Part shown: positions 1-34,025 of the stretch, piece after piece | Layout: each line of letters starts with the position of its first letter | Numbering within the stretch: position 1 is the first letter of the stretch | Sequence record: NC_074635.1 | Strand: one strand, 5' to 3' | DNA length: 34,025 nucleotides | Notes under the pieces: model-generated | Database searches by the model: none | Told to the model about the DNA's origin: nothing | The model's input: only the letters and a program-made list of their open reading frames with translations | Program-made: the position numbers and the translations under genes

Positions 1-2
1 GC

Positions 3-114
3 TCCTAAATTCCTAAATTCCTAAATTAGGAATTTCCAAAATTCCAAATTTCCTAATTTCCTAACTTCCTAAATTCCAAAATTCCTAAGTTCCTAATTTC
101 CTAAGTTCCTAAAT
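3..114 (+). repeat. Terminal octamer array (TCCTAAAT-type), likely hairpin-end/replication origin region
   Basis: 14 in-phase 8-mers: 13 direct TCC(T/A)AAN(T) variants plus one inverted unit at 27-34. The reverse complement resembles the rudivirus terminal consensus AATTTAGGAATTTAGGAATTT. Confidence 0.85.
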
Positions 115-705
115 TACAATTTTTTGCATTTTTCAGGTAAATTGCATGAAAAATGAGAAATATTCAAACTTCCTAATTTACAATTAATCTGTCATTTTGC
201 GTAATTTGCACAATTTAGTAAAAATATTCTAAATTTGTAATTTCCTAAATTACAATAAAATGTACATTCTGTGCAATTTATTAAAATTGTAAAATTGTAA
301 AATTGGAAATGATAAATCTTTTCAATTTTTAATTGGAAATGTAGAAATATTTGTAAGTTTGTAAGTTTGTAAAAATTTAACATTTTTAGATTTTTATCTA
401 CCCAACTTGAAAATATATAATTATTTATATTTAGTTTTTTTCGACTTGGGTGAAAAAAATTGTAGTAAAATCTCGTGCGAAATATTAAAATTTACTAAAC
501 ATATTTCTAGTTTATATATAGTTATGCATATTGCACAATTTTAATACTTTCAGTCTAAACGATTTAGTATTTTTTTACTTTCAGTCTTTATGATATTGTA
601 AGATTGAAAGATTTATTAAATTCATTTTACAGTTTTTACGGTTGAAATGTAAGAAATTGAGGTTTTAGAAAGAAAAGTTTAAATAGTGCGAAGCCAAAAG
701 TTATT

Positions 706-825
706 ATGAGTAGCCAAGATTATGCTTCGCCATTTATTATCTATTATAAAAAAATATTAAAAAATTTTCAAATTATCAAATTAAAATATTTTCAATTTGC
801 GTTATTTTCCGTAAACGTAAAATAA
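706..825 (+). CDS. Possible 39-aa ITR-encoded peptide (or ncRNA), left copy
   Basis: Hand translation MSSQDYASPFIIYYKKILKNFQIIKLKYFQFALFSVNVK. Preceded by AGAAAGAAAAG-TTTAAATA (BRE/TATA-like, 667-685) and followed by a T-tract. Confidence 0.3.
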   Translation: MSSQDYASPFIIYYKKILKNFQIIKLKYFQFALFSVNVK

Positions 826-1254
826 CGCATTTTTTGTTTTTTTATTTTTTTGTTTTTAAACCTTAAACCGTTCTTTACTGAGGTTGAAAAAATCGCTCGG
901 TTGAAGAAATTTTATGTTGATAATGTTGAAAAGATTTTAAATAAATAAATGATATATGTTAATATATAATTATATTGCGTATATAGCTATATTATAATAT
1001 AGTATATAGTTATATTACATATTTATGTATATAGTTATATTTTAGTTTAAGCATATTGCACGTATATTATGCGTATATTGCGTACAAGTTATGTTATACT
1101 ATAATATTAGTATATTAGTATATTTTAGTTTGGGGGATATGCATAGGCATGCATATTTTATATTTTTTCAGGCGTTCTTACTTCTCGAATTCAAATCGTT
1201 TAGGTGAGATGAAAGAAAATGGAGAGAAAGAGAAGAAGAAAGAAAGTTAAGCAA

Positions 1255-1279
1255 GATAGAAAGATTTATATACTAGTTT
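1255..1279 (+). promoter_or_regulatory. Conserved early-type promoter, copy 1
   Basis: GATAGAAAGATTTATATACTAGTTT (BRE + TATA + YTWGTTT), with near-identical copies at 30741, 31689, 32265 and 32747. Confidence 0.8.
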
Positions 1280-1307
1280 GGCAAGATATAATATAGGGAT
1301 GAAAAAG

Positions 1308-1685
1308 ATGAAAGAGAAAGTTTCGTATAAAAATGTTCAAAAAGAAGTCCAAATAAAAGACACAATAAATATGATTGAAAAATTCTTAGATATTGAGTTT
1401 GCGATAGAGAGAGTAGATTTGTTAGATGTGCAAGACAATATAATAAAGATTGATTATGAGATTTACGGGATACATACACAATATACTTATGATGTAAGTC
1501 AAGAAATAGTCAAGAAGTTCAATCCAGATTATGTTAGTGGATATCCAGAAAGTGTTGAGCAATTTGAGTGGCTGATAGGTTCTGATGAAGTTAACGGTTA
1601 CAAGGTACAATATCTCAAAGTCTTGACAATTGATCATGTCAAACACGAGATATTGATGAAGAATCGTTTGTTAATCTTTAAGTAA
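1308..1685 (+). CDS. Hypothetical protein (~125 aa), candidate early anti-defence gene
   Basis: ORF track gives 1278..1685. The ATG at 1308 follows GGGATGAAAAAG, matching the AGGTGAAAAAG-ATG layout of a sister promoter. No family recognised. Confidence 0.75.
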   Translation: MKEKVSYKNVQKEVQIKDTINMIEKFLDIEFAIERVDLLDVQDNIIKIDYEIYGIHTQYTYDVSQEIVKKFNPDYVSGYPESVEQFEWLIGSDEVNGYKVQYLKVLTIDHVKHEILMKNRLLIFK

Positions 1686-1733
1686 TTATTTTTTTGTCTT
1701 CTTCTTTTCTTCTTGTTATTTTTTATTTTTTTA

Positions 1734-1769
1734 TCGATAATTTTTCTCATTTTCAATAGATAAATTCAA
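1734..1769 (+). repeat. 36-nt intergenic repeat (partner at 30806-30841, inverted)
   Basis: TCGATAATTTTTCTCATTTT(C/G)AATAGATAAATT(C/G)AA, 34/36 identical between the two copies. Confidence 0.85.
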
Positions 1770-1852
1770 TCTATTTTTATTACTTTTGTTAAGATGTTGT
1801 ATTGTTTTACATTTAAATATGTAAGATTGCTTAGAATTTTTTAGGTGAAAGA

Positions 1853-2218
1853 ATGAATGAAACGATAAATGAATTAAGTCAAATTTTAATAAAAGCTTTA
1901 ACAAACAAGACAAAAATGAAATATTTTTTGAAAAATGTATTTGATTTAGATGATAATATAAAAGTTTTAGCGATAACTAGAAAAAATAGCATAGATAGTT
2001 TAAATGGTTTTATTGAGATAAATCATCATTTGTTTAAATTTAGTACTACACTATTTCAAATTAATGATATTGTAAAAATTACAGTAGAATTAGCACGTGG
2101 GAATGACTTCATAAGAGCGCAGTTTGAAGTTAATTTAGTGCTATTTAACAATGAAAATTCAATATGTTTGCTAGATCCAGTGACAAATGATTATGATTTT
2201 TGCACTGAGGTGAAGTAA
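1853..2218 (+). CDS. Hypothetical protein (121 aa)
   Basis: Clean ORF with AGGTGA SD and a TTTAAATATGTAAGA promoter (1812-1826). Confidence 0.8.
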   Translation: MNETINELSQILIKALTNKTKMKYFLKNVFDLDDNIKVLAITRKNSIDSLNGFIEINHHLFKFSTTLFQINDIVKITVELARGNDFIRAQFEVNLVLFNNENSICLLDPVTNDYDFCTEVK

Positions 2219-2515
2219 ATGCAATATTATAAATGTCCATTTTGCGAAAGACATTTTAAATCTTTTTTTATGCTAAAAGGACATGTAAGAGAAATGCATT
2301 ACAATATTTCAAATTGTCCAATATGCGGTTATAAATGCAATAATATGACGGGATTATTAATACATTTAGCAAAGGCTAAAAATAATCAGCATCTTGCGTA
2401 TTGGTACATTTTTAGAGATTCGCATACAAGAAGAGAAAACAAGTTAAAAATTTTACAAAGACATAATGCGAATGAGAAAGATCTAAAAAACTATTTTAAA
2501 GTTGAGGTAAGTTAA
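2219..2515 (+). CDS. Double C2H2 zinc-finger protein
   Basis: CPFC-x12-HVREMH and CPIC-x12-HLAKAKNNQH. C2H2 proteins are common in crenarchaeal viruses. Confidence 0.85.
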   Translation: MQYYKCPFCERHFKSFFMLKGHVREMHYNISNCPICGYKCNNMTGLLIHLAKAKNNQHLAYWYIFRDSHTRRENKLKILQRHNANEKDLKNYFKVEVS

Positions 2516-2535
2516 ATTAAAAAAATAAAATTTTT

Positions 2536-2706
2536 TTACTTTTTACAATTATGTTTTTCTAGAAATTCTTTCATTAATTGTTCTAAAGCCTCGTTTATAG
2601 TCATATCGTTCAAGTAAACGCAACTCTTAAATTTTATGAAAATTTCTTTATTTATTCTAGTTGACACTACTATTTTTGTTTCATCTTCTTTTTGTTTTGT
2701 ACTCAT
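2536..2706 (-). CDS. Ribbon-helix-helix regulator (56 aa), SvtR-like; missed by ORF track
   Basis: Hand translation MSTKQKEDETKIVVSTRINKEIFIKFKSCVYLNDMTINEALEQLMKEFLEKHNCKK: a beta strand (IVVSTRI) followed by two helices. GAGGGAG SD and TTTAAATATGTAAGA promoter upstream. Confidence 0.8.
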   Translation of the reverse strand: MSTKQKEDETKIVVSTRINKEIFIKFKSCVYLNDMTINEALEQLMKEFLEKHNCKK

Positions 2707-2804
2707 TTTTCTCCCTCATAAAAAAATTAGAAATCTTACATATTTAAATGTGTCAATTTTCTTATGAAAAAAGTTTAAAGGTGTAAGAATTTTAAGTTTT
2801 GAAT

Positions 2805-4046
2805 ATGGTAGATAAAGAATTTACAAGAAAAAGTTCTGGAATTATAAAATCATTAAGTGCAAAAGATTTTTTTAATTTAAATTTACTTTACATGGGAATA
2901 ACTTCAGGAGCTAGTTATCCACTTCTAATTTATTTGTCTTTACCTTCTGCTAACGCTTTTCTATCAGTTTTAATTAGTATTTTGCTTAATCTTCCACTTT
3001 TAATAATGTATTATTATTTAACTCTGAAATTTCCGCAAAATGGTGGAGATTATAATTATATTTTAAAAGCTTTTAATCAAAAAATTGCCTCAATATTTGG
3101 TATAACAATATTATTAGTTTATGCATTTTCTCAGCCGATTTTATCAAGTTTAGAATTATCGCTAGGTTTAGACTTAAAAAACGTTCAATTTTGGATGACT
3201 GAAATCGTAATAATTGTTGGACTACTAATAGTTTTAAATCGTCAAGTTTTCAGATATATGCTATCACTTTTTACAATTTTACAACTTGTTCAAGTAGGAA
3301 TAATATTATATGTTTTATTAATTGCTCATAGTTTTTCAAATTTAGTTAATTTTAGTCTGCGAAGCGCAATGTCATTAGCAATTATTTATAGTTTTTCAAC
3401 ATTTATGTTTATAAATTCACCAAGTTATTTAGCTGGTGAAAGTAAAAATGCTAAAAAATCATTTTTATGGGGATATTTTGGCGCTTATTTTATCGTTGGG
3501 ATGTTAATAGCTTTAATTTCATTGCTTTCTCCATCAAATATTTACTTTATAGCTCTAATTAATTCAGTTTTGCATAGCTATAAAGTTTTAATAATCATAA
3601 ATATGATAGCTTCAACAACTTGGTATTTTTCATATCTTTTAATAAATCAAACGATTGTAAGTAGATTAATCCAACAAATGTCTTTTGACAATATTTTACA
3701 TTCAATGTTTACAAATATGAAATACGTATTATTTTTACTAATGTTACCGATAGTTACAGTTTTGAATTTTATAGAAAATTACTTAGGAATTACTGTAAAT
3801 TTTGCTACAGATGGCTTATTTTTCTTAATTTTAAATTACTTAATTGTTTCGCTTTCAGCTTTAAAGTTATCAAATGTTTTAACGTCTGATGCTAAAAAAA
3901 TAAAAATATTTTCAGTATTGACAATTATAAGTATAATCTTTCAAAGTGCTTATTATGAAATATTTTTAAGGTTTTCAACTCAAAACATTTGGATAATTTT
4001 TATATTTCCCGTAATTGCTTTAATTTATACAATGCTTAAAAGGTGA
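2805..4046 (+). CDS. APC-superfamily amino acid permease-like membrane protein
   Basis: About 11-12 hydrophobic segments. FPQNGGDY resembles the P-x-x-GG-x-Y motif and LAGESKNAKKS resembles the AEE-x-KNP-x-R motif of APC permeases. ATG at 2805 preferred over TTG at 2799. Confidence 0.75.
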   Translation: MVDKEFTRKSSGIIKSLSAKDFFNLNLLYMGITSGASYPLLIYLSLPSANAFLSVLISILLNLPLLIMYYYLTLKFPQNGGDYNYILKAFNQKIASIFGITILLVYAFSQPILSSLELSLGLDLKNVQFWMTEIVIIVGLLIVLNRQVFRYMLSLFTILQLVQVGIILYVLLIAHSFSNLVNFSLRSAMSLAIIYSFSTFMFINSPSYLAGESKNAKKSFLWGYFGAYFIVGMLIALISLLSPSNIYFIALINSVLHSYKVLIIINMIASTTWYFSYLLINQTIVSRLIQQMSFDNILHSMFTNMKYVLFLLMLPIVTVLNFIENYLGITVNFATDGLFFLILNYLIVSLSALKLSNVLTSDAKKIKIFSVLTIISIIFQSAYYEIFLRFSTQNIWIIFIFPVIALIYTMLKR

Positions 4047-4055
4047 TAAGGAGTG

Positions 4056-4211
4056 ATGTGGCAAGATATAATTGAAAAAATGAAAAGATGTATAGATGAA
4101 AATTGTTTATTACAAGTTTTACATGAATGTTATGAAAATTGTAAAGATGATGAATGTGAAAGTATTTGTAATATGCTCTATGAAGAAAGATCAAGAGACC
4201 TTGAATTTTAA
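4056..4211 (+). CDS. Cys-rich acidic microprotein (51 aa); missed by ORF track
   Basis: Hand translation MWQDIIEKMKRCIDENCLLQVLHECYENCKDDECESICNMLYEERSRDLEF, with GGAGTG SD directly after the permease stop. Confidence 0.6.
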   Translation: MWQDIIEKMKRCIDENCLLQVLHECYENCKDDECESICNMLYEERSRDLEF

Positions 4212-4550
4212 CATATATTTTTTTACATTTTTTATATCATCAATTGTTTTTCTGACAATTTGAATATTTATATCATAATGTTGTAAATTATGTTTTTTTA
4301 AATAGTTATGCAATTTCTTATATTCTAGCTTTTTGTTTGTAAAATATAAAATATGAAAATGTTCTTCTTTCGTTTTTTTAGTAAATTCTTTTACGCTTCT
4401 AATTTTTGCGTTTATGTCATGATTGTTCAAAAAGCGGTAGACAAGACGATAAACTTCTCTTGCTTTTATAAATTGATATCTTGATGAAATTGTAATAAAG
4501 TAAGTATAGGCGTAAGAAAAATGTAATTGTTCAACATTTTTTAGTTTCAC
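4191..4550 (-). CDS. rep: Rudivirus HUH-superfamily Rep (replication initiator/nickase)
   Basis: 119 aa with YFITIS (motif I-like), EHFHILY (HUH) and KYMLK (catalytic Tyr). Size and motifs fit SIRV ORF119. Confidence 0.9.
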   Translation of the reverse strand: MKLKNVEQLHFSYAYTYFITISSRYQFIKAREVYRLVYRFLNNHDINAKIRSVKEFTKKTKEEHFHILYFTNKKLEYKKLHNYLKKHNLQHYDINIQIVRKTIDDIKNVKKYMLKFKVS

Positions 4551-4648
4551 ATCTAAAAAGAAACATAATACATATTTAAAGAAAGAAGAATGTAATATTA
4601 GCGTCTTTTAGCGTTTGCTTTTTTTAAAATATTTACATATTGTTAGTC

Positions 4649-4933
4649 ATGGCAGAAAGAAGGGAAAAAATAATAGTTCGTGTTCCAGATGAATTTAAAG
4701 AATTTTTTTATGAAAATAAACAAGAAATTATAAAGAAAGCTTTTGAAATATTAGAACAAAATAACGAGGAAATTGAAAAAGCAAGAAAATTAGACGATTT
4801 TGTTAATTACGGCTCAATTTGTACAATTTCAGTACCGTATGAAATTGCTGAGAAAATTAAAAAGCTAGCAAGCGAAAAAAACGTAAAGCTAAGCAAATTG
4901 CTAAGATACGTAATGTATAATATTAAAAGTTAA
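4649..4933 (+). CDS. Tandem RHH-like DNA-binding protein
   Basis: Two strand-helix-helix units: KIIVRVPDEFKEFF... and ICTISVPYEIAEKIKKLASEKNVKLSKLLRYVM. Confidence 0.65.
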   Translation: MAERREKIIVRVPDEFKEFFYENKQEIIKKAFEILEQNNEEIEKARKLDDFVNYGSICTISVPYEIAEKIKKLASEKNVKLSKLLRYVMYNIKS

Positions 4934-4999
4934 TAGTTTTTTTGTTTGCTAACTTTTAGTTTTAAATATGTAAGATTACATAATCTTTTTTGATGGCAA

Positions 5000-5434
5000 A
5001 TGAGTGAGAAACAAAAAGTCAATCAGTTAGTTCAAATAGTTGAAGATTTACAACAACAAGCTAAAAATGCAAATAAGCCAATCTCAAAGATAATAAAAAT
5101 TAAAGATGCTGACAGTATAGTGCTTCAGTTAAATGCAATACCTAGCAATGGAAATGTAAGAGTTTCATTAACTTTGCATAGACGTGCAAATTTCAAAAAA
5201 CAGATAGGAATTGTAAGTGATGACTATAAAAGTCTTTATGCTATTGCGAAATTCCTTGAAAAATATAAAGATACTTTAGACAAATATATACAATTTAGTA
5301 TCAACAGACAAAATAATAATAATAATGTTGTTGAGATGGATCTTGAGGAAGAAGAACAAACAAAGCAAAGTAAGCAAACTCAAACAACTGAGAAGAAAAG
5401 ACCTCAACATAAATCTGTAGATGAAGAATTTTAA
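5000..5434 (+). CDS. Rudivirus DNA-binding protein (SIRV2 gp17/ORF131-like)
   Basis: Folded N-terminal domain plus a disordered acidic tail ending in DEEF. First gene of the conserved gp17-gp18-gp19 order. Confidence 0.8.
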   Translation: MSEKQKVNQLVQIVEDLQQQAKNANKPISKIIKIKDADSIVLQLNAIPSNGNVRVSLTLHRRANFKKQIGIVSDDYKSLYAIAKFLEKYKDTLDKYIQFSINRQNNNNNVVEMDLEEEEQTKQSKQTQTTEKKRPQHKSVDEEF

Positions 5435-5537
5435 TCAAATCTAGTATCTTTTTTTCAAGTTATATTTTTATTTTTTTATATTATAGTTTGTGTTCCTTCT
5501 TACATATTTTTAAACGTAAGATTTCTACTTTTTAGCT

Positions 5538-6848
5538 ATGAACGAGGAAAGTAGTTACAAATTTCTTCAGGTCTTTAATCAACATTCTTTTTTATATAAT
5601 CCAAGAGATCAAAATAGATTTTTATCTTTGATTATCGGAGAAAAACAAATTGATGAAGAGAAGAAAATAAAAATTTTAAAAGCTTTTGAAGCGGGTACAA
5701 ATTCGCAATATTTTCAATCAAAATTAGCATTTGAAGATGAAGTGAAAATCATAACTAAAATTGTAAGTTTTAAAGAAAAAAATGGCGAAATTGTAGCTAA
5801 ATTTCAAAATGGTTTTATTGGAAAATTTGATCCTCATCTTATAGCAAATAATCCTGATGATTTCTATAATTTGTTACAAACTTTAATGTTTGTAAAAATA
5901 AGAAATAAGCAAATTGAAGATATTTATTCAATTGAGCCTGAAAATAACTATGAAATTGCGAAAGAATTATTTGAAATTGCAGACCAAGAGAATCAACTTT
6001 ATGCTTTACTTTTACAATCTTTTGGCTATGATATTTCTAGAATGGAACCGACAGATATTCTATTAACTTTGCCTAGATTATTTTCGCTTTTTTATTCTCC
6101 AATTTCAAAAAGAAGAATAAATTATATTGAAATTTCAAATAGAGGTACTGCAAAGACGACAACATTTACAATTTTGCAAGAATTTTTCAATTATAGATAT
6201 TATACTGAAGCACCGACTTATGCTAATTTAGTTTATGATGCGAGAAATAATATGTATGGTGCAGTATTTCTATCAAACGGTTTAATTTTTGATGAAATTC
6301 AAAATTGGAAAGAGGCAAAAATGAAGGCAGATGTTGAAATAATTAATTCTACGCTTTCAACCGGATTAGAAAATTGTATTTGGACAAGAGGAGCGGGAGC
6401 GGAATCAAATTTTGCAGTTGTGCATAAATGCCTACCGATAATTTATGCTGGCAATCCGATAAGTTATACTTTAACTGGTTTGCAAAAATATGAAATTGAA
6501 GAATATTTAGATCAATATAAAGTATTTAGTTATGCAATTTTAGATAGAATTCATATTATTCAATTAGCAGTTAAAAAAACTTATGATAAAATTGTCAATG
6601 GAAAAGTTCTTTATCCTAGCGTTTTAAGGGCTTTAGTTGAATTAATTCAACAAAAAATTAACAAAATTACAGATTATATAATTTGTGATAATTTTCAATC
6701 TAGAAGATTTGAGCAATCTGTTGATATACAAATTTTATTAAAAGCTTTAAATATTGATTTATTGCCTCCTGATAGAGAAAAAGAAGAATTTTGTAAACAA
6801 TTAGAGTTTTACATGAGATTTTCAAATCTTGAAGGTGGTGTGAGATGA
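5538..6848 (+). CDS. AAA+/P-loop ATPase (SIRV2 gp18/ORF436-like)
   Basis: 436 aa with a variant Walker A (SNRGTAKTT), Walker B (LIFDE) and an ILDR arginine-finger-like motif. Confidence 0.88.
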   Translation: MNEESSYKFLQVFNQHSFLYNPRDQNRFLSLIIGEKQIDEEKKIKILKAFEAGTNSQYFQSKLAFEDEVKIITKIVSFKEKNGEIVAKFQNGFIGKFDPHLIANNPDDFYNLLQTLMFVKIRNKQIEDIYSIEPENNYEIAKELFEIADQENQLYALLLQSFGYDISRMEPTDILLTLPRLFSLFYSPISKRRINYIEISNRGTAKTTTFTILQEFFNYRYYTEAPTYANLVYDARNNMYGAVFLSNGLIFDEIQNWKEAKMKADVEIINSTLSTGLENCIWTRGAGAESNFAVVHKCLPIIYAGNPISYTLTGLQKYEIEEYLDQYKVFSYAILDRIHIIQLAVKKTYDKIVNGKVLYPSVLRALVELIQQKINKITDYIICDNFQSRRFEQSVDIQILLKALNIDLLPPDREKEEFCKQLEFYMRFSNLEGGVR

Positions 6849-7471
6849 CGTATGAAGATATTATTAAAAAAGCATTTGTTCGAGTTTACGATAAAAATAC
6901 AATATTTCCTAGTGAAATTGGAATATGTGTAAGGAGAAGCTATTTTATGAGGCAAGGCGAAGTACGACTAACTAATGTAACTGAAGAAATGGATATTGGA
7001 ACTGTTTATCATAATGATATAGAAATTAAAATGAGAGATGATCTACATTGTGAGACAGAAGTAAAAGTTGAAGGTGAAATTGAAAATATAAAAATTTCAG
7101 GTAGAATTGATGCAATTTGCAAAACTGATCTTCTTGAATTTAAAATAACTGGATATATACCATTTTCACCAAAGATTTATCATTTACAACAAGTAGCAAT
7201 ATATTACTATTTACTTTCTAAACAAAATAGAAAAATTGATAATGTTTATATTATCTATATTAAAAGAGGGACGTTAGAAGTCAAAGAATTTTTAATCACA
7301 CGTGAGGTTTTAAATTATGCCTTTGAAAATGCGGTTGATTTTATTAAAAAGTTTAAAATTGCAATTGAGAAAAACGATTATAGCTTTATACCTTTAGCAG
7401 ATGCATCATTTTGTAAAAATTGCATATTTAAAAATAAATGTTACGGTGGAATTGATTCATTTCTAAAATAA
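6845..7471 (+). CDS. Cas4-like RecB-family nuclease (SIRV2 gp19/ORF207-like)
   Basis: PSEIGICVRRSYF, GRID...LEFK, QVAIY and C-terminal CKNCIFKNKC (four Fe-S Cys). ATGA-type overlap with the ATPase stop. Confidence 0.9.
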   Translation: MTYEDIIKKAFVRVYDKNTIFPSEIGICVRRSYFMRQGEVRLTNVTEEMDIGTVYHNDIEIKMRDDLHCETEVKVEGEIENIKISGRIDAICKTDLLEFKITGYIPFSPKIYHLQQVAIYYYLLSKQNRKIDNVYIIYIKRGTLEVKEFLITREVLNYAFENAVDFIKKFKIAIEKNDYSFIPLADASFCKNCIFKNKCYGGIDSFLK

Positions 7472-7752
7472 CAATCTACTATAATTTTAACTTTTTTATA
7501 TCTTATACTAATTCTTCCATGTATTGCACTTTTCATCAAGAAGGTTTTTGTTAGATATTTATAAATTTGCATAAATTCTTCTTCATTATTATGCTGATAA
7601 ATATGCGAATCAATTTGTAAAGTTAGTCTATCTTCAAATTCTTCAATTCTATAAAATATAATGATATCATCATATCTCATTTTTACCCAGTTAATTGATT
7701 GGATGAAAAATTGTTCACAAAGATAACGCATTTCATTGTTTTGTTGTAGCAT
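7441..7752 (-). CDS. Hypothetical protein (103 aa)
   Basis: ORF with AAAAAGATTTAAAAT BRE/TATA about 26 nt upstream; converges on the nuclease gene. Confidence 0.65.
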   Translation of the reverse strand: MLQQNNEMRYLCEQFFIQSINWVKMRYDDIIIFYRIEEFEDRLTLQIDSHIYQHNNEEEFMQIYKYLTKTFLMKSAIHGRISIRYKKVKIIVDCYFRNESIPP

Positions 7753-7840
7753 ACTTTGTATTTTTATTTTGCAAATTTTAAATCTTTTTACGTATAGTAC
7801 ATGTTATAATACATTTAATCGAGATTATGCTTATGCATAT

Positions 7841-7870
7841 AAATATGTAAGATTGCAAAGATTTACATAT
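7841..7870 (+). promoter_or_regulatory. TATA+GTAAGA promoter with ATATGTAA-N12-TTACATAT inverted repeat
   Basis: The inverted repeat spans TATA box to start codon. The same layout occurs at 10183-10209. Confidence 0.7.
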
Positions 7871-8387
7871 GATATTAAGTGATAAAACAATTAAAAAATT
7901 TATAGAAGAAAAAAAGTTAAAAATTGAACCACTTTACGAAGACACAATTCGTGAAAATGGCGTAGATCTCAGAATTGGTTACGAAATTTTGAGATTTAAA
8001 AAAGATGGTAATATTGTATTTTTAAATAGATTAGATAATTTGTACAAAAAAGAGACTGGAAAACATTTTTTAATTGCTCCGCATGAACATGTGCTTTTAA
8101 CAACACTTGAATATATAGAACTTCCAAATGATATTATCGGGTTAGTAAATCTTAGGTCAACGTTTGCTAGACTTGGCTTATTTATCCCACCTACAATAGT
8201 TGATGCTGGATTTAAAGGACAACTTACAATAGAATTAGTTGGTAGTGAAGTACCTATAATGCTTGATGCTGAAACTAGATTTTTACATTTAGTTTTCGCT
8301 AAAACTGATGAACCAGTTCAAAGACCTTATAGCGGAAAATATCAATATCAAGTAGGCGTGGTTGGAGCAAAAAAGGATGAGAAGTGA
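7869..8387 (+). CDS. dut: dUTPase / dCTP deaminase family
   Basis: MILSD, IRENGVDLRIG, NLRSTFARLGL, PPTIVDAGFKGQLTIEL and YSGKYQ match Sulfolobales Dcd and the SIRV dUTPase. Which activity it has cannot be told from sequence. Confidence 0.9.
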   Translation: MILSDKTIKKFIEEKKLKIEPLYEDTIRENGVDLRIGYEILRFKKDGNIVFLNRLDNLYKKETGKHFLIAPHEHVLLTTLEYIELPNDIIGLVNLRSTFARLGLFIPPTIVDAGFKGQLTIELVGSEVPIMLDAETRFLHLVFAKTDEPVQRPYSGKYQYQVGVVGAKKDEK

Positions 8388-8393
8388 TAAATT

Positions 8394-8624
8394 ATGTCTT
8401 TAAGCTATGATGAATGCTTATCAAATTTTAAAGAAAAATTTGATTATATAACTGAGGTAGAAAGAAATCTTATAGAAAGAAAATGTAGAAAAATAGTAAA
8501 AGAACAAGAGCTTATTGACAAACTAATAGAATGTATTAATTCAACATCTGATGATTTAAAACTTTTAGATTGTGTAAAAGAATTTAAAAAACAAAAAGAA
8601 AAGATAGATGAAAAAATAGATTAA
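8394..8624 (+). CDS. Small helical protein (76 aa)
   Basis: Charged and helical, four Cys, directly downstream of the dUTPase gene. Confidence 0.7.
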   Translation: MSLSYDECLSNFKEKFDYITEVERNLIERKCRKIVKEQELIDKLIECINSTSDDLKLLDCVKEFKKQKEKIDEKID

Positions 8625-8654
8625 AAATTGATAAAAATAGCAGTTAGATAACAT

Positions 8655-9542
8655 TTATTTTTTTGAGTTTAATATTTCTCTAGCTGACTTGAAAGCTAAT
8701 TTCATTTCTTCTATAAGCGAGTCTTCTCCAAGTCTTTTTAAAGAGCGTAGATAGTAGTAATATTTTTCATTTATCATTTCTTCACTATATTGTAAAACCC
8801 AAACGTTTATTTTAGCTACATCCTTATAACTATCAAATTTAATTTCGTAAGGGAAGTTAGTTTTTTCCAAAAAATCAATTAATTCGTTTACTCGTTCTTT
8901 AAATTTTTTATTTGTAGGATGATAATCTCTTCCATCTGGGAAAATTACACGTCTAAGACCAGACAGATGAATATGTATAGATGTATCTAACTGGTTTGCA
9001 TCTAAAAAAAGCGTTTTTGTTTTCGCTCCTGGCATGCCTAAAACATGTAACCAATTTACCTTGCGTTTTACATAAACATAAAATGGCAAAGTATACAAAA
9101 AGACATCATTTTTGCTAGAAGCTACAAATCCTCCCATAGCTAAATAATTAGTATATTGTCTATAGAAGTCAATTGCAAAATCTAAATCACTTTTAGTATA
9201 CATGTGGACAATTGGAATAATTTTTTCAGCTTCTTCAAATTTTGTCCACAAAAATTCAAACCAATCAAAATTTCTATTATCAACATGGTCAAAAAGTGTA
9301 GGATAATCAAGGGAAAAAAACATTAATTTGTTAGATTGTTGAGCTAATTGTTTATATTTTTTTAATACTTCTTCTGGTTTAATTTGCATGCCTTGTAATA
9401 TTATTTGATATCCACCACTATCTATAAGCGTTTCATTTTTCCACCAAATTTCATCAATTTTTAATTGATTAATTAGGACTGGGAAATTTAAATCAAATAA
9501 AAATTCATATTTTCTGCCATATTCAAAGAAAATTTTCATCAA
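8655..9542 (-). CDS. tRNA-guanine transglycosylase (TGT/DpdA)-like TIM-barrel protein
   Basis: LIDSGGYQI, FSLDYP, PIVH, LHVLG and LDTS correspond to TGT-family motifs. No C-terminal Zn-binding CxCxxC. Confidence 0.8.
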   Translation of the reverse strand: MMKIFFEYGRKYEFLFDLNFPVLINQLKIDEIWWKNETLIDSGGYQIILQGMQIKPEEVLKKYKQLAQQSNKLMFFSLDYPTLFDHVDNRNFDWFEFLWTKFEEAEKIIPIVHMYTKSDLDFAIDFYRQYTNYLAMGGFVASSKNDVFLYTLPFYVYVKRKVNWLHVLGMPGAKTKTLFLDANQLDTSIHIHLSGLRRVIFPDGRDYHPTNKKFKERVNELIDFLEKTNFPYEIKFDSYKDVAKINVWVLQYSEEMINEKYYYYLRSLKRLGEDSLIEEMKLAFKSAREILNSKK

Positions 9543-9644
9543 AATGAGAAAATGACTTATTACACTTATAAATTTTACGATTGTTAAGATTTTTTCGTGT
9601 CGAATATTTAAATATCTAAAATATTATATTTTATTTGATCACAA

Positions 9645-10049
9645 ATGGCGAAGGGTCACACACCGAGAAGTTTCGCACAGAGGTATGCCAAATGGAGTGC
9701 TAAATTTAATGCATTTAGTAATCCAACTGTTGCCAGTACAATTTTAGGAAATGTTGCACCAACTGCACAACAAAACTTCCAAACCCACGTAACTAAATTT
9801 ACTTCAGTTAATGAACAAGTTAACGCAGTGCTAACACAATACGGCGTAACTGGGCCTAACAGAGCAATTTATCAAGGCTACGGTATGAAAGTAGCAAGAG
9901 CATTGAATAGATTAGGTCAAGGGTCGGCATTAGCAAATATGATCGCTGGTTTGAAAGCTTATTACATAAATGCATTTAATGCAAATCCGCAGATTCTTGA
10001 CGCAGTGACTAATATTATAACTGGATCACCCACTGGATATATAAGCTAA
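9645..10049 (+). CDS. Major capsid protein (SIRV2 ORF134/gp26 family)
   Basis: 134 aa, MAKGHTPRSFAQRYAKWSAKFNAFSNPTVASTIL...GPNRAIYQGYG...LKAYYI...DAVTNIITGSPTGY: the hallmark rudivirus coat protein. Confidence 0.98.
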   Translation: MAKGHTPRSFAQRYAKWSAKFNAFSNPTVASTILGNVAPTAQQNFQTHVTKFTSVNEQVNAVLTQYGVTGPNRAIYQGYGMKVARALNRLGQGSALANMIAGLKAYYINAFNANPQILDAVTNIITGSPTGYIS

Positions 10050-10069
10050 CATCTTATATATTTAAGCTA

Positions 10070-10101
10070 TTTATTTTTTTATTTTTTAATTCTTTTATTT
10101 T
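10070..10101 (+). terminator. T-rich terminator after the capsid gene
   Basis: TTTATTTTTTTATTTTTTAATTCTTTTATTTT about 20 nt after the stop; crenarchaeal U-tract type. Confidence 0.5.
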
Positions 10102-10207
10102 CTATATGTTTCAACTTGAGGAGATAAAGCTATAATACATATAATTATTATAATGTATATCTGTGTTTGCTTTTGACTATAAATATGTAAGATATTGATA
10201 TTTACAT

Positions 10208-11221
10208 ATGCCTCGAAAAACTGTAATTTTAACTATGAATTATTCATCAATCAAGAATGTGGCAGAAGATATAGCTTATGTACTTAGAAAAAATAATGAA
10301 ATTGTTACAATTATTACTGAGCCAAATTTAATACCAAAAGCCGATAAATTAATTATATTTGTTCCATTTGCTCCATCTTTATTAAATTTATATCTTTATG
10401 CATATAACCAATTTAAAGGCGAAAAATATTTTTATACAACTTGTGATGGAATTCCAATAATGACTGGCGTCAATCAATATCTACTTCAAGATATAACATT
10501 TATTCCAAATAGTAAATTTACTGCTAAAAATTTACAAGAAGTTGGCTTATTCGTTGATGTTCCAGTATTTCATGGTGTTAATTTTGAAAAAATAGAAAAA
10601 TCAAAGTCAATGGCTGAAAAAATGAGACAAAAATTAGAAAAAGATTTTCCAAATAGTGTAAAATTTGGCATTGTAACTGGAACAACAAAAAGAAAAAATA
10701 TAGACTTATTAGTGGAGACTTTTCGAGTTTTAAATACTTCTTTTGCAGAAGATATGAAAGAAATGCAATTTTTTGTTATTTCACATGAAGATTTTCAAAA
10801 ACTTGAGGTACCTCAAAATGTTCATTTTGTTTCACGCTTTGGTTATAATCCCCACGAATATATATTTGCATTTTATCAATCTATGGATTATATAATTGTG
10901 CCGAGTGGAGCTGAAGGCTTTGGTCTGCCAGTCTTAGAAAGTATGGCAGTTGGCACGCCGGTCATCCACCAATTAATGCCACCGTTTGATGAATTTACAA
11001 GTTGGCAATGGAATTATTTAGTTCAACCGAAAAATATTGAAGAGTATGTAGATAAGGATAGAATGCAGAAATGGAAAATTTATAAGTTTGATCCAACTGA
11101 ATTTGCATCAGCGATAGTAATAGCAAAAAATGCGATTGATAGAGAAGAGAGGAGTGAAAACTTAAAGAAATTAGCTAAAGCTTATGATGTAGAAAAATTA
11201 TACATGAGGTTTATAAGGTGA
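10208..11221 (+). CDS. GT-B (GT4-like) glycosyltransferase (SIRV ORF335-like)
   Basis: KRKN, PSGAEGFGLPVLESMAVGTPVI (E-x7-E motif). Confidence 0.92.
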   Translation: MPRKTVILTMNYSSIKNVAEDIAYVLRKNNEIVTIITEPNLIPKADKLIIFVPFAPSLLNLYLYAYNQFKGEKYFYTTCDGIPIMTGVNQYLLQDITFIPNSKFTAKNLQEVGLFVDVPVFHGVNFEKIEKSKSMAEKMRQKLEKDFPNSVKFGIVTGTTKRKNIDLLVETFRVLNTSFAEDMKEMQFFVISHEDFQKLEVPQNVHFVSRFGYNPHEYIFAFYQSMDYIIVPSGAEGFGLPVLESMAVGTPVIHQLMPPFDEFTSWQWNYLVQPKNIEEYVDKDRMQKWKIYKFDPTEFASAIVIAKNAIDREERSENLKKLAKAYDVEKLYMRFIR

Positions 11222-11562
11222 AAAAAATGAAGATTACAGAAAATTTAATGGGATTAGGTGCCGTGTTTCTTATCGCTTTTGTTATAGTTTATGCTATTGA
11301 ACTATTAAATAATCCAGTTCTACAAGCTATAGATACTTTAGTTACAATAGTTTCATTTGTGCTAATCATTAGCACTTTTGATGAAGATAGAAAAACCTCA
11401 ATGACGTTTTTGCTGATATTGTCACTGACATGGGACATTTCAGTTGGATATTTAGTATTTTCACACTTTAATATTGAAAATGTTACAATGTGGGCAACTT
11501 TAAGTTTCTCTTATTTTCTGTTCTTTATTCCATTTTACAAACTAGTATTAGAAGAAGAATAA
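11218..11562 (+). CDS. Small multi-pass membrane protein
   Basis: About four hydrophobic segments; start overlaps the glycosyltransferase stop. Confidence 0.7.
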   Translation: MKKMKITENLMGLGAVFLIAFVIVYAIELLNNPVLQAIDTLVTIVSFVLIISTFDEDRKTSMTFLLILSLTWDISVGYLVFSHFNIENVTMWATLSFSYFLFFIPFYKLVLEEE

Positions 11563-11620
11563 ACTAGATATCAACAAAGGATGATATTATTTTAAATATG
11601 TATTAAGCTAATATTAAGCT

Positions 11621-12433
11621 ATGAAATTGTCAGATTTTGATGTTTTCGATTGTTTTTTTAGTGGCGGTAGAGATTCAGCGTTAACGTGTTATATTGCATA
11701 TAAAGTTTCTAAAGTATTAAATAAAAATTTTAGACTTATTCATATTGATACTAAAATAGCAATATCAGAAACTAAAGAATATGTAAAAAGATACGCAGAT
11801 TGGTTAAATGCAGAGTTAAAAATAGTACAAACACAATATGATTATTTTGAATTTGTAAAAAAATATGGATATCCTTCAGTAATTAAAAATAGGTGGTGTT
11901 GGCGATTTTTAAAACAAGAGCCATTATATCAATTTAAAATCGAAGAAATAAAAGAAAAAATAAATCCTTTATGGATCCTAGGTATTAGGAGAAATGAAAG
12001 TTTATTTAGACTAGAAAATTATGGAAAAATAACTAATACATTAAAACGAGGTATGATTAAGAATTTACATGTAGTAGAATGGCTACCAATATTATATTTA
12101 TCAGGTGAAGAAGTTGATAGACTTATAAATAAATTTAAAATTCCAATAAATCCCGTATGGAAAAAAATTGGAATAAGTGGAGAATGTCTATGCCTAGCGG
12201 GGACAACAAAAAAGAAATTAGAAGCGCTTTTTATAAATTATCCAGATATTGCTCAAAAGTTTTATGAATTTGATAAATCTTTAATACCTAAAAGAGAAGG
12301 TAATTTGATTCCATTAGGTCTATTAAATGATAAAAAACGATTGCATAAATTTATTGAAGAAATACAAAATAAGAAAAACCAACCTACTATAGATGAATAT
12401 TTTGCATGTCAGGGTGCATGTTTTAATTTGTAA
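11621..12433 (+). CDS. PAPS-reductase/DndC-like PP-loop protein
   Basis: FSGGRDS (PP-loop), HIDT, RWCWRFLKQEP, LGIRRNES, ISGECLC and C-terminal CQGAC. Confidence 0.85.
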   Translation: MKLSDFDVFDCFFSGGRDSALTCYIAYKVSKVLNKNFRLIHIDTKIAISETKEYVKRYADWLNAELKIVQTQYDYFEFVKKYGYPSVIKNRWCWRFLKQEPLYQFKIEEIKEKINPLWILGIRRNESLFRLENYGKITNTLKRGMIKNLHVVEWLPILYLSGEEVDRLINKFKIPINPVWKKIGISGECLCLAGTTKKKLEALFINYPDIAQKFYEFDKSLIPKREGNLIPLGLLNDKKRLHKFIEEIQNKKNQPTIDEYFACQGACFNL

Positions 12434-12476
12434 AATTTAATTAGTGCTTTTAAATGATAATGTTTCTTCTATAGAC

Positions 12477-12489
12477 TTAAATATGTATT
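12477..12489 (+). promoter_or_regulatory. TTAAATATGTATT promoter of the putative small RNA
   Basis: Same sequence class as the promoters of 11621(+), 4550(-) and 13448(-), but no start codon follows at the expected distance. Confidence 0.6.
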
Positions 12490-12506
12490 CTCAAATATAA
12501 ATATTT

Positions 12507-12572
12507 GATACGCCTATTAGGGACGGTGACGTAGCGTCCCGTCCCGCTGATTGATGATGTATTAGGCGTATC
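12507..12572 (+). ncRNA. Putative structured small RNA (~66 nt)
   Basis: Outer stem GATACGCCTA/TAGGCGTATC (10 bp), inner stems GGGACGG/CCGTCCC and GACG/CGTC with a TAG loop. GC-rich island with a promoter upstream and TTTT downstream. Confidence 0.6.
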
Positions 12573-12603
12573 GTTTTAAATATGTAAGATTTGATATTTT
12601 TAT

Positions 12604-12924
12604 ATGATGAAAGAACATCATTTGATAATGTTAGATAGAATAAGCCAATGGCTAAGTAAGAGAAATATAGAATTTAAATATATAAATTTAGGTCAAAAAT
12701 ATTTTGAGATCGCAGTAACTAGTTTAACAAATTTGACAAATAAAGATATAGAAGAACTTGAGGAAATAATTAGGGAATTTAAATTTTATCATATCTATAC
12801 GTGGTTTTGGGATTATTCTACTGAATTTGTTTATTTTGATGATGAAGATTATCAAATTACTCTAAATTTTGAGGAACAAAAAGATAGCGTAGATCTTCAA
12901 GATATAATTTTTGAAGATAAATAA
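12604..12924 (+). CDS. Acidic small protein (106 aa), weakly AcrID1-like
   Basis: Own TTTAAATATGTAAGA promoter; acidic, aromatic-rich C-terminal half. The similarity is from memory only. Confidence 0.7.
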   Translation: MMKEHHLIMLDRISQWLSKRNIEFKYINLGQKYFEIAVTSLTNLTNKDIEELEEIIREFKFYHIYTWFWDYSTEFVYFDDEDYQITLNFEEQKDSVDLQDIIFEDK

Positions 12925-12938
12925 AAAATTATAAGTTA

Positions 12939-13448
12939 TTATTTTTTATATTTTAAAAACAACTCTAAGTTAAACGCTTTTCTCCAACCAGACGTTGTTA
13001 TATTGAATTTTATTACTTCTTGTTGTGGTATTGTAACATATTGCTTTTTATAACCTATAACGAAATTATCTTGATATGGATAAAATTCATCTGCAAGAAT
13101 TTTAATTTCATATTCACCGTTATCTCTTAAATCTAAAACATCAAGATATTCAGTTATTAATTTTAATTGTTTCACATATTTAGTATTCAAATTTTCTATA
13201 TTATAAAATGGTAATTTCATATCATCATATAAAAGTAATTGTACTGTTTTACTATCTGGAAAGATATTTAAACCTTGAATTTTGTCACGTTCAATTTTTG
13301 TTTGTTTATTATTTTTAGAAAAATATGCATAATCTTCATCCATATTAAATCTATCAATTTTGAAAAATAATATTCTACCATCATTTGAAATATATGCTTT
13401 TTTGTATAAATATTTTATCTTTTTCAATATATCATCTATTGAACTCAT
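12939..13448 (-). CDS. Hypothetical protein (~169 aa)
   Basis: ORF track gives 12939..13472. The ATG at 13448 is 22 nt from the G of a TATAAATATGTATT promoter, the usual spacing in this genome. Confidence 0.75.
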   Translation of the reverse strand: MSSIDDILKKIKYLYKKAYISNDGRILFFKIDRFNMDEDYAYFSKNNKQTKIERDKIQGLNIFPDSKTVQLLLYDDMKLPFYNIENLNTKYVKQLKLITEYLDVLDLRDNGEYEIKILADEFYPYQDNFVIGYKKQYVTIPQQEVIKFNITTSGWRKAFNLELFLKYKK

Positions 13449-13775
13449 ATTTAATAGAAGATAAGAATACATATTTATACATTTTTCTTCTTAGTCAGAA
13501 TGCAAAATTTTTCAACTAAAAGAGATAACACGTTTGAGCTAACTTTTTTGTTGTTAAACTTTTTAATATTTAAAGCTTACAAGATTGTTAGACTGCCTAA
13601 TTTTACAAGAAAAAAAGCAAGTTTTGCATCAGTTAAGAGTTTTAAAAGATTACTCAAAAAACTTATATACTCAATATTTAAATAGCACGTTACATTTTAT
13701 GCGTAAAAAAATTAAAAAAATATCTCTAGAAAGAGACTAACGTAAAGAAATTTTAGTAAAAATTTAATAGTTTTG

Positions 13776-13821
13776 TCTTACAATCTTAGTTTTCTTACAA
13801 TCTACACTTTCTTGATTGTAA
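13776..13821. repeat. Composite intergenic element A (TCTTACAATC x2 + ACTTTCTTGATTGTA)
   Basis: Shares a 10-nt and a 15-nt exact block with 18442-18478; contains the TTACAATC/GATTGTAA inverted repeat. Confidence 0.7.
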
Positions 13822-13876
13822 ATGTTTCATTTATGCTTAAAAATATAAATGTAAGAGATGTTATATATTATTCAGT

Positions 13877-14257
13877 ATGGCAAATGAAGATTTTATAAAT
13901 GATATAATAACTTTTATAATTTTAGTAGCTATTGAAGTGATGATATTAATTGGAATTTATTTTAATCCAACTTTAATAAATGATCAACATTATTTTTATC
14001 TCTTTTATAGCATAGTTGTAATGATTAATTCATTTTTCGGTATAACATTTGGAAAATCGTATAATGATAAAGTTCTTGAGGCAAATAAAGATTCTGCAAT
14101 AATTATAGCTCAAGGCGTAATATTGTTTTTACTAATAACTTTCGGTTTGGGAAATAATATGCTATTTGACAATCAAAACTATCAAATAATTGTAACGACA
14201 TTATTAGGATTTTTTGCGGGAATTTTAGGTGTAAAAATTTCTACGAAATATATTTAA
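13877..14257 (+). CDS. Multi-pass membrane protein (126 aa)
   Basis: About four transmembrane segments; TATAAAT-GTAAGA promoter. Confidence 0.8.
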   Translation: MANEDFINDIITFIILVAIEVMILIGIYFNPTLINDQHYFYLFYSIVVMINSFFGITFGKSYNDKVLEANKDSAIIIAQGVILFLLITFGLGNNMLFDNQNYQIIVTTLLGFFAGILGVKISTKYI

Positions 14258-14282
14258 ACGTAAGACAATGTATTTTTTTCAT

Positions 14283-14942
14283 ATGAAGAAGTTTCATTTT
14301 AGGTTGGAAAAAAAGCCATATCTTCAACAATCAAGTCAAGAAGAGTTGACGGTAAAATACAAATATATCGGTGGACAATACGGTGAGGTAGATTGGATTT
14401 TAAACAATGGCACTTCACAAAATCAACTTGTTGGTTTAGTAAGAGGTGCGATTTTAAATATTAACAATCAAAAATATACAATTCCAGAGTATTTATTTGG
14501 TAGAGCCTTCGGAGATGTCTACTTTTTACTGGGAGCTTCACAATATCTAACAGATTTAAAAAATATTCCATTATATACACTTGCGGTTTACAATAAGAAA
14601 ACTATTGGATTTGTCTTTCAAATACCACCGAAAACATCTTTAGTTGTACCTGAGTATGGTTTTAATGGATTACAATCAATTTCAGCTTATTTAGTCCCAG
14701 TGAAAATTTCAAGTGAAAAACCTGAAATGTTCATATCAATTTACGATTATGCTGAGGTATTGCAGTACTATAGCGAAGCTGGACAAAATTACGGTTTCCT
14801 TCCAGATCCTTACGCTTTTAATAGCTACGTTGTTAGTGCTGATAATTTAGGTTACGAATTTCACGAAAGGACAATTTTGCCAATTCCAAATGAATGGATA
14901 AATCTTGCAGATAAAATAATTAGCTTATTTAAAAAATTATAA
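14283..14942 (+). CDS. Hypothetical beta-rich protein (~219 aa)
   Basis: ORF track gives 14268..14942. The ATG at 14283 is 23 nt from the G of TTTAAAC-GTAAGA. Confidence 0.8.
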   Translation: MKKFHFRLEKKPYLQQSSQEELTVKYKYIGGQYGEVDWILNNGTSQNQLVGLVRGAILNINNQKYTIPEYLFGRAFGDVYFLLGASQYLTDLKNIPLYTLAVYNKKTIGFVFQIPPKTSLVVPEYGFNGLQSISAYLVPVKISSEKPEMFISIYDYAEVLQYYSEAGQNYGFLPDPYAFNSYVVSADNLGYEFHERTILPIPNEWINLADKIISLFKKL

Positions 14943-14943
14943 G

Positions 14944-15321
14944 CTATCTTCTTTTTATTATTTCTTTAAATTCTCTTGAAAAGTTTAACAATATACCTAG
15001 TATAAAATATATTATAAATGATATTATAAGTGGTATGTCGTTTAGAATTTTTTGTGGTGAAAAATCCCAAGTAAGAAAGAAAAATGCTAAATTTATGCCA
15101 AATGTCAAAGCAATAAGAACAAATGTTACAATTACAAAGCCTAAAATTTTTTCATATATATATGAGTAATATATTTCATAAACTGACCAAACTATAGCAA
15201 TTAGAATAGCTATGTATATTATATAATTTATATTATGTATAATACGATAAAGAAGAGATATCAGTAAGCAAAAAATAGGTATAATGCCGTAGACAAATCT
15301 TAAGGCATGTTCTGAAGTCAT
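14944..15321 (-). CDS. Multi-pass membrane protein (125 aa)
   Basis: About four hydrophobic segments; start overlaps the upstream stop. Confidence 0.7.
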   Translation of the reverse strand: MTSEHALRFVYGIIPIFCLLISLLYRIIHNINYIIYIAILIAIVWSVYEIYYSYIYEKILGFVIVTFVLIALTFGINLAFFFLTWDFSPQKILNDIPLIISFIIYFILGILLNFSREFKEIIKRR

Positions 15322-15554
15322 TTTTTCATCTCATCAACTTTATTTTTTAAATCTTGAATTTGTGCTTTTACTTCACTAACTTCAGCTTTAAGCAATTTTA
15401 ATTCGGTTTTTGTATTTTGAAGTTCTTGATCTACAATTTTTTTAATTACATTTTCTAACGCATTTTTAATTTTTAGATACATTTGTATTATCGCAAACAA
15501 TATACTTAAAGTTGTAGATATTATAGTTAAAAATAGTGTAATTCCGTCAATCAT
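15318..15554 (-). CDS. N-terminal TM helix + coiled-coil protein (~78 aa)
   Basis: MIDGITLFLTIISTTLSILFAIIQMYL followed by heptads; GGTGAGG SD before the ATG at 15554. Confidence 0.8.
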   Translation of the reverse strand: MIDGITLFLTIISTTLSILFAIIQMYLKIKNALENVIKKIVDQELQNTKTELKLLKAEVSEVKAQIQDLKNKVDEMKK

Positions 15555-15858
15555 TTCCTTCCTCACCCTCAACCTGAGGTTCCATTATATTATTTGCGGG
15601 ATAAACAATACGATAATCAGCTACATATATTTGTCCAGTTTTTTTATCCTGATCAAGAAGAAATTGAAAATAAAATAAAAAACCAGGGATAATTACATCA
15701 AATAACATTGGAAAATTTCTACTTCTTTGCGTTATAATTGAAGATGCTAAATACTTTGACATACCGTATAGCTGACCAACACTTTCGAGTTCACGAACTT
15801 TATCAACTAAAAGTCTTACGCCACCGAATATGTTTTGAAATGGATCTTGCATGGGCAT
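15547..15858 (-). CDS. Conserved rudivirus hypothetical protein (SIRV2 ORF110-like by position)
   Basis: Synteny downstream of the 468-aa virion protein; clean ORF. Confidence 0.7.
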   Translation of the reverse strand: MPMQDPFQNIFGGVRLLVDKVRELESVGQLYGMSKYLASSIITQRSRNFPMLFDVIIPGFLFYFQFLLDQDKKTGQIYVADYRIVYPANNIMEPQVEGEEGND

Positions 15859-15898
15859 AAGTAAATATCATTTTACTAATTAATAAAAATTTACTTAG

Positions 15899-17305
15899 TT
15901 ATCTATTCGCTATATTTTGGAAGTTTTTGTAATAAAATATCGGTTTGTAAGTTTTTAAAAATGTGGATTTTTGAGATTGTTTTAAATTGTTTTGCACTTT
16001 CGCTAAACCTTGCAATTGTTCACCCAATTGCTGAGCAAATTGCAAATCTGCTTCACTTATGCCGTAAAAACTCCATTTTTGTTTCCAGTAACTAAGAAAA
16101 TCTTGGTAAGTTAACGATCTTTCACCCGCATTATATGTATAATTCTGCTGATATGGATATCTTGCAATTTCTAATATTGCGCTAGCTACCATTTTTGCAT
16201 ACCAAATATTACTATATTTTCTATTTACTATTTTATGAACATTTTCAAATAATTGATATGCTGATATATATGTCTCAGCATATTGAGATTGTGAAATATT
16301 TAAACTTCCTAGTGATGGATCTTGAAAATGTTGTAACAATATTGTGCCAAATATTTGTATTATAGCTCTATCTGCTGATAAAATTGCTATATCTCTATCT
16401 GGAGAATTATAATCAGGCATTAAAATTATAAAATCTAACGGTGCTAAATCTAAAATCATACCTAAAGCTTGAGCAAAATATTGTAGTTTAACATTATTTT
16501 GTAATTGGATAAATGGCGTAGATGTTGAAGATTGATTGGGAGCTAATACGCATCTATCCAACCATCCAGTATCAAGCGAGAAGCCTGAGTTTATTATATC
16601 ATTTATTAATTGTAAAAATGCTAGTACATATTTCGCTAAATCTGGCAAAGTATTGAAAAAATCTTGTGCTGATAAATTATATTGTTGTCCCAACGCTGAT
16701 AAGACATCATTAACACCCGTATTTTGCAATAAATTAAATAAATAATTGTCTACATTAGGGTTGTAAGTTATTGTAATTCCTAAATCTTCAACATCTACAT
16801 ATTGTAATTGTTGAGTATATTGATTTAATATTTGTTCTAATTGTTGACAACCTTGGTTGTTTGTTATTGTCCCTAAGGCTGATTGATAAACGCTTAAATC
16901 AAAGTATGTTTCATCAAAAACTGCTGGCTGATAGAGTATTGAACAATTTTCAACATAAGCATCATATGCATTTAGAAAACCTTGTAAAACATCAACTGAA
17001 GATTGAATTGGTTGAGGTGTACCGAACAAATATTGTGATTGAAAAAAGCTAGATTGTTGTAATTGAGAAATTGCAAAGTTATTTAAAGCGTTTAAAATTG
17101 AATATATTAACTGTGCATAAGCTATTCCGTAATTTATATTTATACCTGATGGGATTGTAATATTTTGAAGTGCAGTTGGCAAAACTGCTGATGTTCCAGC
17201 AGAAAACATACTAGAAAATGCGGGAAAAGTTTTTCTAGAAAATACTTTGTTATAAAGGTGATATTTCATTTGGGCTATTGATCTTTGACCTCTCCTACTT
17301 ACCAT
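15899..17305 (-). CDS. Minor virion protein (SIRV2 ORF488-like)
   Basis: 468 aa with a basic N-terminus (MVSRRGQRS), Q/N-rich; divergent from the GNAT-Hjc-ORF1070 block as in SIRV. Confidence 0.8.
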   Translation of the reverse strand: MVSRRGQRSIAQMKYHLYNKVFSRKTFPAFSSMFSAGTSAVLPTALQNITIPSGININYGIAYAQLIYSILNALNNFAISQLQQSSFFQSQYLFGTPQPIQSSVDVLQGFLNAYDAYVENCSILYQPAVFDETYFDLSVYQSALGTITNNQGCQQLEQILNQYTQQLQYVDVEDLGITITYNPNVDNYLFNLLQNTGVNDVLSALGQQYNLSAQDFFNTLPDLAKYVLAFLQLINDIINSGFSLDTGWLDRCVLAPNQSSTSTPFIQLQNNVKLQYFAQALGMILDLAPLDFIILMPDYNSPDRDIAILSADRAIIQIFGTILLQHFQDPSLGSLNISQSQYAETYISAYQLFENVHKIVNRKYSNIWYAKMVASAILEIARYPYQQNYTYNAGERSLTYQDFLSYWKQKWSFYGISEADLQFAQQLGEQLQGLAKVQNNLKQSQKSTFLKTYKPIFYYKNFQNIANR

Positions 17306-17415
17306 ACTTATATATATGTATCATTTACTTTATATTTCATATACTTATATTTCTTTATTGTATATTTTTCTTTCAACAAAAGTCTTAAAAATGTTATGAA
17401 TGTACATATTCTTAT

Positions 17416-17883
17416 ATGCCTAACAATTGTAAAGTTGTCCAAATTGAAGATAAGAGAGATATAAAATTAGTAAGATTATTGATTGATAAATATCATCAAC
17501 AGGGATTAAAATTAGGTGGCGGAGCGTCAAAGGTTGAACAATATTATGCTTATGAATGTGAAGGATTTATAGTAGCAGTAGCGTGGCTACATGGTAGTGA
17601 GCCATACCGATTTATTGCTCAAAAGTTTAACATTCCGTTAGACCGTTCACTTTTTATCAGAAGAATAACAAAAACCTCACCTGAAGATTATCTTATTAGT
17701 TTTTTAAATGAACTTTCATTACTTTTAAGGCAAAACGGTTATGAAGCCCTATGGACTTTAGGTTTTCCAAATCATTCAAATGCGTTGTATAAGAAAGCAA
17801 ATTTTGAAGAAGTTGGAGAAACAAATAGAACAAAAAATCCAGTTTTCGTACGGTGGTTGAATGAACATAAAAGCGAAAGGTAA
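17416..17883 (+). CDS. GNAT-fold acetyltransferase-like protein (SIRV ORF154-like)
   Basis: FIRRI and HSNALYKKANFEEVG (motif B-like); conserved position before the resolvase. Confidence 0.75.
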   Translation: MPNNCKVVQIEDKRDIKLVRLLIDKYHQQGLKLGGGASKVEQYYAYECEGFIVAVAWLHGSEPYRFIAQKFNIPLDRSLFIRRITKTSPEDYLISFLNELSLLLRQNGYEALWTLGFPNHSNALYKKANFEEVGETNRTKNPVFVRWLNEHKSER

Positions 17884-18223
17884 ATATTATGAATATAAAG
17901 CTTTAGAAATATTAAAAAATAAAGGTTTTAAAGCCCTTAGAATTCCAACTAGTGCAACTGGAAAACAACCTTTACCCGATATAATTGCTACTAAAAATAA
18001 TACAATTTATGCGATTGAAGTTAAATCAACTAGACAAAATAGGATTTATATTGATGCTTTTCAAATTGAAAAAATTATAAAATTTTGCATGATGTTTGAT
18101 TTTTGTAATTGTGAACCAACAATTTTGATTTTTTGGAAAAAATATAAAAGTGTAAGAATGTATAAAATTAATCAATATGACGGAAAAAACGGAATCACAA
18201 TCAGGTACAAAGCAAAAAGTTAA
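17861..18223 (+). CDS. hjc: Holliday junction resolvase (Hjc family)
   Basis: KGKYYEYKALEIL...PDIIA...IEVKS, the PD-(D/E)xK signature; 120 aa like SIRV ORF121. Confidence 0.93.
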   Translation: MNIKAKGKYYEYKALEILKNKGFKALRIPTSATGKQPLPDIIATKNNTIYAIEVKSTRQNRIYIDAFQIEKIIKFCMMFDFCNCEPTILIFWKKYKSVRMYKINQYDGKNGITIRYKAKS

Positions 18224-18371
18224 CGAAGTTACTGCAAAATTATATATGGCGTTAGATGATTTAGCTTTTGCACTAGCGCTTGAGGAAGATGAAAAAATTA
18301 GAAAATCTGATGTTTTCAAAAAAGCTCAGGAAGTTATAAAAATACTAACTGAGATGAGAAAAACGAAATAA
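18177..18371 (+). CDS. Small conserved hypothetical protein (64 aa)
   Basis: Helical ORF overlapping the hjc 3' end; position matches a small SIRV core ORF. Confidence 0.65.
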   Translation: MTEKTESQSGTKQKVNEVTAKLYMALDDLAFALALEEDEKIRKSDVFKKAQEVIKILTEMRKTK

Positions 18372-18441
18372 ATTGAATACTTTTTTTCACATCACTGTAT
18401 TTTTCTCACAAATACAATCTTTATAAAAAGCTATCTTGCAA

Positions 18442-18478
18442 TCTTACAATCCTAACAACTTTAACTTTCTTGATTGTA
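18442..18478. repeat. Composite intergenic element B
   Basis: TCTTACAATC...ACTTTCTTGATTGTA, partner of 13776-13821. Confidence 0.7.
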
Positions 18479-18610
18479 TTTATCTCAAGTTATTGAGACA
18501 ACTAGACCGACTGCTATAATTCTTATAATTATTATAATGTATAACTCTCACTGCATTTGTCTAGCTTTATATTTAAATATTTGTAAAGTGAATGATAAAA
18601 GTAGATAGTA

Positions 18611-21600
18611 ATGTCCTTCCTCCTTAATTTAGGTGATATTGGCACATTCTTTAGTGATGAATTAATAAACTTAGAAAACTTTGTAAATTTTATATCTAGC
18701 GATTTCGTTAATTTCTTCCAAACAATTGCAACTGATACTGAAAATTCATTACATACAATTGCACAGTTTTTAACTGATATACCTTCATTTTTACAAAATG
18801 CAATAAGTGATATAGTTTCAATTTTACAAACTTTCATATCAGGTATTGCTCCAACCTTAGAAAATATTGGCAAATTTATAGCAAATGGCTTTTTAAATTT
18901 CCTAAGCGATTTAGCAAATTTTGGGCAAACTATAGCAAGCGGTATTTATGAGATCGTAAAGGATATTGGTCAAGCTTTTGCACAATTTTCACAAACTATA
19001 GTTCTTGATTTCTTTAATTACATATTTCCAAACTTTAAATATATTGCAAGTGCTGGACAACAATTATTAAATTTCATTTCACCGTATTTATTGCCTTACG
19101 TAATCAGTAAAGGTCTACCGCTGATGATTGAAAAAATTTCAGAACTATTGCCAGAATTTGAAATTGATCTAGCTCCAATCGGTTTCGGTGTCAAATTGCC
19201 AGTAAAATTTGGCGAATTTTTGGAAGCATTTGGCGAGAATTTAGTTGATTTTCTAAAAGAAGTTCATACTGAGATTTTCTCAACTTTCAAAGATAGTTTA
19301 AAAGAACCATTTATATCAGATTTCAAAATAGAATTGAGAGAAATATTTAATGCAATCGGTTTAGGTGATGTGCCGTTTGCCGATCCAAGGTTCACTGATG
19401 TGGCAAAATGGGTCTCAGTGAGAAGTTTTGATGAGGTAAAAGATCACCTCAAAGAAACGATATTGCTAACCGGTTTTCCAAAATGGTTCACTGATGCCTA
19501 CTTAGAGTCTCCAGTTGATGATTATATTCCAAGAAATCCTTTGTTTAGACCCGTAGGAATTGCTGACGTAATAACTGGCGTACAATTAGGCGTACTTGAA
19601 AGTAGTGCAATTTCAAAATATGCATATAATAATTTAATAACTCCTAAAATTGCTAATTTAATGTATAAAAATTCAACTGCACGGTTGCTTCAAAGAGCAA
19701 TAGAGCAAGGTATAAGACAATTTGTAATCAGTCCTGAAGAAGCATACAATGAATTATTTAACAATTTATCATTAACTGGAAAAGATTTATATTTAAAAAT
19801 ATACAATTTGGAGTATAATTATGCGGTACAAAGAATTGTAAGGCAATTTCTACGTTCATTGTTGTCAAGAGCTTTATCAAATTTTGGTAGACCTTATTTT
19901 GACCTAAAGGAATTAGAAGGTACAATACATACGTTATTTATTCAATTAGGCTACCCAAAAAGTGTACAAAATGTATTTAACACAATGGTTGAACAATCAC
20001 AACAAATACAATTTAATCAATTACTATTTACTCAACTTGAAAATTTGGTAAGATTAGGAGTTTATAATAAGACAAATGTTGATAAGATATTAAAAACTTA
20101 TCATTTTGATCTCACAATAACTGATTTAATATTTAGCTATCAACTTCAACATCTACAACTTCAAAACCAGTTAAAAATAATTCAATCGCAACTTAAAAGT
20201 TTCTTAATTAAGCCTGATGACGCTGAAAAAGAATTGAAAAAGCTCGGCTTTGATTCATCAATTATTCAAGATACAATTTATGAAAACTATACTGAAACAT
20301 TGATAAAATATCAATCAACGCAAATTGAAAACTTAATAAGAAGAGGATATTATGATAAAAATCTTGCGGAACAACAACTAAAAAATATTGGAGTAATAAA
20401 AGATTTCGCAGATATTGTAGTAAATTATGCTACAACCGAACTTGAAATTCAAGAAAACTTAAGACAAATACAATTTCAACTTCAAAACTTCTTATTATCT
20501 CAAACTGATGCAATAAACAAATTAAAGGCTTTACATATAAATGAAGCATTGATATCTTCATTAATTTTACAATATTATACAGAACCAATTACTAAATTCA
20601 AAATTTCAAGACTTGAGAGTCTAGCAAGGAGCGGGATAAACGTACAAAAAGATCTAAAAGCGATTGGCTTAACTGATGAATTTATATCGTTATTTACAAC
20701 TTATACAAATTTAGAAGTTGAAACTAAATATCATATTGAATTAGTACAATTAGCATTGGAAAATTACTTAATGAATGACAAAACTGCAATATCTCAGCTT
20801 TCAAAATTAAGTTTAGATCCAGTTTATCAACAATCCATAATTTATAGATATTATAATGTAAATCTTATCAAACTAATATTAAGAAATATTGAAGAAAATT
20901 TAAAAGAATTAGAAATTACACCGCAACAAGCATTGCAAGAATTGAAAAAAATTGGAATAGTTGATGAATTTGCTAATTTATTAGTTGAACTTTATACACC
21001 AACATTTTACAACATTAGGACAATTGCACAATATATAATTGAAGGACAATTGTATAAAGTCGGCAAGGTTCCAATAAATTTTGGAAATGCGGAACAAGAA
21101 TTGAAAAAACTCGGCATACCAGACAATCAAATACAAATTTTATTAAATCAATATGCTTTACAATTCGGCTTAGAAACTTGGAGAAAATATTTACCGTCAT
21201 TAAGTGAAATACAAACTGCAATTAGATATAATTATCCAATTTCAAAATTAGTAGATTTATCGTTTATACCTTCAGAACTACTAAATTTACATTTAGATTT
21301 AATACAATTTGAACAAATTGCACAACAAGTGCAAGGAATGAGATCGCTTTATATTTCACTTCAGGAATTTAATTACAATTATCCTCAGCTAGAACAACTA
21401 CTAACTAAATATGGCATAAATCAGCAATTATTACAAGTATTACAAATGGAAGCAAAAATTAGAAAAATTATAACTGGTTTACAAGAATTGTATTTGACGC
21501 CGTCAAAAGCTTTAACGATTAGCGAATATGTGTCAAATCCTGATCAACTTTTACAGAAAGTATTTTCAGAATATTCTATACCAACTGATTTACAAAATAC

Positions 21601-21805
21601 TTATCTTGAGTATGCGAGAAATAGAAGATTGAGAACATATATAAACCAAATAATTAGCACAATTTCGCTACTTTTTGAAAAGGGGAAAATTGATTTAGGA
21701 ACCGCACAAAGCTATTTACAACAATTGAAGCAATACGGTCTAACAAACGAAGAAGTACAATTAATAATATTAAATTGGCAATTGAGGAGTCTATATCAAG
21801 GATGA
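18611..21805 (+). CDS. Large virion terminal-fibre protein (SIRV2 ORF1070/gp38-like)
   Basis: 1064 aa, MSFLLNLGDI start, amphipathic N-terminus and helical repeats; largest ORF, in the conserved position. Confidence 0.9.
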   Translation: MSFLLNLGDIGTFFSDELINLENFVNFISSDFVNFFQTIATDTENSLHTIAQFLTDIPSFLQNAISDIVSILQTFISGIAPTLENIGKFIANGFLNFLSDLANFGQTIASGIYEIVKDIGQAFAQFSQTIVLDFFNYIFPNFKYIASAGQQLLNFISPYLLPYVISKGLPLMIEKISELLPEFEIDLAPIGFGVKLPVKFGEFLEAFGENLVDFLKEVHTEIFSTFKDSLKEPFISDFKIELREIFNAIGLGDVPFADPRFTDVAKWVSVRSFDEVKDHLKETILLTGFPKWFTDAYLESPVDDYIPRNPLFRPVGIADVITGVQLGVLESSAISKYAYNNLITPKIANLMYKNSTARLLQRAIEQGIRQFVISPEEAYNELFNNLSLTGKDLYLKIYNLEYNYAVQRIVRQFLRSLLSRALSNFGRPYFDLKELEGTIHTLFIQLGYPKSVQNVFNTMVEQSQQIQFNQLLFTQLENLVRLGVYNKTNVDKILKTYHFDLTITDLIFSYQLQHLQLQNQLKIIQSQLKSFLIKPDDAEKELKKLGFDSSIIQDTIYENYTETLIKYQSTQIENLIRRGYYDKNLAEQQLKNIGVIKDFADIVVNYATTELEIQENLRQIQFQLQNFLLSQTDAINKLKALHINEALISSLILQYYTEPITKFKISRLESLARSGINVQKDLKAIGLTDEFISLFTTYTNLEVETKYHIELVQLALENYLMNDKTAISQLSKLSLDPVYQQSIIYRYYNVNLIKLILRNIEENLKELEITPQQALQELKKIGIVDEFANLLVELYTPTFYNIRTIAQYIIEGQLYKVGKVPINFGNAEQELKKLGIPDNQIQILLNQYALQFGLETWRKYLPSLSEIQTAIRYNYPISKLVDLSFIPSELLNLHLDLIQFEQIAQQVQGMRSLYISLQEFNYNYPQLEQLLTKYGINQQLLQVLQMEAKIRKIITGLQELYLTPSKALTISEYVSNPDQLLQKVFSEYSIPTDLQNTYLEYARNRRLRTYINQIISTISLLFEKGKIDLGTAQSYLQQLKQYGLTNEEVQLIILNWQLRSLYQG

Positions 21806-21811
21806 TAAAAA

Positions 21812-23383
21812 ATGGTAACAATTACTATAAATTGGTCAAAGCCGGTAACGGGCGTAATTGGTTATTCACAAACTGCGCCAAATCCCGGCTATAGCGGTTC
21901 AATGACATTTCCAAATACTACAAATTATCAATATTTTCAAAATCAACAAGTCTGGACATTTGACGCTCCAAGTATATTTTATGTTTTCGTAATCTTGTAT
22001 GGGCTTCAAACCGAAAGTAATTCTTCACCTCTTGTGACGTTTGAACTAGAAGTTGACGGTCAGAAAATCACTATGCAATTTGTGATAAGTTATGGATTAA
22101 ACACCTTAGGTATTCCAGTATTAATAGCAGTAAATGTTCCAGGAATTGGAACCGTACAATTATCAGGTTTTACATGTACCGGATACGATCAAACTCAACT
22201 GGGAAGTTCAACTATTGGTCTTTCACGGGCTAATACATGCTCAGGTATAACGACATGTACAAATTGTCCAAATTTTCAACAAACTGGATATGGGTTTTTC
22301 TTTTCTATAATTTCTGGCAGTTTAATATTAAATGATAATTCTTATATTCAAAATTTATATTTAGTACCGATTCCATCTAATTATTCACTTCCAACTTATC
22401 CATCTCAGTTTACAATTTCTAAACTTTTAAGTCCGCCAACTTATAGAAGTTTAATTAAATCAAGTCTATGGAACGAAATAAGACAAGATATAATATTAGC
22501 ATATCAGACAATTGCAGAATATTTATTATATTTTCAAAATGTAGACTATACAAATTATCAGAATTTTCTATATTTACCGTATCCTTTGTTACAACAAATC
22601 AAAAATCAAAAATTAACATACCTCATACCTTACGATTTTAATTATATTCCAATCGTTGGAAAAGGTTCACCTTTGACATCAAAAATGTTTAATCAATTAG
22701 TTGATGCAATTACGCAAATAGCAAACTTTTTAAATATACAACTACCGTTTCCTTTACAAAAAGTAATAGCAAATGAGGTCGTAACTTATTGGCAATTCTA
22801 TCTTTTAGTTCAAAATCTAAACTCATTTCTGAAATTCGCAAACTACTATTTGATGAATTATATAAATAATTTAAATGGAAATATCATAAATATTTACAAT
22901 AAATCTATATTAAATCTTATAATTGAATATCTATATGGAGAAATAACAATTAGTGGTACAAGCTTTGTGAAAAATTTTGTAGGCTTGCCATCATCTGGTT
23001 CAGTTGTATTACTTAATAACTCAACAATTAAAAACCTTATATTACAAAATGTGTTAAATTTAATACTTAATGACTACTCAGCTATAAATTTTATATATAG
23101 TAATTATAGCCAAGGGTCTTTTACTTTGAATGATTTTAGCGTAATCAATCAATTGCTTCTTTTAAATTTCTACCAGTCAATCACATTAAACAATTATGCA
23201 ATAATTCAAAATATCAATACAAATAATTCATCTTTTGATTTGACGCTTAATAATAATAGTCAAATTATAAATTTAATTTGCAATAACTCAACTATTTATA
23301 TATCACAAAGCGGTAATAGTATAATACAAAATATAAAGTGTAATAGTTGTTCAATTTATATCAATGGCTCGCAGTATTGTTAA
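21812..23383 (+). CDS. Putative virion/adhesion protein with C-terminal Asn-rich beta-solenoid
   Basis: 523 aa; W/F-N-x-x-V motifs shared with the next two structural ORFs; periodic LNNxSxIxN repeats. Confidence 0.75.
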   Translation: MVTITINWSKPVTGVIGYSQTAPNPGYSGSMTFPNTTNYQYFQNQQVWTFDAPSIFYVFVILYGLQTESNSSPLVTFELEVDGQKITMQFVISYGLNTLGIPVLIAVNVPGIGTVQLSGFTCTGYDQTQLGSSTIGLSRANTCSGITTCTNCPNFQQTGYGFFFSIISGSLILNDNSYIQNLYLVPIPSNYSLPTYPSQFTISKLLSPPTYRSLIKSSLWNEIRQDIILAYQTIAEYLLYFQNVDYTNYQNFLYLPYPLLQQIKNQKLTYLIPYDFNYIPIVGKGSPLTSKMFNQLVDAITQIANFLNIQLPFPLQKVIANEVVTYWQFYLLVQNLNSFLKFANYYLMNYINNLNGNIINIYNKSILNLIIEYLYGEITISGTSFVKNFVGLPSSGSVVLLNNSTIKNLILQNVLNLILNDYSAINFIYSNYSQGSFTLNDFSVINQLLLLNFYQSITLNNYAIIQNINTNNSSFDLTLNNNSQIINLICNNSTIYISQSGNSIIQNIKCNSCSIYINGSQYC

Positions 23384-23425
23384 ATAGTAAAAAATTTATA
23401 ACATTTCTTTGATGAATATTTATAT

Positions 23426-25174
23426 ATGAGTAACTTACCTTATCCCGTAAAATTTAAGACTCCGCTAGAATATTTGTCGTTACAGGAATGGAATAACTTT
23501 GTACAAAATTTGCAATTTATAAACCAATACGGTTCAGCAAAACTTTTGCAATATTACCAAAACGGCAATTTTCAAAATTTAAACGAAGTATTTGCTAAAA
23601 CTCTTTACGTCATGCAATTATACGTTAATGGCTTTATAGCTCTACATAACTTATCAGCTCCAGAAGCGTATACATTTCCAGAATTTTTTGAGACAATGAT
23701 AAAAACTCAAGGCATATTCAACGCATGGAATACGCTGATTTCTAAACTTAAAAGTGTGCAAATTCAATATCCTACCGCAAAATTGCCATATCTAAAATCT
23801 CCACAAGTTACAGAAATTCCTTACAATCTAATCTATCTAGAGAAAATCAAAAAATATCAATTTGAAGAAACTTTACAACCTTATATAAAGACAATTTATC
23901 AATTAATACCTAGGCTGATAGCAAAAATTTCTACACCAGTAGGATTTGCTGGCTCACAATTTTTATTTTCAGGTAGTGCAAATTTACAACAGTTAATTGA
24001 TAATTATGTAAATCCGTTGTATTATTCACATGTAAGAGAAATATTAATCCAAAATCTTGGAAACAATCCAGTACAAATAAACAATTCAATCTATTTAATG
24101 CCGGGGAAAATCTTGAAAGTTACAGTATCCGATCTGTCACAACTTGACTTATATGCACAATCTCCTACGCTTATAAGTTTAGGCGTATCATTTACAAAAA
24201 TTCCAGTACAAGCTTATGCAATTACTATAACAAATACGCAAAGTAATCCAACTCCTTCACCATTTCAACAACTCCTTCAACTTGATTTGTCAAATATCAT
24301 ATCTTCAGCTTCTCAACTATTAAATTTACAATTTTGTTTAGACTTAAATTGCAATACTCCACTTTATGCGTGGATTGAAAATAATTCAAATTTGTCTAAT
24401 GTTTATATTTGGATAAATTTGCCAGTTTCTATACCAGCAAATTCTTCAATTACAATCTATATGTTTGTTAGAAATAGTATACAATATCCTTATACTGGAA
24501 TAAATCCAATATTGACTTCTACATATGCACAATATGATAATGGAGAAAATGTATTTCAATTTTATGATAATTTTGCGGGGACAAGCCTAAATACAAATAA
24601 ATGGAATTATGAAGGATATATAAGTGTAAATAATGGTTTAACAATAAGTACAAATCCAAATTCTAGTGCACAATGTAGTGAAAACGATATTTATTCTAAA
24701 AATACATTTTCAAATCCTATTATCGTTGATGCTTACGGTGAGTTGAATTCTCCGAACTCTTCAGGACAGACCTCATGTGTCATGGGGGGTGTTGGTTTTA
24801 GCAATGGTAATCTTGCCGGTACTCCAGCCATGACAAACGGATGGGCTCAGGATAGTGTAAATAATTTCGGTCTTACGATATGGAATGGTTCAGTTTATTT
24901 TTATGCTAATTCCCCTTCGCCATCTCAATCTGAATATGTTATTTTCAGCTTAGCCTTTATAAATTCAACACAAACAATAGCTTATATAAATTATCAACAA
25001 TCAGCAGAATCGACAGTAACAACAACATCAAATCCATTAAATATTGTAATTGGATTTCAAAATAACAACTTTATTTCAAATAATTATAATTGGATAAGAG
25101 TAAGAGCATATCCTCCAAATGGCGTAATGCCAAGTAATTCGCAACCACAACTTACAATTGTTTACATAACGTGA
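23426..25174 (+). CDS. Minor virion protein (SIRV2 ORF564-like N-terminus) with DUF2341-like C-terminal module
   Basis: N-terminal PLEYLSLQEWNNFVQNL; C-terminal LYAWIE...IWINLP..IPANSSITIYM...YDNGENVFQFYDNFAG...WIRVRAYPP. Confidence 0.78.
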   Translation: MSNLPYPVKFKTPLEYLSLQEWNNFVQNLQFINQYGSAKLLQYYQNGNFQNLNEVFAKTLYVMQLYVNGFIALHNLSAPEAYTFPEFFETMIKTQGIFNAWNTLISKLKSVQIQYPTAKLPYLKSPQVTEIPYNLIYLEKIKKYQFEETLQPYIKTIYQLIPRLIAKISTPVGFAGSQFLFSGSANLQQLIDNYVNPLYYSHVREILIQNLGNNPVQINNSIYLMPGKILKVTVSDLSQLDLYAQSPTLISLGVSFTKIPVQAYAITITNTQSNPTPSPFQQLLQLDLSNIISSASQLLNLQFCLDLNCNTPLYAWIENNSNLSNVYIWINLPVSIPANSSITIYMFVRNSIQYPYTGINPILTSTYAQYDNGENVFQFYDNFAGTSLNTNKWNYEGYISVNNGLTISTNPNSSAQCSENDIYSKNTFSNPIIVDAYGELNSPNSSGQTSCVMGGVGFSNGNLAGTPAMTNGWAQDSVNNFGLTIWNGSVYFYANSPSPSQSEYVIFSLAFINSTQTIAYINYQQSAESTVTTTSNPLNIVIGFQNNNFISNNYNWIRVRAYPPNGVMPSNSQPQLTIVYIT

Positions 25175-25180
25175 TTAAAA

Positions 25181-25285
25181 ATGAAACAAATTTACATTAG
25201 AGAAATAGAAGAATTAATAAAAGATATGAACAAAATAGAAGATATAAAAATAAAAATTATAGTATCTACAAAAAGTGAAATATAA
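25181..25285 (+). CDS. Possible 34-aa microprotein
   Basis: MKQIYIREIEELIKDMNKIEDIKIKIIVSTKSEI, starting 7 nt after the previous stop. Confidence 0.35.
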   Translation: MKQIYIREIEELIKDMNKIEDIKIKIIVSTKSEI

Positions 25286-25292
25286 AAAAAAA

Positions 25293-25562
25293 TTACTTTG
25301 TCTTTTTTAAATTTTGCCATCTCTTTACACAATATTTTAAACTGCCATGGTAGACCTTCATACACTCTGACAAGAACTTGTGATATTCGTCATTAGCTTT
25401 TCTATGTTTTTTATGTTTTTTAGTTTTTTTACTTTGTTGAGATTGTTGATTTTGTTGAGTTTGTTGATTTTGCTGATTTAGTTTGTTAACTAGGTTTAAC
25501 AAATCTTCAGGATTATCAACTTCAACTTCAACTTTATCATATAGTCTAACTTTATATGGCAT
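25293..25562 (-). CDS. Small basic protein, Q-rich linker, HMG-box-like C-terminus
   Basis: NQQNQQTQQNQQSQQ, KKTKKHKKHRK, then EYHKFLSECMK...KYCVKRWQNLK. AGGTGAG SD. Confidence 0.75.
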   Translation of the reverse strand: MPYKVRLYDKVEVEVDNPEDLLNLVNKLNQQNQQTQQNQQSQQSKKTKKHKKHRKANDEYHKFLSECMKVYHGSLKYCVKRWQNLKKTK

Positions 25563-25581
25563 TTTTCTCTCACCTTTTTAA

Positions 25582-25758
25582 TTAAAATCTTATTTTTTCA
25601 ACTCTTGCTTTTGGTATAGTCTCATTTTTTAATTCTTCCTTTATCATTTTTTCTATTGCTCTTCTTATCACTTCTGACCTATTTAAACCATGTTTTATGG
25701 CATAACTATCTACTAACTCTAATAGTTCGTCTTGTATTTTGAATGTTACGACCTTCAT
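25582..25758 (-). CDS. CopG-family RHH regulator (58 aa); missed by ORF track
   Basis: Hand translation MKVVTFKIQDELLELVDSYAIKHGLNRSEVIRRAIEKMIKEELKNETIPKARVEKIRF: classic Sulfolobales RHH, GGTGA SD. Confidence 0.9.
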   Translation of the reverse strand: MKVVTFKIQDELLELVDSYAIKHGLNRSEVIRRAIEKMIKEELKNETIPKARVEKIRF

Positions 25759-25941
25759 CTTTTCACCAATATTATATTCTACAAGATAATACTTAAAGCT
25801 TTCTTTCTTGTTTTATGTCAGTATAACGTCATACTACATAATGCGTATTACTCCAACAATCTTAAAATTCATAATCATATTAATATGTATATGTCTTTTT
25901 TGCATTGAGAAAATATAATCTTTAAAATTGAAAATTATTAT

Positions 25942-26925
25942 ATGAGTGTAACGTATGCTTCAATTTCTAGCCTTTTAGCGAAACCATTTCAACGTCTGAC
26001 TTCAGGAATGTGGAATACCGCAGTACTTCTATTGGATCAACTTTACCTAACTGGAGGCAATGTAGTAACTTCAATTTTACAAAATGGAAATTTATATATT
26101 CCAAATTCAATATTTGCACAAACTGGTAATTTTAGTGATGAAGTTTATGTAAGCGGTCAGCCCGTAATAACTGAGGCTGATCCAATCTATATCGCTGGAT
26201 TTATTTCAACCGCACAACAACAAATTGCACAAGTTTTACAATCAAATGAGCAACTTTATGATATTTTAACACAAATACCTTACGATATTTATACCGCAGT
26301 TATTTCTAGCGTGCCGTCTGCTACAAAATCAGTTTCACAATCAATTTCATCTTTAAATTCATTAATTTATGATATTGCAAACTACTTAATTAGTGTGGAA
26401 AATACAAACATTATCAGATTAGATAAATTAGTATATGATATAGCTTTATATTTTATAAATAATTTTAATGTACAATCTATTAACTTACAATATATTGTTA
26501 ATCAGGTATATTATAATATAGCTAAAATAGTTAATCAATCAACTCAAGGTTTATATCATGGAATTGTATCAATTTCAGATTTACTACTTTATGCCTTAAC
26601 ATATATCTATTTAGCTCAAGTAAGTTTAGCGAACACTTTGAATAAGTTGACGTTATATTTATCACCACCAACTATAGAAGGTTTACAATTAAATGTCTCG
26701 ACAACTCCACAACCATTATATAACGGCCCCGCATTAAAAATTTTAAAAATGATATTACAAAATCTATCAAATTATGTCGTTTATATTGGAAATAATTTAT
26801 ATAATAACTTTCCAATTTTGCCCAATAGTGAGATAGAAATAGCAGTAAATAATCCAGCTAATGTATATGCGTGGGCAACTGGAAAATGCACAATTTACGC
26901 CTTGTTTGAAGTGATTGAATCATAA
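25942..26925 (+). CDS. Conserved rudivirus structural-type protein (SIRV2 ORF309-like)
   Basis: MSVTYASISSLLAKPFQRLTSGMWN...; C-terminal ILQNLSNYVVYIG domain is paralogous to the central domain of the 582-aa protein. Confidence 0.75.
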   Translation: MSVTYASISSLLAKPFQRLTSGMWNTAVLLLDQLYLTGGNVVTSILQNGNLYIPNSIFAQTGNFSDEVYVSGQPVITEADPIYIAGFISTAQQQIAQVLQSNEQLYDILTQIPYDIYTAVISSVPSATKSVSQSISSLNSLIYDIANYLISVENTNIIRLDKLVYDIALYFINNFNVQSINLQYIVNQVYYNIAKIVNQSTQGLYHGIVSISDLLLYALTYIYLAQVSLANTLNKLTLYLSPPTIEGLQLNVSTTPQPLYNGPALKILKMILQNLSNYVVYIGNNLYNNFPILPNSEIEIAVNNPANVYAWATGKCTIYALFEVIES

Positions 26926-26965
26926 ATATAAAATTGTAAGATTTCAACAACAAATATGATGAAAA

Positions 26966-27208
26966 ATGAACAAAGAAAAAGCTCTAATCTTGTCTCAAAA
27001 ATACGGTTTTGAAATTAATCAATTATTAAATGGAGAATATTGTGTAATAGAAGAATTTGATGAAATACAAATTGAAAATAATAAAATACAATTTATCAAA
27101 TATATGTTTTCAACAAACAACATAGTTTACGAGTTTGATTTATCAGAATTTGAAAAAATTGAAATTTTTCAAGGCTTACATGAGACAATTATTGTAAAAA
27201 TAACGTGA
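26966..27208 (+). CDS. Hypothetical acidic protein (80 aa)
   Basis: Clean ORF at the head of the methyltransferase/glycosyltransferase run. Confidence 0.65.
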   Translation: MNKEKALILSQKYGFEINQLLNGEYCVIEEFDEIQIENNKIQFIKYMFSTNNIVYEFDLSEFEKIEIFQGLHETIIVKIT

Positions 27209-27222
27209 GGTGAAATTAAAAT

Positions 27223-27771
27223 ATGAAGATAAAAATGCCTTCTTGGACTATGTTTGCAGATCGCGAAAGTTCAGGAAAAATTAAGATGACAATTCCATAT
27301 GACATAGTAAAAGAAGACGGAACTATGAAAGTACCATTGATCTGGGATCATAATGATCTAGAAACTATCAAAGATCTAGAAAAACTGACGGAAATTGTCA
27401 AAGACAAAAACGTCTTAGAAATCGGTAGTGGCAACGGTTATTTAGCATATTACCTATCTCACTTTTCTAAAAAATATGACGCATATGAAACATTTCCACC
27501 ATATATCGTAATCTATACAATTTATATTCAACCATATGTAGTTAAAGAAAAATTAAATTTAAACTATATTGTTAAATATGTCACAGATGATGACTTAAAA
27601 TATTTTGAAAATTATGATATTGGAATTTATAGCGGTTTATCAGATAGCGAACATATATTGAAAATGTTAAAACAAAAATGCAAACAAGTTATACATATTT
27701 ATCCTAAAGAAATCAAGATAAAAGAAGATGATGTAGAAATGGAATTGAGGTGGAAAATAGTCAAATCTTAA
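27223..27771 (+). CDS. Class I SAM-dependent methyltransferase
   Basis: VLEIGSGNGYLA (motif I) followed by YDAYE (motif II); GAGGTGA SD. Confidence 0.85.
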   Translation: MKIKMPSWTMFADRESSGKIKMTIPYDIVKEDGTMKVPLIWDHNDLETIKDLEKLTEIVKDKNVLEIGSGNGYLAYYLSHFSKKYDAYETFPPYIVIYTIYIQPYVVKEKLNLNYIVKYVTDDDLKYFENYDIGIYSGLSDSEHILKMLKQKCKQVIHIYPKEIKIKEDDVEMELRWKIVKS

Positions 27772-27796
27772 AATTGTAAGACATGAATTTTTTCAT

Positions 27797-28273
27797 ATGG
27801 ATTATAATAAGTATTTTACAAACTTGGAATGTGCTTATTGGCATGAATTTGATCAGGCTTATGGAAAATTAGACGTCAAAAACAAGACAATTACAATAAT
27901 CGGTCACGATTGTGGCTCAACTGATGTTTATTTCTTTTTGCGTGGAGCTTTGAAAATTATTGGTTTTGAAAAAGAAGATAAACTTAACAAGCTATTTAAA
28001 GAAAAAGTTTGTAAAGATTTCAATATTTGTGATAAAGTTGAAATTAATGGAGAGTGGAAAGGTGATATATATCCAGACACTGACATTTTTATAATTGACT
28101 GTGAAGGATGTGAAAAGAATCTAAAAATTGAACAATTACAAAAATATAAACAATATTGTATAGCTATCCACGACTGGACTAAAAACCGTACTGAATTGTT
28201 GAGGAAACTAAGCGGTCTAATTTTTACATTTGTAACAGATGACGGTAAAGAAATTATACTTTGTAAATTGTAG
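27797..28273 (+). CDS. FkbM-like methyltransferase (degenerate SAM motif)
   Basis: TIIGHDCGSTDVYFFLRGALKIIGFEK and IIDCEGCE resemble the FkbM pattern DxGAxxGxxxxxF...A.kV.afEP and K.DcEGcE. Confidence 0.65.
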   Translation: MDYNKYFTNLECAYWHEFDQAYGKLDVKNKTITIIGHDCGSTDVYFFLRGALKIIGFEKEDKLNKLFKEKVCKDFNICDKVEINGEWKGDIYPDTDIFIIDCEGCEKNLKIEQLQKYKQYCIAIHDWTKNRTELLRKLSGLIFTFVTDDGKEIILCKL

Positions 28274-28283
28274 AGGTGACAAA

Positions 28284-28880
28284 ATGAAAATTATAACATT
28301 TGTCGGTTATACTCAACATCTCAACGAATTAGATTTTGATTATCTAGTTGTAGATAAATATTTTAATACTTTAACAGATGAACAATATCGTGATTATAAA
28401 GATAGAATAATATTTCATGATACAAATGAACCAAATTTAAGACTAAGAATAAATAAACAACTTAGGAAAATTATTGAAATTTTGGAAAAAGAAAAAGATG
28501 ATCAATTTGCAATTGTTGATAGTGATCTAATTATACCGAATTTAAGAAAAATAAGCGCTCAAAATTCTATCCTTTCACCATGTTATTACGCTCTTCATAA
28601 AGGTAAAAATTACATTGAACCGTGGTGTTTCGGCACAAATTTCATTTTTGATAGTAAATATCTAAATTTATTTAAAATCGTAATTTATTCATACAACGAC
28701 CCGAATGAATCACCTGACGGCTATATACATTTTCATCTACTAGTCAATCACATAATAATACCAAAAACAAAGCATTATATTAAAACTGAAAATGGAGAAA
28801 TTGAAAAAATAATAACTGAATTTGATTGGCTTGAAACTATAAAACATAATTTTGTACCAGTTCAGGTGATAAATATATGA
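28284..28880 (+). CDS. GT-A fold glycosyltransferase (SIRV ORF176-like)
   Basis: FAIVDSDLII (DxD). ATG at 28284 after GAGGTGA SD is preferred over 28239. Confidence 0.75.
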   Translation: MKIITFVGYTQHLNELDFDYLVVDKYFNTLTDEQYRDYKDRIIFHDTNEPNLRLRINKQLRKIIEILEKEKDDQFAIVDSDLIIPNLRKISAQNSILSPCYYALHKGKNYIEPWCFGTNFIFDSKYLNLFKIVIYSYNDPNESPDGYIHFHLLVNHIIIPKTKHYIKTENGEIEKIITEFDWLETIKHNFVPVQVINI

Positions 28881-29950
28881 AAAAGAAAAAGACAATTTTT
28901 TATGTTTACCCTCAACACCATGACGTCAGTTTCAAATATGTAGCTCAACAACATATTGCAATGTTGAGAGAAAAATATATTGTATATGAAATACCAGCTT
29001 TAAGTTTTTATCAATTTACACCTTTTAATTACCCAATATCAATTATTCATCCCTTTTTCTATTCTATGTGGAGATGGGGAAAAATAGAGTTCTCATTTTA
29101 CGATATGTATAGAAGTCGTGTGTCAAAAATTCTAGGCGTTGAAGTGGCAGACACAGATAAAATAGCTGAGCAATTTGTAAATTATGCTAACAATTTATCC
29201 GATGGTTTGATTGTAAATTCAAATTGGAGCCATGACGTTTTTATTAATTCAGGCACAAAGGTACCAGTTTACGTTGTACCTCACAACTTCAACGGAAAAT
29301 TGTTACTCCCAGATGATAAATTGAAAGTTAATGAAAAAGTCTTACAAATTGAAAAATTGAAAAATGAGAAAAAATTCAAACTTGTGATGATTAGTTTGTG
29401 GCATTCAGATTATAGAAAAGGTGCGGATATTTTCCACGAAATTGCAAGAAGGGTACAAAAAGAACGTCAAGATGTTTATTTTCTAGTCAAAAGTGGAGGA
29501 ATAAGACAAGATTTTAATGATTTAAAAATGTTTAATATTGCGGGAGTTGTTTCATTTGACAATATGGTAAAAATGTATAGAATATCAGATTTATATCTTC
29601 TAACTAGTAGAGGTGGATCATTTGAACTTAACGGTCTAGAAGCTTTTGTCTCAGGTATACCAGTTATTGCTACAAAGGACGGCGCATGGGTTGAATATTT
29701 CCCATCAGATTTGCAAGATTTACTAGTTGATATAGCTAAAAAACCTAGAATATTTTTAGACAATCCGATACATATTGGAAATGGCGTAGAGATGAATATA
29801 GAAAAAGCAGTGGATAAAGTCTTAGAAGTACTTGATAATATAGAAGATTTGAAAGAAAAAGTAAAGAAAAATAAAAAGTTTTGGATAGAAAATTATAGCT
29901 TTGAAGCTATAAAACAAAAACTACTAGATACAATGCAAAAAATAGAATAA
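28877..29950 (+). CDS. GT-B glycosyltransferase (SIRV ORF356-like)
   Basis: RKGADI, SRGGSFELNGLEAFVSGIPVI (E-x7-E-like region). Confidence 0.9.
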   Translation: MKKKKTIFYVYPQHHDVSFKYVAQQHIAMLREKYIVYEIPALSFYQFTPFNYPISIIHPFFYSMWRWGKIEFSFYDMYRSRVSKILGVEVADTDKIAEQFVNYANNLSDGLIVNSNWSHDVFINSGTKVPVYVVPHNFNGKLLLPDDKLKVNEKVLQIEKLKNEKKFKLVMISLWHSDYRKGADIFHEIARRVQKERQDVYFLVKSGGIRQDFNDLKMFNIAGVVSFDNMVKMYRISDLYLLTSRGGSFELNGLEAFVSGIPVIATKDGAWVEYFPSDLQDLLVDIAKKPRIFLDNPIHIGNGVEMNIEKAVDKVLEVLDNIEDLKEKVKKNKKFWIENYSFEAIKQKLLDTMQKIE

Positions 29951-29956
29951 CTTATT

Positions 29957-30313
29957 TCAATTTTTCATAACTACATCAATTAACAATATATTTTTATTTG
30001 TAAAATCTATATCAATTTCTTTTATAAATGTATATTTTTCATCTTTTTTCTTAAAGAACATAAACATATGATAAGTCTTGTCAAACATATCAGTATGATA
30101 ATCGCTTTTCATTGAGAGAAGATATTTAAAAACTTTATTAATATTGTCTACATGTATTATCTTATATACTCTTTCAAATTGATCCCTGATTTCTTCATTA
30201 TAACCGTCTTGCAATAATATTTTATCATCTATATTTTCACTATTTTCATTTTTTAAAAAAGGCATATTAAAAAATTGTTGAATCTCATATTTTACTTCTT
30301 CTAGTTTACTCAT
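29957..30313 (-). CDS. Hypothetical protein (118 aa)
   Basis: Clean ORF with AAAAGTTTAAATG promoter; no family recognised. Confidence 0.7.
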   Translation of the reverse strand: MSKLEEVKYEIQQFFNMPFLKNENSENIDDKILLQDGYNEEIRDQFERVYKIIHVDNINKVFKYLLSMKSDYHTDMFDKTYHMFMFFKKKDEKYTFIKEIDIDFTNKNILLIDVVMKN

Positions 30314-30492
30314 AGTTCATCAACAAAATAAATAGATAGAATACACATTTAAACTTTTAATTTACAATCATGATTAACTATAAAGTGAAAAAAATGACAT
30401 ATTATAAATTACCTTGGGAAGAAATAGATTGCAAAGCTATAGAACTAAAAAATAAGATGTTAAATAAAAAACAATATATAAATAGAAAACTA

Positions 30493-30711
30493 TTAAGCTG
30501 AGTTACGCTTAGTTAGTAATATAAATTTATCATAAGCACGCTGATAGTCAAATCCGTGAAAATAAAAAATTTTACGATTATCAGATGATAGCTTATAAAC
30601 TGCATAACGCTTACATTCAGGATCTTTTGCCAAAAAAACATTATTAGATTGCTTAATTACTTCTGAAAAATTGTAATATAAAACATTTAGAACGATTAGT
30701 TTTTTACTCAT
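30493..30711 (-). CDS. Hypothetical protein (72 aa), candidate anti-defence gene
   Basis: Early-type promoter at 30741-30765 and AGGTGA SD. Confidence 0.75.
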   Translation of the reverse strand: MSKKLIVLNVLYYNFSEVIKQSNNVFLAKDPECKRYAVYKLSSDNRKIFYFHGFDYQRAYDKFILLTKRNSA

Positions 30712-30740
30712 CTTCTATTTCACCTAATATACTATATATA

Positions 30741-30765
30741 AAACAAGTATATAAAGCTTTCTTTC
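30741..30765 (-). promoter_or_regulatory. Conserved early-type promoter, copy 2
   Basis: GAAAGAAAGCTTTATATACTTGTTT. Confidence 0.8.
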
Positions 30766-30805
30766 TAAGCTTTCAAGAAAGAAAAAATGAAAGAATATAA
30801 TCACT

Positions 30806-30841
30806 TTCAATTTATCTATTCAAAATGAGAAAAATTATCGA
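30806..30841 (-). repeat. 36-nt intergenic repeat (partner at 1734-1769)
   Basis: 34/36 identical to the left copy. Confidence 0.85.
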
Positions 30842-30859
30842 CAAAAAAATAGAAAAAAA

Positions 30860-31168
30860 TTACTGAAGATTGAGACAAAGATACTTTTTCATTCTTTTCG
30901 TGACGGGATTTTGCATTTGTTTGACCGTCAGGACGCCAGCCTTTATCATTTTCTGTAACAATCTCAATGCCCAATACTGGTAGGCATTTGATGTGTATCT
31001 GTAAATATAAATGCGCCCATCTGAGTCATAAAACGGCACACATACTGAATTGTTGTCAATTATCTTGTTTTCATCATATAGTATTCTTTTGATTGCGTCA
31101 ACTCTTTTTGAAGTAGCTTTAAGATTGTATTTATGTAGTAACTGAACAATTTGTTCTTCATTAAGCAT
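30860..31168 (-). CDS. Winged-helix-like protein (Fur-like N-terminus)
   Basis: LLHKYNLKATSKRVDAIKRIL resembles Fur helices 1-2; LRLLQKMIKAGVL resembles the recognition helix plus wing. Confidence 0.6.
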   Translation of the reverse strand: MLNEEQIVQLLHKYNLKATSKRVDAIKRILYDENKIIDNNSVCVPFYDSDGRIYIYRYTSNAYQYWALRLLQKMIKAGVLTVKQMQNPVTKRMKKYLCLNLQ

Positions 31169-31660
31169 TTATTCTTCACCTCTATTTAATAATAGATCTT
31201 CTACATATTCAATCAATGGTAAATGTTCTTTGTTAGAAATTAGCAATTGTCTAATATTCTCAGGAAGATTGTAAATTTCATTCGCTGGACTTTTCATATC
31301 ATATAGTTTCCATTTTTGTAATTCTTTCACTAAACCCTCACTAGTTACTTCTATCACTCTTACGTAAATATACACATTACCGAGATTACTTCTTTCAGCT
31401 TGATATTGTAAATATTTTGCTGGAAAGACAAAGTAGTTAATAGTACCATGACGACCTGATTTGCTAGTGTGTAGATGCGCCTTAACTGGTTGTTTTGTCC
31501 TAAATGATATTAGCACAGTGTCGCTTACTGCTCTCATTGATGTCCTTCGAAACTCAAACTCTAACTTTATCGGTTTAAGGTTTTGTCCCTTTGAGGTGGG
31601 AGTTTGTAAAAAATCTCCCATCTCAGTGGGACTTAAATTTTGTTTTTCTTCTTGTCCCAT
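31169..31660 (-). CDS. Putative AcrIIIB1-family (SIRV2 gp48-like) anti-CRISPR
   Basis: ISFRTKQ...SKSGRHG.INYFVFPAKY and NLPENIRQLL recall the S-x-R-[ST]-K...SK-x-G-x-HG...Y...P-x-x-Y pattern I remember for AcrIIIB1. Early-type promoter and a position near the right end fit. Confidence 0.55.
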   Translation of the reverse strand: MGQEEKQNLSPTEMGDFLQTPTSKGQNLKPIKLEFEFRRTSMRAVSDTVLISFRTKQPVKAHLHTSKSGRHGTINYFVFPAKYLQYQAERSNLGNVYIYVRVIEVTSEGLVKELQKWKLYDMKSPANEIYNLPENIRQLLISNKEHLPLIEYVEDLLLNRGEE

Positions 31661-31688
31661 ACCTTTCACCTCTAATTTACTATATGTA

Positions 31689-31713
31689 AAACAAGTATAT
31701 AAATCTTTCTATC
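31689..31713 (-). promoter_or_regulatory. Conserved early-type promoter, copy 3
   Basis: GATAGAAAGATTTATATACTTGTTT (24/25 identical to the ITR copy). Confidence 0.82.
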
Positions 31714-31751
31714 ATAAACTTTTAATAATGTAAGATTGCAAATTTAAAAGT

Positions 31752-32054
31752 ATGGAAAATGAAACACTAAAAATGATTGTAAAAATTCTAGAAAAACATC
31801 AAAACATCTTCTATCATCTAGTATTCGCTAACGAAAAAGAAATAGAGATATTTTTAGAACCACTTTTAGAACAAAAACAATTAATAAAATTGCTAAATGA
31901 CATAAAAAGTATAATTGATATTGATAATATAAGAATTTATAACTTTTTAGATTTAAGAGAAATACAATTTATGAAAGAATATAAAATAGTTTTAAGCATA
32001 ATGGTAATAGAAAAAGAAAATAAAAAGTATAATACAAAAATAATTATATATTAA
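31752..32054 (+). CDS. Hypothetical protein (100 aa)
   Basis: TTTAATAAT-GTAAGA promoter 22 nt upstream; divergent from the Acr-like gene. Confidence 0.7.
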   Translation: MENETLKMIVKILEKHQNIFYHLVFANEKEIEIFLEPLLEQKQLIKLLNDIKSIIDIDNIRIYNFLDLREIQFMKEYKIVLSIMVIEKENKKYNTKIIIY

Positions 32055-32064
32055 AAAAAATAAC

Positions 32065-32238
32065 TTACCAACATTCAGAAATATATTTTCTAACTTTTTT
32101 CTCACTAACGCCTAAAATCGAAGCAATTTGTTTAACTGAATAGCCTTTACGTGCTAATTCATGAGTTAATGAAATTTCATCATCTTCGCTTTCTATGTAA
32201 TATCTTGTTTGACCAATTTGAACTATTTTTTGACTCAT
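32065..32238 (-). CDS. Small HTH protein (SIRV1 ORF55-like)
   Basis: RYYIESEDD...HELARKGYSVKQIASILGVSEKKVRKYI: clear HTH, closely resembling the SIRV ORF55 family as I recall it. Early-type promoter. Confidence 0.88.
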   Translation of the reverse strand: MSQKIVQIGQTRYYIESEDDEISLTHELARKGYSVKQIASILGVSEKKVRKYISECW

Positions 32239-32264
32239 CTTTTTCACCTAATTATAATGTTGTC

Positions 32265-32289
32265 AAACTAATATTTAAAGCTTTCTATC
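32265..32289 (-). promoter_or_regulatory. Conserved early-type promoter, copy 4
   Basis: GATAGAAAGCTTTAAATATTAGTTT. Confidence 0.8.
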
Positions 32290-32412
32290 TTTATTTACTT
32301 TGAATCTCCTCTTCTCTCTCTAGAGAAAAAGTTAGGCATAAAAAAATGAATAAATGAAAACTACAAGAAATAAAAACTAGAAAATTTAAACCGAGAAAAC
32401 AAAAAAAGAAAT

Positions 32413-32718
32413 TTAATATCTTGAGAAATAAATATAATCTGAATCTTCAGTATAAAGTCTCTTTGAAAATCTATAATAATTTTCTACTAAAATATCTTGA
32501 ATTCTATCAAAATTAATTTTGTTTGCATAGAAACTTAAAGAGATATTTGCTACATTTACAACAATACTAATTGACCAAACATTTATTTGCACTTCTGAAG
32601 GTTTCTTAGACTTCAATAATTTTTCTAACTTTTTGAAATTTTTTTCGTCTTGTTCTTTCTGCCAAGAAAAATAAGGTGTGTAATCAAAAACTATTGGGCT
32701 TTCAACTTTCTCTTTCAT
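32413..32718 (-). CDS. Hypothetical protein (~101 aa), candidate early anti-defence gene
   Basis: Starts inside the right ITR (MKEKV) and continues in unique sequence. Confidence 0.75.
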   Translation of the reverse strand: MKEKVESPIVFDYTPYFSWQKEQDEKNFKKLEKLLKSKKPSEVQINVWSISIVVNVANISLSFYANKINFDRIQDILVENYYRFSKRLYTEDSDYIYFSRY

Positions 32719-32746
32719 CTTTTTCATCCCTATATTATATCTTGCC

Positions 32747-32771
32747 AAACTAGTATATAAATCTTTCTATC
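32747..32771 (-). promoter_or_regulatory. Conserved early-type promoter, copy 5 (ITR mirror of copy 1)
   Basis: GATAGAAAGATTTATATACTAGTTT. Confidence 0.8.
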
Positions 32772-33200
32772 TTGCTTAACTTTCTTTCTTCTTCTCTTTC
32801 TCTCCATTTTCTTTCATCTCACCTAAACGATTTGAATTCGAGAAGTAAGAACGCCTGAAAAAATATAAAATATGCATGCCTATGCATATCCCCCAAACTA
32901 AAATATACTAATATACTAATATTATAGTATAACATAACTTGTACGCAATATACGCATAATATACGTGCAATATGCTTAAACTAAAATATAACTATATACA
33001 TAAATATGTAATATAACTATATACTATATTATAATATAGCTATATACGCAATATAATTATATATTAACATATATCATTTATTTATTTAAAATCTTTTCAA
33101 CATTATCAACATAAAATTTCTTCAACCGAGCGATTTTTTCAACCTCAGTAAAGAACGGTTTAAGGTTTAAAAACAAAAAAATAAAAAAACAAAAAATGCG

Positions 33201-33320
33201 TTATTTTACGTTTACGGAAAATAACGCAAATTGAAAATATTTTAATTTGATAATTTGAAAATTTTTTAATATTTTTTTATAATAGATAATAAATGGCGAA
33301 GCATAATCTTGGCTACTCAT
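33201..33320 (-). CDS. Possible 39-aa ITR-encoded peptide, right copy
   Basis: Mirror of 706..825. Confidence 0.3.
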   Translation of the reverse strand: MSSQDYASPFIIYYKKILKNFQIIKLKYFQFALFSVNVK

Positions 33321-33911
33321 AATAACTTTTGGCTTCGCACTATTTAAACTTTTCTTTCTAAAACCTCAATTTCTTACATTTCAACCGTAAAAACTGTAAA
33401 ATGAATTTAATAAATCTTTCAATCTTACAATATCATAAAGACTGAAAGTAAAAAAATACTAAATCGTTTAGACTGAAAGTATTAAAATTGTGCAATATGC
33501 ATAACTATATATAAACTAGAAATATGTTTAGTAAATTTTAATATTTCGCACGAGATTTTACTACAATTTTTTTCACCCAAGTCGAAAAAAACTAAATATA
33601 AATAATTATATATTTTCAAGTTGGGTAGATAAAAATCTAAAAATGTTAAATTTTTACAAACTTACAAACTTACAAATATTTCTACATTTCCAATTAAAAA
33701 TTGAAAAGATTTATCATTTCCAATTTTACAATTTTACAATTTTAATAAATTGCACAGAATGTACATTTTATTGTAATTTAGGAAATTACAAATTTAGAAT
33801 ATTTTTACTAAATTGTGCAAATTACGCAAAATGACAGATTAATTGTAAATTAGGAAGTTTGAATATTTCTCATTTTTCATGCAATTTACCTGAAAAATGC
33901 AAAAAATTGTA

Positions 33912-34023
33912 ATTTAGGAACTTAGGAAATTAGGAACTTAGGAATTTTGGAATTTAGGAAGTTAGGAAATTAGGAAATTTGGAATTTTGGAAATTCCTAA
34001 TTTAGGAATTTAGGAATTTAGGA
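33912..34023 (-). repeat. Terminal octamer array, right end
   Basis: Mirror of 3..114. Confidence 0.85.
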
Positions 34024-34025
34024 GC

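What the first reader, a model, noticed from the sequence alone, without database searches (positions are those of the whole stretch)
8655..9542. TGT/DpdA-like transglycosylase: possible deazaguanine modification of viral DNA
Seen: catalytic-type Asp motifs (DSGGYQ, LDYP, LDTS) and HVLG are intact; the Zn-binding C-terminal Cys motif of cellular TGTs is missing; no folE/queD/queE/queC genes are present. Known: DpdA paralogues of TGT exchange guanine for 7-deazaguanine bases in phage DNA and block restriction; Sulfolobales make preQ0 for archaeosine; a TGT-like ORF occurs in SIRVs. Inference: the enzyme could use host preQ0 to modify viral DNA, or alternatively alter host tRNA.
Basis: partly seen in the sequence, partly recalled or inferred. 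Interest (0 to 1): 0.65.

Follow-up and report, generated by a model that had tools for sequence, protein, structure and literature searches.

The report
Rudivirus DpdA-like guanine-swapping enzyme
This archaeal virus has a stripped-down relative of the enzymes that swap guanine for 7-deazaguanine bases; it most likely marks the virus's own DNA against host defences, an idea already published for its close relatives but never tested at the bench.

Summary
The window is the complete genome of Sulfolobales Beppu rod-shaped virus 1 (SBRV1, MK064565). The finding is gene gp19 (8655-9539, minus strand, 294 aa), annotated 'putative queuine tRNA-ribosyltransferase'.

All quoted motifs are present, the protein has no cysteine, and the virus has no folE, queD, queE or queC.

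A high-confidence model (pLDDT 96) is a TGT-type barrel, with Z 21.7 to archaeal TGT. The three catalytic aspartates are invariant in the family. The base-reading residue is the His seen in DNA-acting DpdA enzymes, not the Gln of tRNA TGTs. The zinc motif is also missing from proven phage DpdA1. In a tree the family joins a clade with phage DpdA1 (support 97/86), outside arcTGT, DpdA2 and bacterial TGT.

The closest named relative is STSV2_15 (37% identity), the published 'DpdA' of a virus whose DNA carries 7-carboxy-7-deazaguanine. Hutinet et al. 2019 already list the SIRV and SRV orthologues as lone DpdA genes. The reading is therefore sound but not new, and no rudivirus DNA has been tested.

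Less known: about a third of the Sulfolobaceae species genomes searched carry the same gene, paired with DUF5591 in every locus examined and beside HerA/NurA-type genes in most. Two earlier notes of this scan, on STSV2 and STSV4, reported the same neighbourhood.

The parts
8655..9539 (-). SBRV1 gp19 (ORF19-294): a single-domain, zinc-less transglycosylase of the TGT superfamily, DpdA-like
   Evidence: ORF and annotation. PHROG 887 E=1e-34. AF2 model pLDDT 96.4. VIA Z 21.7 to ArcTGT 1iq8 over 258 residues. Family alignment.
9405..9422 (-). DSGGYQ motif. D40 is the predicted general acid/base Asp and Y44 the aromatic residue that stacks on the base.
   Evidence: Invariant in A1. Aligns with DSGGFQ of E. 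coli TGT, DSGAYQ of arcTGT and DSGAFS of 9g DpdA1. The role is inferred from bDpdA D95/F99 (PMC10164549).
9300..9311 (-). LDYP motif. D78 is the predicted base-recognition Asp.
   Evidence: D is present in 105 of 105 aligned superfamily members. Equivalent to bDpdA D130 (PMC10164549).
9204..9215 (-). PIVH motif. H112 is a DpdA-type His at the position where tRNA TGTs have Gln.
   Evidence: Aligns with PCFH of 9g and CAjan DpdA1 and PIFH of nt-1 DpdA2, against PIQ or IIQ in arcTGT and E. coli TGT. In the HMM alignments, DpdA 7ui4 has His at this column while 1iq8, 2ash and QTRT1 have Gln.
9129..9134 (-). G136-G137, the glycine pair of the substrate pocket
   Evidence: Invariant in A1. Aligns with the GG of bacterial TGT and DpdA1.
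9036..9047 (-). HVLG motif (H165, G168)
   Evidence: H in 103 of 105 and G in 105 of 105 aligned members.
8979..8990 (-). LDTS motif. D185 is the predicted catalytic nucleophile.
   Evidence: D in 105 of 105. Aligns with the FDC/FDS nucleophile motif of TGTs. Equivalent to bDpdA D256 (PMC10164549).
8796..8864 (-). Remnant of the zinc-binding segment (residues 226-248). All four metal ligands are replaced; the following Asn (N245) is kept.
   Evidence: Aligns with CSCPVCSKY...AIHN of arcTGT and CDCYTCRNY...TIHN of E. coli TGT. Motif counts.
9566..9572 (-). TATA-like box TTTATAA, 33 nt upstream of the ATG, in the 105-bp divergent spacer shared with the capsid gene. It is a probable promoter of a nearly leaderless mRNA.
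   Evidence: Read directly from the sequence. Its function is inferred, not tested.

Best explanation
gp19 is an active base-exchange enzyme of the DpdA type. After replication it flips a guanine out of double-stranded viral DNA. [quoted passage not shown] A free 7-deazaguanine base made by the host (preQ0, or possibly its precursor CDG) then binds against D78 and H112 and is joined to the sugar. The virus makes none of the base itself and lives off the archaeosine pathway of Sulfolobaceae. The purpose is accessory: marking a fraction of the viral guanines so that host nucleases or other DNA-sensing defences fail. Shown here: the fold, the conserved catalytic residues, the family relationships, the absence of precursor genes in the virus and their presence in hosts. 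Inferred: DNA as the substrate, the identity of the base, and the protective role.
For: - Fold: TGT barrel, Z 21.7 over 258 of 294 residues, from a pLDDT-96 model.
- Residues: D40, D78, D185, G136-G137, H165 and G168 are invariant across homologues about 43% identical and align with the catalytic motifs of known enzymes.
- H112: it matches the His of bDpdA (7ui4), DpdA1 and DpdA2. Every tRNA-acting TGT in hand has Gln at that column.
- Zinc motif: absent in the family, exactly as in phage DpdA1 and DpdA2 (0 of 16 and 0 of 2), so its loss does not imply inactivity.
- Tree: a careful ML tree gives FAM 100/100 and a joint clade with 9g, CAjan and Dp-1 DpdA1 at 97/86; arcTGT lies outside the whole group (90/89), with DpdA2 and E. 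coli TGT also outside the joint clade.
- Orthologue: 37% identity to STSV2_15, the 'DpdA' of a virus whose DNA holds dCDG at 149 per 10^6 nt (PMC10516641).
- Published listing: the SIRV and SRV orthologues are listed as DpdA (PMC6884629, Supplementary Data 1).
- Gene neighbours are nucleotide or DNA enzymes in three virus groups: a dCTP deaminase-like gene in SBRV1 and in viral contig L021, and thymidylate synthase in STSV2.
- Host supply: QueC in 46 of 47 Sulfolobaceae genomes.
- Accessory role: the SIRV2 orthologue gp13 was lost spontaneously, and the mutants lacking it, up to the last further deletion (gp37), propagated as efficiently as wild type in CRISPR-null laboratory hosts, as expected of a conditional anti-defence gene (PMC6315595).
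- The virus has no tRNA genes.
Against: - No rudivirus DNA has been analysed for modified bases, and no member of this subfamily has been assayed.
- The one measured relative (STSV2) carries the modification at only 0.04% of its guanines and with an unexpected base. Its authors could not explain the source, and STSV2 also has an ArcS-like partner that SBRV1 lacks.
- Direct sequence searches miss every curated TGT or DpdA model: Pfam, NCBIfam, PADLOC and PDB.
- The best structural match is a tRNA enzyme.
- The His signature is shared by the whole uncharacterised radiation of short TGT-like proteins (96 of 105), so it is not proof of DNA specificity.
- Bacterial DpdA needs the ATPase DpdB (PMC10164549), and no such partner is evident here.
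Confidence: 0.55

Rival explanations
1. It is what the database calls it: a tRNA (or other RNA) guanine transglycosylase that remodels host tRNA during infection, for example by inserting a 7-deazaguanine at a new position to bias translation.
For: Best structural matches are ArcTGT and QTRT1. The relatives' best NCBIfam hit is TIGR00432 arcTGT. It is annotated as queuine tRNA-ribosyltransferase. From general knowledge, arcTGT lacking its PUA domain can still act on tRNA.
Against: It has His where all tRNA TGTs in hand have Gln. It lacks the zinc subdomain and every C-terminal tRNA-binding domain, being 294 aa against about 500. Hosts already have a canonical arcTGT. The virus has no tRNA genes. 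The tree places it with DNA-acting DpdA1, away from arcTGT. Phage 9g DpdA does not complement tgt (PMC6884629).
Confidence: 0.15
2. It acts on DNA but does something other than installing a 7-deazaguanine on the viral genome. It might exchange a different base, strip a host-installed mark, or modify host DNA so as to disarm a host modification-dependent system.
For: STSV2 shows an unexpected base at trace level. Rudiviruses lack the DUF5591 partner that accompanies every cellular and STSV copy. The gene always co-occurs with a virus-encoded permease of unknown substrate.
Against: The pocket residues that read the guanine or 7-deazaguanine Watson-Crick edge (D78, H112, GG) are kept. No precedent exists in the superfamily for other bases.
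Confidence: 0.15
3. It is a decayed, catalytically dead remnant or a purely structural or binding protein.
For: It has lost the zinc site and shrunk to 294 aa, it gives no hit to curated family models, and it is dispensable in SIRV2.
Against: All catalytic and pocket residues are invariant over homologues at about 43% identity, in viruses and cells alike. The barrel model is compact and confident. Proven DpdA1 enzymes lack the zinc site too.
Confidence: 0.04

Closest known systems
STSV2_15 / STSV1 ORF18, the 'DpdA' of Sulfolobus spindle viruses (Hutinet 2019, 2023)
   Same: Same subfamily: 37% identity over 86% of the protein, inside the 100/100 FAM clade. Same motifs and zinc-less form. The host is also a Sulfolobaceae. 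Neither virus has preQ0 genes.
   Different: STSV2_15 overlaps a DUF5591/ArcS-C1 gene (ArcS2), which SBRV1 and SIRV2 lack. STSV2 DNA has been measured (dCDG at 0.04% of G); SBRV1 DNA has not.
SIRV2 gp13 (ORF310) and the other SIRV and SRV orthologues, listed as lone DpdA genes
   Same: Orthologues at 40-45% identity. SBRV1 pairs with SRV (100/99) inside a clade of the rudiviral genes and related metagenomic sequences. In both SRV and SBRV1 the gene diverges from the capsid gene.
   Different: In SIRVs the gene sits near a genome end, next to the permease gene. In SBRV1 it is in the central block and the permease gene is 4.6 kb away. SBRV1 is not in the published lists.
Phage DpdA1 (9g, CAjan, Dp-1), proven to insert preQ0 into DNA
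   Same: About 300 aa, one domain, no zinc motif, Asp triad, His at the base-reading position. Joint clade with support 97/86.
   Different: It is not inside the DpdA1 clade; several uncharacterised lineages intervene. Direct HMM similarity is only 16-21 bits. The DpdA1 phages used here as references (9g, CAjan, Dp-1) carry their own preQ0 genes, though Hutinet 2019 also lists lone-DpdA phages.
Bacterial DpdA (Salmonella Montevideo, PDB 7UI4)
   Same: Same catalytic scheme, with D95/D130/H181/D256 equivalent to D40/D78/H112/D185.
   Different: bDpdA keeps the zinc site, has a large Ins8 insertion (436-aa chain), needs DpdB and ATP, and belongs to a restriction-modification cluster. NF041059 and PADLOC models do not hit gp19.
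Archaeosine tRNA-guanine transglycosylase (P. horikoshii, PDB 1IQ8)
   Same: Best structural match: Z 21.7, rmsd 3.5 A, 258 residues, covering the catalytic barrel.
   Different: ArcTGT has Gln rather than His, a zinc site and three C-terminal tRNA-binding domains. It lies outside the clade in the tree.

Membership tests
TGT superfamily (catalytic barrel) | (beta/alpha)8 TGT-type barrel | tested here: met
   AF2 model pLDDT 96.4. VIA Z 21.7 (1iq8), 20.9 (QTRT1) and about 19.5 (Z. mobilis TGT), covering model residues 1-274.
TGT superfamily (catalytic barrel) | Three active-site aspartates (acid/base, base recognition, nucleophile) | tested here: met
   D40, D78 and D185 are invariant in A1. 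In the 105-sequence alignment D is present in 103, 105 and 105 sequences respectively.
TGT superfamily (catalytic barrel) | Match to Pfam PF01702 above its cut-off | tested here: not met
   gp19 itself gives no hit. The link is only transitive: 50 of 86 distant relatives hit PF01702. PHROG 887 hits at 1e-34.
TGT superfamily (catalytic barrel) | Structural zinc site CxCxxC...H | tested here: not met
   No cysteine in gp19. Motif present in 0 of 13 family members, against 5 of 5 arcTGT and 1 of 1 bacterial TGT.
DpdA (DNA-guanine transglycosylases in general) | His, not Gln, at the base-recognition position (bDpdA H181) | tested here: met
   H112 aligns with the His of 7ui4, 9g, CAjan, Dp-1 and nt-1. 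arcTGT, E. coli TGT, T. maritima TGT and QTRT1 have Gln.
DpdA (DNA-guanine transglycosylases in general) | Inserts a 7-deazaguanine base into DNA | not testable with these tools
   Needs LC-MS/MS of virion DNA or an enzyme assay. The only indirect support is dCDG in STSV2 DNA (PMC10516641).
DpdA (DNA-guanine transglycosylases in general) | A source of 7-deazaguanine base, from the virus's own genes or from the host | tested here: met
   The virus has none. QueC is in 46 of 47 Sulfolobaceae genomes, and arcTGT plus a Gat-QueC-sized QueC frame are in 5 of 5. The host of SBRV1 itself is unknown.
Bacterial DpdA (NF041059; PADLOC Dpd) | Match to the curated models; DpdB/DpdC partners | tested here: not met
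   No NCBIfam or PADLOC hit. No ParB-like partner was noted in the annotation.
Phage DpdA1 | Placement inside the clade of 9g, CAjan and Dp-1 | tested here: not met
   It shares a joint clade at 97/86, but several uncharacterised lineages lie between, and FAM is its own 100/100 clade.
Phage DpdA2 | Similarity to or clade with nt-1 and VH7D DpdA2 | tested here: not met
   The A1 profile scores 1-3 bits against them, and they lie outside the joint clade.
DpdA4 (archaeal-virus DpdA, DUF6610) | Match to PF20314 | tested here: not met
   HVTV-1 hits at 2.9e-58; SBRV1 and SIRV2 have no match at E<=1.
DpdA3 | Similarity to phiST CGPG_00065 or the Campylobacter phage proteins | tested here: inconclusive
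   Only a weak structural hit to a phiST protein (M4SLA5, E 2.4e-3, TM 0.38). No sequence test was run.
Archaeosine tRNA-guanine transglycosylase (TIGR00432) | Model match, C-terminal C1-C3/PUA domains, Gln and zinc site | tested here: not met
   No NCBIfam hit. gp19 is 294 aa, against about 500-aa host arcTGT. It has His instead of Gln and no zinc motif.
Split ArcS (TGT-like N-terminal domain plus DUF5591 C1 domain) | A DUF5591 partner gene | tested here: not met
   DUF5591 is absent from SBRV1 but present beside the STSV and all examined cellular copies. ArcS N-terminal domain sequences were not compared directly.

The most novel reading that the evidence does not exclude
The chromosomal form of this gene may be the modification half of an undescribed archaeal system like the bacterial Dpd restriction-modification system. 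In many Sulfolobaceae it sits in a row: TGT-like gene, DUF5591, HerA-like ATPase, a roughly 1000-aa protein of unknown fold, a roughly 220-aa protein, and a NurA-like nuclease. On this reading rudiviruses such as SBRV1 carry an orphan copy of the modification enzyme so that their DNA bears the host's 'self' mark and escapes that system.
Probability: 0.25. Interest if true: 0.75.

Novelty: new member of a known kind. Interest (0 to 1): 0.4.

Why it matters
If rudiviral DNA carries 7-deazaguanines, it would extend this anti-restriction chemistry to a whole family of hyperthermophilic archaeal viruses whose DNA is packed in A-form. It would also show a virus living off its host's archaeosine pathway. 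The test is easy because SIRV2 is a laboratory model and a spontaneous mutant lacking the orthologue already exists. The host-chromosome module beside HerA/NurA genes hints at a matching, undescribed archaeal defence system. For SBRV1 itself the result is mainly a better annotation: DpdA-like DNA-guanine transglycosylase rather than queuine tRNA-ribosyltransferase.

Tried and rejected
- Direct searches with gp19 alone found nothing useful in Pfam, NCBIfam, PADLOC or PDB sequences. A profile of close homologues also missed PDB.
- The first AF2 model, from a shallow alignment, was mediocre (pLDDT 73) and gave only TM of about 0.4 to TGTs. It was replaced by the deep-alignment model.
- No whole genome is held for the window, so 'own' searches failed. 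The phage record was searched through a locus handle instead.
- DpdA4 membership was rejected.
- I tested whether the SBRV1 PAPS-reductase-like gene (11621-12433) is a QueC-like partner. It shows no similarity to the PP-loop gene beside distant relative P0065. Its homologues occur in viruses without the TGT-like gene, and no other rudivirus record carries one. The idea was dropped.
- The roughly 1000-aa and 220-aa proteins of the cellular row have no meaningful Pfam or PADLOC domain.
- The quick tree put FAM directly beside DpdA1. The careful tree shows intervening lineages, so 'sister of DpdA1' was softened to 'same clade'.
- The supplements of the 2023 paper are not held, so the DpdA subfamily its authors assign to STSV2 could not be read.
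- Sequencing-read tools and complex prediction were not used. Short-read data cannot show this modification, and no binding claim is made.
- bDpdA and ArcS N-terminal domain sequences could not be put in the tree, because no referenced sequence was in hand.

Full report
**What the window is.** The 34,025-base window is identical to the complete genome of Sulfolobales Beppu rod-shaped virus 1 (SBRV1, MK064565/NC_074635; Rudiviridae, Japarudivirus). SBRV1 was found in enrichment sample J14 from a Beppu hot spring and is targeted by 521 distinct CRISPR spacers of varied Sulfolobales (PMC6858448). The finding is gene gp19 (ORF19-294), deposited as 'putative queuine tRNA-ribosyltransferase'. The record and all homologues begin one codon later, at the ATG at 9539. 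A TATA-like TTTATAA lies 33 nt upstream, in the 105-bp spacer shared with the divergently transcribed capsid gene.

**Check of the observation.**
- DSGGYQ at residues 40-45
- LDYP at 77-80
- HVLG at 165-168
- LDTS at 184-187

The protein has no cysteine at all. In 29 homologues that share about 43% identity with gp19, D40, S41, G42, G43, D78, H112, G136, G137, H165, G168, D185 and N245 are invariant. Purifying selection on a catalytic site is therefore plain. Searches of the whole SBRV1 record for QueC, QueD/PTPS, FolE and radical-SAM families gave nothing at E<=1. The same was true for SIRV2 and STSV2.

**Fold and family.** gp19 alone hits no curated model in Pfam, NCBIfam or PADLOC and no PDB sequence. 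It does hit PHROG 887, 'queuine tRNA-ribosyltransferase', at 1e-34.

A profile search of 1.8 billion representatives found 150 relatives. Of 86 that were aligned:
- 50 hit Pfam TGT
- 65 hit the arcTGT model
- 35 hit the DpdA model, all below the equivalog cut-offs

That broader profile hits P. horikoshii ArcTGT (7.7e-39), Salmonella DpdA 7UI4 (6.8e-21) and bacterial and eukaryotic TGTs in the PDB.

With the deep alignment, AlphaFold gives a model at pLDDT 96.4 and pTM 0.92. Its best structural matches are:
- ArcTGT: Z 21.7, rmsd 3.5 A, 258 residues
- QTRT1: Z 20.9
- Z. mobilis TGT: Z about 19.5

These matches span model residues 1-274. gp19 is a bare TGT catalytic barrel.

**Residue-level comparison.**
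- D40, D78 and D185 align with the acid/base, base-recognition and nucleophile aspartates of TGTs and of bacterial DpdA (D95, D130, D256 in PMC10164549).
- At the second base-reading position gp19 has H112. Bacterial DpdA (H181), phage DpdA1 (9g, CAjan, Dp-1) and DpdA2 (nt-1) also have His there.
- ArcTGT, E. coli and T. maritima TGT and mammalian QTRT1 have Gln at that position.
- The segment that holds CxCxxC...H in arcTGT and bacterial TGT is still alignable in gp19 (residues 226-248), but all four ligands are replaced.
- The same loss is seen in 0 of 16 members of the DpdA1 clade and 0 of 2 DpdA2, against 5 of 5 arcTGT and E. coli TGT.

The missing zinc site is therefore a shared trait of proven DNA-acting phage enzymes and not a sign of decay. 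One caveat applies: the His is shared by 96 of 105 aligned sequences, most of them uncharacterised. It fits DpdA but does not prove DNA specificity.

**Phylogeny.** The careful ML tree used 91 sequences and 308 columns, with 14 long-branch rows left out. The references were DpdA1 of 9g, CAjan and Dp-1, DpdA2 of nt-1 and VH7D, five Sulfolobaceae arcTGTs and E. coli TGT.
- The viral and cellular Sulfolobales family (FAM) is one clade, support 100/100.
- SBRV1 pairs with SRV (100/99). The rudiviral genes, with two related metagenomic sequences, form a clade nested among STSV2 and chromosomal copies.
- FAM joins a group of roughly 325-aa archaeal chromosomal proteins at 100/100.
- After several uncharacterised lineages, it forms a joint clade with phage DpdA1 at 97/86.
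- arcTGT lies outside the whole group (90/89), and DpdA2 and E. coli TGT also lie outside the joint clade.
- It is not DpdA4: PF20314 hits HVTV-1 at 2.9e-58 but neither SBRV1 nor SIRV2.

The family is best described as a separate Sulfolobales branch of the DpdA1-like radiation.

**What is already published.**
- Hutinet et al. 2019 (PMC6884629) report 12 Ligamenvirales and 2 Bicaudaviridae with a DpdA homologue.
- Their Supplementary Data 1 lists SIRV1-5, SIRV7-11, variant XX and SRV in the DpdA column with no other pathway gene, and STSV1 and STSV2 with DpdA plus ArcS.
- Their Supplementary Table 2 lists FolE, QueD, QueE, Gat-QueC and ArcTGT of S. islandicus.
- Hutinet et al. 2023 (PMC10516641) measured dCDG at 149 per 10^6 nt (0.04% of G) in STSV2 DNA and could not explain its source.

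gp19 is 37% identical to that STSV2 protein, STSV2_15, which overlaps the DUF5591 gene STSV2_16. SBRV1 itself is not listed, and I found no report of modified-base analysis of any rudivirus DNA.

**Context that bears on function.**
- Neighbours of gp19 in SBRV1 are a dCTP deaminase/dUTPase-like gene, a Cas4-like nuclease, an ATPase and an SSB.
- A related viral contig has the dCTP deaminase-like gene directly upstream. In STSV2 a thymidylate synthase gene lies just upstream.
- The virus has no tRNA genes.
- Among rudiviruses the gene is present in SBRV1, all SIRVs and SRV. It was not found in ARV1-3, MRV1, SSRV1 or SMRV1.
- In SIRV2 the orthologue gp13 and the adjacent permease gp14 were lost spontaneously. 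The mutants lacking them, up to the last further deletion (gp37), propagated as efficiently as wild type in CRISPR-null hosts (PMC6315595). This is what one expects of a conditional, host-dependent gene.
- Host supply is plausible. QueC, in 465-505-aa frames the size of Gat-QueC, is in 46 of 47 species genomes of the family that holds Acidianus manzaensis, taken here as Sulfolobaceae.

**The cellular counterpart.** The gene is not only viral.
- FAM-type copies lie in the chromosomes of Acidianus manzaensis, A. sulfidivorans and A. hospitalis, Stygiolobus, Ca. Aramenus and other Sulfolobaceae. At least 15 of the 47 species genomes of that family carry one.
- Five such genomes each also hold a canonical arcTGT of about 500 aa and a Gat-QueC-sized QueC frame. 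The short gene is therefore an extra paralogue, not the tRNA enzyme.
- Each of the five has exactly one DUF5591 gene, always next to the short TGT-like gene.
- In seven loci the pair is followed by a HerA-like ATPase, a roughly 1000-aa protein, a roughly 220-aa protein and a NurA-like nuclease; one of these contigs is cut short after the large protein.
- That NurA is a divergent paralogue among the 3-6 matches per genome.
- A more distant archaeal relative also pairs DUF5591 and the TGT-like gene near a DUF87 ATPase and a 1428-aa protein.
- The two large unknown proteins have no recognisable domain.

This layout recalls the bacterial Dpd modification-restriction cluster, but nothing here shows restriction. 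Two earlier notes of this scan (s1-165247 on STSV2, s1-165276 on STSV4) reported the same neighbourhood. I reached it independently and confirmed it.

**Most likely mechanism.** gp19 exchanges guanine in duplex viral DNA for a host-made 7-deazaguanine base by the double-displacement chemistry of TGT and DpdA. D185 is the nucleophile, D40 the acid/base, and D78, H112 and the GG pair read the base. The likely purpose is protection from host nucleases. I put this at about 0.55. The fold, the residues, the relationships and the gene content are shown. DNA as substrate, the base and the benefit are inferred.

The rivals are:
- action on tRNA (0.15)
- a different DNA-directed reaction, such as another base or removal of a mark (0.15)
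- a dead protein (0.04)

**Verdict.** gp19 is a new member of a known kind. Interest is moderate, because the decisive experiment is simple and still undone, and because the host-chromosome module may be a new archaeal defence system.

Noticed in passing
window 2805-4046 (+), ORF9-413: A virus-encoded 'amino acid transporter' with no Pfam hit at E<=0.05. It is present in every rudivirus that has the TGT-like gene, adjacent to it in SIRVs and SRV, and also in ARV2 and SSRV1, which lack the TGT-like gene. It might import the base substrate; this is pure speculation.
   Followed up: partly
window 11621-12433 (+), ORF23-270: A PAPS-reductase/PP-loop-like gene (PF01507, 2.8e-15) found in no other rudivirus record of the phage collection. 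Homologues occur in SMV2, ATSV, haloarchaeal tailed viruses and actinophages. No link to the TGT-like gene was found.
   Followed up: partly
window 1-1322 and 32704-34025: Inverted terminal repeats of 1322 nt, 100% complementary, as expected for a linear rudivirus genome.
   Followed up: no
L019:10001-17735 (Acidianus manzaensis CP020477); also L007, L008, L009, L012, L016, L020: A chromosomal gene row: short TGT-like gene, DUF5591, HerA-like ATPase, a roughly 1000-aa unknown, a roughly 220-aa unknown, and a NurA paralogue (L016 is cut short after the large protein). It is conserved across Sulfolobaceae, in genomes that also have arcTGT and a Gat-QueC-sized QueC frame. It is a candidate Dpd-like modification-restriction island.
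   Followed up: partly
L005, L006, L010, L014 (Streptomyces gamaensis, Planomonospora alba, Paenochrobactrum glaciei, Nocardioides koreensis assemblies): SIRV-like copies of this gene sit on short contigs of culture-collection bacterial assemblies. This is almost certainly contamination with rudivirus DNA, and it explains the source name 'MULTISPECIES ... [Bacteria]' on cluster P0007.
   Followed up: no
L023:8001-8885 (Stygiolobus rod-shaped virus FM164764): PMC6315595 states that gp13-gp14 are absent from SRV. SRV nevertheless encodes a clear homologue (37% identity, divergent from its capsid gene) and a partial permease match.
   Followed up: yes
Sulfolobaceae genomes G001-G179: Hutinet 2023 says the STSV2 host lacks all Q/G+ pathway genes (data not shown there). 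QueC is nonetheless present in 46 of 47 species genomes of the family, so that statement deserves a re-check for S. tengchongensis.
   Followed up: partly
window 7869-8387 (+), gp17: A dCTP deaminase/dUTPase-like gene (PF22769, 1.6e-32) lies two genes from gp19. The same family sits directly upstream of the TGT-like gene in viral contig L021 and about 1.6 kb away in SRV.
   Followed up: no

What the first reader, a model, noticed from the sequence alone, without database searches (positions are those of the whole stretch)
30493..32771. Five-copy 25-nt early promoter marks a terminal anti-defence island
Seen: consensus GAWAGAAAGMTTTAWATAYTWGTTT at 1255, 30741, 31689, 32265 and 32747. Each copy is followed by an SD (AGGTGA or GGGATGA) and a small gene, all pointing inward from the genome ends, unlike the mostly leaderless GTAAGA-class genes. 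Known: characterised rudiviral acr genes are expressed immediately from strong conserved promoters near the termini, and such motifs have been used to predict anti-defence genes. Inference: ORFs 1308, 30493, 30860, 31169, 32065 and 32413 are an early anti-defence set. Three of them (1308, 30493, 32413) have no family I recognise and are candidates for new inhibitors of CRISPR or other systems.
Basis: partly seen in the sequence, partly recalled or inferred. Interest (0 to 1): 0.8.

Follow-up and report, generated by a model that had tools for sequence, protein, structure and literature searches.

The report
Known early anti-defence promoter set, SBRV1
The repeated 25-base motif is real and is the strong early promoter that rod-shaped archaeal viruses place in front of their counter-defence genes, but this exact gene set in this exact virus (SBRV1) was already predicted in a 2024 paper, so it is a correct rediscovery and not a new finding.

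Summary
[quoted passage not shown] The motif is present exactly where stated (5 exact copies, 0 expected by chance). The copies at 1255 and 32747 lie inside the perfect 1322-bp inverted terminal repeat, so there are 4 independent copies. A sixth, degenerate copy (25783, minus strand) lies upstream of the internal ribbon-helix-helix gene gp41. The motif is a BRE (G at -6, A at -3) plus a TTTAWATA TATA box plus a conserved downstream element, followed about 23 nt later by a GGTGA ribosome-binding site. The whole ~55-nt module aligns with the experimentally early SIRV2 promoters of aca8, acrID1, acrIIIB1 and acrIA3. gp55 is Aca8 (69% identical to SIRV2 gp01), a regulator and not an inhibitor. gp52 belongs to the AcrIA3 family. 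gp51 belongs to a 7-member rudiviral family (ADG.08). gp05 and gp56 are true ORFans. Bhoobalan-Chitty et al. 2024 (PMC11065993) already list gp05, gp51, gp52, gp53, gp55, gp56 and gp41 as SBRV1 anti-defence or associated genes. My one addition concerns gp53 (ADG.11). It belongs to a metagenomic family with 53 representative matches at E<=1e-3 besides gp53 itself, one of them a repeat-protein false hit. It has the AFV1-ORF157 fold, and relatives recur beside AcrIA3-like, AcrIII-1 and AcrID1 genes. No function has been tested in SBRV1.

The parts
1..1322 (.). Left inverted terminal repeat. It ends inside the gp05 coding sequence.
   Evidence: Perfect identity with the reverse complement of 32704-34025; the first mismatch is at 1323.
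1255..1279 (+). Early regulatory motif, ITR copy, driving gp05.
   Evidence: Exact match; lies inside the ITR.
1299..1685 (+). gp05 (128 aa, or 125 aa from the second ATG at 1308). An ORFan; published as ADG.15.
   Evidence: No Pfam, PHROG, NCBIfam or PDB hit. No homologue among 5.8 billion proteins. Listed in PMC11065993.
25783..25807 (-). Degenerate sixth copy of the motif (TATA is TTTAAGTA), driving gp41.
   Evidence: 3-mismatch match. Same BRE/TATA-to-GGTGA-to-ATG geometry as the other copies.
25582..25758 (-). gp41, a ribbon-helix-helix (CopG) regulator; published as pADG.01, anti-defence associated.
   Evidence: Pfam RHH_1 E=7e-9 and phrog_876 E=8e-18; listed in the paper.
30741..30765 (-). 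Early regulatory motif driving gp51.
   Evidence: Exact match.
30493..30711 (-). gp51 (72 aa), family ADG.08.
   Evidence: phrog_27628 E=4e-10. tblastn gives 40-43% identity to terminal ORFs of SIRV8/9/10 and isolates V3 and V60, plus a partial match in V65 (53% over 68% of gp51). Listed in the paper; all 7 family members carry the motif.
31689..31713 (-). Early regulatory motif driving the gp53-gp52 operon.
   Evidence: Exact match. gp53 and gp52 abut with no intergenic gap.
31169..31660 (-). gp53 (163 aa), ADG.11. A beta-rich protein with the AFV1-ORF157-like fold.
   Evidence: AF2 model pLDDT 80, pTM 0.74. Foldseek hit to 3II2, E=2.9e-5. BFVD hits to SBFV1 (E=1e-12) and SBFV2 gp08 (E=8e-7). 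hhalign probability 91%. HMMER lists 54 sequences at E<=1e-3, including gp53 itself and one repeat-protein false hit.
30860..31168 (-). gp52 (102 aa), ADG.09. Homologue of SIRV2 gp47 (AcrIA3).
   Evidence: phrog_21188 E=1e-9; SIRV2 gp47 hits the same PHROG at E=1e-61. tblastn to SIRV1 E=4e-5 and to SIRV2 gp47 E=1e-2. Named as the SBRV1 AcrIA3 homologue in the preprint.
31752..32054 (+). gp54 (100 aa). It is interposed on the opposite strand and is driven by a GTAAGA-class promoter. It is not part of the regulon.
   Evidence: Upstream sequence. Not in the published ADG list. No AcrID1 similarity.
32265..32289 (-). Early regulatory motif driving gp55 (autoregulated aca8).
   Evidence: Exact match. 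blastn shows that the promoter and gene are conserved in SIRV viruses.
32065..32238 (-). gp55 (57 aa), Aca8: the HTH regulator of the early regulon.
   Evidence: 69% identity to SIRV2 gp01, E=1e-29. phrog_7067 E=1e-31. HTH Pfam hits. Listed in the paper.
32747..32771 (-). Early regulatory motif, ITR copy, driving gp56.
   Evidence: Exact match; lies inside the ITR.
32413..32727 (-). gp56 (104 aa, or 101 aa from the second ATG). An ORFan; published as ADG.16.
   Evidence: No homologue. No significant family hits. Single-sequence AF2 model pLDDT 59, with no fold match.
32704..34025 (.). Right inverted terminal repeat. It ends inside the gp56 coding sequence.

Best explanation
These are the SBRV1 copies of the Aca8-type early regulatory sequence of rudiviruses.

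Anatomy. Each copy has a maximal-strength archaeal core promoter: a purine-rich BRE with G at -6 and A at -3, abutting a TTTAWATA TATA box. This is followed by a conserved (Y)TWGTTT element, an A/T-rich spacer and a GGTGA Shine-Dalgarno site about 5-8 nt before the ATG.

Proposed sequence of events (inferred). Host TBP/TFB/RNA polymerase fire these promoters as soon as the linear genome enters the cell. This yields short-leader mRNAs for small proteins: gp05, gp51, gp53+gp52, gp56, and the regulators gp55/Aca8 and gp41. Aca8 then accumulates and is thought to bind the conserved non-core part of the module and shut the set off.

Cargo.
- gp52 is an AcrIA3-family protein. In SIRV2 this winged-HTH protein represses the host type I-A cas promoter.
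- gp53 is co-transcribed with gp52. It has the AFV1-ORF157 fold but lacks a conserved catalytic residue. It is the best candidate for a protein-level inhibitor acting together with gp52.
- gp51, gp05 and gp56 are candidate inhibitors with unknown targets.

Shown here: the sequence anatomy, the homologies and the operon structure. Inferred: early timing, repression by Aca8, and every anti-defence activity.
For: Motif statistics and positions. The ITR analysis shows that gp05 and gp56 share the promoter and the first 8 codons.

An 11-promoter alignment of SBRV1 and SIRV2 has 73% mean column identity. The invariant columns lie in the BRE, the TATA box and the TT of GTTT, and the SD region is conserved. 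SIRV2 early promoters match the pattern with 2-3 mismatches, upstream of gp01, gp02, gp07, gp08, gp47 and gp48.

gp55 is 69% identical to Aca8. gp52 is in phrog_21188 together with SIRV2 gp47.

The literature reports early transcription of SIRV2 genes with this sequence, the BRE rule, SBRV1 named as an Aca8 virus, and the ADG list (PMC11065993). AcrIA3 function is described in bioRxiv 10.1101/2024.04.02.587611.

Guilt by association comes from three places:
- L023 carries a gp53-like gene and a gp52-related gene, each behind a TAGAAAGCTTTAAATA promoter.
- L010 carries a gp53-family gene next to an AcrIII-1 homologue.
- AFV1-157 lies in an operon headed by an AcrID1 homologue, and SSV-RH A158 is ADGSSV.016.
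Against: - SBRV1 has no transcriptome, no cultured host and no functional assay.
- Identical BRE/TATA cores also drive host housekeeping genes (PMC11065993), so the core alone does not imply early or anti-defence function.
- Three of the seven cargo proteins are DNA-binding regulators, not obvious inhibitors.
- The gp52 to SIRV2 gp47 similarity is weak pairwise (E=1e-2), and AcrIA3 is so far described only in a preprint.
- No dyad-symmetric operator could be pinned down.
- The gp53 to AFV1-157 link is remote (TM about 0.5, 15% identity).
Confidence: 0.78

Rival explanations
1. The motif is a generic strong Sulfolobales promoter. The copies are simply maximal-strength BRE/TATA promoters for abundant viral proteins, with no shared temporal control and no link to defence.
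For: The 2024 paper reports identical BRE/TATA in host genes such as cren7, slaA and the chaperonin gene. The exact 25-mer also occurs in three unrelated low-GC metagenome contigs.
Against: Conservation extends about 35 nt beyond the core, through (Y)TWGTTT, the spacer and the SD, and is shared with SIRV2 early genes. The motif co-occurs with a 69%-identical Aca8 whose own gene carries it. The rest of the genome uses a different TATA+GTAAGA class.
Confidence: 0.1
2. The set is early, but for host takeover and not for counter-defence. The cargo would reprogramme transcription (gp41, gp52, gp55) and degrade host DNA (gp53 as an AFV1-157-type nuclease).
For: From my own knowledge, not checked here: AFV1-157 was described as a nuclease in vitro (Goulet et al. 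2010). gp53 E113 aligns with its catalytic E86. Three cargo proteins are DNA binders.
Against: The E113 column is not conserved in the gp53 family (T in 8 of 18, E in 2 of 18), and no acidic residue is invariant. The gp52 homologue in SIRV2 specifically represses the cas promoter. gp53 relatives sit beside AcrIII-1, AcrID1 and AcrIA3-like genes.
Confidence: 0.1
3. The copies are leftovers of duplication or recombination between the genome ends, with no function.
For: Two copies are ITR duplicates.
Against: The other copies have unrelated flanks and unrelated downstream genes. Similarity is confined to the ~55 nt before each ATG, with a fixed register to the SD and ATG, and it is conserved in SIRV2.
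Confidence: 0.02

Closest known systems
SIRV2 early regulatory sequence / Aca8 regulon (Bhoobalan-Chitty et al. 2024, Nat Commun, PMC11065993)
   Same: The BRE+TATA core, the TAGTTT element, the GGTGA leader and the terminal inward-pointing single small genes are the same. An aca8 gene under its own motif is also the same. SBRV1 is named in that paper, and the same genes are listed there.
   Different: SBRV1 has only 6 promoter copies. It has no AcrID1 or AcrIIIB1 homologue. The ITR boundary lies inside the first cargo gene on each side. One copy, upstream of gp41, is internal.
AcrIA3 (SIRV2 gp47; bioRxiv 10.1101/2024.04.02.587611)
   Same: gp52 falls in the same PHROG (phrog_21188). It lies in the right-arm island after the glycosyltransferase gene. 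It is immediately downstream of a larger early gene.
   Different: Pairwise similarity is low. gp52 is the second gene of an operon and does not have its own promoter. Its neighbour is gp53 (AFV1-157 fold), not AcrIIIB1/AcrIA4. Its activity has not been tested.
AFV1 ORF157 (PDB 3II2) / SSV-RH A158 (ADGSSV.016) / SBFV2 gp08
   Same: gp53 shares the fold (Foldseek E=2.9e-5). Profile-profile comparison gives 91% probability over 84 columns. The relatives lie in similar early or anti-defence operon contexts.
   Different: Identity is about 15%. The C-terminal helices differ. The catalytic Glu of AFV1-157 is not conserved across the gp53 family.
Bacteriophage acr-aca operons
   Same: Both have a strong promoter, small fast-evolving inhibitor genes, and an HTH repressor that is itself under the same promoter.
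   Different: The SBRV1 promoter is of the archaeal BRE/TATA type. The genes are dispersed single-gene units sharing one regulatory module, not one operon. Aca8 is unrelated to the bacterial Aca families.

Membership tests
Rudiviral Aca8-type early (ADG) regulatory sequence | TATA box TTTAWATA preceded by a purine-rich BRE with G at -6 and A at -3. | tested here: met
   All five exact copies read GAAAG(A/C)|TTTAWATA. The gp41 copy has TTTAAGTA.
Rudiviral Aca8-type early (ADG) regulatory sequence | Flanking sequence around the core is shared among several genes of the same genome. | tested here: met
   YTWGTTT, the spacer and GGTGA are conserved in 5 unique copies, with 0 matches expected by chance.
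Rudiviral Aca8-type early (ADG) regulatory sequence | Transcription immediately after infection, followed by repression. | not testable with these tools
   Inferred only from SIRV2 data cited in PMC11065993.
Aca8 | A ~55-aa HTH protein homologous to the SIRV2 gp01/gp54 core. | tested here: met
   69% identity over 54 aa, E=1e-29. phrog_7067 E=1e-31. HTH Pfam hits.
Aca8 | Its own gene is preceded by the virus-specific early motif. | tested here: met
   Exact motif at 32265-32289, 26 nt upstream of the ATG at 32238.
Aca8 | Binds the regulatory sequence and represses the early genes. | not testable with these tools
   No binding data. No clear dyad operator was found by inspection.
AcrIA3 (SIRV2 gp47, ADG.09) | Sequence homology to SIRV2 gp47. 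| tested here: met
   gp52 hits phrog_21188 at E=1e-9, and gp47 hits the same PHROG at E=1e-61. tblastn to SIRV1 E=4e-5 and to SIRV2 E=1e-2.
AcrIA3 (SIRV2 gp47, ADG.09) | Winged-HTH fold. | not tested
Sequence searches of Pfam and the PDB were silent.
AcrIA3 (SIRV2 gp47, ADG.09) | Represses the host type I-A cas promoter and inhibits I-A interference. | not testable with these tools
   Needs genetics in S. islandicus.
AFV1-ORF157 fold family | Structural similarity to PDB 3II2. | tested here: met
   Foldseek top PDB hit, E=2.9e-5, probability 1.0, TM 0.47-0.50 over 136 columns. BFVD link through SBFV2 gp08, E=8e-7.
AFV1-ORF157 fold family | Sequence-profile relationship. | tested here: met
   hhalign A2 vs A3: 91% probability, E=1e-6, 84 columns. 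The best PDB matches of the gp53-family profile are AFV1 ORF157 (3II2/3ILD/3ILE) and 3VB8, an engineered protein that Foldseek also returned; all are marginal at E=0.02-0.05.
AFV1-ORF157 fold family | Catalytic Glu (E86 of AFV1-157). | tested here: inconclusive
   gp53 E113 aligns with E86, but the column is E in only 2 of 18 family members.
AcrIIIB1 (SIRV2 gp48) | Sequence homology to SIRV2 gp48. | tested here: not met
   BLASTP of gp53 against gp48 gives only short spurious segments. tblastn with gp48 finds 39 records, none of them SBRV1.
AcrID1 family | Profile similarity to SIRV2 gp03/gp45/gp46 and AFV1 ORF99. | tested here: not met
   hhalign probability is <=1.5% for gp05, gp56, gp54 and gp06.

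The most novel reading that the evidence does not exclude
The gp53 family was published as a 3-member group with one motif-bearing gene. It would instead be a widespread family of archaeal-virus counter-defence proteins with the AFV1-157 fold. It would act as the protein-level partner of AcrIA3-type cas-promoter repressors, for example as a type I-A effector inhibitor. The two ORFans at the ITR junctions, gp05 and gp56, would be inhibitors of as yet unknown Sulfolobales defences.
Probability: 0.3. Interest if true: 0.55.

Novelty: already known. Interest (0 to 1): 0.25.

Why it matters
The finding shows that a reader of raw sequence can recover a true regulatory regulon. The prediction itself was published in 2024 for this same genome.

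What remains of value is practical. SBRV1 is hit by 521 distinct CRISPR spacers (PMC6858448), yet it has no AcrID1 or AcrIIIB1 homologue. Its five untested early proteins are therefore good candidates for new inhibitors.

Linking gp53 to the AFV1-157 fold and to a much larger metagenomic family gives a solved structure, and a wider set of sequences, to a previously near-orphan candidate.

Tried and rejected
1. I recalled that AcrIIIB1 was related to AFV1-157, which would have made gp53 a divergent AcrIIIB1. This was rejected. gp48 does not hit 3II2. tblastn with gp48 finds neither AFV1 nor SBRV1. BLASTP of gp53 against gp48 is spurious. No paper links the two.

2. AcrID1 membership of gp05, gp56, gp54 and gp06 was rejected by hhalign. 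gp54 and gp06 are not paralogues.

3. The single-sequence AF2 model of gp56 was poor (pLDDT 59), and its fold search gave nothing below E=0.3.

4. PADLOC gave weak hits of gp56 to the LmuB C-terminus (E=4e-5, 20 bits) and of gp05 to GajA (E=4e-3). Pfam and NCBIfam do not support them, and the N-terminus of gp56 is K/E-rich. I treat these as compositional hits, to be kept only as leads.

5. The Aca8 hits to the Csa3/CasR HTH are generic HTH similarity.

6. The search for related loci with gp51 in IMG/VR found nothing.

7. Motif scans of IMG/VR and the metagenomes found only SIRV4, SRV, one chance hit inside a phage structural gene (L008) and three short contigs.

8. I looked for a dyad operator in the module by eye and found none convincing.
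Full report
[quoted passage not shown] The match is 100% over the full length, and the record is 34025 bp, the same length as the window. The deposited annotation has 60 CDS.

**The observation.** The degenerate 25-mer matches exactly at the five stated positions. None of 100 dinucleotide-preserving shuffles gave a match. Allowing 3 mismatches adds one site, 25783-25807 on the minus strand, 25 nt upstream of gp41, a ribbon-helix-helix protein.

The left end and the reverse complement of the right end are identical for 1322 bp and then diverge abruptly. The copies at 1255 and 32747 are therefore the same ITR sequence. There are four independent exact copies plus one degenerate copy.

The ITR ends inside the coding sequences. 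gp05 and gp56 share their promoter, their leader and their first eight codons (MKKMKEKV), and are unrelated thereafter.

Printing 70 nt upstream of all 60 genes confirms the SD claim. GGTGA lies 22-25 nt after the TATA box and 4-8 nt before the ATG for gp41, gp51, gp53 and gp55. In the ITR copy, GGGATGA occupies the same register. This favours the second in-frame ATG (1308 / 32718) as the start, although the first ATG would sit about where a leaderless transcript would begin.

The contrasting class is also real. A TATA box followed by GTAAGA lies 2-27 nt before 14 annotated starts, against 1.2 expected and a maximum of 5 in shuffles. gp52 has no motif. It abuts gp53 with no intergenic gap and has its own GGTGA, so it is the distal gene of a two-gene operon.

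**What the motif is.** Read against the archaeal promoter rules quoted in PMC11065993, the motif has three parts:
- a purine-rich BRE with G at -6 and A at -3 (GAAAGM);
- the TATA box TTTAWATA;
- a further conserved element, (Y)TWGTTT.

I extracted the corresponding regions of SIRV2. The SBRV1 pattern hits SIRV2 with 2-3 mismatches upstream of gp01/aca8 (inside the over-long annotated ORF, as the paper says), gp02, gp07, gp08, gp47/acrIA3 and gp48/acrIIIB1.

An alignment of five SBRV1 and six SIRV2 modules, from the BRE to the ATG, has 73% mean column identity. The invariant columns lie in the BRE, the TATA box and the TT of GTTT, and the SD region is conserved. The genes behind these modules are mostly unrelated. 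This is the anatomy of the Aca8-type early regulatory sequence.

**The cargo.**
- *gp55* is 69% identical (E=1e-29) to the 55-aa core of SIRV2 gp01, which is Aca8. It hits phrog_7067 at E=1e-31; the PHROG label 'terminase small subunit' is a known mis-annotation of this HTH family. It is the regulator of the set, not an inhibitor.
- *gp52* hits phrog_21188 (E=1e-9), the PHROG that SIRV2 gp47 defines (E=1e-61). By tblastn it hits SIRV1 (E=4e-5) and SIRV2 gp47 (E=1e-2). A 2024 preprint shows SIRV2 gp47 to be AcrIA3, a winged-HTH repressor of the host type I-A cas promoter, and names an SBRV1 homologue.
- *gp51* hits phrog_27628 (E=4e-10). It is 40-43% identical to terminal ORFs of SIRV8/9/10 and isolates V3 and V60, with a partial match in V65. 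It is therefore not family-less.
- *gp05 and gp56* have no Pfam, PHROG, NCBIfam or PDB match. They have no homologue in the 5.8-billion-protein collection.

SBRV1 has no detectable AcrIIIB1. None of the small terminal proteins fits an AcrID1 profile.

**Prior publication.** Bhoobalan-Chitty et al. 2024 (PMC11065993) derived this regulatory sequence from SIRV2 early genes. They used it to predict 354 anti-defence genes and name SBRV1 among the Aca8-carrying viruses analysed. Their Supplementary Data 1 lists the following for SBRV1:
- gp55 = Aca8
- gp51 = ADG.08
- gp52 = ADG.09
- gp53 = ADG.11
- gp05 = ADG.15
- gp56 = ADG.16
- gp41 = pADG.01 (RHH, anti-defence associated)
- gp03 = pADG.16

The finding is a correct rediscovery.

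**What I could add: gp53.** A word-indexed search found only two metagenomic homologues. An exhaustive HMMER search with their alignment listed 54 representative sequences at E<=1e-3, 30 of them at E<=1e-10. The list includes gp53 itself and one repeat-protein false positive.

An AlphaFold2 model built on the 3-sequence alignment is confident (pLDDT 80, pTM 0.74). It shows seven strands followed by C-terminal helices.
- Its best PDB match is 3II2, ORF157 of Acidianus filamentous virus 1 (E=2.9e-5, probability 1.0, TM about 0.5).
- In BFVD it matches an SBFV1 protein (E=1e-12, TM 0.71-0.84) and SBFV2 gp08 'putative nuclease' (E=8e-7). SBFV2 gp08 is itself a tblastn homologue of AFV1-157.
- Independently of the model, an 18-sequence gp53-family profile finds AFV1 ORF157 (3II2/3ILD/3ILE) and 3VB8, an engineered protein that Foldseek also returned, as its best PDB matches, at marginal E-values of 0.02-0.05.
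- hhalign against AFV1-157 + SSV-RH A158 + SBFV2 gp08 gives 91% probability, E=1e-6, over 84 columns.

From my own knowledge, not checked here, Glu86 of AFV1-157 was reported as essential for its nuclease activity (Goulet et al. 2010). It aligns with gp53 E113. That column is Glu in only 2 of 18 family members, and no acidic residue is invariant. A binding role is therefore more likely than catalysis.

The genomic context fits counter-defence:
- AFV1-157 lies in an operon headed by ORF99, an AcrID1 homologue.
- SSV-RH A158 is ADGSSV.016 in the T6 operon.
- On contig L010, a gp53-family gene lies next to a DUF1874/AcrIII-1 homologue that is 42% identical to AFV1 ORF116.
- On contig L023, a gp53-family gene and a gp52-related wHTH gene (45% identity over 42 aa; phrog_9113) sit side by side. 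Each is behind a TAGAAAGCTTTAAATA promoter with a GTGA leader.

In SIRV2, AcrIA3 sits next to the unrelated AcrIIIB1/AcrIA4. The preprint expects the SBRV1 AcrIA3 homologue to need a second I-A inhibitor. gp53 is the obvious candidate. The 2024 paper counted only 3 homologues for ADG.11, and a text search of that paper and its supplements for 'ORF157' and '3II2' found nothing.

**Mechanism.**
- Shown here: the promoter anatomy, the shared module, the operon structure and the homologies.
- Inferred: the host basal machinery fires these promoters at genome entry. Aca8, and perhaps gp41, later bind the conserved non-core part of the module and shut them off. gp52 represses the host cas promoter while gp53 blocks an effector. 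gp51, gp05 and gp56 inhibit unknown targets.

**Rivals.** I rate three alternatives low:
- a generic strong promoter, because of the extended conservation and the Aca8 linkage;
- early host-takeover genes, with gp53 acting as a nuclease, because the catalytic residue is not conserved;
- recombination debris, because the flanks are unrelated and the register to the SD and ATG is fixed.

**Verdict.** Novelty is already known. Interest is low, apart from the untested ORFans and the gp53 link.

Noticed in passing
window, 14 gene starts (e.g. 1830, 5031, 7917, 10257, 12645, 31730): A second promoter class: a TATA box directly followed by GTAAGA, 2-27 nt before 14 annotated starts (1.2 expected). 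Most are too close to the ATG for a leader, so the transcripts are probably leaderless middle/late ones. gp54, inside the island, belongs to this class.
   Followed up: partly
window 1299-1322 and 32704-32727: The perfect 1322-bp ITR ends inside gp05 and gp56. The two unrelated proteins therefore share promoter, leader and the first 8 codons. Promoter alignment favours the second in-frame ATG (1308 / 32718) as the start.
   Followed up: partly
L023 541-1639 (Logan SRR7903764 contig, 2163 bp): An unrelated short contig carries a gp53-family gene and a gp52-related wHTH gene side by side. Each lies behind a TAGAAAGCTTTAAATA-type promoter with a GTGA leader. This is the same module and cargo pair as in SBRV1.
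   Followed up: partly
L010 32-1553 (Logan SRR5468438 contig): A gp53-family gene lies next to a DUF1874/AcrIII-1 homologue (42% identical to AFV1 ORF116).
   Followed up: partly
L005 543-866 (ENA ERZ1669405 contig): The gene overlapping the end of a gp53 homologue is weakly similar to SBRV1 gp49 (29% over 49 aa, E=0.006). gp49 (29957-30313, minus strand) borders the island but has no early motif.
   Followed up: no
L026 392-416; L024 130-154; L025 822-846: The exact 25-nt motif occurs in three short low-GC metagenome contigs. L026 has the full motif-GGTGA-ATG layout. L024 drives an RHH-like 78-aa protein. Their origin is unknown.
   Followed up: partly
window 32413-32727 (gp56) and 1299-1685 (gp05): Weak PADLOC hits: gp56 to the C-terminal ~75 profile positions of LmuB (Lamassu), E=4e-5 and 3e-4; gp05 to the GajA ATPase region, E=4e-3. 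Pfam and NCBIfam do not support them, and they are possibly compositional. A defence-protein-fragment decoy is conceivable.
   Followed up: partly
window 706-948 (gp03) and its mirror copy gp58: A small ITR ORF lies behind a BRE/TATA (AGAAAGAAAAGTTTAAATA) that differs from the 25-mer by more than 3 mismatches. The 2024 paper lists it as pADG.16 with a possible sequencing error that truncates it.
   Followed up: no
window 2805-4046, 6845-7471, 8655-9539, 11621-12433: The annotated genome also carries a putative amino-acid transporter (gp09), a Cas4 nuclease (gp15), a queuine tRNA-ribosyltransferase-like gene (gp19) and a PAPS-reductase-like gene (gp23). The last two suggest a 7-deazaguanine DNA-modification route, another possible anti-restriction function outside the island.
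   Followed up: no
window 30370-30501 (gp50) and 25732-25908 (gp42): These annotated small ORFs overlap the 3' end of gp51 and the promoter and start of gp41, respectively. They have no promoter or SD signals and are probably not genes.
   Followed up: no
L008 1491-1512 (IMG/VR contig): The 22-nt core of the motif matches by chance inside a 553-aa structural gene of an unrelated virus. This is a reminder that the core alone is not diagnostic.
   Followed up: yes
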